37,428 nt of DNA, from the NCBI GenBank assembly GCA_030629775.1, contig DAOVOJ010000002.1, positions 1 to 37,428 of the forward strand, in the 5' to 3' direction. The stretch's first letter is position 1. Each line of letters starts with the position of its first letter. Made by a program: the position numbers and the translations under genes. Positions 1-37,428 of the stretch are shown one piece after another. The notes under the pieces were generated by a model. That model was not told the DNA's origin and searched no databases. It saw nothing but the letters and a program-made list of their open reading frames with translations. This DNA comes from Candidatus Moraniibacteriota bacterium (lineage in GTDB: Bacteria > Patescibacteriota > Minisyncoccia > JAHIHE01 > DAOVOJ01).

Positions 1-1
1 C

Positions 2-655
2 CAAGGGCTGTCTTTCGGAAATATTTCGAAAGTGGATCAAAATGAAGCGGACACTTACGCTGATGGCAACGCGATTTGTTATGCCGACGGCGCGATAGTT
101 AGAGAAAAAAATCGAAATGAAGTTTACGTGATCGCCAACGGAGAGAAAAAGCATATTGAGGATCAGACGTCATTTTCCGCATTAGGATATAATTGGGGTA
201 ATGTCGTTGAAGTGGAACCGGGAGTTCTCAATTTATACAGGAATAGAGTAGCGATGAGATCAGATTCCATTCATCCGGAAGGAGCGTTAATTAGAGAAGA
301 AGGAACTAACACTGTTTATTTAATTGAAGGAGGAAAGAAAAAACCGATTTCTTCTTTGAATATTTTTAACGCCCGCCGATTAAATTGGGATAAAGTGCTT
401 GTAGTTGACGAGGCGCAAATGAATAAATTCCAATTGGGCGCTAATTTGCGATATCCTGATGGCGCTTTGGTCAGAGATCGCGCCGGTAAGGTGTATAAAA
501 TGGATCAAGGAAAGAAGCGATGGATCAGGTCGGGAGATGATTTTACGGGAGCCGGCTACAAAGCCGAAGACATTATTGATGTAACGGATGTTACTGAAAT
601 AAACGATCTATCCGCCACTGAAGAAGCCGAAGATATTATGGCCGATGATGTGTAG
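2..655 (+). CDS. 5'-truncated repeat-containing (probably secreted or cell-surface) protein, C-terminal part
   Basis: The frame is open from the window edge, with no stop between nt 2 and the listed GTG at 32. Three ~65-aa internal repeats share the motif (Y/H)P(D/E)GA(L/I)(V/I)R..VY.I..G.KK.I...F...GY.W. TAG at 653-655 is followed by a hairpin and T-run. Confidence 0.6.
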   Translation, partial: QGLSFGNISKVDQNEADTYADGNAICYADGAIVREKNRNEVYVIANGEKKHIEDQTSFSALGYNWGNVVEVEPGVLNLYRNRVAMRSDSIHPEGALIREEGTNTVYLIEGGKKKPISSLNIFNARRLNWDKVLVVDEAQMNKFQLGANLRYPDGALVRDRAGKVYKMDQGKKRWIRSGDDFTGAGYKAEDIIDVTDVTEINDLSATEEAEDIMADDV

Positions 656-705
656 TTATAAAGAATGATTTAAATATTCCCCTCCCAAGAGAGGAATACA
701 ATAAA

Positions 706-735
706 GAGCTCGGCTTTAAAAAAGCCGAGCTTTTT
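706..735 (+). terminator. Rho-independent terminator after the repeat-protein gene
   Basis: Arm agctcggcttt pairs with aaagccgagct across a 4-nt loop, followed by ttttt. Confidence 0.7.
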
Positions 736-807
736 GATGGTAACCTATTTTTAATTTGACCAATTCAGCATTTCTGTTAGAATAATAAATATTGAAAACG
801 GAAGCGC

Positions 808-889
808 GCTGGGGTGGCGAAATTGGTATACGCGCATGCCTTAGGAGCATGTGGAGCAATCCTTGTGGGTTCAAGTCCCACTCCCAGCA
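808..889 (+). tRNA. tRNA-Leu (anticodon UAG), type II with long variable arm
   Basis: Hand-folded cloverleaf. Acceptor gctgggg/tcccagc, anticodon stem catgc/gcatg with loop CT-TAG-GA, T arm gtggg-ttcaagt-cccac. No encoded CCA. Confidence 0.85.
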
Positions 890-927
890 CAAAAAACGAA
901 TAACAAATAACGAATAACGAATTGTGA

Positions 928-1011
928 GGGCGTGTGGCGGAATTGGCATACGCGTACGACTCAAAATCGTATGAGCTTCGTCTCGTGTGGGTTCGACTCC
1001 CACCACGCCCA
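928..1011 (+). tRNA. tRNA-Leu (anticodon CAA), type II
   Basis: Acceptor gggcgtg/cacgccc is perfect. Anticodon stem tacga/tcgta with loop CT-CAA-AA, T arm gtggg-ttcgact-cccac. Confidence 0.85.
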
Positions 1012-1046
1012 CAAGCATTTTAACATGCTAACATTCTAAAAATCAT

Positions 1047-1094
1047 TCAAGAGAAGCCCCGGTCTTTGTTTACAAAGGCCGGGGCTTCTCTTGA
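1047..1094. terminator. Long hairpin downstream of the tRNA-Leu pair
   Basis: tcaagagaagccccgg(t)ctttg pairs with caaaggccggggcttctcttga (about 21 bp). There is no clear T-run, and the 3' arm overlaps a TTGACA box. Confidence 0.5.
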
Positions 1095-1119
1095 CAAGTT
1101 GTAATTAGTGTATAAGAAT
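1091..1119 (+). promoter_or_regulatory. Candidate sigma70-type promoter for the 81-aa gene
   Basis: TTGACA at 1091-1096, then a 16-17 nt spacer, then TAAGAAT. Confidence 0.35.
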
Positions 1120-1149
1120 GAGGTTACAGTAATAAAGGGAGGATTATAA

Positions 1150-1395
1150 ATGAGCGAAGAAGCAAGTGGAGAAATGAGCAAAAAAGAGTTTTTGCAAGAA
1201 TTTGCCGAAAAACAAACAGAAATAAAGGTGCTTTTTGGCAGGCACTCTGTGACTGGAATTATCAAGAAAGTTGGCGGCGAGATGGTTACGATGGAGTTGT
1301 TGCCGACGGGCGATCATACCCATATAGTAATCGGCGAAATTGTCGGTTTCGTTGAGCCCGAGCTCAAAAAACCGACTGGAGTTATAGGCGCTTAA
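1150..1395 (+). CDS. Small hypothetical protein (81 aa), possibly a small beta-barrel or Sm-like fold
   Basis: The ATG is preceded by aaagggagg. This is the only clear Shine-Dalgarno found upstream of a full-length CDS in the starts I inspected. The ORF is bounded by a promoter-like box and a strong bidirectional terminator. The fold guess rests only on an alternating hydrophobic pattern. Confidence 0.65.
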   Translation: MSEEASGEMSKKEFLQEFAEKQTEIKVLFGRHSVTGIIKKVGGEMVTMELLPTGDHTHIVIGEIVGFVEPELKKPTGVIGA

Positions 1396-1422
1396 TTTAA
1401 GTGCCTCTTTTTTTATCCATAT

Positions 1423-1462
1423 AAAGAAGCTCAACTCCAAGGCTTTGGAGTTGAGCTTCTTT
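1423..1462. terminator. Bidirectional terminator between convergent genes
   Basis: A perfect 18-bp stem: aaagaagctcaactccaa / ttggagttgagcttcttt, with a ggct loop. Confidence 0.75.
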
Positions 1463-1485
1463 GCGTGATTTATTTTATTAAAATC

Positions 1486-1884
1486 CTATTCGCCGATAAT
1501 TTCATCTATTCGCCCAATTGTTGATTTTAATATTTCATTAGCTTCTTCAATTTGATCCGCCGTTGTCTTGTCGCTTTTATTGACTTCCAATCTAAGCCTT
1601 TCCGCTTCTTCCGCTAATTCAAAAATTCTATCATCTCGTTTTCCCGCTTTTCTTAATCTTTCGTCTATTACTTCTACTCCCACTAAATCAATAAACCAAT
1701 TTTTTTGGCACTTATATTCCATTTTCCCGCTGATAATTTCTTCAGGTATTTCATCATCAAAATCTCCCAAATAATGATTGAATTTTTTTCTCATATACTG
1801 GAGAAATTCAATCATTTTCTGAGAATATTCAGAAGAGTTCTCCGGCGTGTTCTCTGGATTTATTACTTGTTCAAATTGTTTCAT
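1486..1884 (-). CDS. Hypothetical acidic protein (132 aa)
   Basis: A clean ORF between the terminator and a palindromic element. No family recognised. Confidence 0.55.
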   Translation of the reverse strand: MKQFEQVINPENTPENSSEYSQKMIEFLQYMRKKFNHYLGDFDDEIPEEIISGKMEYKCQKNWFIDLVGVEVIDERLRKAGKRDDRIFELAEEAERLRLEVNKSDKTTADQIEEANEILKSTIGRIDEIIGE

Positions 1885-1899
1885 ATTTTTAATTTACTA

Positions 1900-1975
1900 T
1901 TCCCCTCTCGGGAGGGGTTAGGGGGTGGGTTAACAAGCTTCTTAATACACCCTCAACCTCTCCCGAGAGGGGAGT
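1900..1975. repeat. Full copy of the nested palindromic element (CCCCTC..GAGGGG hairpin + GGGGTGGGTTAA core + mirror half)
   Basis: Sequence: ttcccctctcgggaggggttagggggtgggttaa ... ttaatacaccctcaacctctcccgagaggggag. Related copies lie at 676-699, 6265-6303, 14424-14466, 17409-17466, 24214-24333 and 32657-32695. Confidence 0.85.
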
Positions 1976-1988
1976 TATTTGAAAATTG

Positions 1989-2840
1989 TCAGCCTTTAAA
2001 TAATTCCATTTTTTCTTCCACTTTCTTTTGCGCTGCTTCGCGGGCAAGGGATAAAACTTTTCGCGGGTCGCTTGTTCGTTCGTTGCCGGAGTAGAATTTT
2101 TCCAGGGCGTTAGTGAACGCGATTCTGATCGCGGTGTCAATGTTTACATTAACAATGCCATATTCTAAAATGGCTTTTTTAATATCTTCGGACGGTGTTC
2201 CCGAGCCTCCGTGCAAGACAAAAGGGACAGAAACCTTTTTTCTTAATTCGGCAAGCAAGTCAAGGTCCAGGCGCGGGTTTCCTTCGGGCTTATACATCCC
2301 GTGAATATTTCCGATAATTACCGCGAGAGTGTCAACTTTTGTTTTTTCAACAAATTCTTCAATTTCGTCGGGGTCGGTTTTTTCCATCTGTTTTAAATTC
2401 GCGCCCGCTTCAATGCTGGTATTTAATTTTGGAATTTTGCCAAGTTCTGCCTGAACGACGACTTCTTTTTTGTGGGCGTATTCCACGATGTCTTTGGTAA
2501 TTTCTATATTTTTTTCCAGCTCAAACATAGAAGCGTCTATCATTACGGATTTAAAGCCTTCGTCTATGCATTTTTTAACAAAGCTTAGATCTTTGCCGTG
2601 ATCAAGATGCAAAACTAAATCCGCCTTGGATTCCAAAATAACGCCTTTTATTAAATTTATAAGCGGCAAGAATCCGGCATATTTCACGGCCGATTCCGTT
2701 ACGCCGATCATCGCCGGCATATTTTTTGCCTCCGCTGCCATAGCAATTGCTTGAGTCACTTCTAAATTAGAAGTGTCAAAAGTTCCAAAAGCGTACTTTT
2801 CTTTTTGAGCTTTATTGATCATTTCTTTGATGGTGTTCAT
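1989..2840 (-). CDS. fba: Class II fructose-bisphosphate aldolase
   Basis: Motifs LHLDHGKD, VMIDAS and HGGSG, with the N-terminal YAFGTFD pattern typical of class II ketose-bisphosphate aldolases. Ends in TGA. Confidence 0.85.
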   Translation of the reverse strand: MNTIKEMINKAQKEKYAFGTFDTSNLEVTQAIAMAAEAKNMPAMIGVTESAVKYAGFLPLINLIKGVILESKADLVLHLDHGKDLSFVKKCIDEGFKSVMIDASMFELEKNIEITKDIVEYAHKKEVVVQAELGKIPKLNTSIEAGANLKQMEKTDPDEIEEFVEKTKVDTLAVIIGNIHGMYKPEGNPRLDLDLLAELRKKVSVPFVLHGGSGTPSEDIKKAILEYGIVNVNIDTAIRIAFTNALEKFYSGNERTSDPRKVLSLAREAAQKKVEEKMELFKG

Positions 2841-2870
2841 TTTAAATTATTAAATGACGGTAAAATTAAT

Positions 2871-3632
2871 TTAAATTAAATTCACGATCCTCGCAAACTC
2901 ACTTCCATTCAACGACGCGCCGCCAACGAGTAAACCGTTCATTCCGGCGTTGTCCAGAAAATCCAAAGCGTTTTTGCCGGTAACGCTTCCGCCATAGAGA
3001 ATAGATAAATTGTCAGCGGTTTGGCGATCGTATAATCCCGCGATGATTTTTCTGATTAAAAGCGCGGCGCTCATTACTTCGTTGGAAGTTGGAGTTTCGC
3101 CGGTTCCGATTGCCCAGATGGGCTCGTAGGCAACATAGAACTTGGAACTTGGAACTTGGAACTTGGAAATATTTTTAAGAGCTGATTTTAGTTGACTGGA
3201 AATTATTTCGCTGGTTTTGTCTTGATTTTTCTCTTCCAGCGTTTCGCCGATGCAAAGAATCGGCTTGAGATTATTTTTTAAAGCGGCTTTAATTTTTTTA
3301 TTAACCATTTCGTCAGTTTCGTTCAAATAAATCCTTCTTTCTGAATGACCGATGATAGCGTAATTCGCGCCTAACTTTTTTGCTATTGGCGCGGAAATTT
3401 CTCCGGTGTAGGCCCCCTTGTCTTCCCAAAAAATATTTTGAATTCCCAAATCAAAGTTTGAATTAGGTTTCATTTTGGGAAGATAAACGGCCGGAGGACA
3501 AATGACAATTTTAAGATTATCGGATTTTTTAATCCCGCTTTTAATGGTTTTCAAAAGATTTTCTGCTTCAATAAAACTGGCGGGATTCATTTTCCAATTA
3601 GCAATGATGATTTTTTGTTTTTGATTTGGCAT
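2871..3632 (-). CDS. tpiA: Triosephosphate isomerase
   Basis: Motifs ANWKMN, IIGHSERR, AYEPIWAIGTG, YGGSV and LVGGASL. It contains an in-frame GGAACTT x4 tract at 3138-3168. Confidence 0.9.
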   Translation of the reverse strand: MPNQKQKIIIANWKMNPASFIEAENLLKTIKSGIKKSDNLKIVICPPAVYLPKMKPNSNFDLGIQNIFWEDKGAYTGEISAPIAKKLGANYAIIGHSERRIYLNETDEMVNKKIKAALKNNLKPILCIGETLEEKNQDKTSEIISSQLKSALKNISKFQVPSSKFYVAYEPIWAIGTGETPTSNEVMSAALLIRKIIAGLYDRQTADNLSILYGGSVTGKNALDFLDNAGMNGLLVGGASLNGSEFARIVNLI

Positions 3633-3656
3633 AGCAATATTATTAGTTGTGTTTAT

Positions 3657-3737
3657 CTGTGCCTTTAGTCAGTGTTCGTCTGTGTCGAATTAATAATAGT
3701 ACGCTGACAAACACAGACTAAAGGCACTGACGAACAC
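3657..3737. repeat. Interleaved inverted repeat between the sugar-transferase gene and tpiA
   Basis: Word A gtgcctttagtc (3659-3670) pairs with gactaaaggcac (3716-3727). Word B gtgttcgtc (3672-3680) pairs with gacgaacac (3729-3737). The order is A-B...A'-B'. Confidence 0.7.
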
Positions 3738-3745
3738 GGATGATA

Positions 3746-5128
3746 TTAGCACGCTGTTTCATCTCCTCTTATAAAAACAACCAGTGTTTTGAATAGAATC
3801 TGAACATCCAGAAACAGTGACCAATTCTCAATATAATAAGTGTCAAGTTTAACTTCTTTCTCAAAATCCAGATCGGAACTGCCGTTCACCTGAGCCAGGC
3901 CGGTAATGCCCGGCTTGATCATCAACAATTTTTTGTGATGTTTTTTATACTGAGCGACCTCCTCCATTTCGTGGGGGCGGGGACCGACCAGGCTCATTTC
4001 TCCTTTTAAAACATTGATCAATTGGGCAAATTCATCAAGCCGGGTTCGGCGAATAAATTTTCCGATTTTGGTTATTCTTGGATCATCCTTTATTTTAAAA
4101 AGCGGACCTGTTCGCTCGTTATATTGGAGTAATTTTTTTTTCAATTCTTCGGCGTTTTTTACCATTGAACGGAATTTGTAAAGGTAAAATGTTTTCCCCC
4201 AGCTAACTCTTTCCAGTTTGGCAAAAACCGGTCCCGCCGAGTCTAACTTAATAGCTACAGCTAAAGCTAGAAAAAAGGGAGATAAAATAATCAATCCCAG
4301 CAACGAACTAAAAATATCAATTGTTCTTTTAATAATTTTCCCCCAGCCGTCCAAAGGCGTTCGCTTGAGTTCCACCAGGGGAATGCCGTTGAAAGTTCGC
4401 ATTTCCAGATGAGAGGCTTGGACTTGGAAAAGACTGGGAATGAACTTAAAATCAATTCGCCGGTCTTGGCAGAAATCCAAAAGATCAGAGATCTTATCCT
4501 TTTCCATTTTAGTGGAACAGAGAATAATTTCATCAATGCCGGGACTTTCGGCAATTTCTTCCAAATCTTTAATGGAAAAATTTTTAAGTTTTTGAATCAG
4601 TCGATAACCTGAGCTGGGATCGTTTTTAATTCCTTTGGCGATCGCTTTTGCTGTTCCGTTGCCGCCTAGAATTAAAAGACGATGAATGCCGAATTGGTAT
4701 TTGCCGATGGTCCATTTCTGTAAATTTCTCACTAAAAATCTTCCTAATATTACCAGAACGATCGCCAAGATCCAAGCAGTGATAAAAATAAATCGAGAAG
4801 AGAATAATTCTTGATTCATAAAAGCGGCCAAGACGACTACTACAAATCCCGCCGACACTCCGATAATAATTTGAGGAATTTCTTTCCAAAAATGGCGAAC
4901 GGCCTGGAAACTGTAGAGGCCGATTAAAGCGAAAGTAATTATGAAAACGGGCGCGATAAAAGCGACCAAACCAAAATATTGCTCTAAAGACAAGTTAAAA
5001 ATCACCGGGCGAAAATCAACCAATCCTGAATGAAGCCTTAAAAAATAAGCGGCCAAGCCCGCTATTATAATCATCAAGAAGTCAACCGGTAATTGCAAAA
5101 CATTAAAAACAAGCTCAGATTTTTTCAT
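3746..5128 (-). CDS. Polyprenyl-phosphate sugar phosphotransferase (WbaP-like bacterial sugar transferase)
   Basis: N-terminal TM helices. The C-terminal domain carries PVFAKLERVSWGKTFYLYKFRSM, DDPRITKIGKFIRRTRLDE and GEMSLVGPRP, typical of the bacterial sugar transferase family. Confidence 0.85.
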   Translation of the reverse strand: MKKSELVFNVLQLPVDFLMIIIAGLAAYFLRLHSGLVDFRPVIFNLSLEQYFGLVAFIAPVFIITFALIGLYSFQAVRHFWKEIPQIIIGVSAGFVVVVLAAFMNQELFSSRFIFITAWILAIVLVILGRFLVRNLQKWTIGKYQFGIHRLLILGGNGTAKAIAKGIKNDPSSGYRLIQKLKNFSIKDLEEIAESPGIDEIILCSTKMEKDKISDLLDFCQDRRIDFKFIPSLFQVQASHLEMRTFNGIPLVELKRTPLDGWGKIIKRTIDIFSSLLGLIILSPFFLALAVAIKLDSAGPVFAKLERVSWGKTFYLYKFRSMVKNAEELKKKLLQYNERTGPLFKIKDDPRITKIGKFIRRTRLDEFAQLINVLKGEMSLVGPRPHEMEEVAQYKKHHKKLLMIKPGITGLAQVNGSSDLDFEKEVKLDTYYIENWSLFLDVQILFKTLVVFIRGDETAC

Positions 5129-5130
5129 AT

Positions 5131-5203
5131 GTGTAACGTATAACGTGTAACGTATAACGTGTAACGTATTACTTCTCTCAGGTTATACGTTATGCGTTAC
5201 ACG
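5131..5203. repeat. GTAACG-word tandem-repeat hairpin
   Basis: gtgtaacgtataacgtgtaacgtataacgtgtaacgta faces ttatacgttatgcgttacacg. It fills the spacer from the sugar-transferase start to the rnpB 3' end. Confidence 0.8.
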
Positions 5204-5209
5204 ATCTGT

Positions 5210-5640
5210 TTAATCCAAGCGATAAGCCGAATTTTGTGCTCCAAATAAATTTAGAGTGACAATCATCTATCTAGGACCAACATTGCTATTGGTCTCATGC
5301 GACCTACTTTTCCTGAACTATAAATAATCCAGTTTGGTCTTGCACCGGGCAGGGTTTACCATCTTTTGCCGTCACCGGCAAAGAAAGGATGTAGTTTAGA
5401 TAAAATAATTTTATTTAAACACCATCCAACTTTTCACCTTTCTTCTAAATAATTAGAATAGTATTGTCTCTGCGGCACTTTCCCTATCCCGAGTAAAGGA
5501 CAGAAAATTTTCTATCCCTACCTGAAACGGTCGCCGTTAGCGACTGCCCATTTTATAGTGGAGACATAAATTTTGTGTCTCCACTAAGCGGTGTTCGGAC
5601 TTTCCTCCCCAAGTAATCGGGGCGATCGTCTTGCTTAGTT
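5210..5640 (-). ncRNA. rnpB: RNase P RNA, bacterial type A
   Basis: The reverse complement contains the conserved blocks GGAGGAAAGTCCGAAC, AGTGCCGCAGAGACAA, GGTAAACCCTGCCCGGTGCAAGACCAAA, CCTAGATAGATGATTGTCAC and ACAAAATTCGGCTTATCG, in canonical order. P1 is ctaagc/gcttgg. Ends are approximate, within about 5 nt. Confidence 0.85.
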
Positions 5641-5650
5641 AAACATTTTT

Positions 5651-5678
5651 ATTATAGCAAAAAGAAACGGTTTGTCAA
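5651..5678 (-). promoter_or_regulatory. Near-consensus promoter for rnpB
   Basis: On the minus strand: TTGACA, 16 nt, then TGcTATAAT (extended -10). It ends about 10 nt upstream of the predicted RNase P RNA 5' end. Confidence 0.65.
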
Positions 5679-5772
5679 AAAATGTTTATGTGTTAAAATA
5701 TTTATGGAGTCAAAAGTCCATAAAGGCTGTAAAGTCGAAAGTCAATGACTTTATAGGCTTTTAACTTGTTTT

Positions 5773-5846
5773 GGGTTCGTAGCTCAGTTGGTTAGAGCGC
5801 TACGTTGACATCGTAGAGGTCGGAGGTTCGAATCCCCCCGGACCCA
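5773..5846 (+). tRNA. tRNA-Val (anticodon GAC)
   Basis: Acceptor gggttcg/cggaccc. Anticodon stem ctacg/cgtag with loop TT-GAC-AT. T loop ttcgaat. Confidence 0.85.
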
Positions 5847-5874
5847 CCCAAAAAATATCTGGGTGAAGTTTATA

Positions 5875-5895
5875 TTAAGGTGTCCGACACCTTAA
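5875..5895 (+). terminator. Hairpin after tRNA-Val
   Basis: ttaaggtgt-ccg-acaccttaa followed by atctttt. Confidence 0.55.
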
Positions 5896-5903
5896 ATCTT
5901 TTC

Positions 5904-5932
5904 TTGACACTTTTTTATTTTCCTGTATTATA
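5904..5932 (+). promoter_or_regulatory. Candidate promoter about 400 nt upstream of rpoB
   Basis: TTGACA (5904-5909), a 17-nt spacer ending TGt, then ATTATA. Confidence 0.45.
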
Positions 5933-6221
5933 AAGAAAAGTAAGAAATACAATTTTTTTTTGCTTGTATATTTATAATGATTAATAAAATAATCGGATAA
6001 TGGGATTAGTAAGTTGCTCCAGGCAGCAAGGGCTGTTTTTGGTTTTTTTGCGTGTGCGTGAATTATTTTGACAATTTAACATATATTTAAACTCTGCTAA
6101 TTTTCTTATAAGTTTCCTTTTGAAGAATTCTCCCTTTATAAAAGGGGGATTAAGTGGGATTTTAAAAAAAGATGTAATAGCTTAGTTAAAAGTATTTTAA
6201 ACTCTAAGTCTTTAATTCTAG

Positions 6222-6303
6222 ATACTTTATGAACTTTACGACCTTATAGACTTTTGACTAACTTTTAACCCACCCCCAACCCCCTCCCGAGAGGGGAATA
6301 ATA
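6222..6303. repeat. Composite module: reverse-oriented AAAGTCNNN 9-mer array + right half of the palindromic element
   Basis: Sequence: actttatgaactttacgaccttatagacttttgact ... aacccacccccaaccccctcccgagaggggaataat. A near-identical composite lies at 32621-32695, and the mirror version at 14395-14466. Confidence 0.8.
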
Positions 6304-6333
6304 AATTATATTTTAAAACCTTAACATATTTAT

Positions 6334-9300
6334 ATGATGAAAAAAATTCCCCGAAAATTTTTAAAAGAAAACAAAGGAGTGATAGAATTGCCTAATCTGA
6401 TTGAAACGCAATTAAATTCCTTTAATTGGTTTTTGGAAGAAGGATTGAAAGATTTGCTGAATGAAATTTCTCCAATTGTAAGTTTTAATAAAGAACTGGA
6501 GTTGGAGTTTACGGATTATTATCTTGATGAGGCTAAATACGACGAGGAGACTTCTAAGCAGAAAAATATTTCCTATGAAGCTCCTTTGCGCTGCAAGGTC
6601 AAGCTGATCAATCATCCAACCAAACAATCACGCGAGCAAGAATGTTATTTTGGCGATTTCCCTCTGATGACCAATCAGGGGACTTTTATTATCAATGGAG
6701 TGGAAAGGGTGATCGTTAGCCAGTTAATTAAATCTCCGGGTGTCTTCTTTAATGTCGTGGCGGAAAAAGAAGGGCGGAAATTTTTCGGCGCCCGAATCAT
6801 TCCTACTCGGGGAGCTTGGCTGGAGATAGAAACAGAGCCGAGCGGAGCGATTTTTATAAAAATAGACCGTAAAAGGAAAGTGGCCGCGACTTCTTTTTTG
6901 AGAGCTTTCGGTTATGGCAGTGACGATGACATCAATCGCGAATTTGACGAAGTGGACAGTGACAAGGAAATAAAGTTTATTAAAGAAACTCTTGCCCGCG
7001 ATATCGCTAAGTCTCAGGCGGAGGGATTTATTGAAATTTATAAAAGAATCAGGCCGGGCGATTTAGCCACCGCTGACAATGCCCGCCAGCTGATCGAAGG
7101 AATGTTTTTTAATTTTGAACGATACGATTTGGGAAAGATCGGACGCCATAAAATGAACCAGCGGCTTAAGACGGATAGTCCTTCCAATATTAAACACAGA
7201 ATTTTTAGAGTTGAAGATTTTGTTCTGGTCATTAAGGAGATCATCAGATTAAATAATACGCCGCAGGCGAAACCTGATGACATTGACCATCTTGGCAACC
7301 GGCGAGTGAGATCGGTGGGAGAGTTGGTTCAGGAAAGATTTCGTTTAGGAATGATGCGAATGGAAAGGAACATCAAAGATAAAATGTCCATCGCTGATAT
7401 CAACACCGTTGCTCCCGCTCAATTGATCAATCCTCGCCCGCTGATCGCGGTTATAAAAGAATTTTTTGCTTCTTCCCAACTTTCTCAATTTATGGACCAG
7501 GTTAATCCTCTCGCCGAACTGGAACACAAACGGCGGCTTTCGGCGATGGGCCCCGGAGGCTTAACCAGAGAGAGAGCCGGTTTTGAAGTGGGGGATGTCC
7601 ACAGAAGTCACTACGGGCGAATTTGTCCTATTCAAACTCCCGAAGGACCTAATATTGGTTTAGTGGGGCATATGGCTTCTTACGCTCGGATAAATAAATT
7701 TGGATTTTTAGAAACTCCCTATCGGGAGGTGAAAAATAAAAAAGCGTCTAATGAGGTTGTTTATATTGACGCTTCTCAGGAAGATGAATCGGTTATCGCT
7801 CACGCCAGCGTGCCTCTTGATCAAAACAATAAATTTATTGAAAGTGAAGTTCAGGCAAGAATTAAAGGACGACCGGGAATTATTTCCGCCGAGAAAGTTG
7901 ATTATATGGATGTTGCTCCTAATCAGGCAGTTAGCATTTCCACTTCTTTGATCCCTTTTTTAGAACATGACGACGCGCATCGGGCGCTGATGGGATCCAA
8001 TATGCAGAGGCAGTCGGTTTCTTGTATTAAACCGCAATCTCCATCAGTGGGAACGGGAATGGAAAAGAAAGCGGCTACCGATTCCGGACAGGTGATTATT
8101 GCCGCGGAAGAAGGAGAAGTGATAGAAGCGGACGCGAAACATATTAGAGTTAAAAGCCCAAAGTCCGTAAAGTCCATAAAATCAAAAGATGATAAACAAT
8201 TTAAGGATTATAAACTGCATAGTTTTGTTCGTTCTAACACGGCGACTTGTATCAATCAGCATCCGATGGTAGTTAAGGGGCAAAAAATTAAAAAAGGCGA
8301 TTTGTTGGCTGACGGAGCGGCAACGGATTATGGAGAATTGGCTCTCGGACAAAACTTATTGGTCGCTTTTGTGTCTTGGGGAGGAGCCAACTTTGAAGAC
8401 GCGATCATTCTTTCTCAAAAAGTGGTTGAGGATGATCGATTCAGCTCTATTCATATTGAAGATTTTTCCATTGATGTTCGGGACACTAAACTGGGACCGG
8501 AAATCGTTACCCGTGATATTCCAAATGTCGGAGAAGAAAAATTAAAAAATCTTGACGAAGAAGGAATTATTCGTGTTGGCGCCAAGATCAGTTCAGGCGA
8601 TATTATGGTAGGTAAAATTACTCCCAAGGGTGAAAGCGATCTAACTTCCGAGGAACGGCTGTTGAGGTCTATCTTCGGGGAAAAGGCGCGTGATGTCAAA
8701 GACACTTCTCTTTATCTTCAGCACGGAGAGCAAGGAAAAGTGGTTAACATTAAAATATTCTCCAGAGAACAAGGAGATAAATTGTCCAGCGGGGTGATAA
8801 AAACCATTCAAGTTAGCGTGGCGCAACTTAGGAAGATCTCTGTCGGCGACAAACTGGCGGGACGCCACGGAAATAAGGGAGTTGTTTCAACTATTCTGCC
8901 GGTGGAAGATATGCCTCGTCTTGAAGATGGCACCCCGGTTGACATTATTCTTAATCCTTTAGGAGTGGCCTCTCGAATGAACATCGGACAGATCTTGGAA
9001 ACTCATCTGGGATTGGCGGCGGACAAATTGGGCTACAAAGCTGCTTGTCCGGTTTTGGCGGGCGTTTCAGAGAAACAGGTAAAAGAAGAATTAAAGAAAG
9101 CTGATTTGCCGGAAGACGGGAAGTTCCAGCTTTATGACGGCAAAACGGGAGAATTGTTCAATAATAAAGTAACGGTGGGAATAATTTATATGATGAAACT
9201 GCATCATCTTGTGGAAGATAAAATTCATATGCGTTCCATCGGTCCTTATTCTTTGATCACTCAGCAGCCGCTTGGCGGCAAGGCGCAATTCGGCGGCCAA

Positions 9301-9564
9301 CGGTTCGGAGAGATGGAAGTCTGGGCGCTGGAGGGTTATGGAGCCGCCCACACTTTACAGGAAGTTCTGACCATTAAATCGGACGATGTTTTAGGCCGTT
9401 CCAAAGCTTACGAATCAATCATTAAGGGAGAGCCAATCAGAAGTCCTCACATCCCGGTCTCTTTTCATGTTTTGGTGAGTGAATTAAAATCGTTAGGATT
9501 GAATGTGGAATTAATGGGATCAGAGAAAAAAGAGAAAGAAGAGAGCGAGGGAAACAAAGAGTAA
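6334..9564 (+). CDS. rpoB: DNA-directed RNA polymerase subunit beta
   Basis: An uninterrupted 1076-aa ORF with hallmark blocks GTFIINGVERVIVSQL, RRLSAMGPGGL, NMQRQ, GRHGNKGVVS and FGEMEVWALEGYGAA. Confidence 0.95.
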   Translation: MMKKIPRKFLKENKGVIELPNLIETQLNSFNWFLEEGLKDLLNEISPIVSFNKELELEFTDYYLDEAKYDEETSKQKNISYEAPLRCKVKLINHPTKQSREQECYFGDFPLMTNQGTFIINGVERVIVSQLIKSPGVFFNVVAEKEGRKFFGARIIPTRGAWLEIETEPSGAIFIKIDRKRKVAATSFLRAFGYGSDDDINREFDEVDSDKEIKFIKETLARDIAKSQAEGFIEIYKRIRPGDLATADNARQLIEGMFFNFERYDLGKIGRHKMNQRLKTDSPSNIKHRIFRVEDFVLVIKEIIRLNNTPQAKPDDIDHLGNRRVRSVGELVQERFRLGMMRMERNIKDKMSIADINTVAPAQLINPRPLIAVIKEFFASSQLSQFMDQVNPLAELEHKRRLSAMGPGGLTRERAGFEVGDVHRSHYGRICPIQTPEGPNIGLVGHMASYARINKFGFLETPYREVKNKKASNEVVYIDASQEDESVIAHASVPLDQNNKFIESEVQARIKGRPGIISAEKVDYMDVAPNQAVSISTSLIPFLEHDDAHRALMGSNMQRQSVSCIKPQSPSVGTGMEKKAATDSGQVIIAAEEGEVIEADAKHIRVKSPKSVKSIKSKDDKQFKDYKLHSFVRSNTATCINQHPMVVKGQKIKKGDLLADGAATDYGELALGQNLLVAFVSWGGANFEDAIILSQKVVEDDRFSSIHIEDFSIDVRDTKLGPEIVTRDIPNVGEEKLKNLDEEGIIRVGAKISSGDIMVGKITPKGESDLTSEERLLRSIFGEKARDVKDTSLYLQHGEQGKVVNIKIFSREQGDKLSSGVIKTIQVSVAQLRKISVGDKLAGRHGNKGVVSTILPVEDMPRLEDGTPVDIILNPLGVASRMNIGQILETHLGLAADKLGYKAACPVLAGVSEKQVKEELKKADLPEDGKFQLYDGKTGELFNNKVTVGIIYMMKLHHLVEDKIHMRSIGPYSLITQQPLGGKAQFGGQRFGEMEVWALEGYGAAHTLQEVLTIKSDDVLGRSKAYESIIKGEPIRSPHIPVSFHVLVSELKSLGLNVELMGSEKKEKEESEGNKE

Positions 9565-9606
9565 AAATTGAGAATTGAATATTTTTAATATTCTAAATTC
9601 AAAACC

Positions 9607-10668
9607 ATGAAAAAAGAATCTTTATCAGTTATCATAATAAAAACGCTTTTAGCTGTGGTTATTTTCACCGGAATCGGAACTATAATTATTGGAGGTGGAT
9701 ATTTGATTGGGGATTATTATAAATATAAAAATGCGATAAATGATAAAATGATAAAACCAGTTATTCCGGAAGTAACTATTGTCACTGACAAAACAGAATA
9801 TGAACAAGGAGAAACGGTGGAGATCACCGTGAAAAATAATTTAGATAAAACCATTTTATTTAGAGGACTCAGGCAACCTTGCTTCAATTCATTTTCTATA
9901 GGTATAAAGAGAGAAAGCTACGAGATGTTTTATGATATTGGTACAGCTCGTTGTATTACAGATGTGATGGAATTAAAACCAAATATAGAACAAGTTTTTC
10001 GTTTGGAAACAGGCGATATTTATGATACTCTTTTCGTTCTTAATACCTTAATCATTTATCCAGAGACCTATAAGCTAAAACTTAATTACGGATTTGATTC
10101 GGAAAGTTTAACAAAAACAATCTACTCTAACGAATTTACGATTAAAGAAAAAGTTAAAGATGAAATCGCCGATTGGCAGACTTATCAGAATGAGGAATAT
10201 GGGTTTCAATTAGAATATCCTGAAGATTTTTCTGTTACTGTTTTAGAAGCAACAAAAAATAATTTAAATCCTTTTTATCAAAATTGGATTAAGTTTATAT
10301 TTGAAAGAGAATATTTTGGAAGTCCTATAATAATAGTTACAGGTGATAAGTATATAGATTTTATTGTTGTTCATATTAACGAAGAAGATAAAGGGTTGAA
10401 ATGTCTTAAAGATGACTTTTTGACTGGAAAAGAAGGCAAGACGATGAGTAAAAAAACGACGACGAAAGAGGTAATTAGCGAATCTGATTTTTATAGAGAA
10501 GAGTGGAGAGAAGGAATGGATGCTTCACATTTTTTCAATTATAGAACAGTGTATAACGATAAATGTTTTATGATGACTACAAATTTAGAAGATAGTTATC
10601 CTAATAATTCTGTAAAAATGGAACTTTATGACAAAATAATTCATTCATTCAAATTCATTGAAAAATAA
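9607..10668 (+). CDS. Hypothetical membrane-anchored protein inserted between rpoB and rpoC
   Basis: N-terminal TM helix (IIIKTLLAVVIFTGIGTIIIGGGYLIG), followed by beta-rich ectodomains (VTIVTDKTEYEQGETVEITVKNN; WQTYQNEEYGFQLEYPEDF). By eye it is more AT-rich than its neighbours. Confidence 0.6.
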   Translation: MKKESLSVIIIKTLLAVVIFTGIGTIIIGGGYLIGDYYKYKNAINDKMIKPVIPEVTIVTDKTEYEQGETVEITVKNNLDKTILFRGLRQPCFNSFSIGIKRESYEMFYDIGTARCITDVMELKPNIEQVFRLETGDIYDTLFVLNTLIIYPETYKLKLNYGFDSESLTKTIYSNEFTIKEKVKDEIADWQTYQNEEYGFQLEYPEDFSVTVLEATKNNLNPFYQNWIKFIFEREYFGSPIIIVTGDKYIDFIVVHINEEDKGLKCLKDDFLTGKEGKTMSKKTTTKEVISESDFYREEWREGMDASHFFNYRTVYNDKCFMMTTNLEDSYPNNSVKMELYDKIIHSFKFIEK

Positions 10669-10708
10669 AATAATATTTAAATATTTATATCTTTAAATCC
10701 CCAAGTCT

Positions 10709-13700
10709 ATGGAAACTAAAGTAGAAGATTTTAAATCAATTAGGTTAAAACTGGCTAGCCCTGAGACAATTTTGGATTGGTCTCATGGGGAAATTTTGCG
10801 GCCCGAAACGATCAATTATCGCACCCAGCGGCCGGAAAAAGACGGACTGTTTTGCGAGAAAATTTTTGGTCCCACCAAGGACTGGGAATGTTATTGCGGA
10901 AAATATAAAAGAATAAGATATAAAGGAATTATTTGCGACAAGTGCGGAGTAGAGGTGACTCGTTCCATTGTCAGGCGGGAGAGAATGGGACACATTAAAC
11001 TGGCCACTCCGGTTTCACATATTTGGTTTTTGCGGGGAGTTCCCAGTAATGTCGGACTGGTTTTAAATGTGTCGCTTCAGGATCTGGAAAGAGTGGCTTA
11101 TTTTGCCGCCTATCTGATCATTGAGGTTAACGAAGAAGAGCGGGAAGTGATGCTGGACCAGATTGAAGGCGAATACAAATCTAAAATTAAGGTCAATAAA
11201 GCTGAACTGACCGTGCCGGAAATAAACGATCTTAAAGAAGCGAAAGACAAGGCGAAAGAGGAATTGAAAAGCATCAAAAATATGCGTGTTATCTCGGAGG
11301 TTGAGTTTCGCAAGCTTTCTATGAAATACGCTTCAGTGTTTAAAGCCAGTATCGGGGCGGAAGGAATTAGAAAGGCCTTGGAAAACACCGATCTGGAAAA
11401 GTTGGCTGGATGGCTGGAGAAGGAAATCAGCAAACAGAAATCAAGCTCTATCCAAAGAAAGAAACTTTTAAAAAGACTTAGGCTGGTTCAAGGTTTTATT
11501 AAATCAGGAATCAGGCCTGAATGGATGTGCATAACCATTTTGCCGGTCATTCCGCCCGATCTCAGGCCAATGGTTCAGCTTGACGGAGGACGGTTTGCCA
11601 CTTCCGACTTGAACGATCTGTATCGGCGGGTGATCAATCGAAATAATCGGCTTAAAAAATTGATCGAGCTGGGAGCGCCGGAAGTGATTTGCCGTAATGA
11701 GAAAAGAATGCTGCAGGAAGCGGTTGATGCGCTTATTGACAACTCCGCGCGGCGAGGGCAGGCGACGATGGCGGCGACCGGCCGCAAGAGGCAGCTTCGT
11801 TCATTGGCTGATATGTTAAAAGGAAAGCAAGGCCGTTTCAGGCAAAATCTTCTGGGGAAGAGAGTTGATTACTCCGGCCGCTCGGTAATCGTTATCGGTC
11901 CTAATTTAAAATTGGATCAGTGCGGTTTGCCGAAAATAATGGCCTTGGAACTTTTCAAGCCGTTTGTTATCGGAAAACTGTTGGCAAGAAATTACGCTTA
12001 CAATGTCAGAAGCGCCAGTAAATTAATTGAACAAGAGATAGACGAGGTTTGGGATATTTTAGAAGAGGTTATTCGGGGAAAGTGCGTTTTGTTAAATCGA
12101 GCGCCAACTTTGCATCGTTTGGGAATTCAGGCTTTTCATCCGGTTTTAATTGAAGGCAAGGCGATTCAAATTCATCCGATGGTTTGTAAAGCTTTTAACG
12201 CTGATTTTGATGGTGATCAAATGGCAGTTCATCTTTCTTTGACTGACGAATCTCAAAAAGAAGCAAATGAAATAATGCTTTCGTCTCGCAACTTACTGAA
12301 GCCGGCCACCGGCGAGCCAATTGTTTTTCCTTCTTTGGATATCGCTTTAGGCTGTTATTATATGACCAAAATTCAAGATGGCCAAAAAGGGGAAGGCAAG
12401 GCTTTTGCTGATTTTGAGGAGGCGATCATCGCTTATCAGTTGGGAATAATAGATTTGAAAGCGAAGATCAAATTAAGAATTAAAAATTCAGCGAAAAAAG
12501 GCCAGGCATTGTCAGACAAGAATAGATCTAATTTTATTGAGACTTGTGTTGGACGAATTATCTTTAACAAAATATTGCCGGAAGAATTAAAATTTGTCAA
12601 TAGGACGATGGACTCTTCTTCTCTAAAATCATTGATGGCTGAAAGTTTGGAAAAAGTAGGCAGGGAAAGAACCGTTCTTTTGGCTGACGGAATGAAAAAA
12701 TTAGGATTCCAGTATGCTGAAATTTCAGGTTTGAGCTGGGGAATGGACGACTTAAAAATTCCGGAAATAAAAGGAGAACTTTTTGAGATCGCCGAAAATC
12801 AAGTTAATGAGATCAGAGAACAGTATAATAACGGCTTGCTGACCGATAATGAAAGGAGAATTAAAACAATTGAAGTTTGGACCAAGACTAAAAATAAATT
12901 GTCAGAAGAGATTCCCAAGGCAATTGATGAGAACGGTCCCGTTTTCTCAATGATCGATTCAGGGGCGAGGAGCAACTGGGCGGTCATCACGCAGATGGCG
13001 GGAATGAAAGGGCTGGTAGTCAATCCGGCCGGCGATACGATCGAGCTGCCGATCAGAAGCAGTTTTAAAGAGGGATTTAATGTTTTGGAATATTTTATTT
13101 CCACTCACGGCGCTCGGAAAGGAATGACGGATACGGCTCTGCGAACTGCCAGCGCCGGTTATTTAACGAGAAAATTGGTTGATGTCGCTCAAAGTGTTAT
13201 TATTAGAGAACCGGATTGTGGAGCAAAAGAAGGAATTGAAGTTTTTAGAGACGGTCAAGAAGATATTGGCAGAGGGCTGGCTATCAGAATAAAAGGAAGA
13301 ACAGTTTTGCAAGAAATAAAAAATCCCAAATCAGGCAAAATTATTGTGGCGGCGGGAGAACAAATTGACAAAGATAAAGCCAAGCAAGTTGAAGAGGCGG
13401 GCGTTGAAAGCGTTCAAGTTCGATCGGTCATTAAATGCCGGGCAAAAAGAGGAATTTGTCAGCAGTGCTATGGATTTGATCTGGGCAGCAATCGGTTGGT
13501 GGAAATCGGGCAAGCGGTTGGTATCGTTACCGCTCAGGCGATCGGAGAACCGGGAACCCAGTTGACGATGAGAACCTTTCATTCCGGCGGCGCGGCCGGC
13601 CGGGATATTACCCAGGGTTTGCCTCGAGTGGAAGAAATTTTTGAAGCTCGTGTGCCGAAAGGAAAAGCGGTTGTTTCGGAAGTTGAAGGGCGAGTGGAAG

Positions 13701-14398
13701 AAATAAAAGATGTCTTTGATGAAAAAATAATTAAAATAAAAACCGTAGGCGCTCAAGCCGCTTTGGATGTTAAGCCTAAAACCAAGGCCAAGAAAAAGAG
13801 CGAGAAAGAATCTCAGGAGTCCGAGTATCAGGAATATGTGATTGGAAAAGATATCGCTTTGATGATCAAGGAAGGCGATCTGATAACCGTGGGACAGCAG
13901 TTGACGGAAGGACACATTGATCTTCAAGAATTGTTCAAACTGAAAGGTATTGACGCTATTCAAGATTATGTTATCAAAGAAGTTCAACAAATTTATACTT
14001 CTCAAGGTGAAGGAATTGACGATAAACACATTGAGATAATTATTCGCCAAATGCTTTCCAGAGTTATGGTTCAGGATCCCGGCAACACTGATTTACTGCC
14101 CGGCGATGTTATTGAAAAATCTCGGTTAGCGGCGGCGAATCAGGAGATCGCTCAGAAAACAAAAGGAATAGAAAGCAAACAAAACCAGCCGGCCACGGTG
14201 ACGCAACTGTTAATGGGCATCACTAAAGCTTCGCTGACCACTGAAAGTTTCTTGTCCGCCGCTTCCTTTCAGGAAACGGCGCGGGTATTGATCAACGCCG
14301 CCGTTACCGGCAAAGAAGATCACCTAAGAGGCCTCAAAGAAAATGTCATCATCGGACGGTTGATCCCCGCGGGAACAGGATACAAAAAGAGTTTGTAA
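10709..14398 (+). CDS. rpoC: DNA-directed RNA polymerase subunit beta'
   Basis: Zinc-binding CYCGKYKRIRYKGIICDKCG, NADFDGDQMAVH, RAPTLHRLGIQAF and the C-terminal GRLIPAGTG. Confidence 0.95.
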   Translation: METKVEDFKSIRLKLASPETILDWSHGEILRPETINYRTQRPEKDGLFCEKIFGPTKDWECYCGKYKRIRYKGIICDKCGVEVTRSIVRRERMGHIKLATPVSHIWFLRGVPSNVGLVLNVSLQDLERVAYFAAYLIIEVNEEEREVMLDQIEGEYKSKIKVNKAELTVPEINDLKEAKDKAKEELKSIKNMRVISEVEFRKLSMKYASVFKASIGAEGIRKALENTDLEKLAGWLEKEISKQKSSSIQRKKLLKRLRLVQGFIKSGIRPEWMCITILPVIPPDLRPMVQLDGGRFATSDLNDLYRRVINRNNRLKKLIELGAPEVICRNEKRMLQEAVDALIDNSARRGQATMAATGRKRQLRSLADMLKGKQGRFRQNLLGKRVDYSGRSVIVIGPNLKLDQCGLPKIMALELFKPFVIGKLLARNYAYNVRSASKLIEQEIDEVWDILEEVIRGKCVLLNRAPTLHRLGIQAFHPVLIEGKAIQIHPMVCKAFNADFDGDQMAVHLSLTDESQKEANEIMLSSRNLLKPATGEPIVFPSLDIALGCYYMTKIQDGQKGEGKAFADFEEAIIAYQLGIIDLKAKIKLRIKNSAKKGQALSDKNRSNFIETCVGRIIFNKILPEELKFVNRTMDSSSLKSLMAESLEKVGRERTVLLADGMKKLGFQYAEISGLSWGMDDLKIPEIKGELFEIAENQVNEIREQYNNGLLTDNERRIKTIEVWTKTKNKLSEEIPKAIDENGPVFSMIDSGARSNWAVITQMAGMKGLVVNPAGDTIELPIRSSFKEGFNVLEYFISTHGARKGMTDTALRTASAGYLTRKLVDVAQSVIIREPDCGAKEGIEVFRDGQEDIGRGLAIRIKGRTVLQEIKNPKSGKIIVAAGEQIDKDKAKQVEEAGVESVQVRSVIKCRAKRGICQQCYGFDLGSNRLVEIGQAVGIVTAQAIGEPGTQLTMRTFHSGGAAGRDITQGLPRVEEIFEARVPKGKAVVSEVEGRVEEIKDVFDEKIIKIKTVGAQAALDVKPKTKAKKKSEKESQESEYQEYVIGKDIALMIKEGDLITVGQQLTEGHIDLQELFKLKGIDAIQDYVIKEVQQIYTSQGEGIDDKHIEIIIRQMLSRVMVQDPGNTDLLPGDVIEKSRLAAANQEIAQKTKGIESKQNQPATVTQLLMGITKASLTTESFLSAASFQETARVLINAAVTGKEDHLRGLKENVIIGRLIPAGTGYKKSL

Positions 14399-14466
14399 AG
14401 TCCGTAAAGTCTGTAAAGTCGAAAATTAAATTCCCCTCTTGAGAGGGAGCAGGGGGGAGGTTGGAG
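14395..14466. repeat. Composite module (9-mer TAAAGTCNG array + left half of the palindromic element) starting at the rpoC stop codon
   Basis: Sequence: gTAAagtccgTAAagtctgTAAagtcgaaaattaaattcccctcttgagagggagcaggggggaggttgga. It contains three in-frame TAA codons spaced 9 nt apart. Confidence 0.85.
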
Positions 14467-14510
14467 TTCAGGTTTTAACCTGTAAATTTTTGGAAAATAA
14501 AAAAGAGGAA

Positions 14511-15116
14511 TTAAAGTAATTCCCCTGTGGGTCTAAACTTGGAGCAAAACTGTTTAAAGTTTAGCTTTTCTACTCTGCCGGTTCGCAGTTTCCATTGTAA
14601 ATATTCAATTTTTCTTCCTAATGGACGGAAGAAATAGCCAATTACTTCCGGAACAGTTTTGATGAGAATTTTTAGATTCTCAATCTTTCCCGTTGTTAAC
14701 GAGAAAGGGTAAAAACTAATTCGCCGTCGTACTGTTTTAAAAACGAACACTTTTATTGTTGCGAAAACGACTTTAGGAAGATGAGCTTTGTTACAAACGA
14801 TAACAACTTCTCTATCTTCGTTATCTATCATTTGACTCGAATACAACATATTCGTTAATGTGTTGTAAGCTTCTTCTTCTCTAAGAATCTTTAGTGGAGT
14901 TCCTTTCAGGAAAATTATTCCTTGAGCTATAGTAGCCATCATATCCGCTTCGGTCTTGGTTGTTCACGGATTGTTAGATTCATCCGCAGTGTCGCCTCCG
15001 CTAAAAATAATTTTCTCGGCTACTGTCTTTTTCGCAACTTGAAGCGCAAATTCAACATACTCTTTCATTTCCTCGCTCCAATTTTTTCCATATCCGCAGA
15101 CGATCACAGTCGCCAA
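14511..15116 (-). pseudogene. DUF218 (YdcF/ElyC-like) gene interrupted by an in-frame TGA at 14964-14966
   Basis: The same frame reads (TTG)ATVIVCGYGKNW..AEKIIFSGGDTADESNNP-TGA-TTKTEADMM..REEEAYNTLTNM..VVIVCNKAHLPKV. DUF218 motifs are present on both sides of the stop. An AGGAGG box further upstream is out of register. Confidence 0.6.
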
Positions 15117-15225
15117 TTCAGTTGTCAATCAAATCCCTCCTACTGTTTATTACTCATCACCAGAGTCAGCTAATTTTAGCTGTTCTCTTCAAAGCAATTA
15201 TATTAGCATATCACTTTAAAATAAA

Positions 15226-15939
15226 ATGTCAATGCCAATTATGAAAGAAATTATGAAAGAAAAATCAAATAATATTTTTTTGGTCTTTGGATATGGAGTG
15301 CCTAAAGATATTCTGAAAGATGAAAATTATAATTTTTATCTGAAATTGGTTTTTAATAGAATTTATAATCTAGTCGTTAAAAATAAAATTGTCAAACCAG
15401 TTATTATTTTTAGCGGAGGAAAAACCGATTGTCATAAGCCATATAAAAGAAACGAAGCAGACGAAATGATTAAATTATTTAAGGAATTAAGCAAAAAACC
15501 ACTTTTAAAGAATATAATAAAAAGCTGGACTTTTTTATCCGAAAAAAAATCTCTATCCACTTTGGAAAATTTTTTGCGCTGCAGGGAAATGATACTTAAA
15601 AGAAAAATCAAAAAAGCCAAACTTTATATTTTTTGCGAACAAACGAGAGAGAGAAGAGTAAAAATTTTAGCCAAGAAAATATTTGATAAAAATTACAATT
15701 CTTGCGTTGTTCCAATTGATTTTGATGTTTCTTCAAATAGGTATTTGGACCCGGAAGTTATTGTCAAAAAAGAGCGGGAAGAATTAAAACATAGTTTGCG
15801 AGCATTAAAAAATTCTGAAAATTTAAAAAAACACCATAAATTTTTTGAAGAGAAGATTAAGTTTTTAAGAAAAGCTGGAACGAAAAAACACGAGGAAGCG
15901 GTTAGAAAGTGGTGGGAAATGAAACTAGGTAAATTATAA
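15226..15939 (+). CDS. DUF218 (YdcF-like) domain protein with a basic C-terminal extension
   Basis: Motifs IFLVFGYG, VIIFSGGKT, NEADEM and SLSTLENF, matching the DUF218 pattern. It is divergent from the interrupted paralog. Confidence 0.65.
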   Translation: MSMPIMKEIMKEKSNNIFLVFGYGVPKDILKDENYNFYLKLVFNRIYNLVVKNKIVKPVIIFSGGKTDCHKPYKRNEADEMIKLFKELSKKPLLKNIIKSWTFLSEKKSLSTLENFLRCREMILKRKIKKAKLYIFCEQTRERRVKILAKKIFDKNYNSCVVPIDFDVSSNRYLDPEVIVKKEREELKHSLRALKNSENLKKHHKFFEEKIKFLRKAGTKKHEEAVRKWWEMKLGKL

Positions 15940-16052
15940 ATAGGTTAAGCTTTTAAAGAAGTTGCGGATTGCATTTTGAATATTATTGGTTAAGAAAAAT
16001 AAAAAATAAAAATAGCGCAGATTGTGTCGTTTTTCGTAGTTTAAAATATGTA

Positions 16053-16081
16053 TTGACATATACTTTGGCTTATGCTAAACT
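16053..16081 (+). promoter_or_regulatory. Candidate promoter for the AAA+ ATPase gene
   Basis: TTGACA, 17 nt ending TGc, then TAAACT. Confidence 0.55.
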
Positions 16082-16117
16082 CTATATAGATATATAATTT
16101 AGTTAAATAAAATCACA

Positions 16118-17404
16118 ATGCTTTTATCTGCGCAAAATTATGTTAAAAGAGATCTGTTTGACAAAGTAGCAAAACATCTGGACAATAAAGAAATATCTTT
16201 GATTATCGGACCGCGGCAAGTCGGGAAAACAGTTTTAATTAAACAGCTTCAAAAATATTTGATTGAGGATAAAAAGGTTGGTCGAGAACTAATCTATTAT
16301 TTTAATTTAGATATTATAAAAGACAGGGAATTATTTGAAAATCAGACTGAATTTATTGAATTTTTAAAACAAAAAAGCTGTAAAAAGAAAATATATGTTT
16401 TTGTTGACGAAGCTCAAAAAACGAAAGAAGCGAGTGTTTTTTTTAAAGGCGTCTACGATTCCGATTTGCCGGTAAAATTAATTTTAACAGGATCATCAAA
16501 TTTGGAAATCAGGTCAAAAATACACGAATCTTTAACGGGCAGAAAACGAGTGTTTCATTTGTTGCCATTTTCATTTTTAGAAATATTAAAATACAAAAAT
16601 CCGGAATTATATAATTTGGTTATAAATAAAAAAAAGATATTTAATTATGATCTTCAAAAAATATTAAACTTATTTTTTGATTATTCCATTTTCGGGGGAT
16701 ATCCGCAGGCGGTGTTAGCTCAAGACGATGAAGAAAAAATTGAATTTTTAAAAGAAATTTTTAATAGTTATATAGAGAAAGATATCATCGGATTTCTGAG
16801 AATTGAAAATGAAAGTAATTTTAACAAATTAGTAAAATTATTGGCCACGCAGATTAGCAATTTAATAAATGTCGCGGAGCTAAGTTCATTGGTAAATACC
16901 GATAGATATACTATTGACAGATATTTATTGAATTTGGAAAAAACTTTTGTTGTCTATAACCTAAAACCATTTTACAGTAATCCGAGACAGGAACTTGTTA
17001 AGGCGTCTAAAATTTATTTCATTGACAACGGACTTCGGAATTTAAGTTTAGAGAATTTCAATAAGCCGTTTACTGACAGGCAAGACAGGGGAGAATTATT
17101 AGAAAATGCGGTCTTAAAAGAATTATTACTATTGAAACATAATAAAAATTTTAACCTAAAATTTTGGCGTTCCAAACAAAAAGCGGAAGTTGATTTTATT
17201 GTTGAACAAGGATTAGATATTCTGCCGATTGAAGTTAAATCTAATTTATCGTCAGCTAAATTAGAAGCTAGCTTTGCGGGATTTATCAGCCGTTATCAGC
17301 CTAAAAAAGCGTTGGTTGTGAATTTGGGATATCAGGGCAAGAGGAAAATAAACAAGACTGAAGTATTTTTTATTTATCCTTTTGAGATTGTTAATTATGT
17401 TTAG
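16118..17404 (+). CDS. AAA+ ATPase with a C-terminal DUF4143-like PD-(D/E)xK nuclease-fold domain (COG1373-type)
   Basis: Walker A GPRQVGKT and Walker B IYVFVDEAQ. The C-terminal part has YFIDNGLRN, AEVDFIV and LPIEVKS (D...ExK). Confidence 0.75.
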   Translation: MLLSAQNYVKRDLFDKVAKHLDNKEISLIIGPRQVGKTVLIKQLQKYLIEDKKVGRELIYYFNLDIIKDRELFENQTEFIEFLKQKSCKKKIYVFVDEAQKTKEASVFFKGVYDSDLPVKLILTGSSNLEIRSKIHESLTGRKRVFHLLPFSFLEILKYKNPELYNLVINKKKIFNYDLQKILNLFFDYSIFGGYPQAVLAQDDEEKIEFLKEIFNSYIEKDIIGFLRIENESNFNKLVKLLATQISNLINVAELSSLVNTDRYTIDRYLLNLEKTFVVYNLKPFYSNPRQELVKASKIYFIDNGLRNLSLENFNKPFTDRQDRGELLENAVLKELLLLKHNKNFNLKFWRSKQKAEVDFIVEQGLDILPIEVKSNLSSAKLEASFAGFISRYQPKKALVVNLGYQGKRKINKTEVFFIYPFEIVNYV

Positions 17405-17408
17405 AGGC

Positions 17409-17466
17409 GGCTGATTTTCTTATAATTCCCCTCTCGGGAGGGGAATAATCAATAAAAATTAGCAAC
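17409..17466. repeat. Minimal copy of the palindromic element (outer arms + single hairpin)
   Basis: Sequence: gctgattttcttataattcccctctcgggaggggaataatcaataaaaattagcaa. The outer arms match those of the 24214-24333 copy. Confidence 0.8.
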
Positions 17467-17518
17467 TCCTATATAAAATCCACGGACAATCTAACAAATA
17501 AAATTATAAAATATATTT

Positions 17519-19822
17519 ATGACTAGAAAATATCGGAGACGAAAAAATAAACTTAAATTTAAAATGCCGGAATTTAATTTGGAGCCGCAGGCGAAGAAGG
17601 ATATTTTGACGGTTGTGCTTTTTTCGCTGGCGTTGATCAGTATTTTGAGCTTCTTGGATCTGGCGGGAGGATTGGGAATAAAAATGTTTGAGCTGATTAA
17701 ATTTCTTTTTGGATTTGGATTTATTTTATTGCCGGTAGGGCTTATTTTTTTGGGAATAAAATTAATAAAACAGGAAGATGACGCGGCGGATCTAAATAAT
17801 AAATTATGGCTTATCGCCGATCAGGCGTCGGCTTTTTTCGGCTCAATAATTTTTGTTTTAGCTCTTTTGGGATTATTTCACATATTTTATCCCGCGGATC
17901 AAATGTTTGAAATGGTAAAAGCTGAAAGCGGCGGCGGATTTTTGGGAATGCTTTTGGCTTGGCCATTGAGGCAGCTTTTGGGAGTCGGAGGAGGGTTGAT
18001 AATTTTGGCGGCGATGCTGGTAATTTCATTTTTAATTATTTCCAACGTTTCACTGAGAGAATTATTAAGCAAGATCAAAAACTTTTTTTCATTTAAAAAA
18101 GAAAAATACTCTGAAGATGAAGAAAATGAAATAAGCAAGAAAAAAAACGAGGAAGATATTAAAGTAAATTATGGTGATGAAGAGGAAAAAAATGAGCAGA
18201 AAGAATCTTCCGTTTCAAAACCGTTTTCCTTGCTCAAAAAAATTGTTAAACCGCCATTTTTTACCGTTAAGAAAATTGAAGAAACTAAAGAAGAAATTGA
18301 AGAAAATATGTCTTCCGAAATTGAACTGCCGGTTGAGAATGACGCGGAGGCCGGGGACGATACGCTTTCCGAATCTGAAAGTGATATTTCAAAACCTCGT
18401 CCCAAAAAAACAGCTCCTTGGCATTTGCCGGGATTGGATCTGCTAGACAATTCTTCCGGCGAGCCGACCAGCGGAGACATTAAAGCTAATTCAAATATCA
18501 TCAAACGGACTTTGCAGAACTTTGGCATTGAGGTGGAAATGGGCGAGGTCAATGTCGGACCGACAGTCACTCAATATACTTTAAAGCCGTCGGTGGGAAT
18601 AAAATTAAGCCGCATCACGGCTTTGCAAAATGATCTGGCGCTGGCGTTGGCGGCGCGTTCAATCAGAATTGAAGCGCCGATCCCCGGACGTTCATGGGCG
18701 GGGTTGGAAATTCCCAATAAGGCGGCGGTGATGGTCAGACTGAAGAGTATTCTCAGCTCGCCCGCTTTTCGCGAAAGAAGATCAAATTTAAGCGTTGTCC
18801 TGGGTCGGAATGTCGCTGGCAATCCAATTTTAGCGGATCTGGCAAAAATGCCCCACCTTTTAATTGCCGGTTCAACGGGAAGCGGCAAAACGGTTTGCGT
18901 CAATACTCTAATTACCAGCTTGCTCTACCAAAATTCTCCCGATGAATTAAAATTTATTATGGTTGATCCCAAAAGAGTGGAACTGACTCCTTACAACGAT
19001 ATTCCCCATCTTTTGACGCCGGTGATCACAGATCCGGACAAAGCGATCAATTCTTTAAAGTGGTCTATTTCGGAAATGGAAAATAGATATGAATTGCTTT
19101 CTCAGCTGGGTGCCAGGAATATTGAGTCTTACAATAAATCAATCAGGGAAAAATATCAAAATCGCGAGACGCTTCCTTTCCTGGTAATTATCATTGACGA
19201 GCTGGCGGATTTGATGGCGACTCACGGGCGGGAAATGGAAGCGGCGGTAGTCAGGCTGGCTCAGATGGCGCGGGCGGTGGGAATTCATCTGGTGCTTTCC
19301 ACTCAGCGTCCCTCGGTGGAAGTGATCACCGGTTTGATCAAGGCCAATATCACTACCCGTTTTGCTTTTCAGGTTGCCAGCCAGATAGACTCCCGAACGA
19401 TCATTGATATGGCGGGAGCGGAGAAATTGTTGGGTAACGGTGATATGCTTTATCTCTCCGGCGACAGCAATAGGCCGATGAGAATTCAGGGCACCTTTGT
19501 TTCCGAAGGGGAAGTCAATAAAATAACCGCTTTTATTAAAAGCCAAAAAGTAAAAAAAGATGAAAGCGATCAGACGATCGTTGGTGAAGATAAAACGAAA
19601 ACGATCACGGATTTTTCCGCTAAAGAGGAAAATATGATCGACGATGATTTATACGAAGACGCGGTAGAAACGGTAAAAAACTCCGGCAAGGCGTCAGCGT
19701 CCCTGCTTCAACGCCGCCTGCGAATCGGCTATGCCCGCGCGGCGCGGCTCTTAGATCTAATGGAAGAGCAGGGAATTGTCGGTCCCGCCGACGGAGCAAA
19801 ACCGAGGGACATTTTAACATAA
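17519..19822 (+). CDS. ftsK: DNA translocase FtsK/SpoIIIE
   Basis: N-terminal TM segments and an acidic linker. Motor domain with GSTGSGKTVCVN and IIIDELADLM. C-terminal gamma winged helix SLLQRRLRIGYARAARLLDLMEEQGIVGP. Confidence 0.9.
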   Translation: MTRKYRRRKNKLKFKMPEFNLEPQAKKDILTVVLFSLALISILSFLDLAGGLGIKMFELIKFLFGFGFILLPVGLIFLGIKLIKQEDDAADLNNKLWLIADQASAFFGSIIFVLALLGLFHIFYPADQMFEMVKAESGGGFLGMLLAWPLRQLLGVGGGLIILAAMLVISFLIISNVSLRELLSKIKNFFSFKKEKYSEDEENEISKKKNEEDIKVNYGDEEEKNEQKESSVSKPFSLLKKIVKPPFFTVKKIEETKEEIEENMSSEIELPVENDAEAGDDTLSESESDISKPRPKKTAPWHLPGLDLLDNSSGEPTSGDIKANSNIIKRTLQNFGIEVEMGEVNVGPTVTQYTLKPSVGIKLSRITALQNDLALALAARSIRIEAPIPGRSWAGLEIPNKAAVMVRLKSILSSPAFRERRSNLSVVLGRNVAGNPILADLAKMPHLLIAGSTGSGKTVCVNTLITSLLYQNSPDELKFIMVDPKRVELTPYNDIPHLLTPVITDPDKAINSLKWSISEMENRYELLSQLGARNIESYNKSIREKYQNRETLPFLVIIIDELADLMATHGREMEAAVVRLAQMARAVGIHLVLSTQRPSVEVITGLIKANITTRFAFQVASQIDSRTIIDMAGAEKLLGNGDMLYLSGDSNRPMRIQGTFVSEGEVNKITAFIKSQKVKKDESDQTIVGEDKTKTITDFSAKEENMIDDDLYEDAVETVKNSGKASASLLQRRLRIGYARAARLLDLMEEQGIVGPADGAKPRDILT

Positions 19823-19988
19823 TAACATTTTAACATTTAAACAAGCGGGAAATGTTTTTTGTAAAAGCTGTAAGTTTGTGAGTTTAACGCGTTTAAAGGA
19901 ATGGTAAAGTAAAAAAGTTTTTTGAAAAGCATATTTTACAGAAACTTTTTGTTAAAATGTTAATATGTTTGTATGTTAAAATGTTAAT

Positions 19989-20723
19989 ATGTTTAAGACC
20001 AAACAAATCAGCCATAAAAATTCCCGGAGAATAGGCGAGATTTTGAAGCAGACGCGGGAAGAGAAAAATATTTCACTGGAAGAAGTCGGCGAGGCCACTA
20101 AAATCCAACGGGGATATTTGAAAGATATTGAAAATGGAGAATATCAAAATCTTCCACCGGATGTTTATATTTGCGGATTTATCAAACAATACGCAAGTTT
20201 TTTAGGTCTTGACGCCGGGAAAATAATTCTTCTTTACAAGCGGGAGCGTTGTATTCAGAAAAATCTTGAAGATAAGCGCGCTAAATTTAGAATAAAAACG
20301 GATTCTAAAAAGTTTAATCCCAAGCGATCAAAGCGAAACTCTTTAATGGATTCTTCGCCGAAAAGAAAATTATTTATCGTAACTCCCAAGATCCTAACTT
20401 TGTTGTTGGGAATTTTTGCTTTGGCGGGCATAACTTTTTATCTCTGGCATCAAATTAATTCTTTTAATTCTGTGCCGTATCTTTATATTTCAGAACCGGC
20501 GGAGGATCAAATGGTTAGTCAGGATAGAATTTATCTCAAAGGACAGGCGGAAAAAGATGTTGAGCTGAAAATTAACGGCGAAATCGTTTACCTTGATTTT
20601 CTGGGAAACTTTGAGATAGAAATAAATCTGCAAGAAGGGCTGAATGTAATTACCATTGAAGCGGAAAATCATTTCGGCAGAAAAGCGGAAGCGGTGAGAA
20701 GGATAATTTATGAGAAAAATTAA
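19989..20723 (+). CDS. RodZ-like HTH membrane protein
   Basis: N-terminal XRE-type HTH with the RodZ-typical IGEILKQTREEKNISLEEV...YLKDIENGEYQNLP...GFIKQYASFLGLD. This is followed by a basic linker, a TM helix and a beta-rich ectodomain. Confidence 0.6.
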   Translation: MFKTKQISHKNSRRIGEILKQTREEKNISLEEVGEATKIQRGYLKDIENGEYQNLPPDVYICGFIKQYASFLGLDAGKIILLYKRERCIQKNLEDKRAKFRIKTDSKKFNPKRSKRNSLMDSSPKRKLFIVTPKILTLLLGIFALAGITFYLWHQINSFNSVPYLYISEPAEDQMVSQDRIYLKGQAEKDVELKINGEIVYLDFLGNFEIEINLQEGLNVITIEAENHFGRKAEAVRRIIYEKN

Positions 20724-20789
20724 CGGATTATTTATTAACGAATTGCGAATTAACAAATTAGATATAATTTTCATTTTTAAGCAGTGTAA

Positions 20790-20921
20790 AAAGATACAAG
20801 GATACAAGATACAATAATCAAAAAATAATCAAACACCAAACATCAATAATCAAACAACTTAGAATTTGGTTATTGATCATTGTTTCTTTTTTGGTTATTG
20901 TATCTTGATTATTGTATCCTT
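20790..20921. repeat. Long imperfect hairpin built from GATACAA and TAATCAAA words
   Basis: aagatacaaggatacaagatacaataatcaaaaaataatcaaaca... is mirrored by ...ggttattgatcattg...ggttattgtatcttgattattgtatcc. Confidence 0.75.
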
Positions 20922-21066
20922 TAAAAACTGTTTAGAAATTAAAAATTAGAAATTCAATAAAAATTAAGAATTAAAAATTAGAAATTTTAAATCAGGTTTA
21001 CACGCTAGCCATCCGTCAAAGGTTATGCTAAACTAAACTAGAAATTTATAATCTAACAACAATTTT

Positions 21067-22089
21067 ATGCCTAAAGAACAAAAAAAAGATGATGAAGCGA
21101 AAAATGAAGCGGTGGAGGAAGCGGTGAGCGAGATTAAAAAGAGATTTGGAGAGGGGGCGATTATGCGGCTGGGGGAAGCCAAAAAAATGGATATTGGATC
21201 CATTCCGACCGGCTCAATTTCTTTGGATTTGGCTTTGGGAATCGGCGGAGTGCCGAAAGGAAGGATCATTGAACTTTACGGACCGGAGTCAAGCGGTAAA
21301 ACCACTTTGTCGCTCCACATCGTTTCCGAGTCGCAGAAAAAAGGCGGGACGGCCGCTTTTGTGGACGCCGAACACGCCCTTGATCCGGAATATGCTAAAA
21401 AGATCGGAGTTAATGTTGATAAACTTTTAGTTTCCCAGCCGGATAGCGGCGAGCAGGCGTTGGAAATTGTTGAAGCGTTGGTGCGGTCAGGCGCGGTGGA
21501 CATTATCATTATTGATTCGGTGGCGGCTCTGACACCCAAAGCGGAAATAGAGGGCGACATGGGCGCTTCCCATATGGGACTTCAGGCGCGGTTAATGTCC
21601 CAGGCGTTGAGAAAATTAACCGGCATTGTCAACAATACCAACACGACCGTTATTTTTATCAACCAGATCAGAATGAAGATCGGCGTGGTCTTCGGTAATC
21701 CGGAAGTTACCCCCGGCGGAAAAGCGTTGAAATTCCATTCGTCGGTGAGAATTGAGGTGCGTAAATCAGCGCAGATCAAACAGGGCGAAAATATTATCGG
21801 CAACCGAGTGAAAGTTAAAATTGTCAAAAACAAAGTCGCTCCGCCTTTCCGAACGGCCGAATTTGATATTATGTATAATGAAGGAATTTCTCGTCTTGGC
21901 GACATAGTCAACACCGGCGTTAAATACGACATTGTTCAAAAGGGCGGCGCTTGGTATAACTACGGCGAGCATAAACTAGGACAAGGTCTTGAAGCTAGTA
22001 AAAGATATCTCAAAGAAAATCCTAAATTAGTAACAGAGATTGTCAAAAAAATCAAGGAAGCGGCAAAGAAAGCGGAGATGGTGGAATAA
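21067..22089 (+). CDS. recA: Recombinase RecA
   Basis: Motifs [29 protein letters not shown] and [11 protein letters not shown]. Confidence 0.95.
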
Positions 22090-22093
22090 TGGT

Positions 22094-22121
22094 TTGACAT
22101 ATTTTTATGGCGTGCTACAGT
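22094..22121 (+). promoter_or_regulatory. Candidate promoter for the leader upstream of the ABC-F gene
   Basis: TTGACA, 16 nt ending TGc, then TACAGT. It lies immediately after the recA stop. Confidence 0.45.
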
Positions 22122-22343
22122 TAGAGCCGTTAGATAAAAATTATGAAAATTTACAATTTACAACTGACGAAAAATATGGAGGTAGATGAAATGACTGGAA
22201 CGGTGGTTGTTTTGAGCGCGGAAACCTGCTAAGCGGGCGGTTTGTTTTTAGTTTGCTTTGGATAAAAACAGGGCAAGTAAAATAAAAACAAATTGCCAGA
22301 TCAGCAGGTTTTTTAATTGGTTAAAATAAGGACTATGCACTTT

Positions 22344-22521
22344 CTGTCATTTCGACCGAAGTGACCCTGCGGCGATAGCCGAAGAGGGAACGGAGTGGAG
22401 GAATCCCTTCAATATTATTTATTGTATAAATATTACTTTTCCTGTTTTATATTATTTAAGAGATCCTTCAGCTCCTAAAGCCTGCCCCGTACTTAGATAC
22501 GGGGTCGTTCAGGATGACAAG
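22344..22521. mobile_element. MITE-like element with TGTCATYYYGA termini
   Basis: The left end ctgtcatttcgaccgaag and the right end cgttcaggatgacaag are inverted. Inside are a perfect hairpin ccccgta-cttaga-tacgggg (22485-22504) and an AT-rich core. A related motif sits at 37391-37423. Confidence 0.45.
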
Positions 22522-22552
22522 TTTAAATATGTAATTTCTATAAAATTCATTT

Positions 22553-24211
22553 ATGTTTAAAAATAAATTCAAAACCAGCTCCTTATCTCTGGAAGATCCG
22601 TTGATAACTTTGAGCGGGGTGTCCAAAAATTTTGGCAGTCAAGAAGTTTTTTCGAGTGTTAATTTGGTGGTCAATCAAAAAGATCGGATTGCCATTATCG
22701 GTTCTAACGGGATCGGTAAAAGCACTCTTCTTAAAATAATTATTGGATTAAGTGAACCCGATAATGGCGAGGTTTATAAAAATAAAAATCTTCGGATCGG
22801 TTATTTGCCTCAGGAGACGAATTGGAGTTCGCTTGAAAATAAAATAATAGATGAAATGAAATCGGCGGATGAGGAAATTTTTGGTTTGATCAATAAAAAA
22901 AGAGAATACGAACTTATAATTTCTGATACGAAGAGAAGCGATTTAAAAAATAAAATTGCTGAATACGGAGAAATAGTGGATTGTTATGAAGCGAATAAAG
23001 GATACGAACATGAAAGGTTGGCGGAAGATATTTTGGTGAAATTTAATTTTTCCAAGAGCGACTGGGACAGAAAAGTGAAATCTCTAAGCGGCGGGGAGCG
23101 GACGCGATTGGCATTGGCAAAAATCGTTTTGTTAAAACCGAATATTTTAGTCTTGGACGAGCCGACCAATCATTTGGATCTGGAAACAATTATCTGGCTG
23201 GAAAATCTTTTGATGAAATGGGAAATGGCAATTATTCTTATCTCTCACGACCAGCATTTTTTGGATTTGGTTTGTGACAAAACTTTTGAGTTGAGCGAGG
23301 ATGGTTTGGAAAAATATTATTGTAATTATTCCGGATATCTCAAAGAAAAATCAAAAAGAGCCGAAAAGAAAGTGGAGGCGTATAAAAGACAGGAAAAATA
23401 TCTGGGAAAACAGAACGAATTTATTGAGCGATTTCGATATAAAGCCACCAAGGCCAAAGCGGTGCAGAGCCGGATAAAAATGATTGATAAAATGGAAAAA
23501 GTGAAAGAGCCGGAGCAAGGCGTGAAAAAAATCAATATAAAATTCAGCGCGTTTTTAAATTTGCCTCAAAAAGTTTTAGAGATTGAGGATTTAGTAATTG
23601 GAGAAAAAGATTTGCCGTTGGTTATGTTTGACAGGAGATGGGAAATAAAAAAAAATGACAAAATAGGCATTATTGGCGCCAACGGGGCTGGAAAATCAAC
23701 GCTTCTAAAAACTTTGATCGGCCGAAATAAAATCTTGGAAGGTAAAATTAAATTCTCCAAACAAGTGAAAATCGGTTACTACGCTCAAGCTCACGAGGAG
23801 CTCAATCCCGAAAAAAATATTTTAGAGGAAGTGGAATTAAAAACCAAGACCAACGAAGAAAAGACGAGAAATGTTTTAGGTTCGTTACTTTTTTCAGGTC
23901 GGGATGCCTATAAAATGATTGGTGATTTGAGCGGCGGAGAGCGGGCGAGAGTGGCGATTGCCGAATTGATTCTTAATGATTCCAATATGCTGTTTTTAGA
24001 CGAGCCGACCAATCATTTGGATCTGGAAAGCAAATCCGCCGTGTCGGAGATCTTCAAGAATTTTGGCGGTCCAATTGTTATGGTTTCGCATGACAGATTT
24101 GTTCTGAACAAGGTTTGCAATATTATTTGGGAAATAAAAGATAATGAGGCAAAAAAGTATCTTGGAAATTATGATGATTATGAAAAGAAGAAAAACAGTT
24201 TATCTGATTAA
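22553..24211 (+). CDS. ABC-F family ATPase (two NBDs, no TM domain)
   Basis: Duplicate Walker A (GSNGIGKST, GANGAGKST), signature (LSGGERTRLALA, LSGGERARVAIA) and Walker B (ILVLDEPTNHLD, MLFLDEPTNHLD) motifs, separated by a charged interdomain linker. Confidence 0.9.
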   Translation: MFKNKFKTSSLSLEDPLITLSGVSKNFGSQEVFSSVNLVVNQKDRIAIIGSNGIGKSTLLKIIIGLSEPDNGEVYKNKNLRIGYLPQETNWSSLENKIIDEMKSADEEIFGLINKKREYELIISDTKRSDLKNKIAEYGEIVDCYEANKGYEHERLAEDILVKFNFSKSDWDRKVKSLSGGERTRLALAKIVLLKPNILVLDEPTNHLDLETIIWLENLLMKWEMAIILISHDQHFLDLVCDKTFELSEDGLEKYYCNYSGYLKEKSKRAEKKVEAYKRQEKYLGKQNEFIERFRYKATKAKAVQSRIKMIDKMEKVKEPEQGVKKINIKFSAFLNLPQKVLEIEDLVIGEKDLPLVMFDRRWEIKKNDKIGIIGANGAGKSTLLKTLIGRNKILEGKIKFSKQVKIGYYAQAHEELNPEKNILEEVELKTKTNEEKTRNVLGSLLFSGRDAYKMIGDLSGGERARVAIAELILNDSNMLFLDEPTNHLDLESKSAVSEIFKNFGGPIVMVSHDRFVLNKVCNIIWEIKDNEAKKYLGNYDDYEKKKNSLSD

Positions 24212-24213
24212 GG

Positions 24214-24333
24214 CTTGCTGATTTTCTCATAATTCCCCTCTTGAGAGGGGGTTGGGGGTGCGTTAAGAAACTTGTTAACCCTAACCCACCCTAGCCCCTC
24301 TCGAAAGGGGGATAGTCATTAAAAATCAGCAAG
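24214..24333. repeat. Full copy of the nested palindromic element with outer arms
   Basis: Sequence: gcttgctgattttctcataattcccctcttgagagggggttgggggtgcgttaa ... ttaaccctaacccaccctagcccctctcgaaagggggatagtcattaaaaatcagcaag. Confidence 0.85.
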
Positions 24334-24374
24334 ATTCTATATACTTCAGTTATTTCTATTGGGTTCGCTTGCCA

Positions 24375-24403
24375 TTGTCTGAAAATAAAAAGCGTGCTAA
24401 AAT
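24375..24403 (+). promoter_or_regulatory. Candidate promoter for the DksA/TraR-like gene
   Basis: TTGTCT, 17 nt ending TGc, then TAAAAT. Confidence 0.4.
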
Positions 24404-24440
24404 AAAAGAGTATTGAAAGGGATATAATTATTAAAATAAT

Positions 24441-24797
24441 ATGATCAACAAAGAAAAATTAGAGGAAACAAAAAATAAATTGGAAGAGAAAAAAGAAAGC
24501 ATTATTGGAGAGCTTAAAAATTTTGCGTGGGAAAATAAAAGTATTAAAGATAATTTTGAAACTAAATTTCCCCAATTAGGTTCTCATCAGGACGAGAATG
24601 CTATTGAAGTTTCTGATTATGAAAATCAGCTTTCTGTTGAGCATAGTCTGGAAGACGATTTGAAAAAAATTAACAAGGCTTTGGAAAAAATAAAAGACGG
24701 AACTTATGGCGTTTGTGAAAAGTGCGGCGGCGAAATCAATCCTGAGCGGCTGGAAGCATTTCCCGAAGCGGTGGAATGTATGAAGTGTAATAAATAA
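24441..24797 (+). CDS. DksA/TraR-family C4 zinc-finger protein
   Basis: An N-terminal coiled-coil region followed by CEKCGGEI...ECMKC (CxxC-N17-CxxC). Confidence 0.75.
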   Translation: MINKEKLEETKNKLEEKKESIIGELKNFAWENKSIKDNFETKFPQLGSHQDENAIEVSDYENQLSVEHSLEDDLKKINKALEKIKDGTYGVCEKCGGEINPERLEAFPEAVECMKCNK

Positions 24798-24866
24798 AAT
24801 TTTATTTATGTCAAATCTTTTTGTTTGTCGCCTTAGTTTGCTAAGGCGATTTTAAATTGTTATTTT

Positions 24867-25328
24867 ATGAAAACATATCACAGTCTTATTCTAATTATTT
24901 TATTATCTTTTTTTCTAGACCGTTTTAGCAAGCAGTTAATTTTATTATTTTCTCAGGATTTTTATATTTTAAATTATCCCGTCGTTCAATTTCACCAAAA
25001 CTATGGCATTGTTTTGGGAATGCCATTTAATTTAAACTCTTTTTTATGGCTGCTGATTTTAATTTTAGGACTGCTGGCAATTTATTTTAAAAGAAAAATG
25101 ATTTTCAGCTTTCTAAATAAAAAAGGAATTATTGGCCTTGTTCTAATTATTGGCGGCGCGGCTGGCAATATTTTTGACCGTCTTTTTTTTGGATATGTTG
25201 TTGATTTTATTAATCTTCCTTATCTTAATCTCGTTATCAATTTCGCGGATATAGAAATTATTATCGGAGCAATGTTAATAGGTTTAACGATTTTAGAAAA
25301 TAAGAAATATGCAGGAAATACTAAATAG
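24867..25328 (+). CDS. lspA: Lipoprotein signal peptidase (signal peptidase II)
   Basis: Four TM segments. Conserved GAAGNIFDR, VVDFI and NFADIEIIIG motifs. Confidence 0.8.
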   Translation: MKTYHSLILIILLSFFLDRFSKQLILLFSQDFYILNYPVVQFHQNYGIVLGMPFNLNSFLWLLILILGLLAIYFKRKMIFSFLNKKGIIGLVLIIGGAAGNIFDRLFFGYVVDFINLPYLNLVINFADIEIIIGAMLIGLTILENKKYAGNTK

Positions 25329-25338
25329 AAGTCGGGTA

Positions 25339-25413
25339 GCATTGTTAAATTGTTAAATTGTTGAGCGGCAAAAGTGGCTTTTAGCAATTTAACAATATAG
25401 CAATTTAACAATA
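25339..25413. repeat. AAATTGTTA-word hairpin
   Basis: cattgttaaattgttaaattgttgagc ... gcaatttaacaatatagcaatttaacaat. The same word array occurs at 35895-35934. Confidence 0.8.
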
Positions 25414-25491
25414 TCCAATTTGTCTTGCCTTAAAAAATAAGTTAAAATGAAATTAGTTTAAGAATAATTTATTTTTTATTAAATTAAATTT

Positions 25492-27012
25492 ATGTTTTCT
25501 AAAATAAATTCTTGCGCGGTTATCGGATTAGATTGTGAAAGGGTGGAAATTGAAATTGACGTTGGACATGGGATGGGAGGAATGATCATGGTTGGGTTGC
25601 CGGATGCGGCGGTGCAGGAATCAAAAGAAAGAGTCAGGTCGGCTCTCAAAAATTCCGGCGCGTCTTTTCCCGCCAGAACGACAGTTATCAATCTCGCGCC
25701 GGCTGATATTAGAAAAGAAGGTCCTGCCTATGATCTGCCAATCGCTATCGGTCTTTTAAAGTCGTCGGGGCAAATTAACAATGATTTGCAGGATAGCCTT
25801 TTTGTGGGGGAATTGGCTTTAGATGGCGCTCTGCGCCATACCAACGGCATTTTGCCGATTGTTATTTTTGCTCGTGATAAGGGCTTCAAAAGAGTTTATT
25901 TGCCTAAGATCAACTCTTTTGAAGCAAATTTAGTGGAGGGAGTAGAAATAATTCCGGTTGACAATTTAAAGCGTTTGATCCATCATTTGAAAGGAGTGGA
26001 AGAAATTAAGCCGGTTGACCCTCGGGATTTTAACGAACTGTCAAAAAAAGAGGATTTTGATGTTGATATGGCGTATGTCAAAGGGCAAGAGCATGTTAAG
26101 CGGGCGCTTGAAATTGCCGCCAGCGGAGGGCATAATGTTTTAATGAGTGGGCCTCCGGGAACGGGAAAGACTTTGCTTGCTCGGACAATTCCCACTATCT
26201 TGCCGCCGATGAGCAAGGAAGAAGCCTTGGAAGTGACCAAAATTTACAGCATTGCCGGAATACTTCCCAGCGACAAGCCATTTATTTCCGCGCGCCCTTT
26301 TCGCAGCCCGCACCATTCCGCCAGCGCCGTTTCTTTGGTTGGCGGAGGAAAATTTCCTCGTCCCGGAGAAATCAGCTTAGCTCACCGCGGGGTTTTGTTT
26401 CTGGACGAGCTGCCGGAATTTCCTCGCACGACTTTGGAAAATCTCCGCCAGCCTTTGGAGGACGGAGTTGTTACTATTTCCCGCGCTCAGGGCACGCTTA
26501 CTTTTCCGTCCAAATTCAGTTTGGTGGCCAGTATGAATCCTTGTCCCTGCGGATATTTAACTGATTCGGAAAAAGAATGCGTTTGCGCGCCAACTCAGGT
26601 TATTAAATACCAAAAGAAAATATCAGGACCTTTGCTGGATCGGATAGACTTGCATATTGAAGTGCCGAGAATTAAATTTGAAAAGTTGAGCAATGAAAAA
26701 TTGGCGGAACCGTCCGAGAATATCAGAAAGCGAGTGGAAAAAGCCAATGAAATTCAAATTAGGAGATTTAAAAAAGAAAAAATTTCTTCTAACTCGGAGA
26801 TGAGTTCTCGACAGGTGCGGGAATATTGTCGGGTTGACGATCAAACTTTGGGTTTGCTGAAAAACGCTATCAGCCAGTTCCAGCTTTCCGCCCGAGCCTA
26901 TTATCGCATTCTGAAGCTTGCCCGCACTATTGCCGATTTGAATAATAATGATAAAATCGAAATAGCCCATGTTGCCGAAGCGCTTCAATACCGCCCCAGA
27001 ACAGACGTGTAA
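25492..27012 (+). CDS. comM: YifB/ComM-family Mg-chelatase-like AAA+ ATPase
   Basis: An N-terminal Lon-protease-like region, Walker A GPPGTGKT, FLDELPEF and the C-terminal ARAYYRILKLARTIADL pattern. Confidence 0.9.
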   Translation: MFSKINSCAVIGLDCERVEIEIDVGHGMGGMIMVGLPDAAVQESKERVRSALKNSGASFPARTTVINLAPADIRKEGPAYDLPIAIGLLKSSGQINNDLQDSLFVGELALDGALRHTNGILPIVIFARDKGFKRVYLPKINSFEANLVEGVEIIPVDNLKRLIHHLKGVEEIKPVDPRDFNELSKKEDFDVDMAYVKGQEHVKRALEIAASGGHNVLMSGPPGTGKTLLARTIPTILPPMSKEEALEVTKIYSIAGILPSDKPFISARPFRSPHHSASAVSLVGGGKFPRPGEISLAHRGVLFLDELPEFPRTTLENLRQPLEDGVVTISRAQGTLTFPSKFSLVASMNPCPCGYLTDSEKECVCAPTQVIKYQKKISGPLLDRIDLHIEVPRIKFEKLSNEKLAEPSENIRKRVEKANEIQIRRFKKEKISSNSEMSSRQVREYCRVDDQTLGLLKNAISQFQLSARAYYRILKLARTIADLNNNDKIEIAHVAEALQYRPRTDV

Positions 27013-27076
27013 CGCAAAACGTGTAACGTATAACGCGAATAAGTTTATAATTTCGTTACACGTTACACGTTACATA
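27007..27076. repeat. GTAACG-word hairpin overlapping the comM stop codon
   Basis: gtgTAAcgcaaaacgtgtaacgtataacgcg ... cgttacacgttacacgttacat. Confidence 0.8.
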
Positions 27077-27080
27077 ATTT

Positions 27081-27154
27081 GGGCCATTAGCTCAGTTGGT
27101 TAGAGCGCGATCCTTATAAGGTCGATGTCCCTGGTTCAAGTCCAGGATGGCCCA
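27081..27154 (+). tRNA. tRNA-Ile with UAU anticodon
   Basis: Acceptor gggccat/atggccc is perfect. D arm gctc-agttggtta-gagc. Anticodon stem cgatc/ggtcg with loop CT-TAT-AA. T arm cctgg-ttcaagt-ccagg. The body resembles Ile tRNAs. Confidence 0.8.
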
Positions 27155-27232
27155 CAAAAATAATTGAAAGTCCATAAAGTCCGTAAAGTCAAATTAACTT
27201 TTAGAATTTAGGGCAGACACATAGGTCTGCCC

Positions 27233-28531
27233 TTACGAGTGTATTACAAACTCTAAATCCTTCTTTTCTCTTGCTTTGGCTGAATAATGAGCGGTTAATT
27301 GTTGGGCTTTTTTTATTGTCTCGTTTAAAATATTTTCGCCGCGGATTAGAGTGAGCGGTCCGGTGAAATCTTTGAGCTCTATTAAAATATCGTTTTCCTG
27401 AGCGATTTTTTTTATTTTTTTATTTTCCTCATCATTTCTTCCCACGACGATTAAAACATTTTCTTGCCAAAAATGGCGGCCCAGTTTAAGTAGTTCTAAA
27501 TCTGATAAAGTCGGATCTGGTTTTTTTTCTAATAATTTTTTTAAGCGTTCAGAAAAAGCATGATCGGTGAGTAGACATCCGCCGGCAGGGGAGGGGAATT
27601 TGGTAATTTTATATTTTTTTGCCAAGGCTAATTGTTCGCTTCTGCCCCGCCCGCGAATGGCTAAAAATTTGTCTCTTTCAACTAGCCCCATTTTTTCCGC
27701 CTTGGTAGGTTTTAATAATTTAGCCGACAAGGGACGCAAAAGCAAGCCTTCAAGGGAAGATTTTTTTTCAACTAATTCTAAAGCCGCTTTATTTTGGCTC
27801 ATTGGCCGTTCGCCCAGCACTTCGCCGGTGGCAATAAAGTCGCAGTCCTTTTCTTCCATTATTCTTTTCGCTTCTTTTAACATTGCAAGATGACAGTCTA
27901 TGCAGGGATTGAGATGCTTGCCGTAGCCGTAGCGCGGGTTTTTAACTATTTCAAGTTGTTTTTTGCTGAAATTAATTATTTCAAGATGAGATAGAGAACG
28001 AAAATTTTCGTTCCCTACATCATCATTTATAAAAACTGATTTAAAGTAAAGAGGAATCACTTTAACATTCTGTTCCTCCAATAATTTCAAAGCAAGAATT
28101 GAATCCAATCCGCCCGAGAAAAGGAGCAGGAAACAAAAATTTTCGTTCCTTACATAATTTCTTAACAAAAACAATCCCGCGGCAAAAATTCCAAGACTGT
28201 CCATAACAACATCTCGCAGACATCCTTCTCGTCCCGGAACAAAAGTCTGGTGGTATTCGTCGGTGAGGGAATAAATTAAAGCAAAAATTATAGCGGAGGA
28301 AACTGATTTTTTTCTGGAAAAACCGTTGCTTCTGAAATAAGCTCTAAACAAAAGAAAAGTCAGAATGGCGTATTCGGTAATGTGCGCCAGTTTGCGAAAT
28401 AATAGATCCACTTCAGAGGACAGGTCTGATTTTAAATAGGGTTGATCGGAGAAAAAATAAATTACCCCGCACCAGAACAGGACTGGAAGCCAGAGTTTGA
28501 AAATAATAATTGTTTTTTTATTGGAAGCCAT
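27233..28531 (-). CDS. Fusion protein: N-terminal VanZ-like membrane domain + C-terminal PP-loop ATP pyrophosphatase (ThiI/MnmA-like)
   Basis: N-terminal part: KLAHITEYAILTFLL and DEYHQTFVPGREGCLRDVVMDSLG (VanZ pattern). C-terminal part: LLFSGGLDS (SGGxDS PP-loop), NPCIDCH, ATGEVLGERPMSQ and LRPLSAKLL. Confidence 0.7.
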   Translation of the reverse strand: MASNKKTIIIFKLWLPVLFWCGVIYFFSDQPYLKSDLSSEVDLLFRKLAHITEYAILTFLLFRAYFRSNGFSRKKSVSSAIIFALIYSLTDEYHQTFVPGREGCLRDVVMDSLGIFAAGLFLLRNYVRNENFCFLLLFSGGLDSILALKLLEEQNVKVIPLYFKSVFINDDVGNENFRSLSHLEIINFSKKQLEIVKNPRYGYGKHLNPCIDCHLAMLKEAKRIMEEKDCDFIATGEVLGERPMSQNKAALELVEKKSSLEGLLLRPLSAKLLKPTKAEKMGLVERDKFLAIRGRGRSEQLALAKKYKITKFPSPAGGCLLTDHAFSERLKKLLEKKPDPTLSDLELLKLGRHFWQENVLIVVGRNDEENKKIKKIAQENDILIELKDFTGPLTLIRGENILNETIKKAQQLTAHYSAKAREKKDLEFVIHS

Positions 28532-28571
28532 AGTTGAGTATTAAGTATTAAGTATTAAGCGTTTAACGCTC

Positions 28572-28600
28572 TTACAATTTACCATAATCTATGCTAAAAT
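28572..28600 (+). promoter_or_regulatory. Candidate promoter for cca
   Basis: TTACAA, 17 nt ending TGc, then TAAAAT. Confidence 0.45.
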
Positions 28601-28622
28601 TCAAACAATAAGATAAAAAACT

Positions 28623-30101
28623 ATGATTAAAATACCGAAGGAAGTTCAATTTATTCTTGGAGAATTAGCCAAACATAATTTTGAAGGTTATGCCGTCGGT
28701 GGGTGCGCGCGGGATTTTTTATTAAATAAAGAGCCGAATGATTGGGATATTACCACCAATGCCCGTCCGGAAGAGATCCAGAAAATTTTTCCGGAAAGCA
28801 TTTATGAAAATCGATTCGGAACAGTGATGATAAAATCTTGGAATTTGGAACTTGGAACTTGGAACATAATTGAGGTGACCACTTACCGGGTTGATGAAAA
28901 ATATACCGACAAGAGGCATCCTGATGAAATTAAATTTGCCACTACACTGGAAGAGGATTTGGCGAGGAGAGATTTCACGGTCAATGCGATGGCGATGAAA
29001 AAAAAGGGTCAAAAGTCCATAAAGTCGAAAGTCCATAAAGTCGAAAGTTATGAAGTTATTGATTTGTTTGGCGGGCGGGAAGATTTGAAAAATAAACTTA
29101 TTCGGGCGGTGGGCGACCCGGAAAAGAGGTTTAACGAAGATGCTCTGCGAATGTTGCGGGCGGTGAGATTGGCGGTTAATTTAAACTTTACTATTGAAAA
29201 AAATACTTTCAAGGCGATCCAAAAAAACAGCCCGCTTTTAAAATTTGTTTCTCAGGAGAGAATCAGGGATGAGCTGATCAAAATTATTTTATCAGATCAG
29301 CCTGACGAAGGGATAGAGCTGCTTCGTGAGGCCAAGCTTTTGAGATTTATTCTTCCTGAACTGGAAAAAGGAATCGGTGTCGCTCAAAATCTTCACCATA
29401 TTCATACCATCTATCAGCATTTGATTTTATCGCTCAAGCATTGTCCGAGCAAAAAGTTGGAGACGCGTTTGGCGGCTTTATTCCATGATATTGCCAAACC
29501 GCAGGTCAAAAGGGGAGAAGGTCCCACCAGCACTTTTTATAATCATGATCTTGTCGGCGCTCGGATTACCAGAAAAATAATGCGGCGTTTAAGATTTTCC
29601 AATAGTATTATTGATAAAACGACTCTGCTGGTGAAAAATCATATGTTTTATTTTGATGTTGAAATTGTTTCGGAGGCCGGAGTGAGGCGTTTGCTCAAGC
29701 GGGTGGGCAGAGAAAATATGAAAGACTTAATGGATCTTCGCATTGCCGATCGGCTGGGAAGCGGAGTGCCGAAAGCCAAGCCCTACAAACTTCGTTATTT
29801 GGAATATCTGGTTCACAAAGTCAGCAAAGATCCGATTTCCGTCAAGACGCTAAAAATTGACGGCGGTGAAATAATGAAAATTTTGAACATCAAACCCGGT
29901 CCCGAGGTCGGCGCTATTCTTAATGTCCTGCTCGCGGAGGTCTTAGAAGATCCCGAAAAAAATGATAAAAAATATCTGACAAAAAAGATCAAGGAATTAA
30001 AAAATCTTGATTTAAAGGAAATCAAGAAATGTGAAAGAAAAATTAAAGAAAGGAAAGAAGAAGAGGATTTGAAAGACAAGCAGAAATTTTGGGTAAAATA
30101 G
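28623..30101 (+). CDS. cca: CCA-adding tRNA nucleotidyltransferase with HD domain
   Basis: GYAVGGCARD and DWDI head-domain motifs, RRDFTVNAMA, and the HD region LFHDIAKP. It carries two in-frame repeat-word tracts at 28840-28865 and 29008-29048. Confidence 0.85.
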   Translation: MIKIPKEVQFILGELAKHNFEGYAVGGCARDFLLNKEPNDWDITTNARPEEIQKIFPESIYENRFGTVMIKSWNLELGTWNIIEVTTYRVDEKYTDKRHPDEIKFATTLEEDLARRDFTVNAMAMKKKGQKSIKSKVHKVESYEVIDLFGGREDLKNKLIRAVGDPEKRFNEDALRMLRAVRLAVNLNFTIEKNTFKAIQKNSPLLKFVSQERIRDELIKIILSDQPDEGIELLREAKLLRFILPELEKGIGVAQNLHHIHTIYQHLILSLKHCPSKKLETRLAALFHDIAKPQVKRGEGPTSTFYNHDLVGARITRKIMRRLRFSNSIIDKTTLLVKNHMFYFDVEIVSEAGVRRLLKRVGRENMKDLMDLRIADRLGSGVPKAKPYKLRYLEYLVHKVSKDPISVKTLKIDGGEIMKILNIKPGPEVGAILNVLLAEVLEDPEKNDKKYLTKKIKELKNLDLKEIKKCERKIKERKEEEDLKDKQKFWVK

Positions 30102-30176
30102 CGTGTAACGTAAAACGCAAAACGTGTAACCCAAAAGTTTATTTTAGGTTACACGTTACACGTTTTGCGTTACACG
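30101..30176. repeat. GTAACG-word hairpin immediately after the cca stop
   Basis: gcgtgtaacgtaaaacgcaaaacgtgtaacc ... ggttacacgttacacgttttgcgttacacg, a near-perfect stem of about 30 bp. Confidence 0.85.
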
Positions 30177-30181
30177 ATTTG

Positions 30182-30254
30182 TGCCGAGGGGCGGACTTGA
30201 ACCGCCGACACAAGGATTTTCAGTCCTTTGCTCTACCAACTGAGCTACCTCGGC
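30182..30254 (-). tRNA. tRNA-Phe (anticodon GAA)
   Basis: Reverse complement: gccgagg-ta-gctc-agttggta-gagc-a-aagga-CT-GAA-AA-tcctt...ggcgg-ttcaagt-ccgcc-cctcggc-a. Confidence 0.85.
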
Positions 30255-30257
30255 ATA

Positions 30258-30385
30258 TAATATGGAACTTATAACTCATAACCTGGAACTTATAACCTGG
30301 AACTCATAACTTATGACTCATAACTTAGAACTTAATAATCTTATAAATAAGTTCCAAGTTTTAAATTCCAAGTTTCATGTTTCAT
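30258..30385. repeat. GGAACTT/ATAACTT-word imperfect hairpin
   Basis: ggaacttataactcataacctggaacttataacctggaactcataactt ... ataagttccaagttttaaattccaagtttcatgtttcat. Confidence 0.75.
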
Positions 30386-30388
30386 ATT

Positions 30389-30886
30389 TCAAGAACTCAT
30401 TGCTTTTTCTATTGCTTCTTTTTCTTCGTCGCTTAATTTATATTCTGATTCTTTATTTTTAATTGCTTTGGCGTAAATTCTAGTTCCTTCGCGGCCGAAT
30501 AGGCTGGAAATGGTTACTCCGCTGCCGGAATCATCCAATAAAGCGATAGCGAAGCTTTGATTGCCGCCGACTTCGCTAAAAGGATTGAACCGTACTACGC
30601 CGACTTTATGAATACTGCTTAACGAGAGATTGCGAGTGTCGCGGTTTTTAATTTCTAATTCTTTTAAGGCTTTGGAAGTTTCTTTGGTATTTTTAATTTG
30701 CTCATAAATAATTTCTTCTAAATCTCGCGCCTTAGAGCCCTCAAATAAACTTCTATTTTTTTGCTTAAGCGTTCTTAAATTTAAAGTAAGATAAATACTC
30801 CAAATTGTCAATGCCAGGAATAATAAAACAGTAATGATTAGCGCGGTTTCCTGATTGGCGGCAATGAATTGGATCATATTAGTCAT
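30389..30886 (-). CDS. DUF4446-like membrane-anchored protein
   Basis: A TM helix followed by VGVVRFNPFSEVGGNQSFAIALLDDSGSGVTISSLFGREGTRIYAK, which I recognise as the DUF4446 pattern. I moved the start to the ATG at 30886 because the listed TTG start at 30907 lies inside a repeat hairpin. Ends in TGA. Confidence 0.65.
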   Translation of the reverse strand: MTNMIQFIAANQETALIITVLLFLALTIWSIYLTLNLRTLKQKNRSLFEGSKARDLEEIIYEQIKNTKETSKALKELEIKNRDTRNLSLSSIHKVGVVRFNPFSEVGGNQSFAIALLDDSGSGVTISSLFGREGTRIYAKAIKNKESEYKLSDEEKEAIEKAMSS

Positions 30887-30953
30887 ATTAGTAGTATTAA
30901 GTATCAAGTATTAAGTATCAAGCGCTTGATACTTAATACTAGCCGCTTAATAC
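30878..30953. repeat. AGTATTAAGTATCAAG-word hairpin
   Basis: gtagtattaagtatcaagtattaagtatcaagcgcttgatacttaatact. Related arrays lie at 28533-28570, 34571-34615 and 35991-36056. Confidence 0.8.
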
Positions 30954-31105
30954 TGTCTCTTGGCGGGCTACATCGGACTGGAACCATGATTCCAGCAAAG
31001 TATATTAAGCTTTTTCAGTATACCATTCAATAGGGTCCTCGTGTACTTTTTACTTTAAGAAAGTAGCATTGAGAGGATTGGCCTTAGTTTTGTGTGTCGA
31101 GTGAA

Positions 31106-31681
31106 CTACATTTGAATACGAACCCAATCTTTGATATGCAATTTGAAACGTAATATTTCGTCCTCTTCTAAAATTGAGCTGTGCGCAATGGGCCTTCTCA
31201 GAACATTAAGTGTATTGAGTGTCTGTTTAACTGATTCCACACTGCGATATGTATCAGAAAAAATATCCCAATTTTCTTCAATTATATCAAATAGATCCTT
31301 AAAATCTGTATAATATATTGGCTCTTCTGAACGTTCTGAAAAGGGAGTGTCCTTTTCCTGTGTCCGTCTTACTTCCACCTTTCTTTTAACATTATCGGGC
31401 ACCTTAATTTCCCACCAATTTTCTCCGCTAATTTCTTTAAGTCTGTTGATAATGGTATTTCTGATTGAATTCTCAAGACAAAAATACAAATAATATAATT
31501 CTCCCATTTGTTTTGCTTGTTGCCTGATCTTTATCTCAAAAACCTCTGTATCGATAATTTCATCTCGTTTTAGGGTTTGAGAATGTCTTATATCAAGTCC
31601 ACTTTTTTCTAGGTCTGAGAGTTCAGATTCTAAAAGTAAATTTTGCACCCCGAATAATTTTAATCGTTTATCAAAAATCAT
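31106..31681 (-). CDS. Swt1-type HEPN domain protein (predicted RNase)
   Basis: Motifs LENSIRNTIINRL, GENWW and YYTDFKDLFDIIEENWDIF. The HEPN catalytic motif Rx4H is present as RRPIAH (residues 162-167, nt 31181-31198). Confidence 0.7.
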   Translation of the reverse strand: MIFDKRLKLFGVQNLLLESELSDLEKSGLDIRHSQTLKRDEIIDTEVFEIKIRQQAKQMGELYYLYFCLENSIRNTIINRLKEISGENWWEIKVPDNVKRKVEVRRTQEKDTPFSERSEEPIYYTDFKDLFDIIEENWDIFSDTYRSVESVKQTLNTLNVLRRPIAHSSILEEDEILRFKLHIKDWVRIQM

Positions 31682-31684
31682 ATA

Positions 31685-32317
31685 TTATTCGTTATCAATA
31701 ATATTTTTCTTCAAACTTTTGAATATCGCATCAAAAACTTTAATTTCGGTAGTAGCAGGCAAATTAAGATTTATCGTATAAGAAATACCAAATTTTACGT
31801 TATCTCCAGAAGAAATTTTTTTAGAGGGAATTGTCTCTTCTGTTTCGTTTTCCTTATCCTCACCTATATCTTCGGGAATATCTTCAAGCTCAAACGTTGC
31901 GTGTTTTTTTAACTCTATAAAAGTACCTACAACAGCGGTGAGTGACGTATCATTTTTTGACGCTCCTGTTCTTGTGGCAACTAGGTCAATAAGCTCTTGC
32001 TTTTGTAATTTTTGCGCATATTCATTTCCGTCATATAAATCTGAATATGCTTCTTTCATTGCTTTAGCCATTATAAAACCAGATTTACTATCTGAACGAA
32101 AATCTTTGTACCTTTGAGTTGGTACTCCTGATTGATCCAAAAATCCCAGACGTTTCAGAAAGGGGATCATTGGATGATAACTAGAAGATTTTAATCCTAG
32201 AACCATAGAAAGATAATCACGAGTGACTTTAGTAGGAACACTTGCGGTTTTTATTTTCTCAAGAAGCTTAGTAAGGCTTCCATAAGCATTAACAAAGGGG
32301 GGATATTTAGCTGACAT
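31685..32317 (-). CDS. DUF5343-like protein with acidic linker and short C-terminal module
   Basis: PPFVNAYGSLTKLLEKIKTASVPTKVTRDYL and FLKRLGFLDQSGVPTQRY resemble DUF5343. The stop lies 3 nt from the HEPN gene ATG. Confidence 0.6.
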   Translation of the reverse strand: MSAKYPPFVNAYGSLTKLLEKIKTASVPTKVTRDYLSMVLGLKSSSYHPMIPFLKRLGFLDQSGVPTQRYKDFRSDSKSGFIMAKAMKEAYSDLYDGNEYAQKLQKQELIDLVATRTGASKNDTSLTAVVGTFIELKKHATFELEDIPEDIGEDKENETEETIPSKKISSGDNVKFGISYTINLNLPATTEIKVFDAIFKSLKKNIIDNE

Positions 32318-32372
32318 AATTATTTAAATTAAGTTAATAAATAATACGTATGGTTTTTGTGCTAGCACGATG

Positions 32373-32461
32373 TGGCGGAGAGAGAGGGATTTGAACCCCC
32401 GGTCCGCAAAGCAGACAATGGTTTTCGAAACCATCCCGTTAAACCGCTCCGGCATCTCTCC
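32373..32461 (-). tRNA. tRNA-Ser (anticodon CGA), type II, with encoded CCA
   Basis: Reverse complement: ggagaga...atggt-TT-CGA-AA-accat, a long variable arm, T arm ggggg-ttcaaat-ccctc, acceptor tctctcc, then g-CCA. Confidence 0.85.
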
Positions 32462-32574
32462 AGTCGTGTGGGCGTATAATGTATAACATATAACGAAAAT
32501 CTAAATTCAGGTTACACATTCTACCTTTCTATTCTAAACCAAAAACAATATTCGTCAATGCGGGCGGACTTTGA

Positions 32575-32602
32575 TTGACAGATTGAGCAGACAGGCTAGA
32601 AT
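32575..32602 (+). promoter_or_regulatory. Candidate promoter for glmS
   Basis: TTGACA, 16 nt, then TAGAAT. Confidence 0.5.
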
Positions 32603-32620
32603 AAAAAGGGATGGTAAATG

Positions 32621-32695
32621 TTTTATAGACTTTACGACTTTATAGACTTTTGACTTTAATAACCCACCCCTAGCCTCTCTCAAGAGGGGAACAAT
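32621..32695. repeat. Composite module (reverse 9-mer array + right half of the palindromic element) upstream of glmS
   Basis: Sequence: ttttatagactttacgactttatagacttttgactttaataacccacccctagcctctctcaagaggggaacaat. It parallels 6222-6303 upstream of rpoB. Confidence 0.8.
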
Positions 32696-32735
32696 TGGTA
32701 AAAACCAGCAGACTTTAAATAATAACAATACAATT

Positions 32736-34574
32736 ATGTGTGGAATTGCGGGATATATTGGAAAAAATGAGGCGTCGGAATTTTTGATGGACGCCTTAAA
32801 AAGGTTGGAGTACAGGGGATATGATTCCGCCGGCGTGGCTGTTTTGGATAAGAACGGCGAAATAAACTGCGTAAAATCCGTCGGGAAAATTAACGCTCTG
32901 GAAAAAAAGTTGAAGGAAAAAAATTTAAGCGGACGATCAGGGATAGCTCACACGAGATGGGCGACGCACGGGCATCCTTCCGAAAAGAACGCTCATCCTC
33001 ATTGCGACTGCGAGGGAGATATCTACATCGCACATAACGGGATAATTGAAAATTATAAAGCGTTAAAAAGTAAATTGATTCAAGCGGGGCATAAATTCAA
33101 ATCGGAAACGGACACGGAAGTGATCACTCATTTAATAGAAAGCCATTTTCAAGGCAATTTGGAGCAGGCCGTTTTAAACGCGTTAAAACACACGGAAGGA
33201 GCGTACGCAATCGCCGTAATTTCCAAGAACGATCCGGGCAAAATTATAATCGCGAAAAAAAGCAGCCCGTTAATTATAGGCATTGGAGAAAATGAATATT
33301 TTATCGCGTCAGATCCGTCGGCGACGGTTGGATATACCGATAAGGTAATTTATCTTGATGACGGCGAGTTGGGAATTATCACAAAAGACGGATATAAAAT
33401 TATTTCCATTATTGACAGCAATGAAATCCACAAAGATCATTGCAAAGTAGACTTGGATGTTTCCGAAGTTCAGAAAGGCGGCTACGACCATTTTCTTCTG
33501 AAGGAAATATTTGAAGGTCCGGAGGTGGTTAAAAATTCGATCAGAGGCAGGATAATTCCCGATGAAGGATTGGTCAAATTGGGCGGACTGGATGTTCTTG
33601 ACCAAAAGAAATTAAGAAACATAAATAGAATAATTATTATCGCCTGCGGAACGGCAAGCTACGCCGGGCTTGTCGGCGAATATATGCTTGAGGAATACGC
33701 GGGAATTCCGGTGGAAGTTGAGCTTGGCTCTGAATTCAGATACAGAAAACCGATCATAGATGAGAGAACGGCGGTTATGGCGGTCAGCCAGTCCGGCGAA
33801 ACGGCGGACACTCTTGCCTCGCTTCTTGAAGCAAAAAGAAAAGGCGCTTTGACTCTGGGAATCGTTAATGTCGTTGGCAGCGCGATTGCCAGAGAAACGG
33901 ATGCCGGGGTTTACAATCACGCCGGCTCTGAAATATCCGTGGCGTCAACAAAAGCTTTCATTTCTCAAATGACAGTTTTTGCTTTATTGACTGTCTATTT
34001 TGGAAGAACGAGAAATATGTCGCTGACCATGGGAAAACGCATCACGGAAGAAATACAAAAAATACCGTCTCTGATCGAGAAGGTATTGGAAAGCGACGGG
34101 CAAATAAAAATTTTGGCGAAAAAATATTCTGGCTATAAAAACTTTCTTTTTCTTGGCAGAAAATACAATTACCCGATCGCTAAAGAAGGCGCTTTAAAAT
34201 TAAAAGAAATCGCTTATTATATTCACGCCGAAGGATACGCCGGGGGAGAAATGAAGCATGGTCCGATCGCAATGATCGATGAAAATTTTCCCTGCTTTTT
34301 TATAGTTCCAAACGACAGCGTTTATGAAAAAATGTGGAGTAATATGGAAGAAGTAAAAGCCAGAAACGGGAAAATTATTGCTATTGCGACTGAGGGAAAT
34401 GAAGATATAAAAGATCTGGCCGATGATGTGATTTACGTTCCGAAAACATTGGAAATGCTCACGCCCATTTTAACCGCCATCCCTTTACATTTATTTGCGG
34501 CGTATGTTGGAATAGAATTAGGATGCGATATTGATCAACCGAGGAATCTAGCAAAGAGTGTGACGGTGGAGTAG
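32736..34574 (+). CDS. glmS: Glutamine--fructose-6-phosphate aminotransferase
   Basis: N-terminal MCGIAGYIG (Ntn Cys), two SIS domains and the C-terminal PRNLAKSVTVE. Confidence 0.95.
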   Translation: MCGIAGYIGKNEASEFLMDALKRLEYRGYDSAGVAVLDKNGEINCVKSVGKINALEKKLKEKNLSGRSGIAHTRWATHGHPSEKNAHPHCDCEGDIYIAHNGIIENYKALKSKLIQAGHKFKSETDTEVITHLIESHFQGNLEQAVLNALKHTEGAYAIAVISKNDPGKIIIAKKSSPLIIGIGENEYFIASDPSATVGYTDKVIYLDDGELGIITKDGYKIISIIDSNEIHKDHCKVDLDVSEVQKGGYDHFLLKEIFEGPEVVKNSIRGRIIPDEGLVKLGGLDVLDQKKLRNINRIIIIACGTASYAGLVGEYMLEEYAGIPVEVELGSEFRYRKPIIDERTAVMAVSQSGETADTLASLLEAKRKGALTLGIVNVVGSAIARETDAGVYNHAGSEISVASTKAFISQMTVFALLTVYFGRTRNMSLTMGKRITEEIQKIPSLIEKVLESDGQIKILAKKYSGYKNFLFLGRKYNYPIAKEGALKLKEIAYYIHAEGYAGGEMKHGPIAMIDENFPCFFIVPNDSVYEKMWSNMEEVKARNGKIIAIATEGNEDIKDLADDVIYVPKTLEMLTPILTAIPLHLFAAYVGIELGCDIDQPRNLAKSVTVE

Positions 34575-34624
34575 TATTAAGTATATAGTATTAAGTATCA
34601 AGCGTTAATATCACTGCCATTGTT

Positions 34625-35890
34625 TTATTCTTTAACTCTTTTAATATCCGCGCCAAGTTTTTTCAACCTTTCTTCAATTTTTTCATAACCCCGATCAACT
34701 TGTTCTACTTTCTCAATCGTACTTTGTCCTTGGGCGAGGAGGGCGGCAATTATGAGAGTGGCGCCTGCGCGGAGATCAAAACTGGTAATATCTTGGCCAT
34801 ATAAAGGAGTCGGTCCGGTGATCAAAGCACGATGCGGATCACAGATGATTGCGTTCGCGCCCATTTTATTCAGTTCGTTTATGTAAGCTAATCGGCCCTC
34901 ATATAAAGTGTCGTGAATAAGAGTTGTTCCTTCCGCTTGCGTGGCGAGGACAGCAAAAGGCGCTTGTAAATCAGTTGGAATTCCAGGATAAGTCCGAGTT
35001 TCTATTTTTCGAATAGCGTTTAGTCTGCTTACTGGTTTTATTGTTAACCTGTTTTTTTCTGTCTTAAAATTGACGCCGAGTTCCTTTAATTTTTCCAAAA
35101 CTAAATCCAGTTCATGCGGATTTATGTTATTAATCCGGATATTGCCTTTTGTCGCGGCGGCGGCGATGGCAAAAGTGCCGGCTTCAATCGGGTCGGGAAT
35201 TATTTTATGTTCCGCGCCATGCAATTTTTCCACGCCTTGGATTTGAATGGTATGAATACCGAGACCTTTTATTCGCGCGCCCATTTTGTTTAAAAATCTT
35301 GCCAGATCCTGCACATGTGGTTCAATGGCGGCAATGTTAATCGTTGTTGTTCCTTCCGCGAGTGTTGCCGCCATCATTAAGTTTTCGGTCGCGGTAACGG
35401 AAAATTCTTTAAGGACTATTTTTTTTCCAACAAGCCTGCCAGCTTCAAAACAATAAAATCCATTTTCTGAAGTGATCTTTGCTCCCAGCGCTTCAAGCGC
35501 GTCGAAATGAACTCCGATCGGCCTTGCTCCGATAATACATCCTCCCGGCTGTTGGATTTTAAATTTTTTAAATCTTGCTAGCAAACTTCCCAATAATAAA
35601 ATAGACGATCTCATGTTGCCGACTATGGAAAAATCCATTTTTTCCGGATCAACATTATCTCCAGCTTTTATTTTAAGCTTTCTTTTCTCTATCCATTCTG
35701 TTTTAACGCCCATACTTTCTAATATTTCTATCATTTTCAAAACATCAGTGATTAGCGGGATGTTGTCTATGATACATTCTTCCTTTGTCAAAAGGCAGGC
35801 TGAAAGTATCGGTGTAGCGGCGTTTTTTGAGCCTCTAACATCCACTTCGCCTTTCAGCGGTTTTCCGCCATTGATAATAAATTTTTGCAT
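34625..35890 (-). CDS. murA: UDP-N-acetylglucosamine 1-carboxyvinyltransferase
   Basis: MQKFIINGGKPLKGEVDVRGSKNAA, an active-site loop GGCIIGARPIG that includes the Cys, and the C-terminal RGYEKIEERLKKLGA. Confidence 0.95.
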   Translation of the reverse strand: MQKFIINGGKPLKGEVDVRGSKNAATPILSACLLTKEECIIDNIPLITDVLKMIEILESMGVKTEWIEKRKLKIKAGDNVDPEKMDFSIVGNMRSSILLLGSLLARFKKFKIQQPGGCIIGARPIGVHFDALEALGAKITSENGFYCFEAGRLVGKKIVLKEFSVTATENLMMAATLAEGTTTINIAAIEPHVQDLARFLNKMGARIKGLGIHTIQIQGVEKLHGAEHKIIPDPIEAGTFAIAAAATKGNIRINNINPHELDLVLEKLKELGVNFKTEKNRLTIKPVSRLNAIRKIETRTYPGIPTDLQAPFAVLATQAEGTTLIHDTLYEGRLAYINELNKMGANAIICDPHRALITGPTPLYGQDITSFDLRAGATLIIAALLAQGQSTIEKVEQVDRGYEKIEERLKKLGADIKRVKE

Positions 35891-35990
35891 ATTTGTATTA
35901 AATTGTTAAATTGTTGTATTGCTAAATTGTTAATATTTTGGCTTTTGAATAATTTAATGATATAGTATATTTGAGTTAATGACAAGGACG

Positions 35991-36056
35991 AGATAGTATT
36001 AAGTAGCCAGTATCAAGTATTAAGCGCTTGATACTTGATACTTGATACTTAATACT
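35991..36056. repeat. AGTATTAAGTATCAAG-word hairpin between murA and the GlmU-like gene
   Basis: gatagtattaagtagccagtatcaagtattaagcgcttgatacttgatacttgatacttaatact. Confidence 0.8.
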
Positions 36057-36062
36057 AAAAAT

Positions 36063-37265
36063 ATGCAGGCAGTAATTTTAGCCGCGGGAAAATCGACAAG
36101 AACTTATCCGTTGACGCTTACAAAGCCGAAGCCCCTTTTAAAGGTGGCCGGGAAAACGATCATTGAGCATAATTTAGAGCAGCTTGCCGGGTTGGTTGAT
36201 AGCGTTTGCATCGTTGTCGGATATAAATCGGAAATGATAAAAAAATTTGTCGGCGGCAAATTTAAAGGAATGGATATTGAATATGCTGTTCAGAAAGATC
36301 CTGTTGGAAATGCTGACGCCTTAGCGATGGCTGAAAAATTTATCAAAGGAAAGTTTATTTTAATGTTCGGTGATGATCTGTATAGCAAAAAAGACATAGA
36401 GAAATTATTAAAATATGAAAACGCCATTCTGGCGAAAAAAGTTGAAAACCCGGAGCGATTTGGAGTTTTGAAAGTTAAAAATAATATTTTTTCAGAAGTA
36501 GTTGAAAAGCCGAAAGCGTTTGTTTCGGATTTGGTTAATGTGGGATGCTTTGCGTTTACGAAAGATATTTTTAATGTTTTAGGAAAAATCAAACTGTCAA
36601 AAAGAAATGAATACGAACTGACGGACGCCTATAATTTACTTGCCAAAAAGAAAGAAATAAAAGTCGTTGAAGTAAAAAATTACTGGCTGCCGATCACTTA
36701 TCCTTGGAGTTTATTGGACGCGAATGAATATTTATTAGAAAAAATAAAAACTGAAAAAGATAAAAATTATAAAGTTGAAAAAAATGTTCAAATCAAAGGA
36801 GAAATAAAAGTTGGTTCCGGAACCGTAATAAGATCGGGAGTTTACATTGAGGGAAGTGTTGTGATCGGCAAGAATTGCGTTATTGGTCCCAATTGTTATT
36901 TAAGAGGAGCGACAACGATCGGCGACAGCTGCCATATCGGGCAGGCGGTGGAGATTAAAAATTCAATCATTGGCGATAATACTAACATTGCCCATTTGTC
37001 TTATGTCGGTGATTCGGTGATTGGCGACAAGGTCAATTTTGGAGCGGGAACCGTTATCGCTAATTTAAGGTTTGACGGGAAAAATGTAAAAACGCCGGTC
37101 AACGGCGTTGTTCTGGATACCGAGAGAAAAAAGCTCGGCGCTATTATCGGAGACAACTGTAAAACCGGTATCAATGTTTCTTTTTGGCCGGGAGTGAAAA
37201 TTGATCCTAATTCTCAGATATTGCCGGGAGAAGTAGTTGAAAAAGATGTATTAATTTCTTCCTAA
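36063..37265 (+). CDS. Sugar-1-phosphate nucleotidyltransferase with C-terminal left-handed beta-helix (GlmU-like bifunctional enzyme)
   Basis: N-terminal AVILAAGKSTR..PKPLL nucleotidyltransferase signature. The C-terminal part has hexapeptide repeats (IGKNCVIGPNCYL, IGDSCHIGQAVEI, IGDKVNFGAG). I moved the start to the ATG at 36063 because the listed TTG start at 36042 lies in a repeat hairpin. Confidence 0.75.
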   Translation: MQAVILAAGKSTRTYPLTLTKPKPLLKVAGKTIIEHNLEQLAGLVDSVCIVVGYKSEMIKKFVGGKFKGMDIEYAVQKDPVGNADALAMAEKFIKGKFILMFGDDLYSKKDIEKLLKYENAILAKKVENPERFGVLKVKNNIFSEVVEKPKAFVSDLVNVGCFAFTKDIFNVLGKIKLSKRNEYELTDAYNLLAKKKEIKVVEVKNYWLPITYPWSLLDANEYLLEKIKTEKDKNYKVEKNVQIKGEIKVGSGTVIRSGVYIEGSVVIGKNCVIGPNCYLRGATTIGDSCHIGQAVEIKNSIIGDNTNIAHLSYVGDSVIGDKVNFGAGTVIANLRFDGKNVKTPVNGVVLDTERKKLGAIIGDNCKTGINVSFWPGVKIDPNSQILPGEVVEKDVLISS

Positions 37266-37390
37266 AGTGGATAGAGGCGTGTTAAAACTTAAATTTTTAT
37301 TTTGCCTGAATTACAAAATACTGAATTTTAACCGTTGTTTCTGAATAAAAACTGTCATCTCTAAACTGAATTCGGGACGGGCTATAAGCC

Positions 37391-37423
37391 TGTCATCCTG
37401 AACTTGTTTCAGGATCTGTCATG
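37391..37423. repeat. TGTCATCCTGAA hairpin motif at the window edge
   Basis: tgtcatcctgaa-cttgt-ttcaggatctgtcat, related to the termini of the 22344-22521 element. Confidence 0.5.
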
Positions 37424-37428
37424 TGCTA

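What the first reader, a model, noticed from the sequence alone, without database searches (positions are those of the whole stretch)
30961..32461. Two-gene cassette next to tRNA-Ser: DUF5343-like protein plus Swt1-type HEPN RNase, a candidate uncharacterised defence or toxin module
- **Gene arrangement:** two minus-strand genes are translationally coupled. The stop at 31685-31687 and the ATG at 31681 are 3 nt apart.
- **Downstream product (191 aa):** it carries the Swt1-type HEPN pattern (LENSIRN helix, GENWW, YYTDFKDL..IIEENWDIF). It also has the catalytic Rx4H motif RRPIAH at nt 31181-31198.
- **Upstream product (210 aa):** it looks DUF5343-like (PPFVNAYGSL..VPTKVTRDYL..FLKRLGFLDQSGVPTQRY). 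An acidic linker and a short tail (FGISYTINLNLPATTEIKVFDAIFKSLKKN) follow.
- **Known biology:** HEPN domains are metal-independent RNases. They recur as the toxic effector of toxin-antitoxin, abortive-infection and CRISPR-accessory systems.
- **What is unusual here:** the usual HEPN partners (MNT nucleotidyltransferase, a classical antitoxin) are absent. The partner is a domain of unknown function.
- **Context:** the pair begins 56 nt beyond the 3' end of tRNA-Ser(CGA), a classic integration hotspot, in an otherwise housekeeping neighbourhood. About 200 nt of non-coding DNA lies on the far side.
- **Why it matters:** a HEPN-based immunity or addiction module with a DUF5343 sensor or antitoxin would be new, to my knowledge.
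Basis: partly seen in the sequence, partly recalled or inferred. Interest (0 to 1): 0.8.

Follow-up and report, generated by a model that had tools for sequence, protein, structure and literature searches.

The report
Catalogued DUF5343–HEPN RNase candidate defence pair
The two genes are a real, strictly conserved pair, an unknown-function protein plus a predicted RNA-cutting enzyme, sitting on a tiny mobile insert at a tRNA gene; the pair is already listed as an untested phage-defence candidate (PDC-M34), so this copy is not a new kind of system, though how the pair works is still unknown.

Summary
ORF A (31685-32317, minus strand, 210 aa) is DUF5343 (E 2.5e-44). ORF B (31106-31681, 191 aa) is a Swt1-type HEPN (E 1.1e-11) with an invariant Rx4H motif. 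Three bases separate them, and the pair starts 55 nt after tRNA-Ser(CGA).

The claim of newness does not hold. Both proteins match PADLOC's PDC-M34A and PDC-M34B over their full length. PDC-M34 is one of 145 untested "phage defence candidates" (Payne et al. 2024 preprint).

New here:
- The HEPN gene follows A on the same strand in 79 of 80 species loci from Bacteria and Archaea, usually with overlapping stop and start codons. No third gene is conserved.
- A's last 30 residues are the most conserved part of the module (79% against about 50% pairwise identity).
- The DUF5343 N-domain is also found fused to a Ser/Thr kinase, beside a canonical pair and a TIR gene.
- The cassette is a 1.4-kb unit with no integrase, bounded by the tRNA-Ser 3' end and an orphan tRNA-like fragment at 30961-30985. 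Related genomes carry the same unit with different outside genes.
- dN/dS is about 0.07 for both genes.

Most likely it is a mobile toxin/regulator or abortive-infection module. Activity, trigger and the contact between the two proteins are untested.

The parts
32373..32461 (-). tRNA-Ser(CGA). Its 3' end is the left boundary of the inserted unit.
   Evidence: ARAGORN and Rfam tRNA at 55 bits. Its 3' 19 nt are identical to a site in sister locus L001.
32531..32558 (-). Sigma-70-like promoter match (TTGACG-16-TAGAAT) upstream of tRNA-Ser. It may drive the tRNA and the cassette as one transcript.
   Evidence: No promoter-like or terminator-like site lies between the tRNA and ORF A. This is a consensus match only, so co-transcription is inferred.
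32318..32372 (-). 55-nt spacer between the tRNA 3' end and ORF A. It belongs to the conserved unit.
   Evidence: It aligns with the 52-54-nt spacers of L001 and L178 (alignment A10).
31685..32317 (-). ORF A, 210 aa: DUF5343 / PDC-M34A protein, the putative regulator, sensor or antitoxin.
   Evidence: Pfam E 2.5e-44. PADLOC PDLC04589 E 1.8e-51. 1148 relatives found and 2332 representatives at 50% identity. dN/dS 0.068 against L001.
31883..32299 (-). DUF5343 N-terminal domain of A (residues 7-145). The model shows three helices and a short hairpin, then a helical bundle.
   Evidence: AF2 model with pLDDT above 90 over this range and the DSSP order of elements. No significant PDB or BFVD fold match. 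The same domain is fused to a Ser/Thr kinase in P0351.
31790..31882 (-). Disordered linker of A (residues 146-176). It is acidic in this copy.
   Evidence: pLDDT below 50 for residues 152-176. Across 77 homologues its length is 22-40 residues and its net charge -9 to +4.
31688..31789 (-). Near-invariant C-terminal tail of A (residues 177-210: GISYTINLNLPATTEIKVFDAIFKSLKKNIIDNE). It is the putative docking or neutralising peptide.
   Evidence: S179 to T190 and V194, F195, I198, F199, S201, L202 are invariant in the 22-sequence alignment. Most stay invariant or nearly so in the 59-sequence set. Mean pairwise identity is 0.79 for the tail and 0.48 for the N-domain. No Pfam family, including RHH families, matches it.
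31106..31681 (-). ORF B, 191 aa: Swt1-type HEPN / PDC-M34B protein, the putative RNase effector or toxin.
   Evidence: Pfam E 1.1e-11. PADLOC PDLC04592 E 4.4e-44. 4707 relatives by profile search. dN/dS 0.072. AF2 model is all-alpha with pLDDT 86.
31181..31198 (-). Rx4H catalytic motif RRPIAH (R162...H167).
   Evidence: R162, A166 and H167 are invariant in 49 and in 62 aligned partners.
31496..31681 (-). N-terminal extension of B (residues 1-62), outside the Pfam HEPN core. Helix 2-26 has one conserved face (F10, N14, E18, L21, E25).
   Evidence: No Pfam match. Its role as a docking surface for the tail of A is inferred.
30986..31105 (-). Right flank of the unit: non-coding DNA homologous to the right flanks in sister loci.
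   Evidence: Alignment A9 of the window, L001 (two copies) and L178. Rfam finds no RNA family here above chance.
30961..30985 (-). Orphan tRNA-like 3' fragment (GGTTCCAGTCCGATGTAGCCCGCCA: T-loop, acceptor 3' strand and CCA), in the same orientation as tRNA-Ser. It is the right boundary of the 1412-bp unit.
   Evidence: The pattern GGTTCNANTCC-N11-CCA matches only here and at the true tRNA-Ser 3' end in 37 kb. Chance expectation is 0.02. Homologous ...CCCGC(C)A ends occur in L001 and L178.

Best explanation
The cassette is a member of the catalogued but untested PDC-M34 family. I read it as a self-contained, horizontally mobile two-protein conflict module.

**ORF B** is the effector. It is a metal-independent HEPN RNase whose Rx4H site is intact and under purifying selection. 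Unchecked, it would cut cellular and/or phage RNA and arrest growth.

**ORF A** is its cognate controller. It is made just before B through stop/start coupling, which should keep the two proteins in a fixed ratio.
- Its near-invariant C-terminal strand-plus-amphipathic-helix peptide hangs on a disordered tether. I propose it docks on B and keeps it silent, probably on B's conserved N-terminal helix or across the HEPN active-site cleft.
- Its DUF5343 N-domain is the input module. Its helix-helix-helix-hairpin start is consistent with a winged-helix nucleic-acid binder. It would sense a trigger such as phage nucleic acid or protein, or loss of A itself, and release the RNase.

**The pair rides on a 1.4-kb unit without an integrase,** inserted at the 3' end of tRNA-Ser. 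It is probably expressed by read-through from the tRNA promoter.

**Shown:**
- the domain identities;
- conservation of the catalytic residues;
- the obligatory gene order and stop/start overlap;
- co-divergence of A and B;
- conservation of the tail;
- the patchy spread across domains of life;
- purifying selection on both genes;
- the boundaries of the insert;
- re-use of the DUF5343 domain with a kinase.

**Inferred:**
- RNase activity;
- toxicity;
- physical binding of A to B, and whether A inhibits or activates;
- the trigger;
- any anti-phage effect.
For: - **Family match:** Pfam and PADLOC matches are full-length.
- **Adjacency:** the HEPN gene lies immediately downstream on the same strand in 79 of 80 GTDB species loci from many bacterial and archaeal phyla. 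Most junctions overlap (ATGA, GTGA or ATGANTAA).
- **Two genes only:** no other gene recurs among the neighbours.
- **Catalytic residues:** R162, H167, E70, R74, W89 and W90 are invariant.
- **Selection and co-divergence:** dN/dS is 0.068 for A and 0.072 for B. Pairwise identities of A and B correlate at r = 0.91.
- **Tail:** it is the most conserved segment, at 0.79 pairwise identity against about 0.5 elsewhere. The AF2 model shows a folded domain, a disordered linker, then an extended segment and a helix.
- **Accessory distribution:**
  - the tail-bearing protein was found in 422 of 185,579 species genomes;
  - it is absent from 80 relatives found through GlmS;
  - its neighbourhoods vary and include R-M genes, PemK, ThsB-TIR, MADS genes, Cas1 and RtcR/RtcB.
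- **Independent defence link:** Payne et al. found the cassette embedded in BREX, DISARM or type I R-M systems.
- **Module swapping:** P0351 joins the DUF5343 N-domain to a Ser/Thr kinase. Its N-domain is 38% identical to that of a canonical pair 2.6 kb away, and a TIR protein and an IS110 transposase lie nearby.
- **Mobility:**
  - homology between the window and L001 stops exactly at the cassette plus tRNA-Ser fragments;
  - L178 has the cassette 54 nt after tRNA-Ser(gga), with different outside genes;
  - L055 has it between tRNA-Ala and a 63-nt partial copy of that tRNA;
  - a tRNA lies within 350 bp in 8 of 79 loci, against 0.95 expected (P = 5e-6).
Against: - **No experiment** exists for any family member.
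- **No fold confirmation:**
  - Foldseek gave no significant match for either model, and no HEPN structure appeared among the hits for B (best E about 1);
  - HEPN identity therefore rests on the sequence profile and motif;
  - the winged-helix reading of A rests only on the order of secondary-structure elements.
- **No test of A-B contact:** I could not run a complex prediction.
- **The tail may serve another purpose:** it is more conserved than B itself. That is unexpected for a peptide whose only job is to bind B, and it may point to a universal partner or to self-assembly instead.
- **Weak defence context:** only about 10 of 145 immediate neighbours are defence-related, and many loci, this window included, are housekeeping.
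- **Not seen on known mobile replicons:**
  - there was no match in 72,556 plasmids or 50,697 phage genomes;
  - there was no match in PHROGs;
  - this is unusual for a classical addiction module.
- **Kinase caveat:** the kinase fusion is a single representative among the 150 shown. Its PD-T4-6 match may only reflect a generic Hanks-type kinase domain.
Confidence: 0.6

Rival explanations
1. It is a plain type II toxin-antitoxin addiction module with no immune role. A is a labile antitoxin that represses its own operon and blocks B by direct binding. The pair only stabilises the small insert it sits on.
For: - The layout is classic: an upstream small regulator with a folded N-domain, a disordered linker and a C-terminal peptide, followed by a coupled downstream nuclease.
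- It sits on a repeat-bounded mini-island.
- Many loci have no defence neighbours.
- HEPN is split while A is intact in 2 loci (L054, L082), and the reverse was never seen. The numbers are small, and the splits may be assembly errors.
Against: - There were no copies in 72,556 plasmids.
- A is as conserved as B and its tail more so, whereas antitoxins usually evolve faster than their toxins.
- The DUF5343 domain is re-used with a kinase in a TIR-containing locus.
- Embedding in BREX, DISARM or R-M systems was the basis of the PDC listing.
- DNA binding by A is unproven.
Confidence: 0.2
2. A activates B rather than inhibiting it. B alone is inert, and A switches it on after its DUF5343 domain binds a trigger, as sensor domains do in CARF-HEPN or CBS-HEPN proteins.
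For: - The DUF5343 N-domain behaves as a swappable input domain joined to different effectors.
- It carries many invariant polar residues (N10, K30, S44, S46, K55, D61, T67, R74, Y91, D123), which suggests a ligand or nucleic-acid site.
- Validated HEPN defence proteins use fused sensor domains (DS-11).
Against: - The split-HEPN/intact-A asymmetry and the tight translational coupling fit neutralisation at least as well.
- No data bear on the direction of control.
Confidence: 0.15
3. It is a housekeeping RNA-processing pair, for example in tRNA or rRNA maturation. That would explain its position next to tRNA genes.
For: - It lies next to tRNA genes in several genomes.
- It may be co-transcribed with tRNA-Ser.
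- HEPN domains do have core RNA-processing roles, such as Las1.
Against: - It is present in only about 0.2% of species genomes.
- It is absent from the 80 nearest relatives sampled.
- The adjacent tRNA differs from locus to locus (Ser, Gln, Arg, Ala, Pro, Thr).
- The junctions look like insertion scars.
Confidence: 0.04
4. The two proteins serve the mobility of the mini-island itself, for example site recognition at tRNA 3' ends by A, rather than conflict.
For: - The unit has no integrase yet recurs at tRNA 3' ends with conserved ends.
- A may have a nucleic-acid-binding fold.
Against: - Neither protein resembles any recombinase, transposase or excisionase family in Pfam, NCBIfam, PHROGs or PADLOC.
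- Most loci (about 70 of 79) are not next to a tRNA.
- An RNase active site under selection has no obvious role in DNA transposition.
Confidence: 0.03

Closest known systems
PDC-M34 (PADLOC-DB v2.0.0 phage defence candidate; Payne et al. 2024 preprint, doi 10.1101/2024.01.29.577857)
   Same: Both proteins match the M34A and M34B HMMs over their full length (E 1.8e-51 and 4.4e-44), in the catalogued A>>B order.
   Different: Nothing differs at family level. This is a Patescibacteria-like, tRNA-adjacent copy. The family itself is untested, and I found no text that describes it.
HEPN-MNT toxin-antitoxin modules (type VII TA; listed in PADLOC as PDC-M05-like)
   Same: It is a two-gene module with a HEPN RNase as the toxic partner, and it spreads across Bacteria and Archaea.
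   Different: The partner is not a minimal nucleotidyltransferase. A matches only DUF5343, so neutralisation by AMPylation is not expected. The HEPN belongs to the Swt1/Abi2 branch, not the branch that pairs with nucleotidyltransferases.
Abi2 / AbiD / AbiF abortive-infection HEPN proteins
   Same: They belong to the same Abi2/Swt1 assemblage of HEPN domains, with an active Rx4-6H motif and links to defence.
   Different: [quoted passage not shown] Here there is no Abi_2 or AbiD/F HMM match and no Rfam hit next to the genes. A protein partner is obligatory instead.
Classical type II toxin-antitoxin operons (antitoxin with a DNA-binding N-domain and a disordered C-terminal toxin-binding peptide)
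   Same: The gene order, small size, stop/start coupling, the folded-domain/linker/peptide layout of A and the nuclease partner all fit.
   Different: The upstream protein is as conserved as the nuclease and its tail is nearly invariant. No plasmid copies were found. DNA binding and neutralisation are untested.
Sensor-HEPN defence proteins (CARF-HEPN Csm6/Csx1; CBS-HEPN DS-11)
   Same: A HEPN RNase is governed by a separate input domain.
   Different: Here the input and the effector are separate polypeptides. The input domain, DUF5343, has no known ligand and no fold match.
tRNA-targeting genomic islands
   Same: The insert lies at the 3' end of a tRNA gene and has a tRNA-derived fragment at its far end. 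A sister genome shows tandem accretion of islands at the same tRNA.
   Different: The unit is only 1.4 kb and carries no integrase. The two bounding copies share only the T-loop and the CCGCCA end (15 of 25 nt), not an identical core.

Membership tests
PDC-M34 (PADLOC candidate system) | A protein matching a PDC-M34A HMM | tested here: met
   PDLC04589, E 1.8e-51, residues 7-206 on profile positions 6-207 of 208.
PDC-M34 (PADLOC candidate system) | A protein matching a PDC-M34B HMM | tested here: met
   PDLC04592, E 4.4e-44, residues 5-188 on profile positions 4-188 of 192.
PDC-M34 (PADLOC candidate system) | The two genes are adjacent, on the same strand, in the order A then B | tested here: met
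   There is a 3-nt gap and both genes are on the minus strand. The catalogue entry is FAM_01148>>FAM_01657.
PDC-M34 (PADLOC candidate system) | Anti-phage activity | not testable with these tools
   The source paper lists PDC systems as untested. DefensePredictor excluded them as unvalidated.
HEPN superfamily, Swt1-like branch | Profile match above the curated threshold | tested here: met
   PF18731, 45.4 bits against a cutoff of 27.5, E 1.1e-11.
HEPN superfamily, Swt1-like branch | Conserved Rx4-6H catalytic motif | tested here: met
   R162 and H167 are invariant in 49 and in 62 partners.
HEPN superfamily, Swt1-like branch | Structural similarity to a solved HEPN helical bundle | tested here: inconclusive
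   The AF2 model is all-alpha with pLDDT 86. Foldseek against the PDB returned no HEPN structure and no hit with E below 0.8. The PDB sequence-profile search found nothing.
HEPN superfamily, Swt1-like branch | Metal-independent RNase activity | not testable with these tools
   This needs biochemistry.
DUF5343 (PF17278) | Profile match above the curated threshold | tested here: met
   151.4 bits against a cutoff of 27, E 2.5e-44, profile positions 1-138 of 140.
Type II toxin-antitoxin | Small, co-directional, translationally coupled gene pair with a nuclease-type toxin | tested here: met
Type II toxin-antitoxin | Antitoxin with a recognised DNA-binding domain (HTH, RHH, AbrB or Phd type) | tested here: inconclusive
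   No Pfam DNA-binding family matches A or its tail. Only the order of helices and hairpin in the AF2 model looks like a winged helix. There is no fold match.
Type II toxin-antitoxin | Toxicity of the toxin, neutralised by direct binding of the antitoxin | not testable with these tools
   No complex prediction or experiment was possible.
HEPN-MNT (type VII TA) | The partner is a minimal nucleotidyltransferase | tested here: not met
   A has no nucleotidyltransferase match in Pfam, NCBIfam or PADLOC.
AbiD/AbiF (Abi_2) | Match to Abi_2 or AbiD/F models | tested here: not met
   Only the HEPN_Swt1 and PDC-M34B models match B, plus a marginal PD-T4-5 hit at E 0.0018.
tRNA-targeting integrative island | Insertion abutting the 3' end of a tRNA gene | tested here: met
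   The cassette starts 55 nt from tRNA-Ser(cga). The same junction occurs with tRNA-Ser(gga) in L178 and with a tRNA-Ser remnant in L001.
tRNA-targeting integrative island | A direct repeat or tRNA-derived fragment at the distal end | tested here: met
   The orphan T-loop/acceptor/CCA fragment lies at 30961-30985, with a chance expectation of 0.02. L055 has a 63-nt partial tRNA copy. The two copies in the window share no long identical core.
tRNA-targeting integrative island | An integrase encoded by the element | tested here: not met
   The 1412-bp unit holds only A and B. Neither matches a recombinase family.

The most novel reading that the evidence does not exclude
DUF5343 is a previously undescribed immune input domain. 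It is re-used with different effectors: a separate Swt1-type HEPN RNase held through an almost invariant 30-residue C-terminal peptide, or a fused Ser/Thr kinase. The RNase version travels between Bacteria and Archaea as a 1.4-kb miniature island that targets tRNA genes and depends on an integrase supplied by other islands at the same tRNA.
Probability: 0.3. Interest if true: 0.65.

Novelty: new member of a known kind. Interest (0 to 1): 0.42.

Why it matters
Taken alone, this copy adds one more instance of a candidate system that is already searchable in PADLOC.

**Value for experiments.** This work makes an uncharacterised family tractable:
- It gives the minimal unit: two genes, 1.2 kb.
- It names residues to mutate: R162 and H167, and the SYTINLNLPATT...VFxAIFKSL tail.
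- It proposes a testable architecture: input domain, tether, docking peptide and RNase.
- It provides a natural comparison, the DUF5343-kinase fusion.

**If defence is confirmed.** It would add a HEPN system with a new kind of controller, present in both Bacteria and Archaea, including Patescibacteria-like lineages.

**A separate question.** The integrase-less insert at tRNA-Ser raises the question of how very small defence or toxin-antitoxin cargoes are mobilised.

Tried and rejected
- **Complex prediction.** A and B share a frame, so I tried the natural A*YB read-through. The alignment tool refuses sequences with a stop codon, so there is no model of the interface.
- **Fold searches.**
  - Foldseek of both AF2 models against the PDB, and of A against BFVD, gave nothing significant.
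  - A gave recurrent hits at probability below 0.1 to DEAH/Ski2-type RNA helicases (Prp2, Prp22, DHX36, Mtr4). I treat that only as a lead.
- **PDB sequence-profile searches.** No relatives were found.
- **Ribbon-helix-helix idea for the tail.** The strand, "LP" and helix resemble an RHH by eye, but no Pfam match appeared even at E up to 10. I dropped the idea.
- **Phage and plasmid carriage.**
  - tblastn of A found no match in 50,697 phage genomes or 72,556 plasmids.
  - There was no PHROG family match.
  - Only 7 IMG/VR contigs carry a relative of A. The one I examined, L091, has an intact pair.
- **Empty-site comparison.**
  - 80 relatives found through GlmS (59-79% identity) keep the GlmS-MurA-GlmU side.
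  - None of them has tRNA-Ser, DUF4446 or the cassette upstream.
  - No precise empty site could be defined.
- **Exact att duplicate.** No second copy of the tRNA-Ser 3' end exists in the window at up to 3 mismatches, and the repeat finder found none. Only the degenerate tRNA-like fragment turned up.
- **Orphan T-loop scan.** A strict scan of all 79 loci showed no general enrichment: 1 near the cassettes and 14 far from them.
- **Partial-tRNA detection with Rfam.** The tRNA model does not report fragments, even the clear one in L055. The test is uninformative.
- **Third conserved gene.** None exists. The recurrent neighbours are common housekeeping genes.
- **Literature.** Searches for DUF5343, PF17278, HEPN_Swt1 and PDC-M34 returned 0 papers.
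Full report
**1. The observation**

The sequence is as described.
- ORF A runs from 32317 down to 31685 on the minus strand (210 aa). ORF B runs from 31681 down to 31106 (191 aa).
- The junction reads TAA-TAT-ATG, so three bases separate the stop from the start. The two ORFs share a frame.
- tRNA-Ser(cga) lies at 32373-32461 on the same strand, 55 nt upstream of the ATG of A.
- 198 nt of non-coding DNA follow B, before a DUF4446 gene.
- The neighbouring genes are housekeeping: a CCA-adding enzyme, GlmS, a MurA-like gene and a GlmU-like gene.
- The cassette is slightly more AT-rich than its flanks, with GC 0.29-0.36 against 0.38-0.44.

**2. What the two proteins are**

- A matches Pfam DUF5343 (E 2.5e-44). 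B matches HEPN_Swt1 (E 1.1e-11). Both score above the curated cutoffs. NCBIfam adds nothing.
- PADLOC-DB v2 has models for exactly this pair. A matches PDC-M34A (E 1.8e-51) and B matches PDC-M34B (E 4.4e-44), each over its full length.
- PDC stands for "phage defence candidate". Payne et al. (bioRxiv 10.1101/2024.01.29.577857) derived 145 such systems from genes embedded in BREX, DISARM and type I R-M loci. They state that these candidates are untested.
- Their Table S8 lists cassette CAS_00130 (FAM_01148>>FAM_01657), with a count of 97, as PDC-M34. I take that count to be its occurrences in RefSeq v209.
- Later work treats PDCs as unvalidated.
- No paper in the searchable library mentions DUF5343, PF17278, HEPN_Swt1 or PDC-M34 in its text.
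- The pairing is therefore catalogued, not new. It is also uncharacterised.

**3. Is the pairing conserved?**

- A has 1148 detectable relatives and 2332 representatives at 50% identity. B has 4707 relatives by profile search.
- A scan of one genome per species found the tail-bearing A in 422 of 185,579 species.
  - These include Patescibacteria, Acidobacteriota, Bacteroidota, Nitrospirota, Cyanobacteria, Proteobacteria and Planctomycetota.
  - They also include Thaumarchaeota, Bathyarchaeia, Methanosarcinales and others.
- In the 80 loci fetched, a HEPN gene of the same family follows immediately on the same strand in 79. The exception, L026, ends at a contig edge.
- Most junctions overlap (ATGA, GTGA or ATGANTAA), which implies translational coupling.
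- Clustering all the neighbouring ORFs showed no third conserved gene.
- Identities of A and B between loci correlate at r = 0.91.
- Against the 85%-identical homologue in L001, dN/dS is 0.068 for A and 0.072 for B. Both genes are maintained by selection.

**4. Anatomy**

*B (the HEPN protein)*
- R162 and H167 (the Rx4H motif), E70, R74, W89, W90, R117 and W186 are invariant across 49 partners. Most remain so in a second set of 62.
- The AF2 model (pLDDT 86) is all-helical. A helix at residues 2-26 and a long helix at 45-85 precede the Pfam core.
- The first helix has one conserved face (F10, N14, E18, L21, E25).

*A (the DUF5343 protein)*
- The AF2 model (pLDDT 81) has a confident domain over residues 1-145. 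It shows three helices and a short hairpin, an order typical of winged helix-turn-helix domains, followed by a helical bundle.
- A disordered linker (residues 152-176, pLDDT below 50) follows. Then come an extended segment and an amphipathic helix at 192-207.
- The last 30 residues (SYTINLNLPATT..VF.AIFKSL) are nearly invariant. Their mean pairwise identity is 0.79, against 0.48 for the N-domain and 0.50 for B.
- The linker varies in length (22-40 residues) and charge (-9 to +4). Its acidity here is local to this copy.

*What the structure searches did not show*
- Foldseek found no significant PDB or BFVD match for either model. PDB sequence profiles found nothing.
- HEPN identity rests on the sequence profile and motif. 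The winged-helix reading rests on the order of elements only.
- The tail and the N-terminal extension of B match no Pfam family.

**5. Context and mobility**

*Neighbourhoods*
- They are highly variable.
- Some hold defence or toxin genes:
  - a ThsB-TIR gene in L004;
  - a type II R-M system with a PemK toxin in L089;
  - MADS genes, a type I R-M system, Cas1, RtcR and other PDCs among the 145 immediate neighbours.
- Many others are housekeeping.
- A has no match in the phage or plasmid collections or in PHROGs. Seven IMG/VR contigs encode a relative of A.

*tRNA adjacency*
- It recurs. A tRNA lies within 350 bp in 8 of 79 distinct loci, against 0.95 expected (P = 5e-6).
- The tRNAs involved differ: Gln, Arg, Ala, Pro and Thr.

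*The three closest relatives define a discrete unit*
- DNA similarity between the window and L001 is confined to 32324-31107 (80.7%) plus fragments of tRNA-Ser.
- In L001 a tRNA-Ser(cga)-type 3' end is identical to the window's over 19 of 19 nt. It is followed by a 5.4-kb island flanked by 88-nt direct repeats.
- A 14-nt tRNA-Ser remnant then sits 52 nt before A. The cassette itself is bracketed by further repeats.
- In L178 the cassette sits 54 nt after tRNA-Ser(gga), with unrelated outside genes.
- The spacer and the 110-150 nt after B align among all three genomes.

*The right boundary*
- In the window, the right flank ends in an orphan tRNA-like 3' fragment at 30961-30985 (T-loop, acceptor strand and CCA).
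- It is the only match to that pattern in 37 kb apart from tRNA-Ser itself. The chance expectation is 0.02.
- In L055 the cassette lies between tRNA-Ala and a 63-nt partial tRNA copy 1460 nt away.
- The window therefore carries a 1412-bp insert (30961-32372) at the tRNA-Ser 3' end, with no integrase.

*Limits of this evidence*
- No exact att duplicate exists in the window.
- No empty site could be found among 80 relatives identified through GlmS. None of them has the cassette.
- The only strong promoter-like site on the minus strand lies upstream of the tRNA. No terminator-like site lies between the tRNA and A, so co-transcription is plausible but unproven.

**6. A second effector**

- One DUF5343 representative, P0351 (457 aa), replaces the tail with a Ser/Thr kinase domain (Pfam Pkinase, E 8e-33).
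- Its gene lies 2.6 kb from a canonical PDC-M34 pair, near a TIR protein and an IS110 transposase.
- Its N-domain is 38% identical to that of the neighbouring pair, so it is not a recent duplication or an assembly artefact.
- The kinase matches PADLOC PD-T4-6 models. Those models also hit a kinase gene present in every S. thermophilus genome analysed in one study, so I give this match little weight.
- The architecture suggests that the DUF5343 domain is an input module that can be joined to different effectors.

**7. Mechanism**

I consider a toxin/regulator conflict module the most likely reading, with confidence 0.6. B is a HEPN RNase effector. A is its coupled controller, and its invariant tail probably contacts B while its N-domain receives the signal.
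- **Plain addiction module (0.2).** It fits the layout. It sits less easily with the absence from plasmids, the conservation of A and the kinase fusion.
- **A as an activator (0.15).** This cannot be excluded.
- **Housekeeping RNA processing (0.04) and a role in island mobility (0.03).** Both are unlikely, given the patchy distribution and the lack of any recombinase signature.

The tail is more conserved than B. That remains unexplained, and it leaves room for a universal cellular partner or for self-assembly.

**8. Verdict**

- It is a new member of a catalogued but untested candidate family. It is not a new kind of system.
- Its interest lies in the family's unknown mechanism. It also lies in the details found here: the invariant tail, the swappable DUF5343 domain and the integrase-less tRNA-Ser mini-island.

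Noticed in passing
window 30961-30985 (-): An orphan tRNA-like 3' fragment (T-loop, acceptor strand and CCA) lies 121 nt after the HEPN stop, in the same orientation as tRNA-Ser. Together with the tRNA-Ser 3' end it brackets a 1412-bp unit. The finding's start coordinate coincides with it.
   Followed up: yes
L001 2035-9309: This sister locus shows tandem accretion at tRNA-Ser. It has tRNA-Ser(gct) and tRNA-Ser(tga), then a tRNA-Ser(cga)-type 3' end. A 5.4-kb island (Fic, an APH/choline-kinase gene) flanked by 88-nt repeats at 98% identity follows. Next come a 14-nt tRNA remnant and the cassette, which is itself flanked by a 14-nt and a 55-nt repeat. No integrase was recognised.
   Followed up: partly
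L001 2146-2406: A tRNA-Ser 5' half (GGAGAGATGCCAGAGTGG...) lies at 2146-2181, and its matching 3' end lies 225 nt away at 2388-2406. A complete tRNA-Ser(tga) gene sits between them. ARAGORN does not call the outer gene. It could be a disrupted or rearranged tRNA gene.
   Followed up: no
L055 262-324 and 1722-1784: In a Raoultibacter MAG the cassette lies between tRNA-Ala(cgc) and a 63-nt partial tRNA copy (78% identity) 1460 nt away. This is a second example of a two-gene, integrase-less insert at a tRNA.
   Followed up: partly
L181 6001-7374 (GCA_028289345.1, JANQQL010000047.1): A DUF5343 N-domain is fused to a Ser/Thr kinase in place of the conserved tail. The gene lies 2.6 kb from a canonical DUF5343-HEPN pair and near a TIR protein and an IS110 transposase.
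   Followed up: partly
L054 6596-7178; L082 6578-7163: The HEPN gene is split into two overlapping ORFs while the DUF5343 gene is intact. The reverse was never seen among the loci examined. These may be real toxin decay or MAG frameshift errors.
   Followed up: no
immediate neighbours of the cassette in 79 loci (alignment A5): Two of the 145 nearest neighbours are RtcB RNA ligases and one is the regulator RtcR. From my own background knowledge, RtcB reseals the 2',3'-cyclic-phosphate and 5'-OH ends that metal-independent RNases such as HEPN leave. I did not identify which loci carry them.
   Followed up: no
window 27081-27155 (+): A tRNA-Ile with anticodon TAT (UAU). From my own background knowledge, this way of decoding AUA is uncommon in bacteria. 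The same anticodon appears in L053.
   Followed up: no
window 30266-30334 and 30347-30381: Four tandem, overlapping copies with a 14-nt period (AACTTATAACTCATAACCTGGAACTTA) sit next to tRNA-Phe. A 35-nt imperfect inverted partner lies nearby.
   Followed up: no
window 30892-30941: A palindrome with perfect 17-nt arms (TAGTATTAAGTATCAAG / CTTGATACTTAATACTA), inside a 31-nt imperfect one, overlaps the start of the DUF4446 gene. It gives only spurious microRNA-like Rfam hits.
   Followed up: no
window 27233-28531 (-): A 432-aa protein combines a VanZ-like domain, a ThiI/tRNA-methyltransferase-like domain and an NFACT-R RNA-binding domain. This is an unusual architecture.
   Followed up: no
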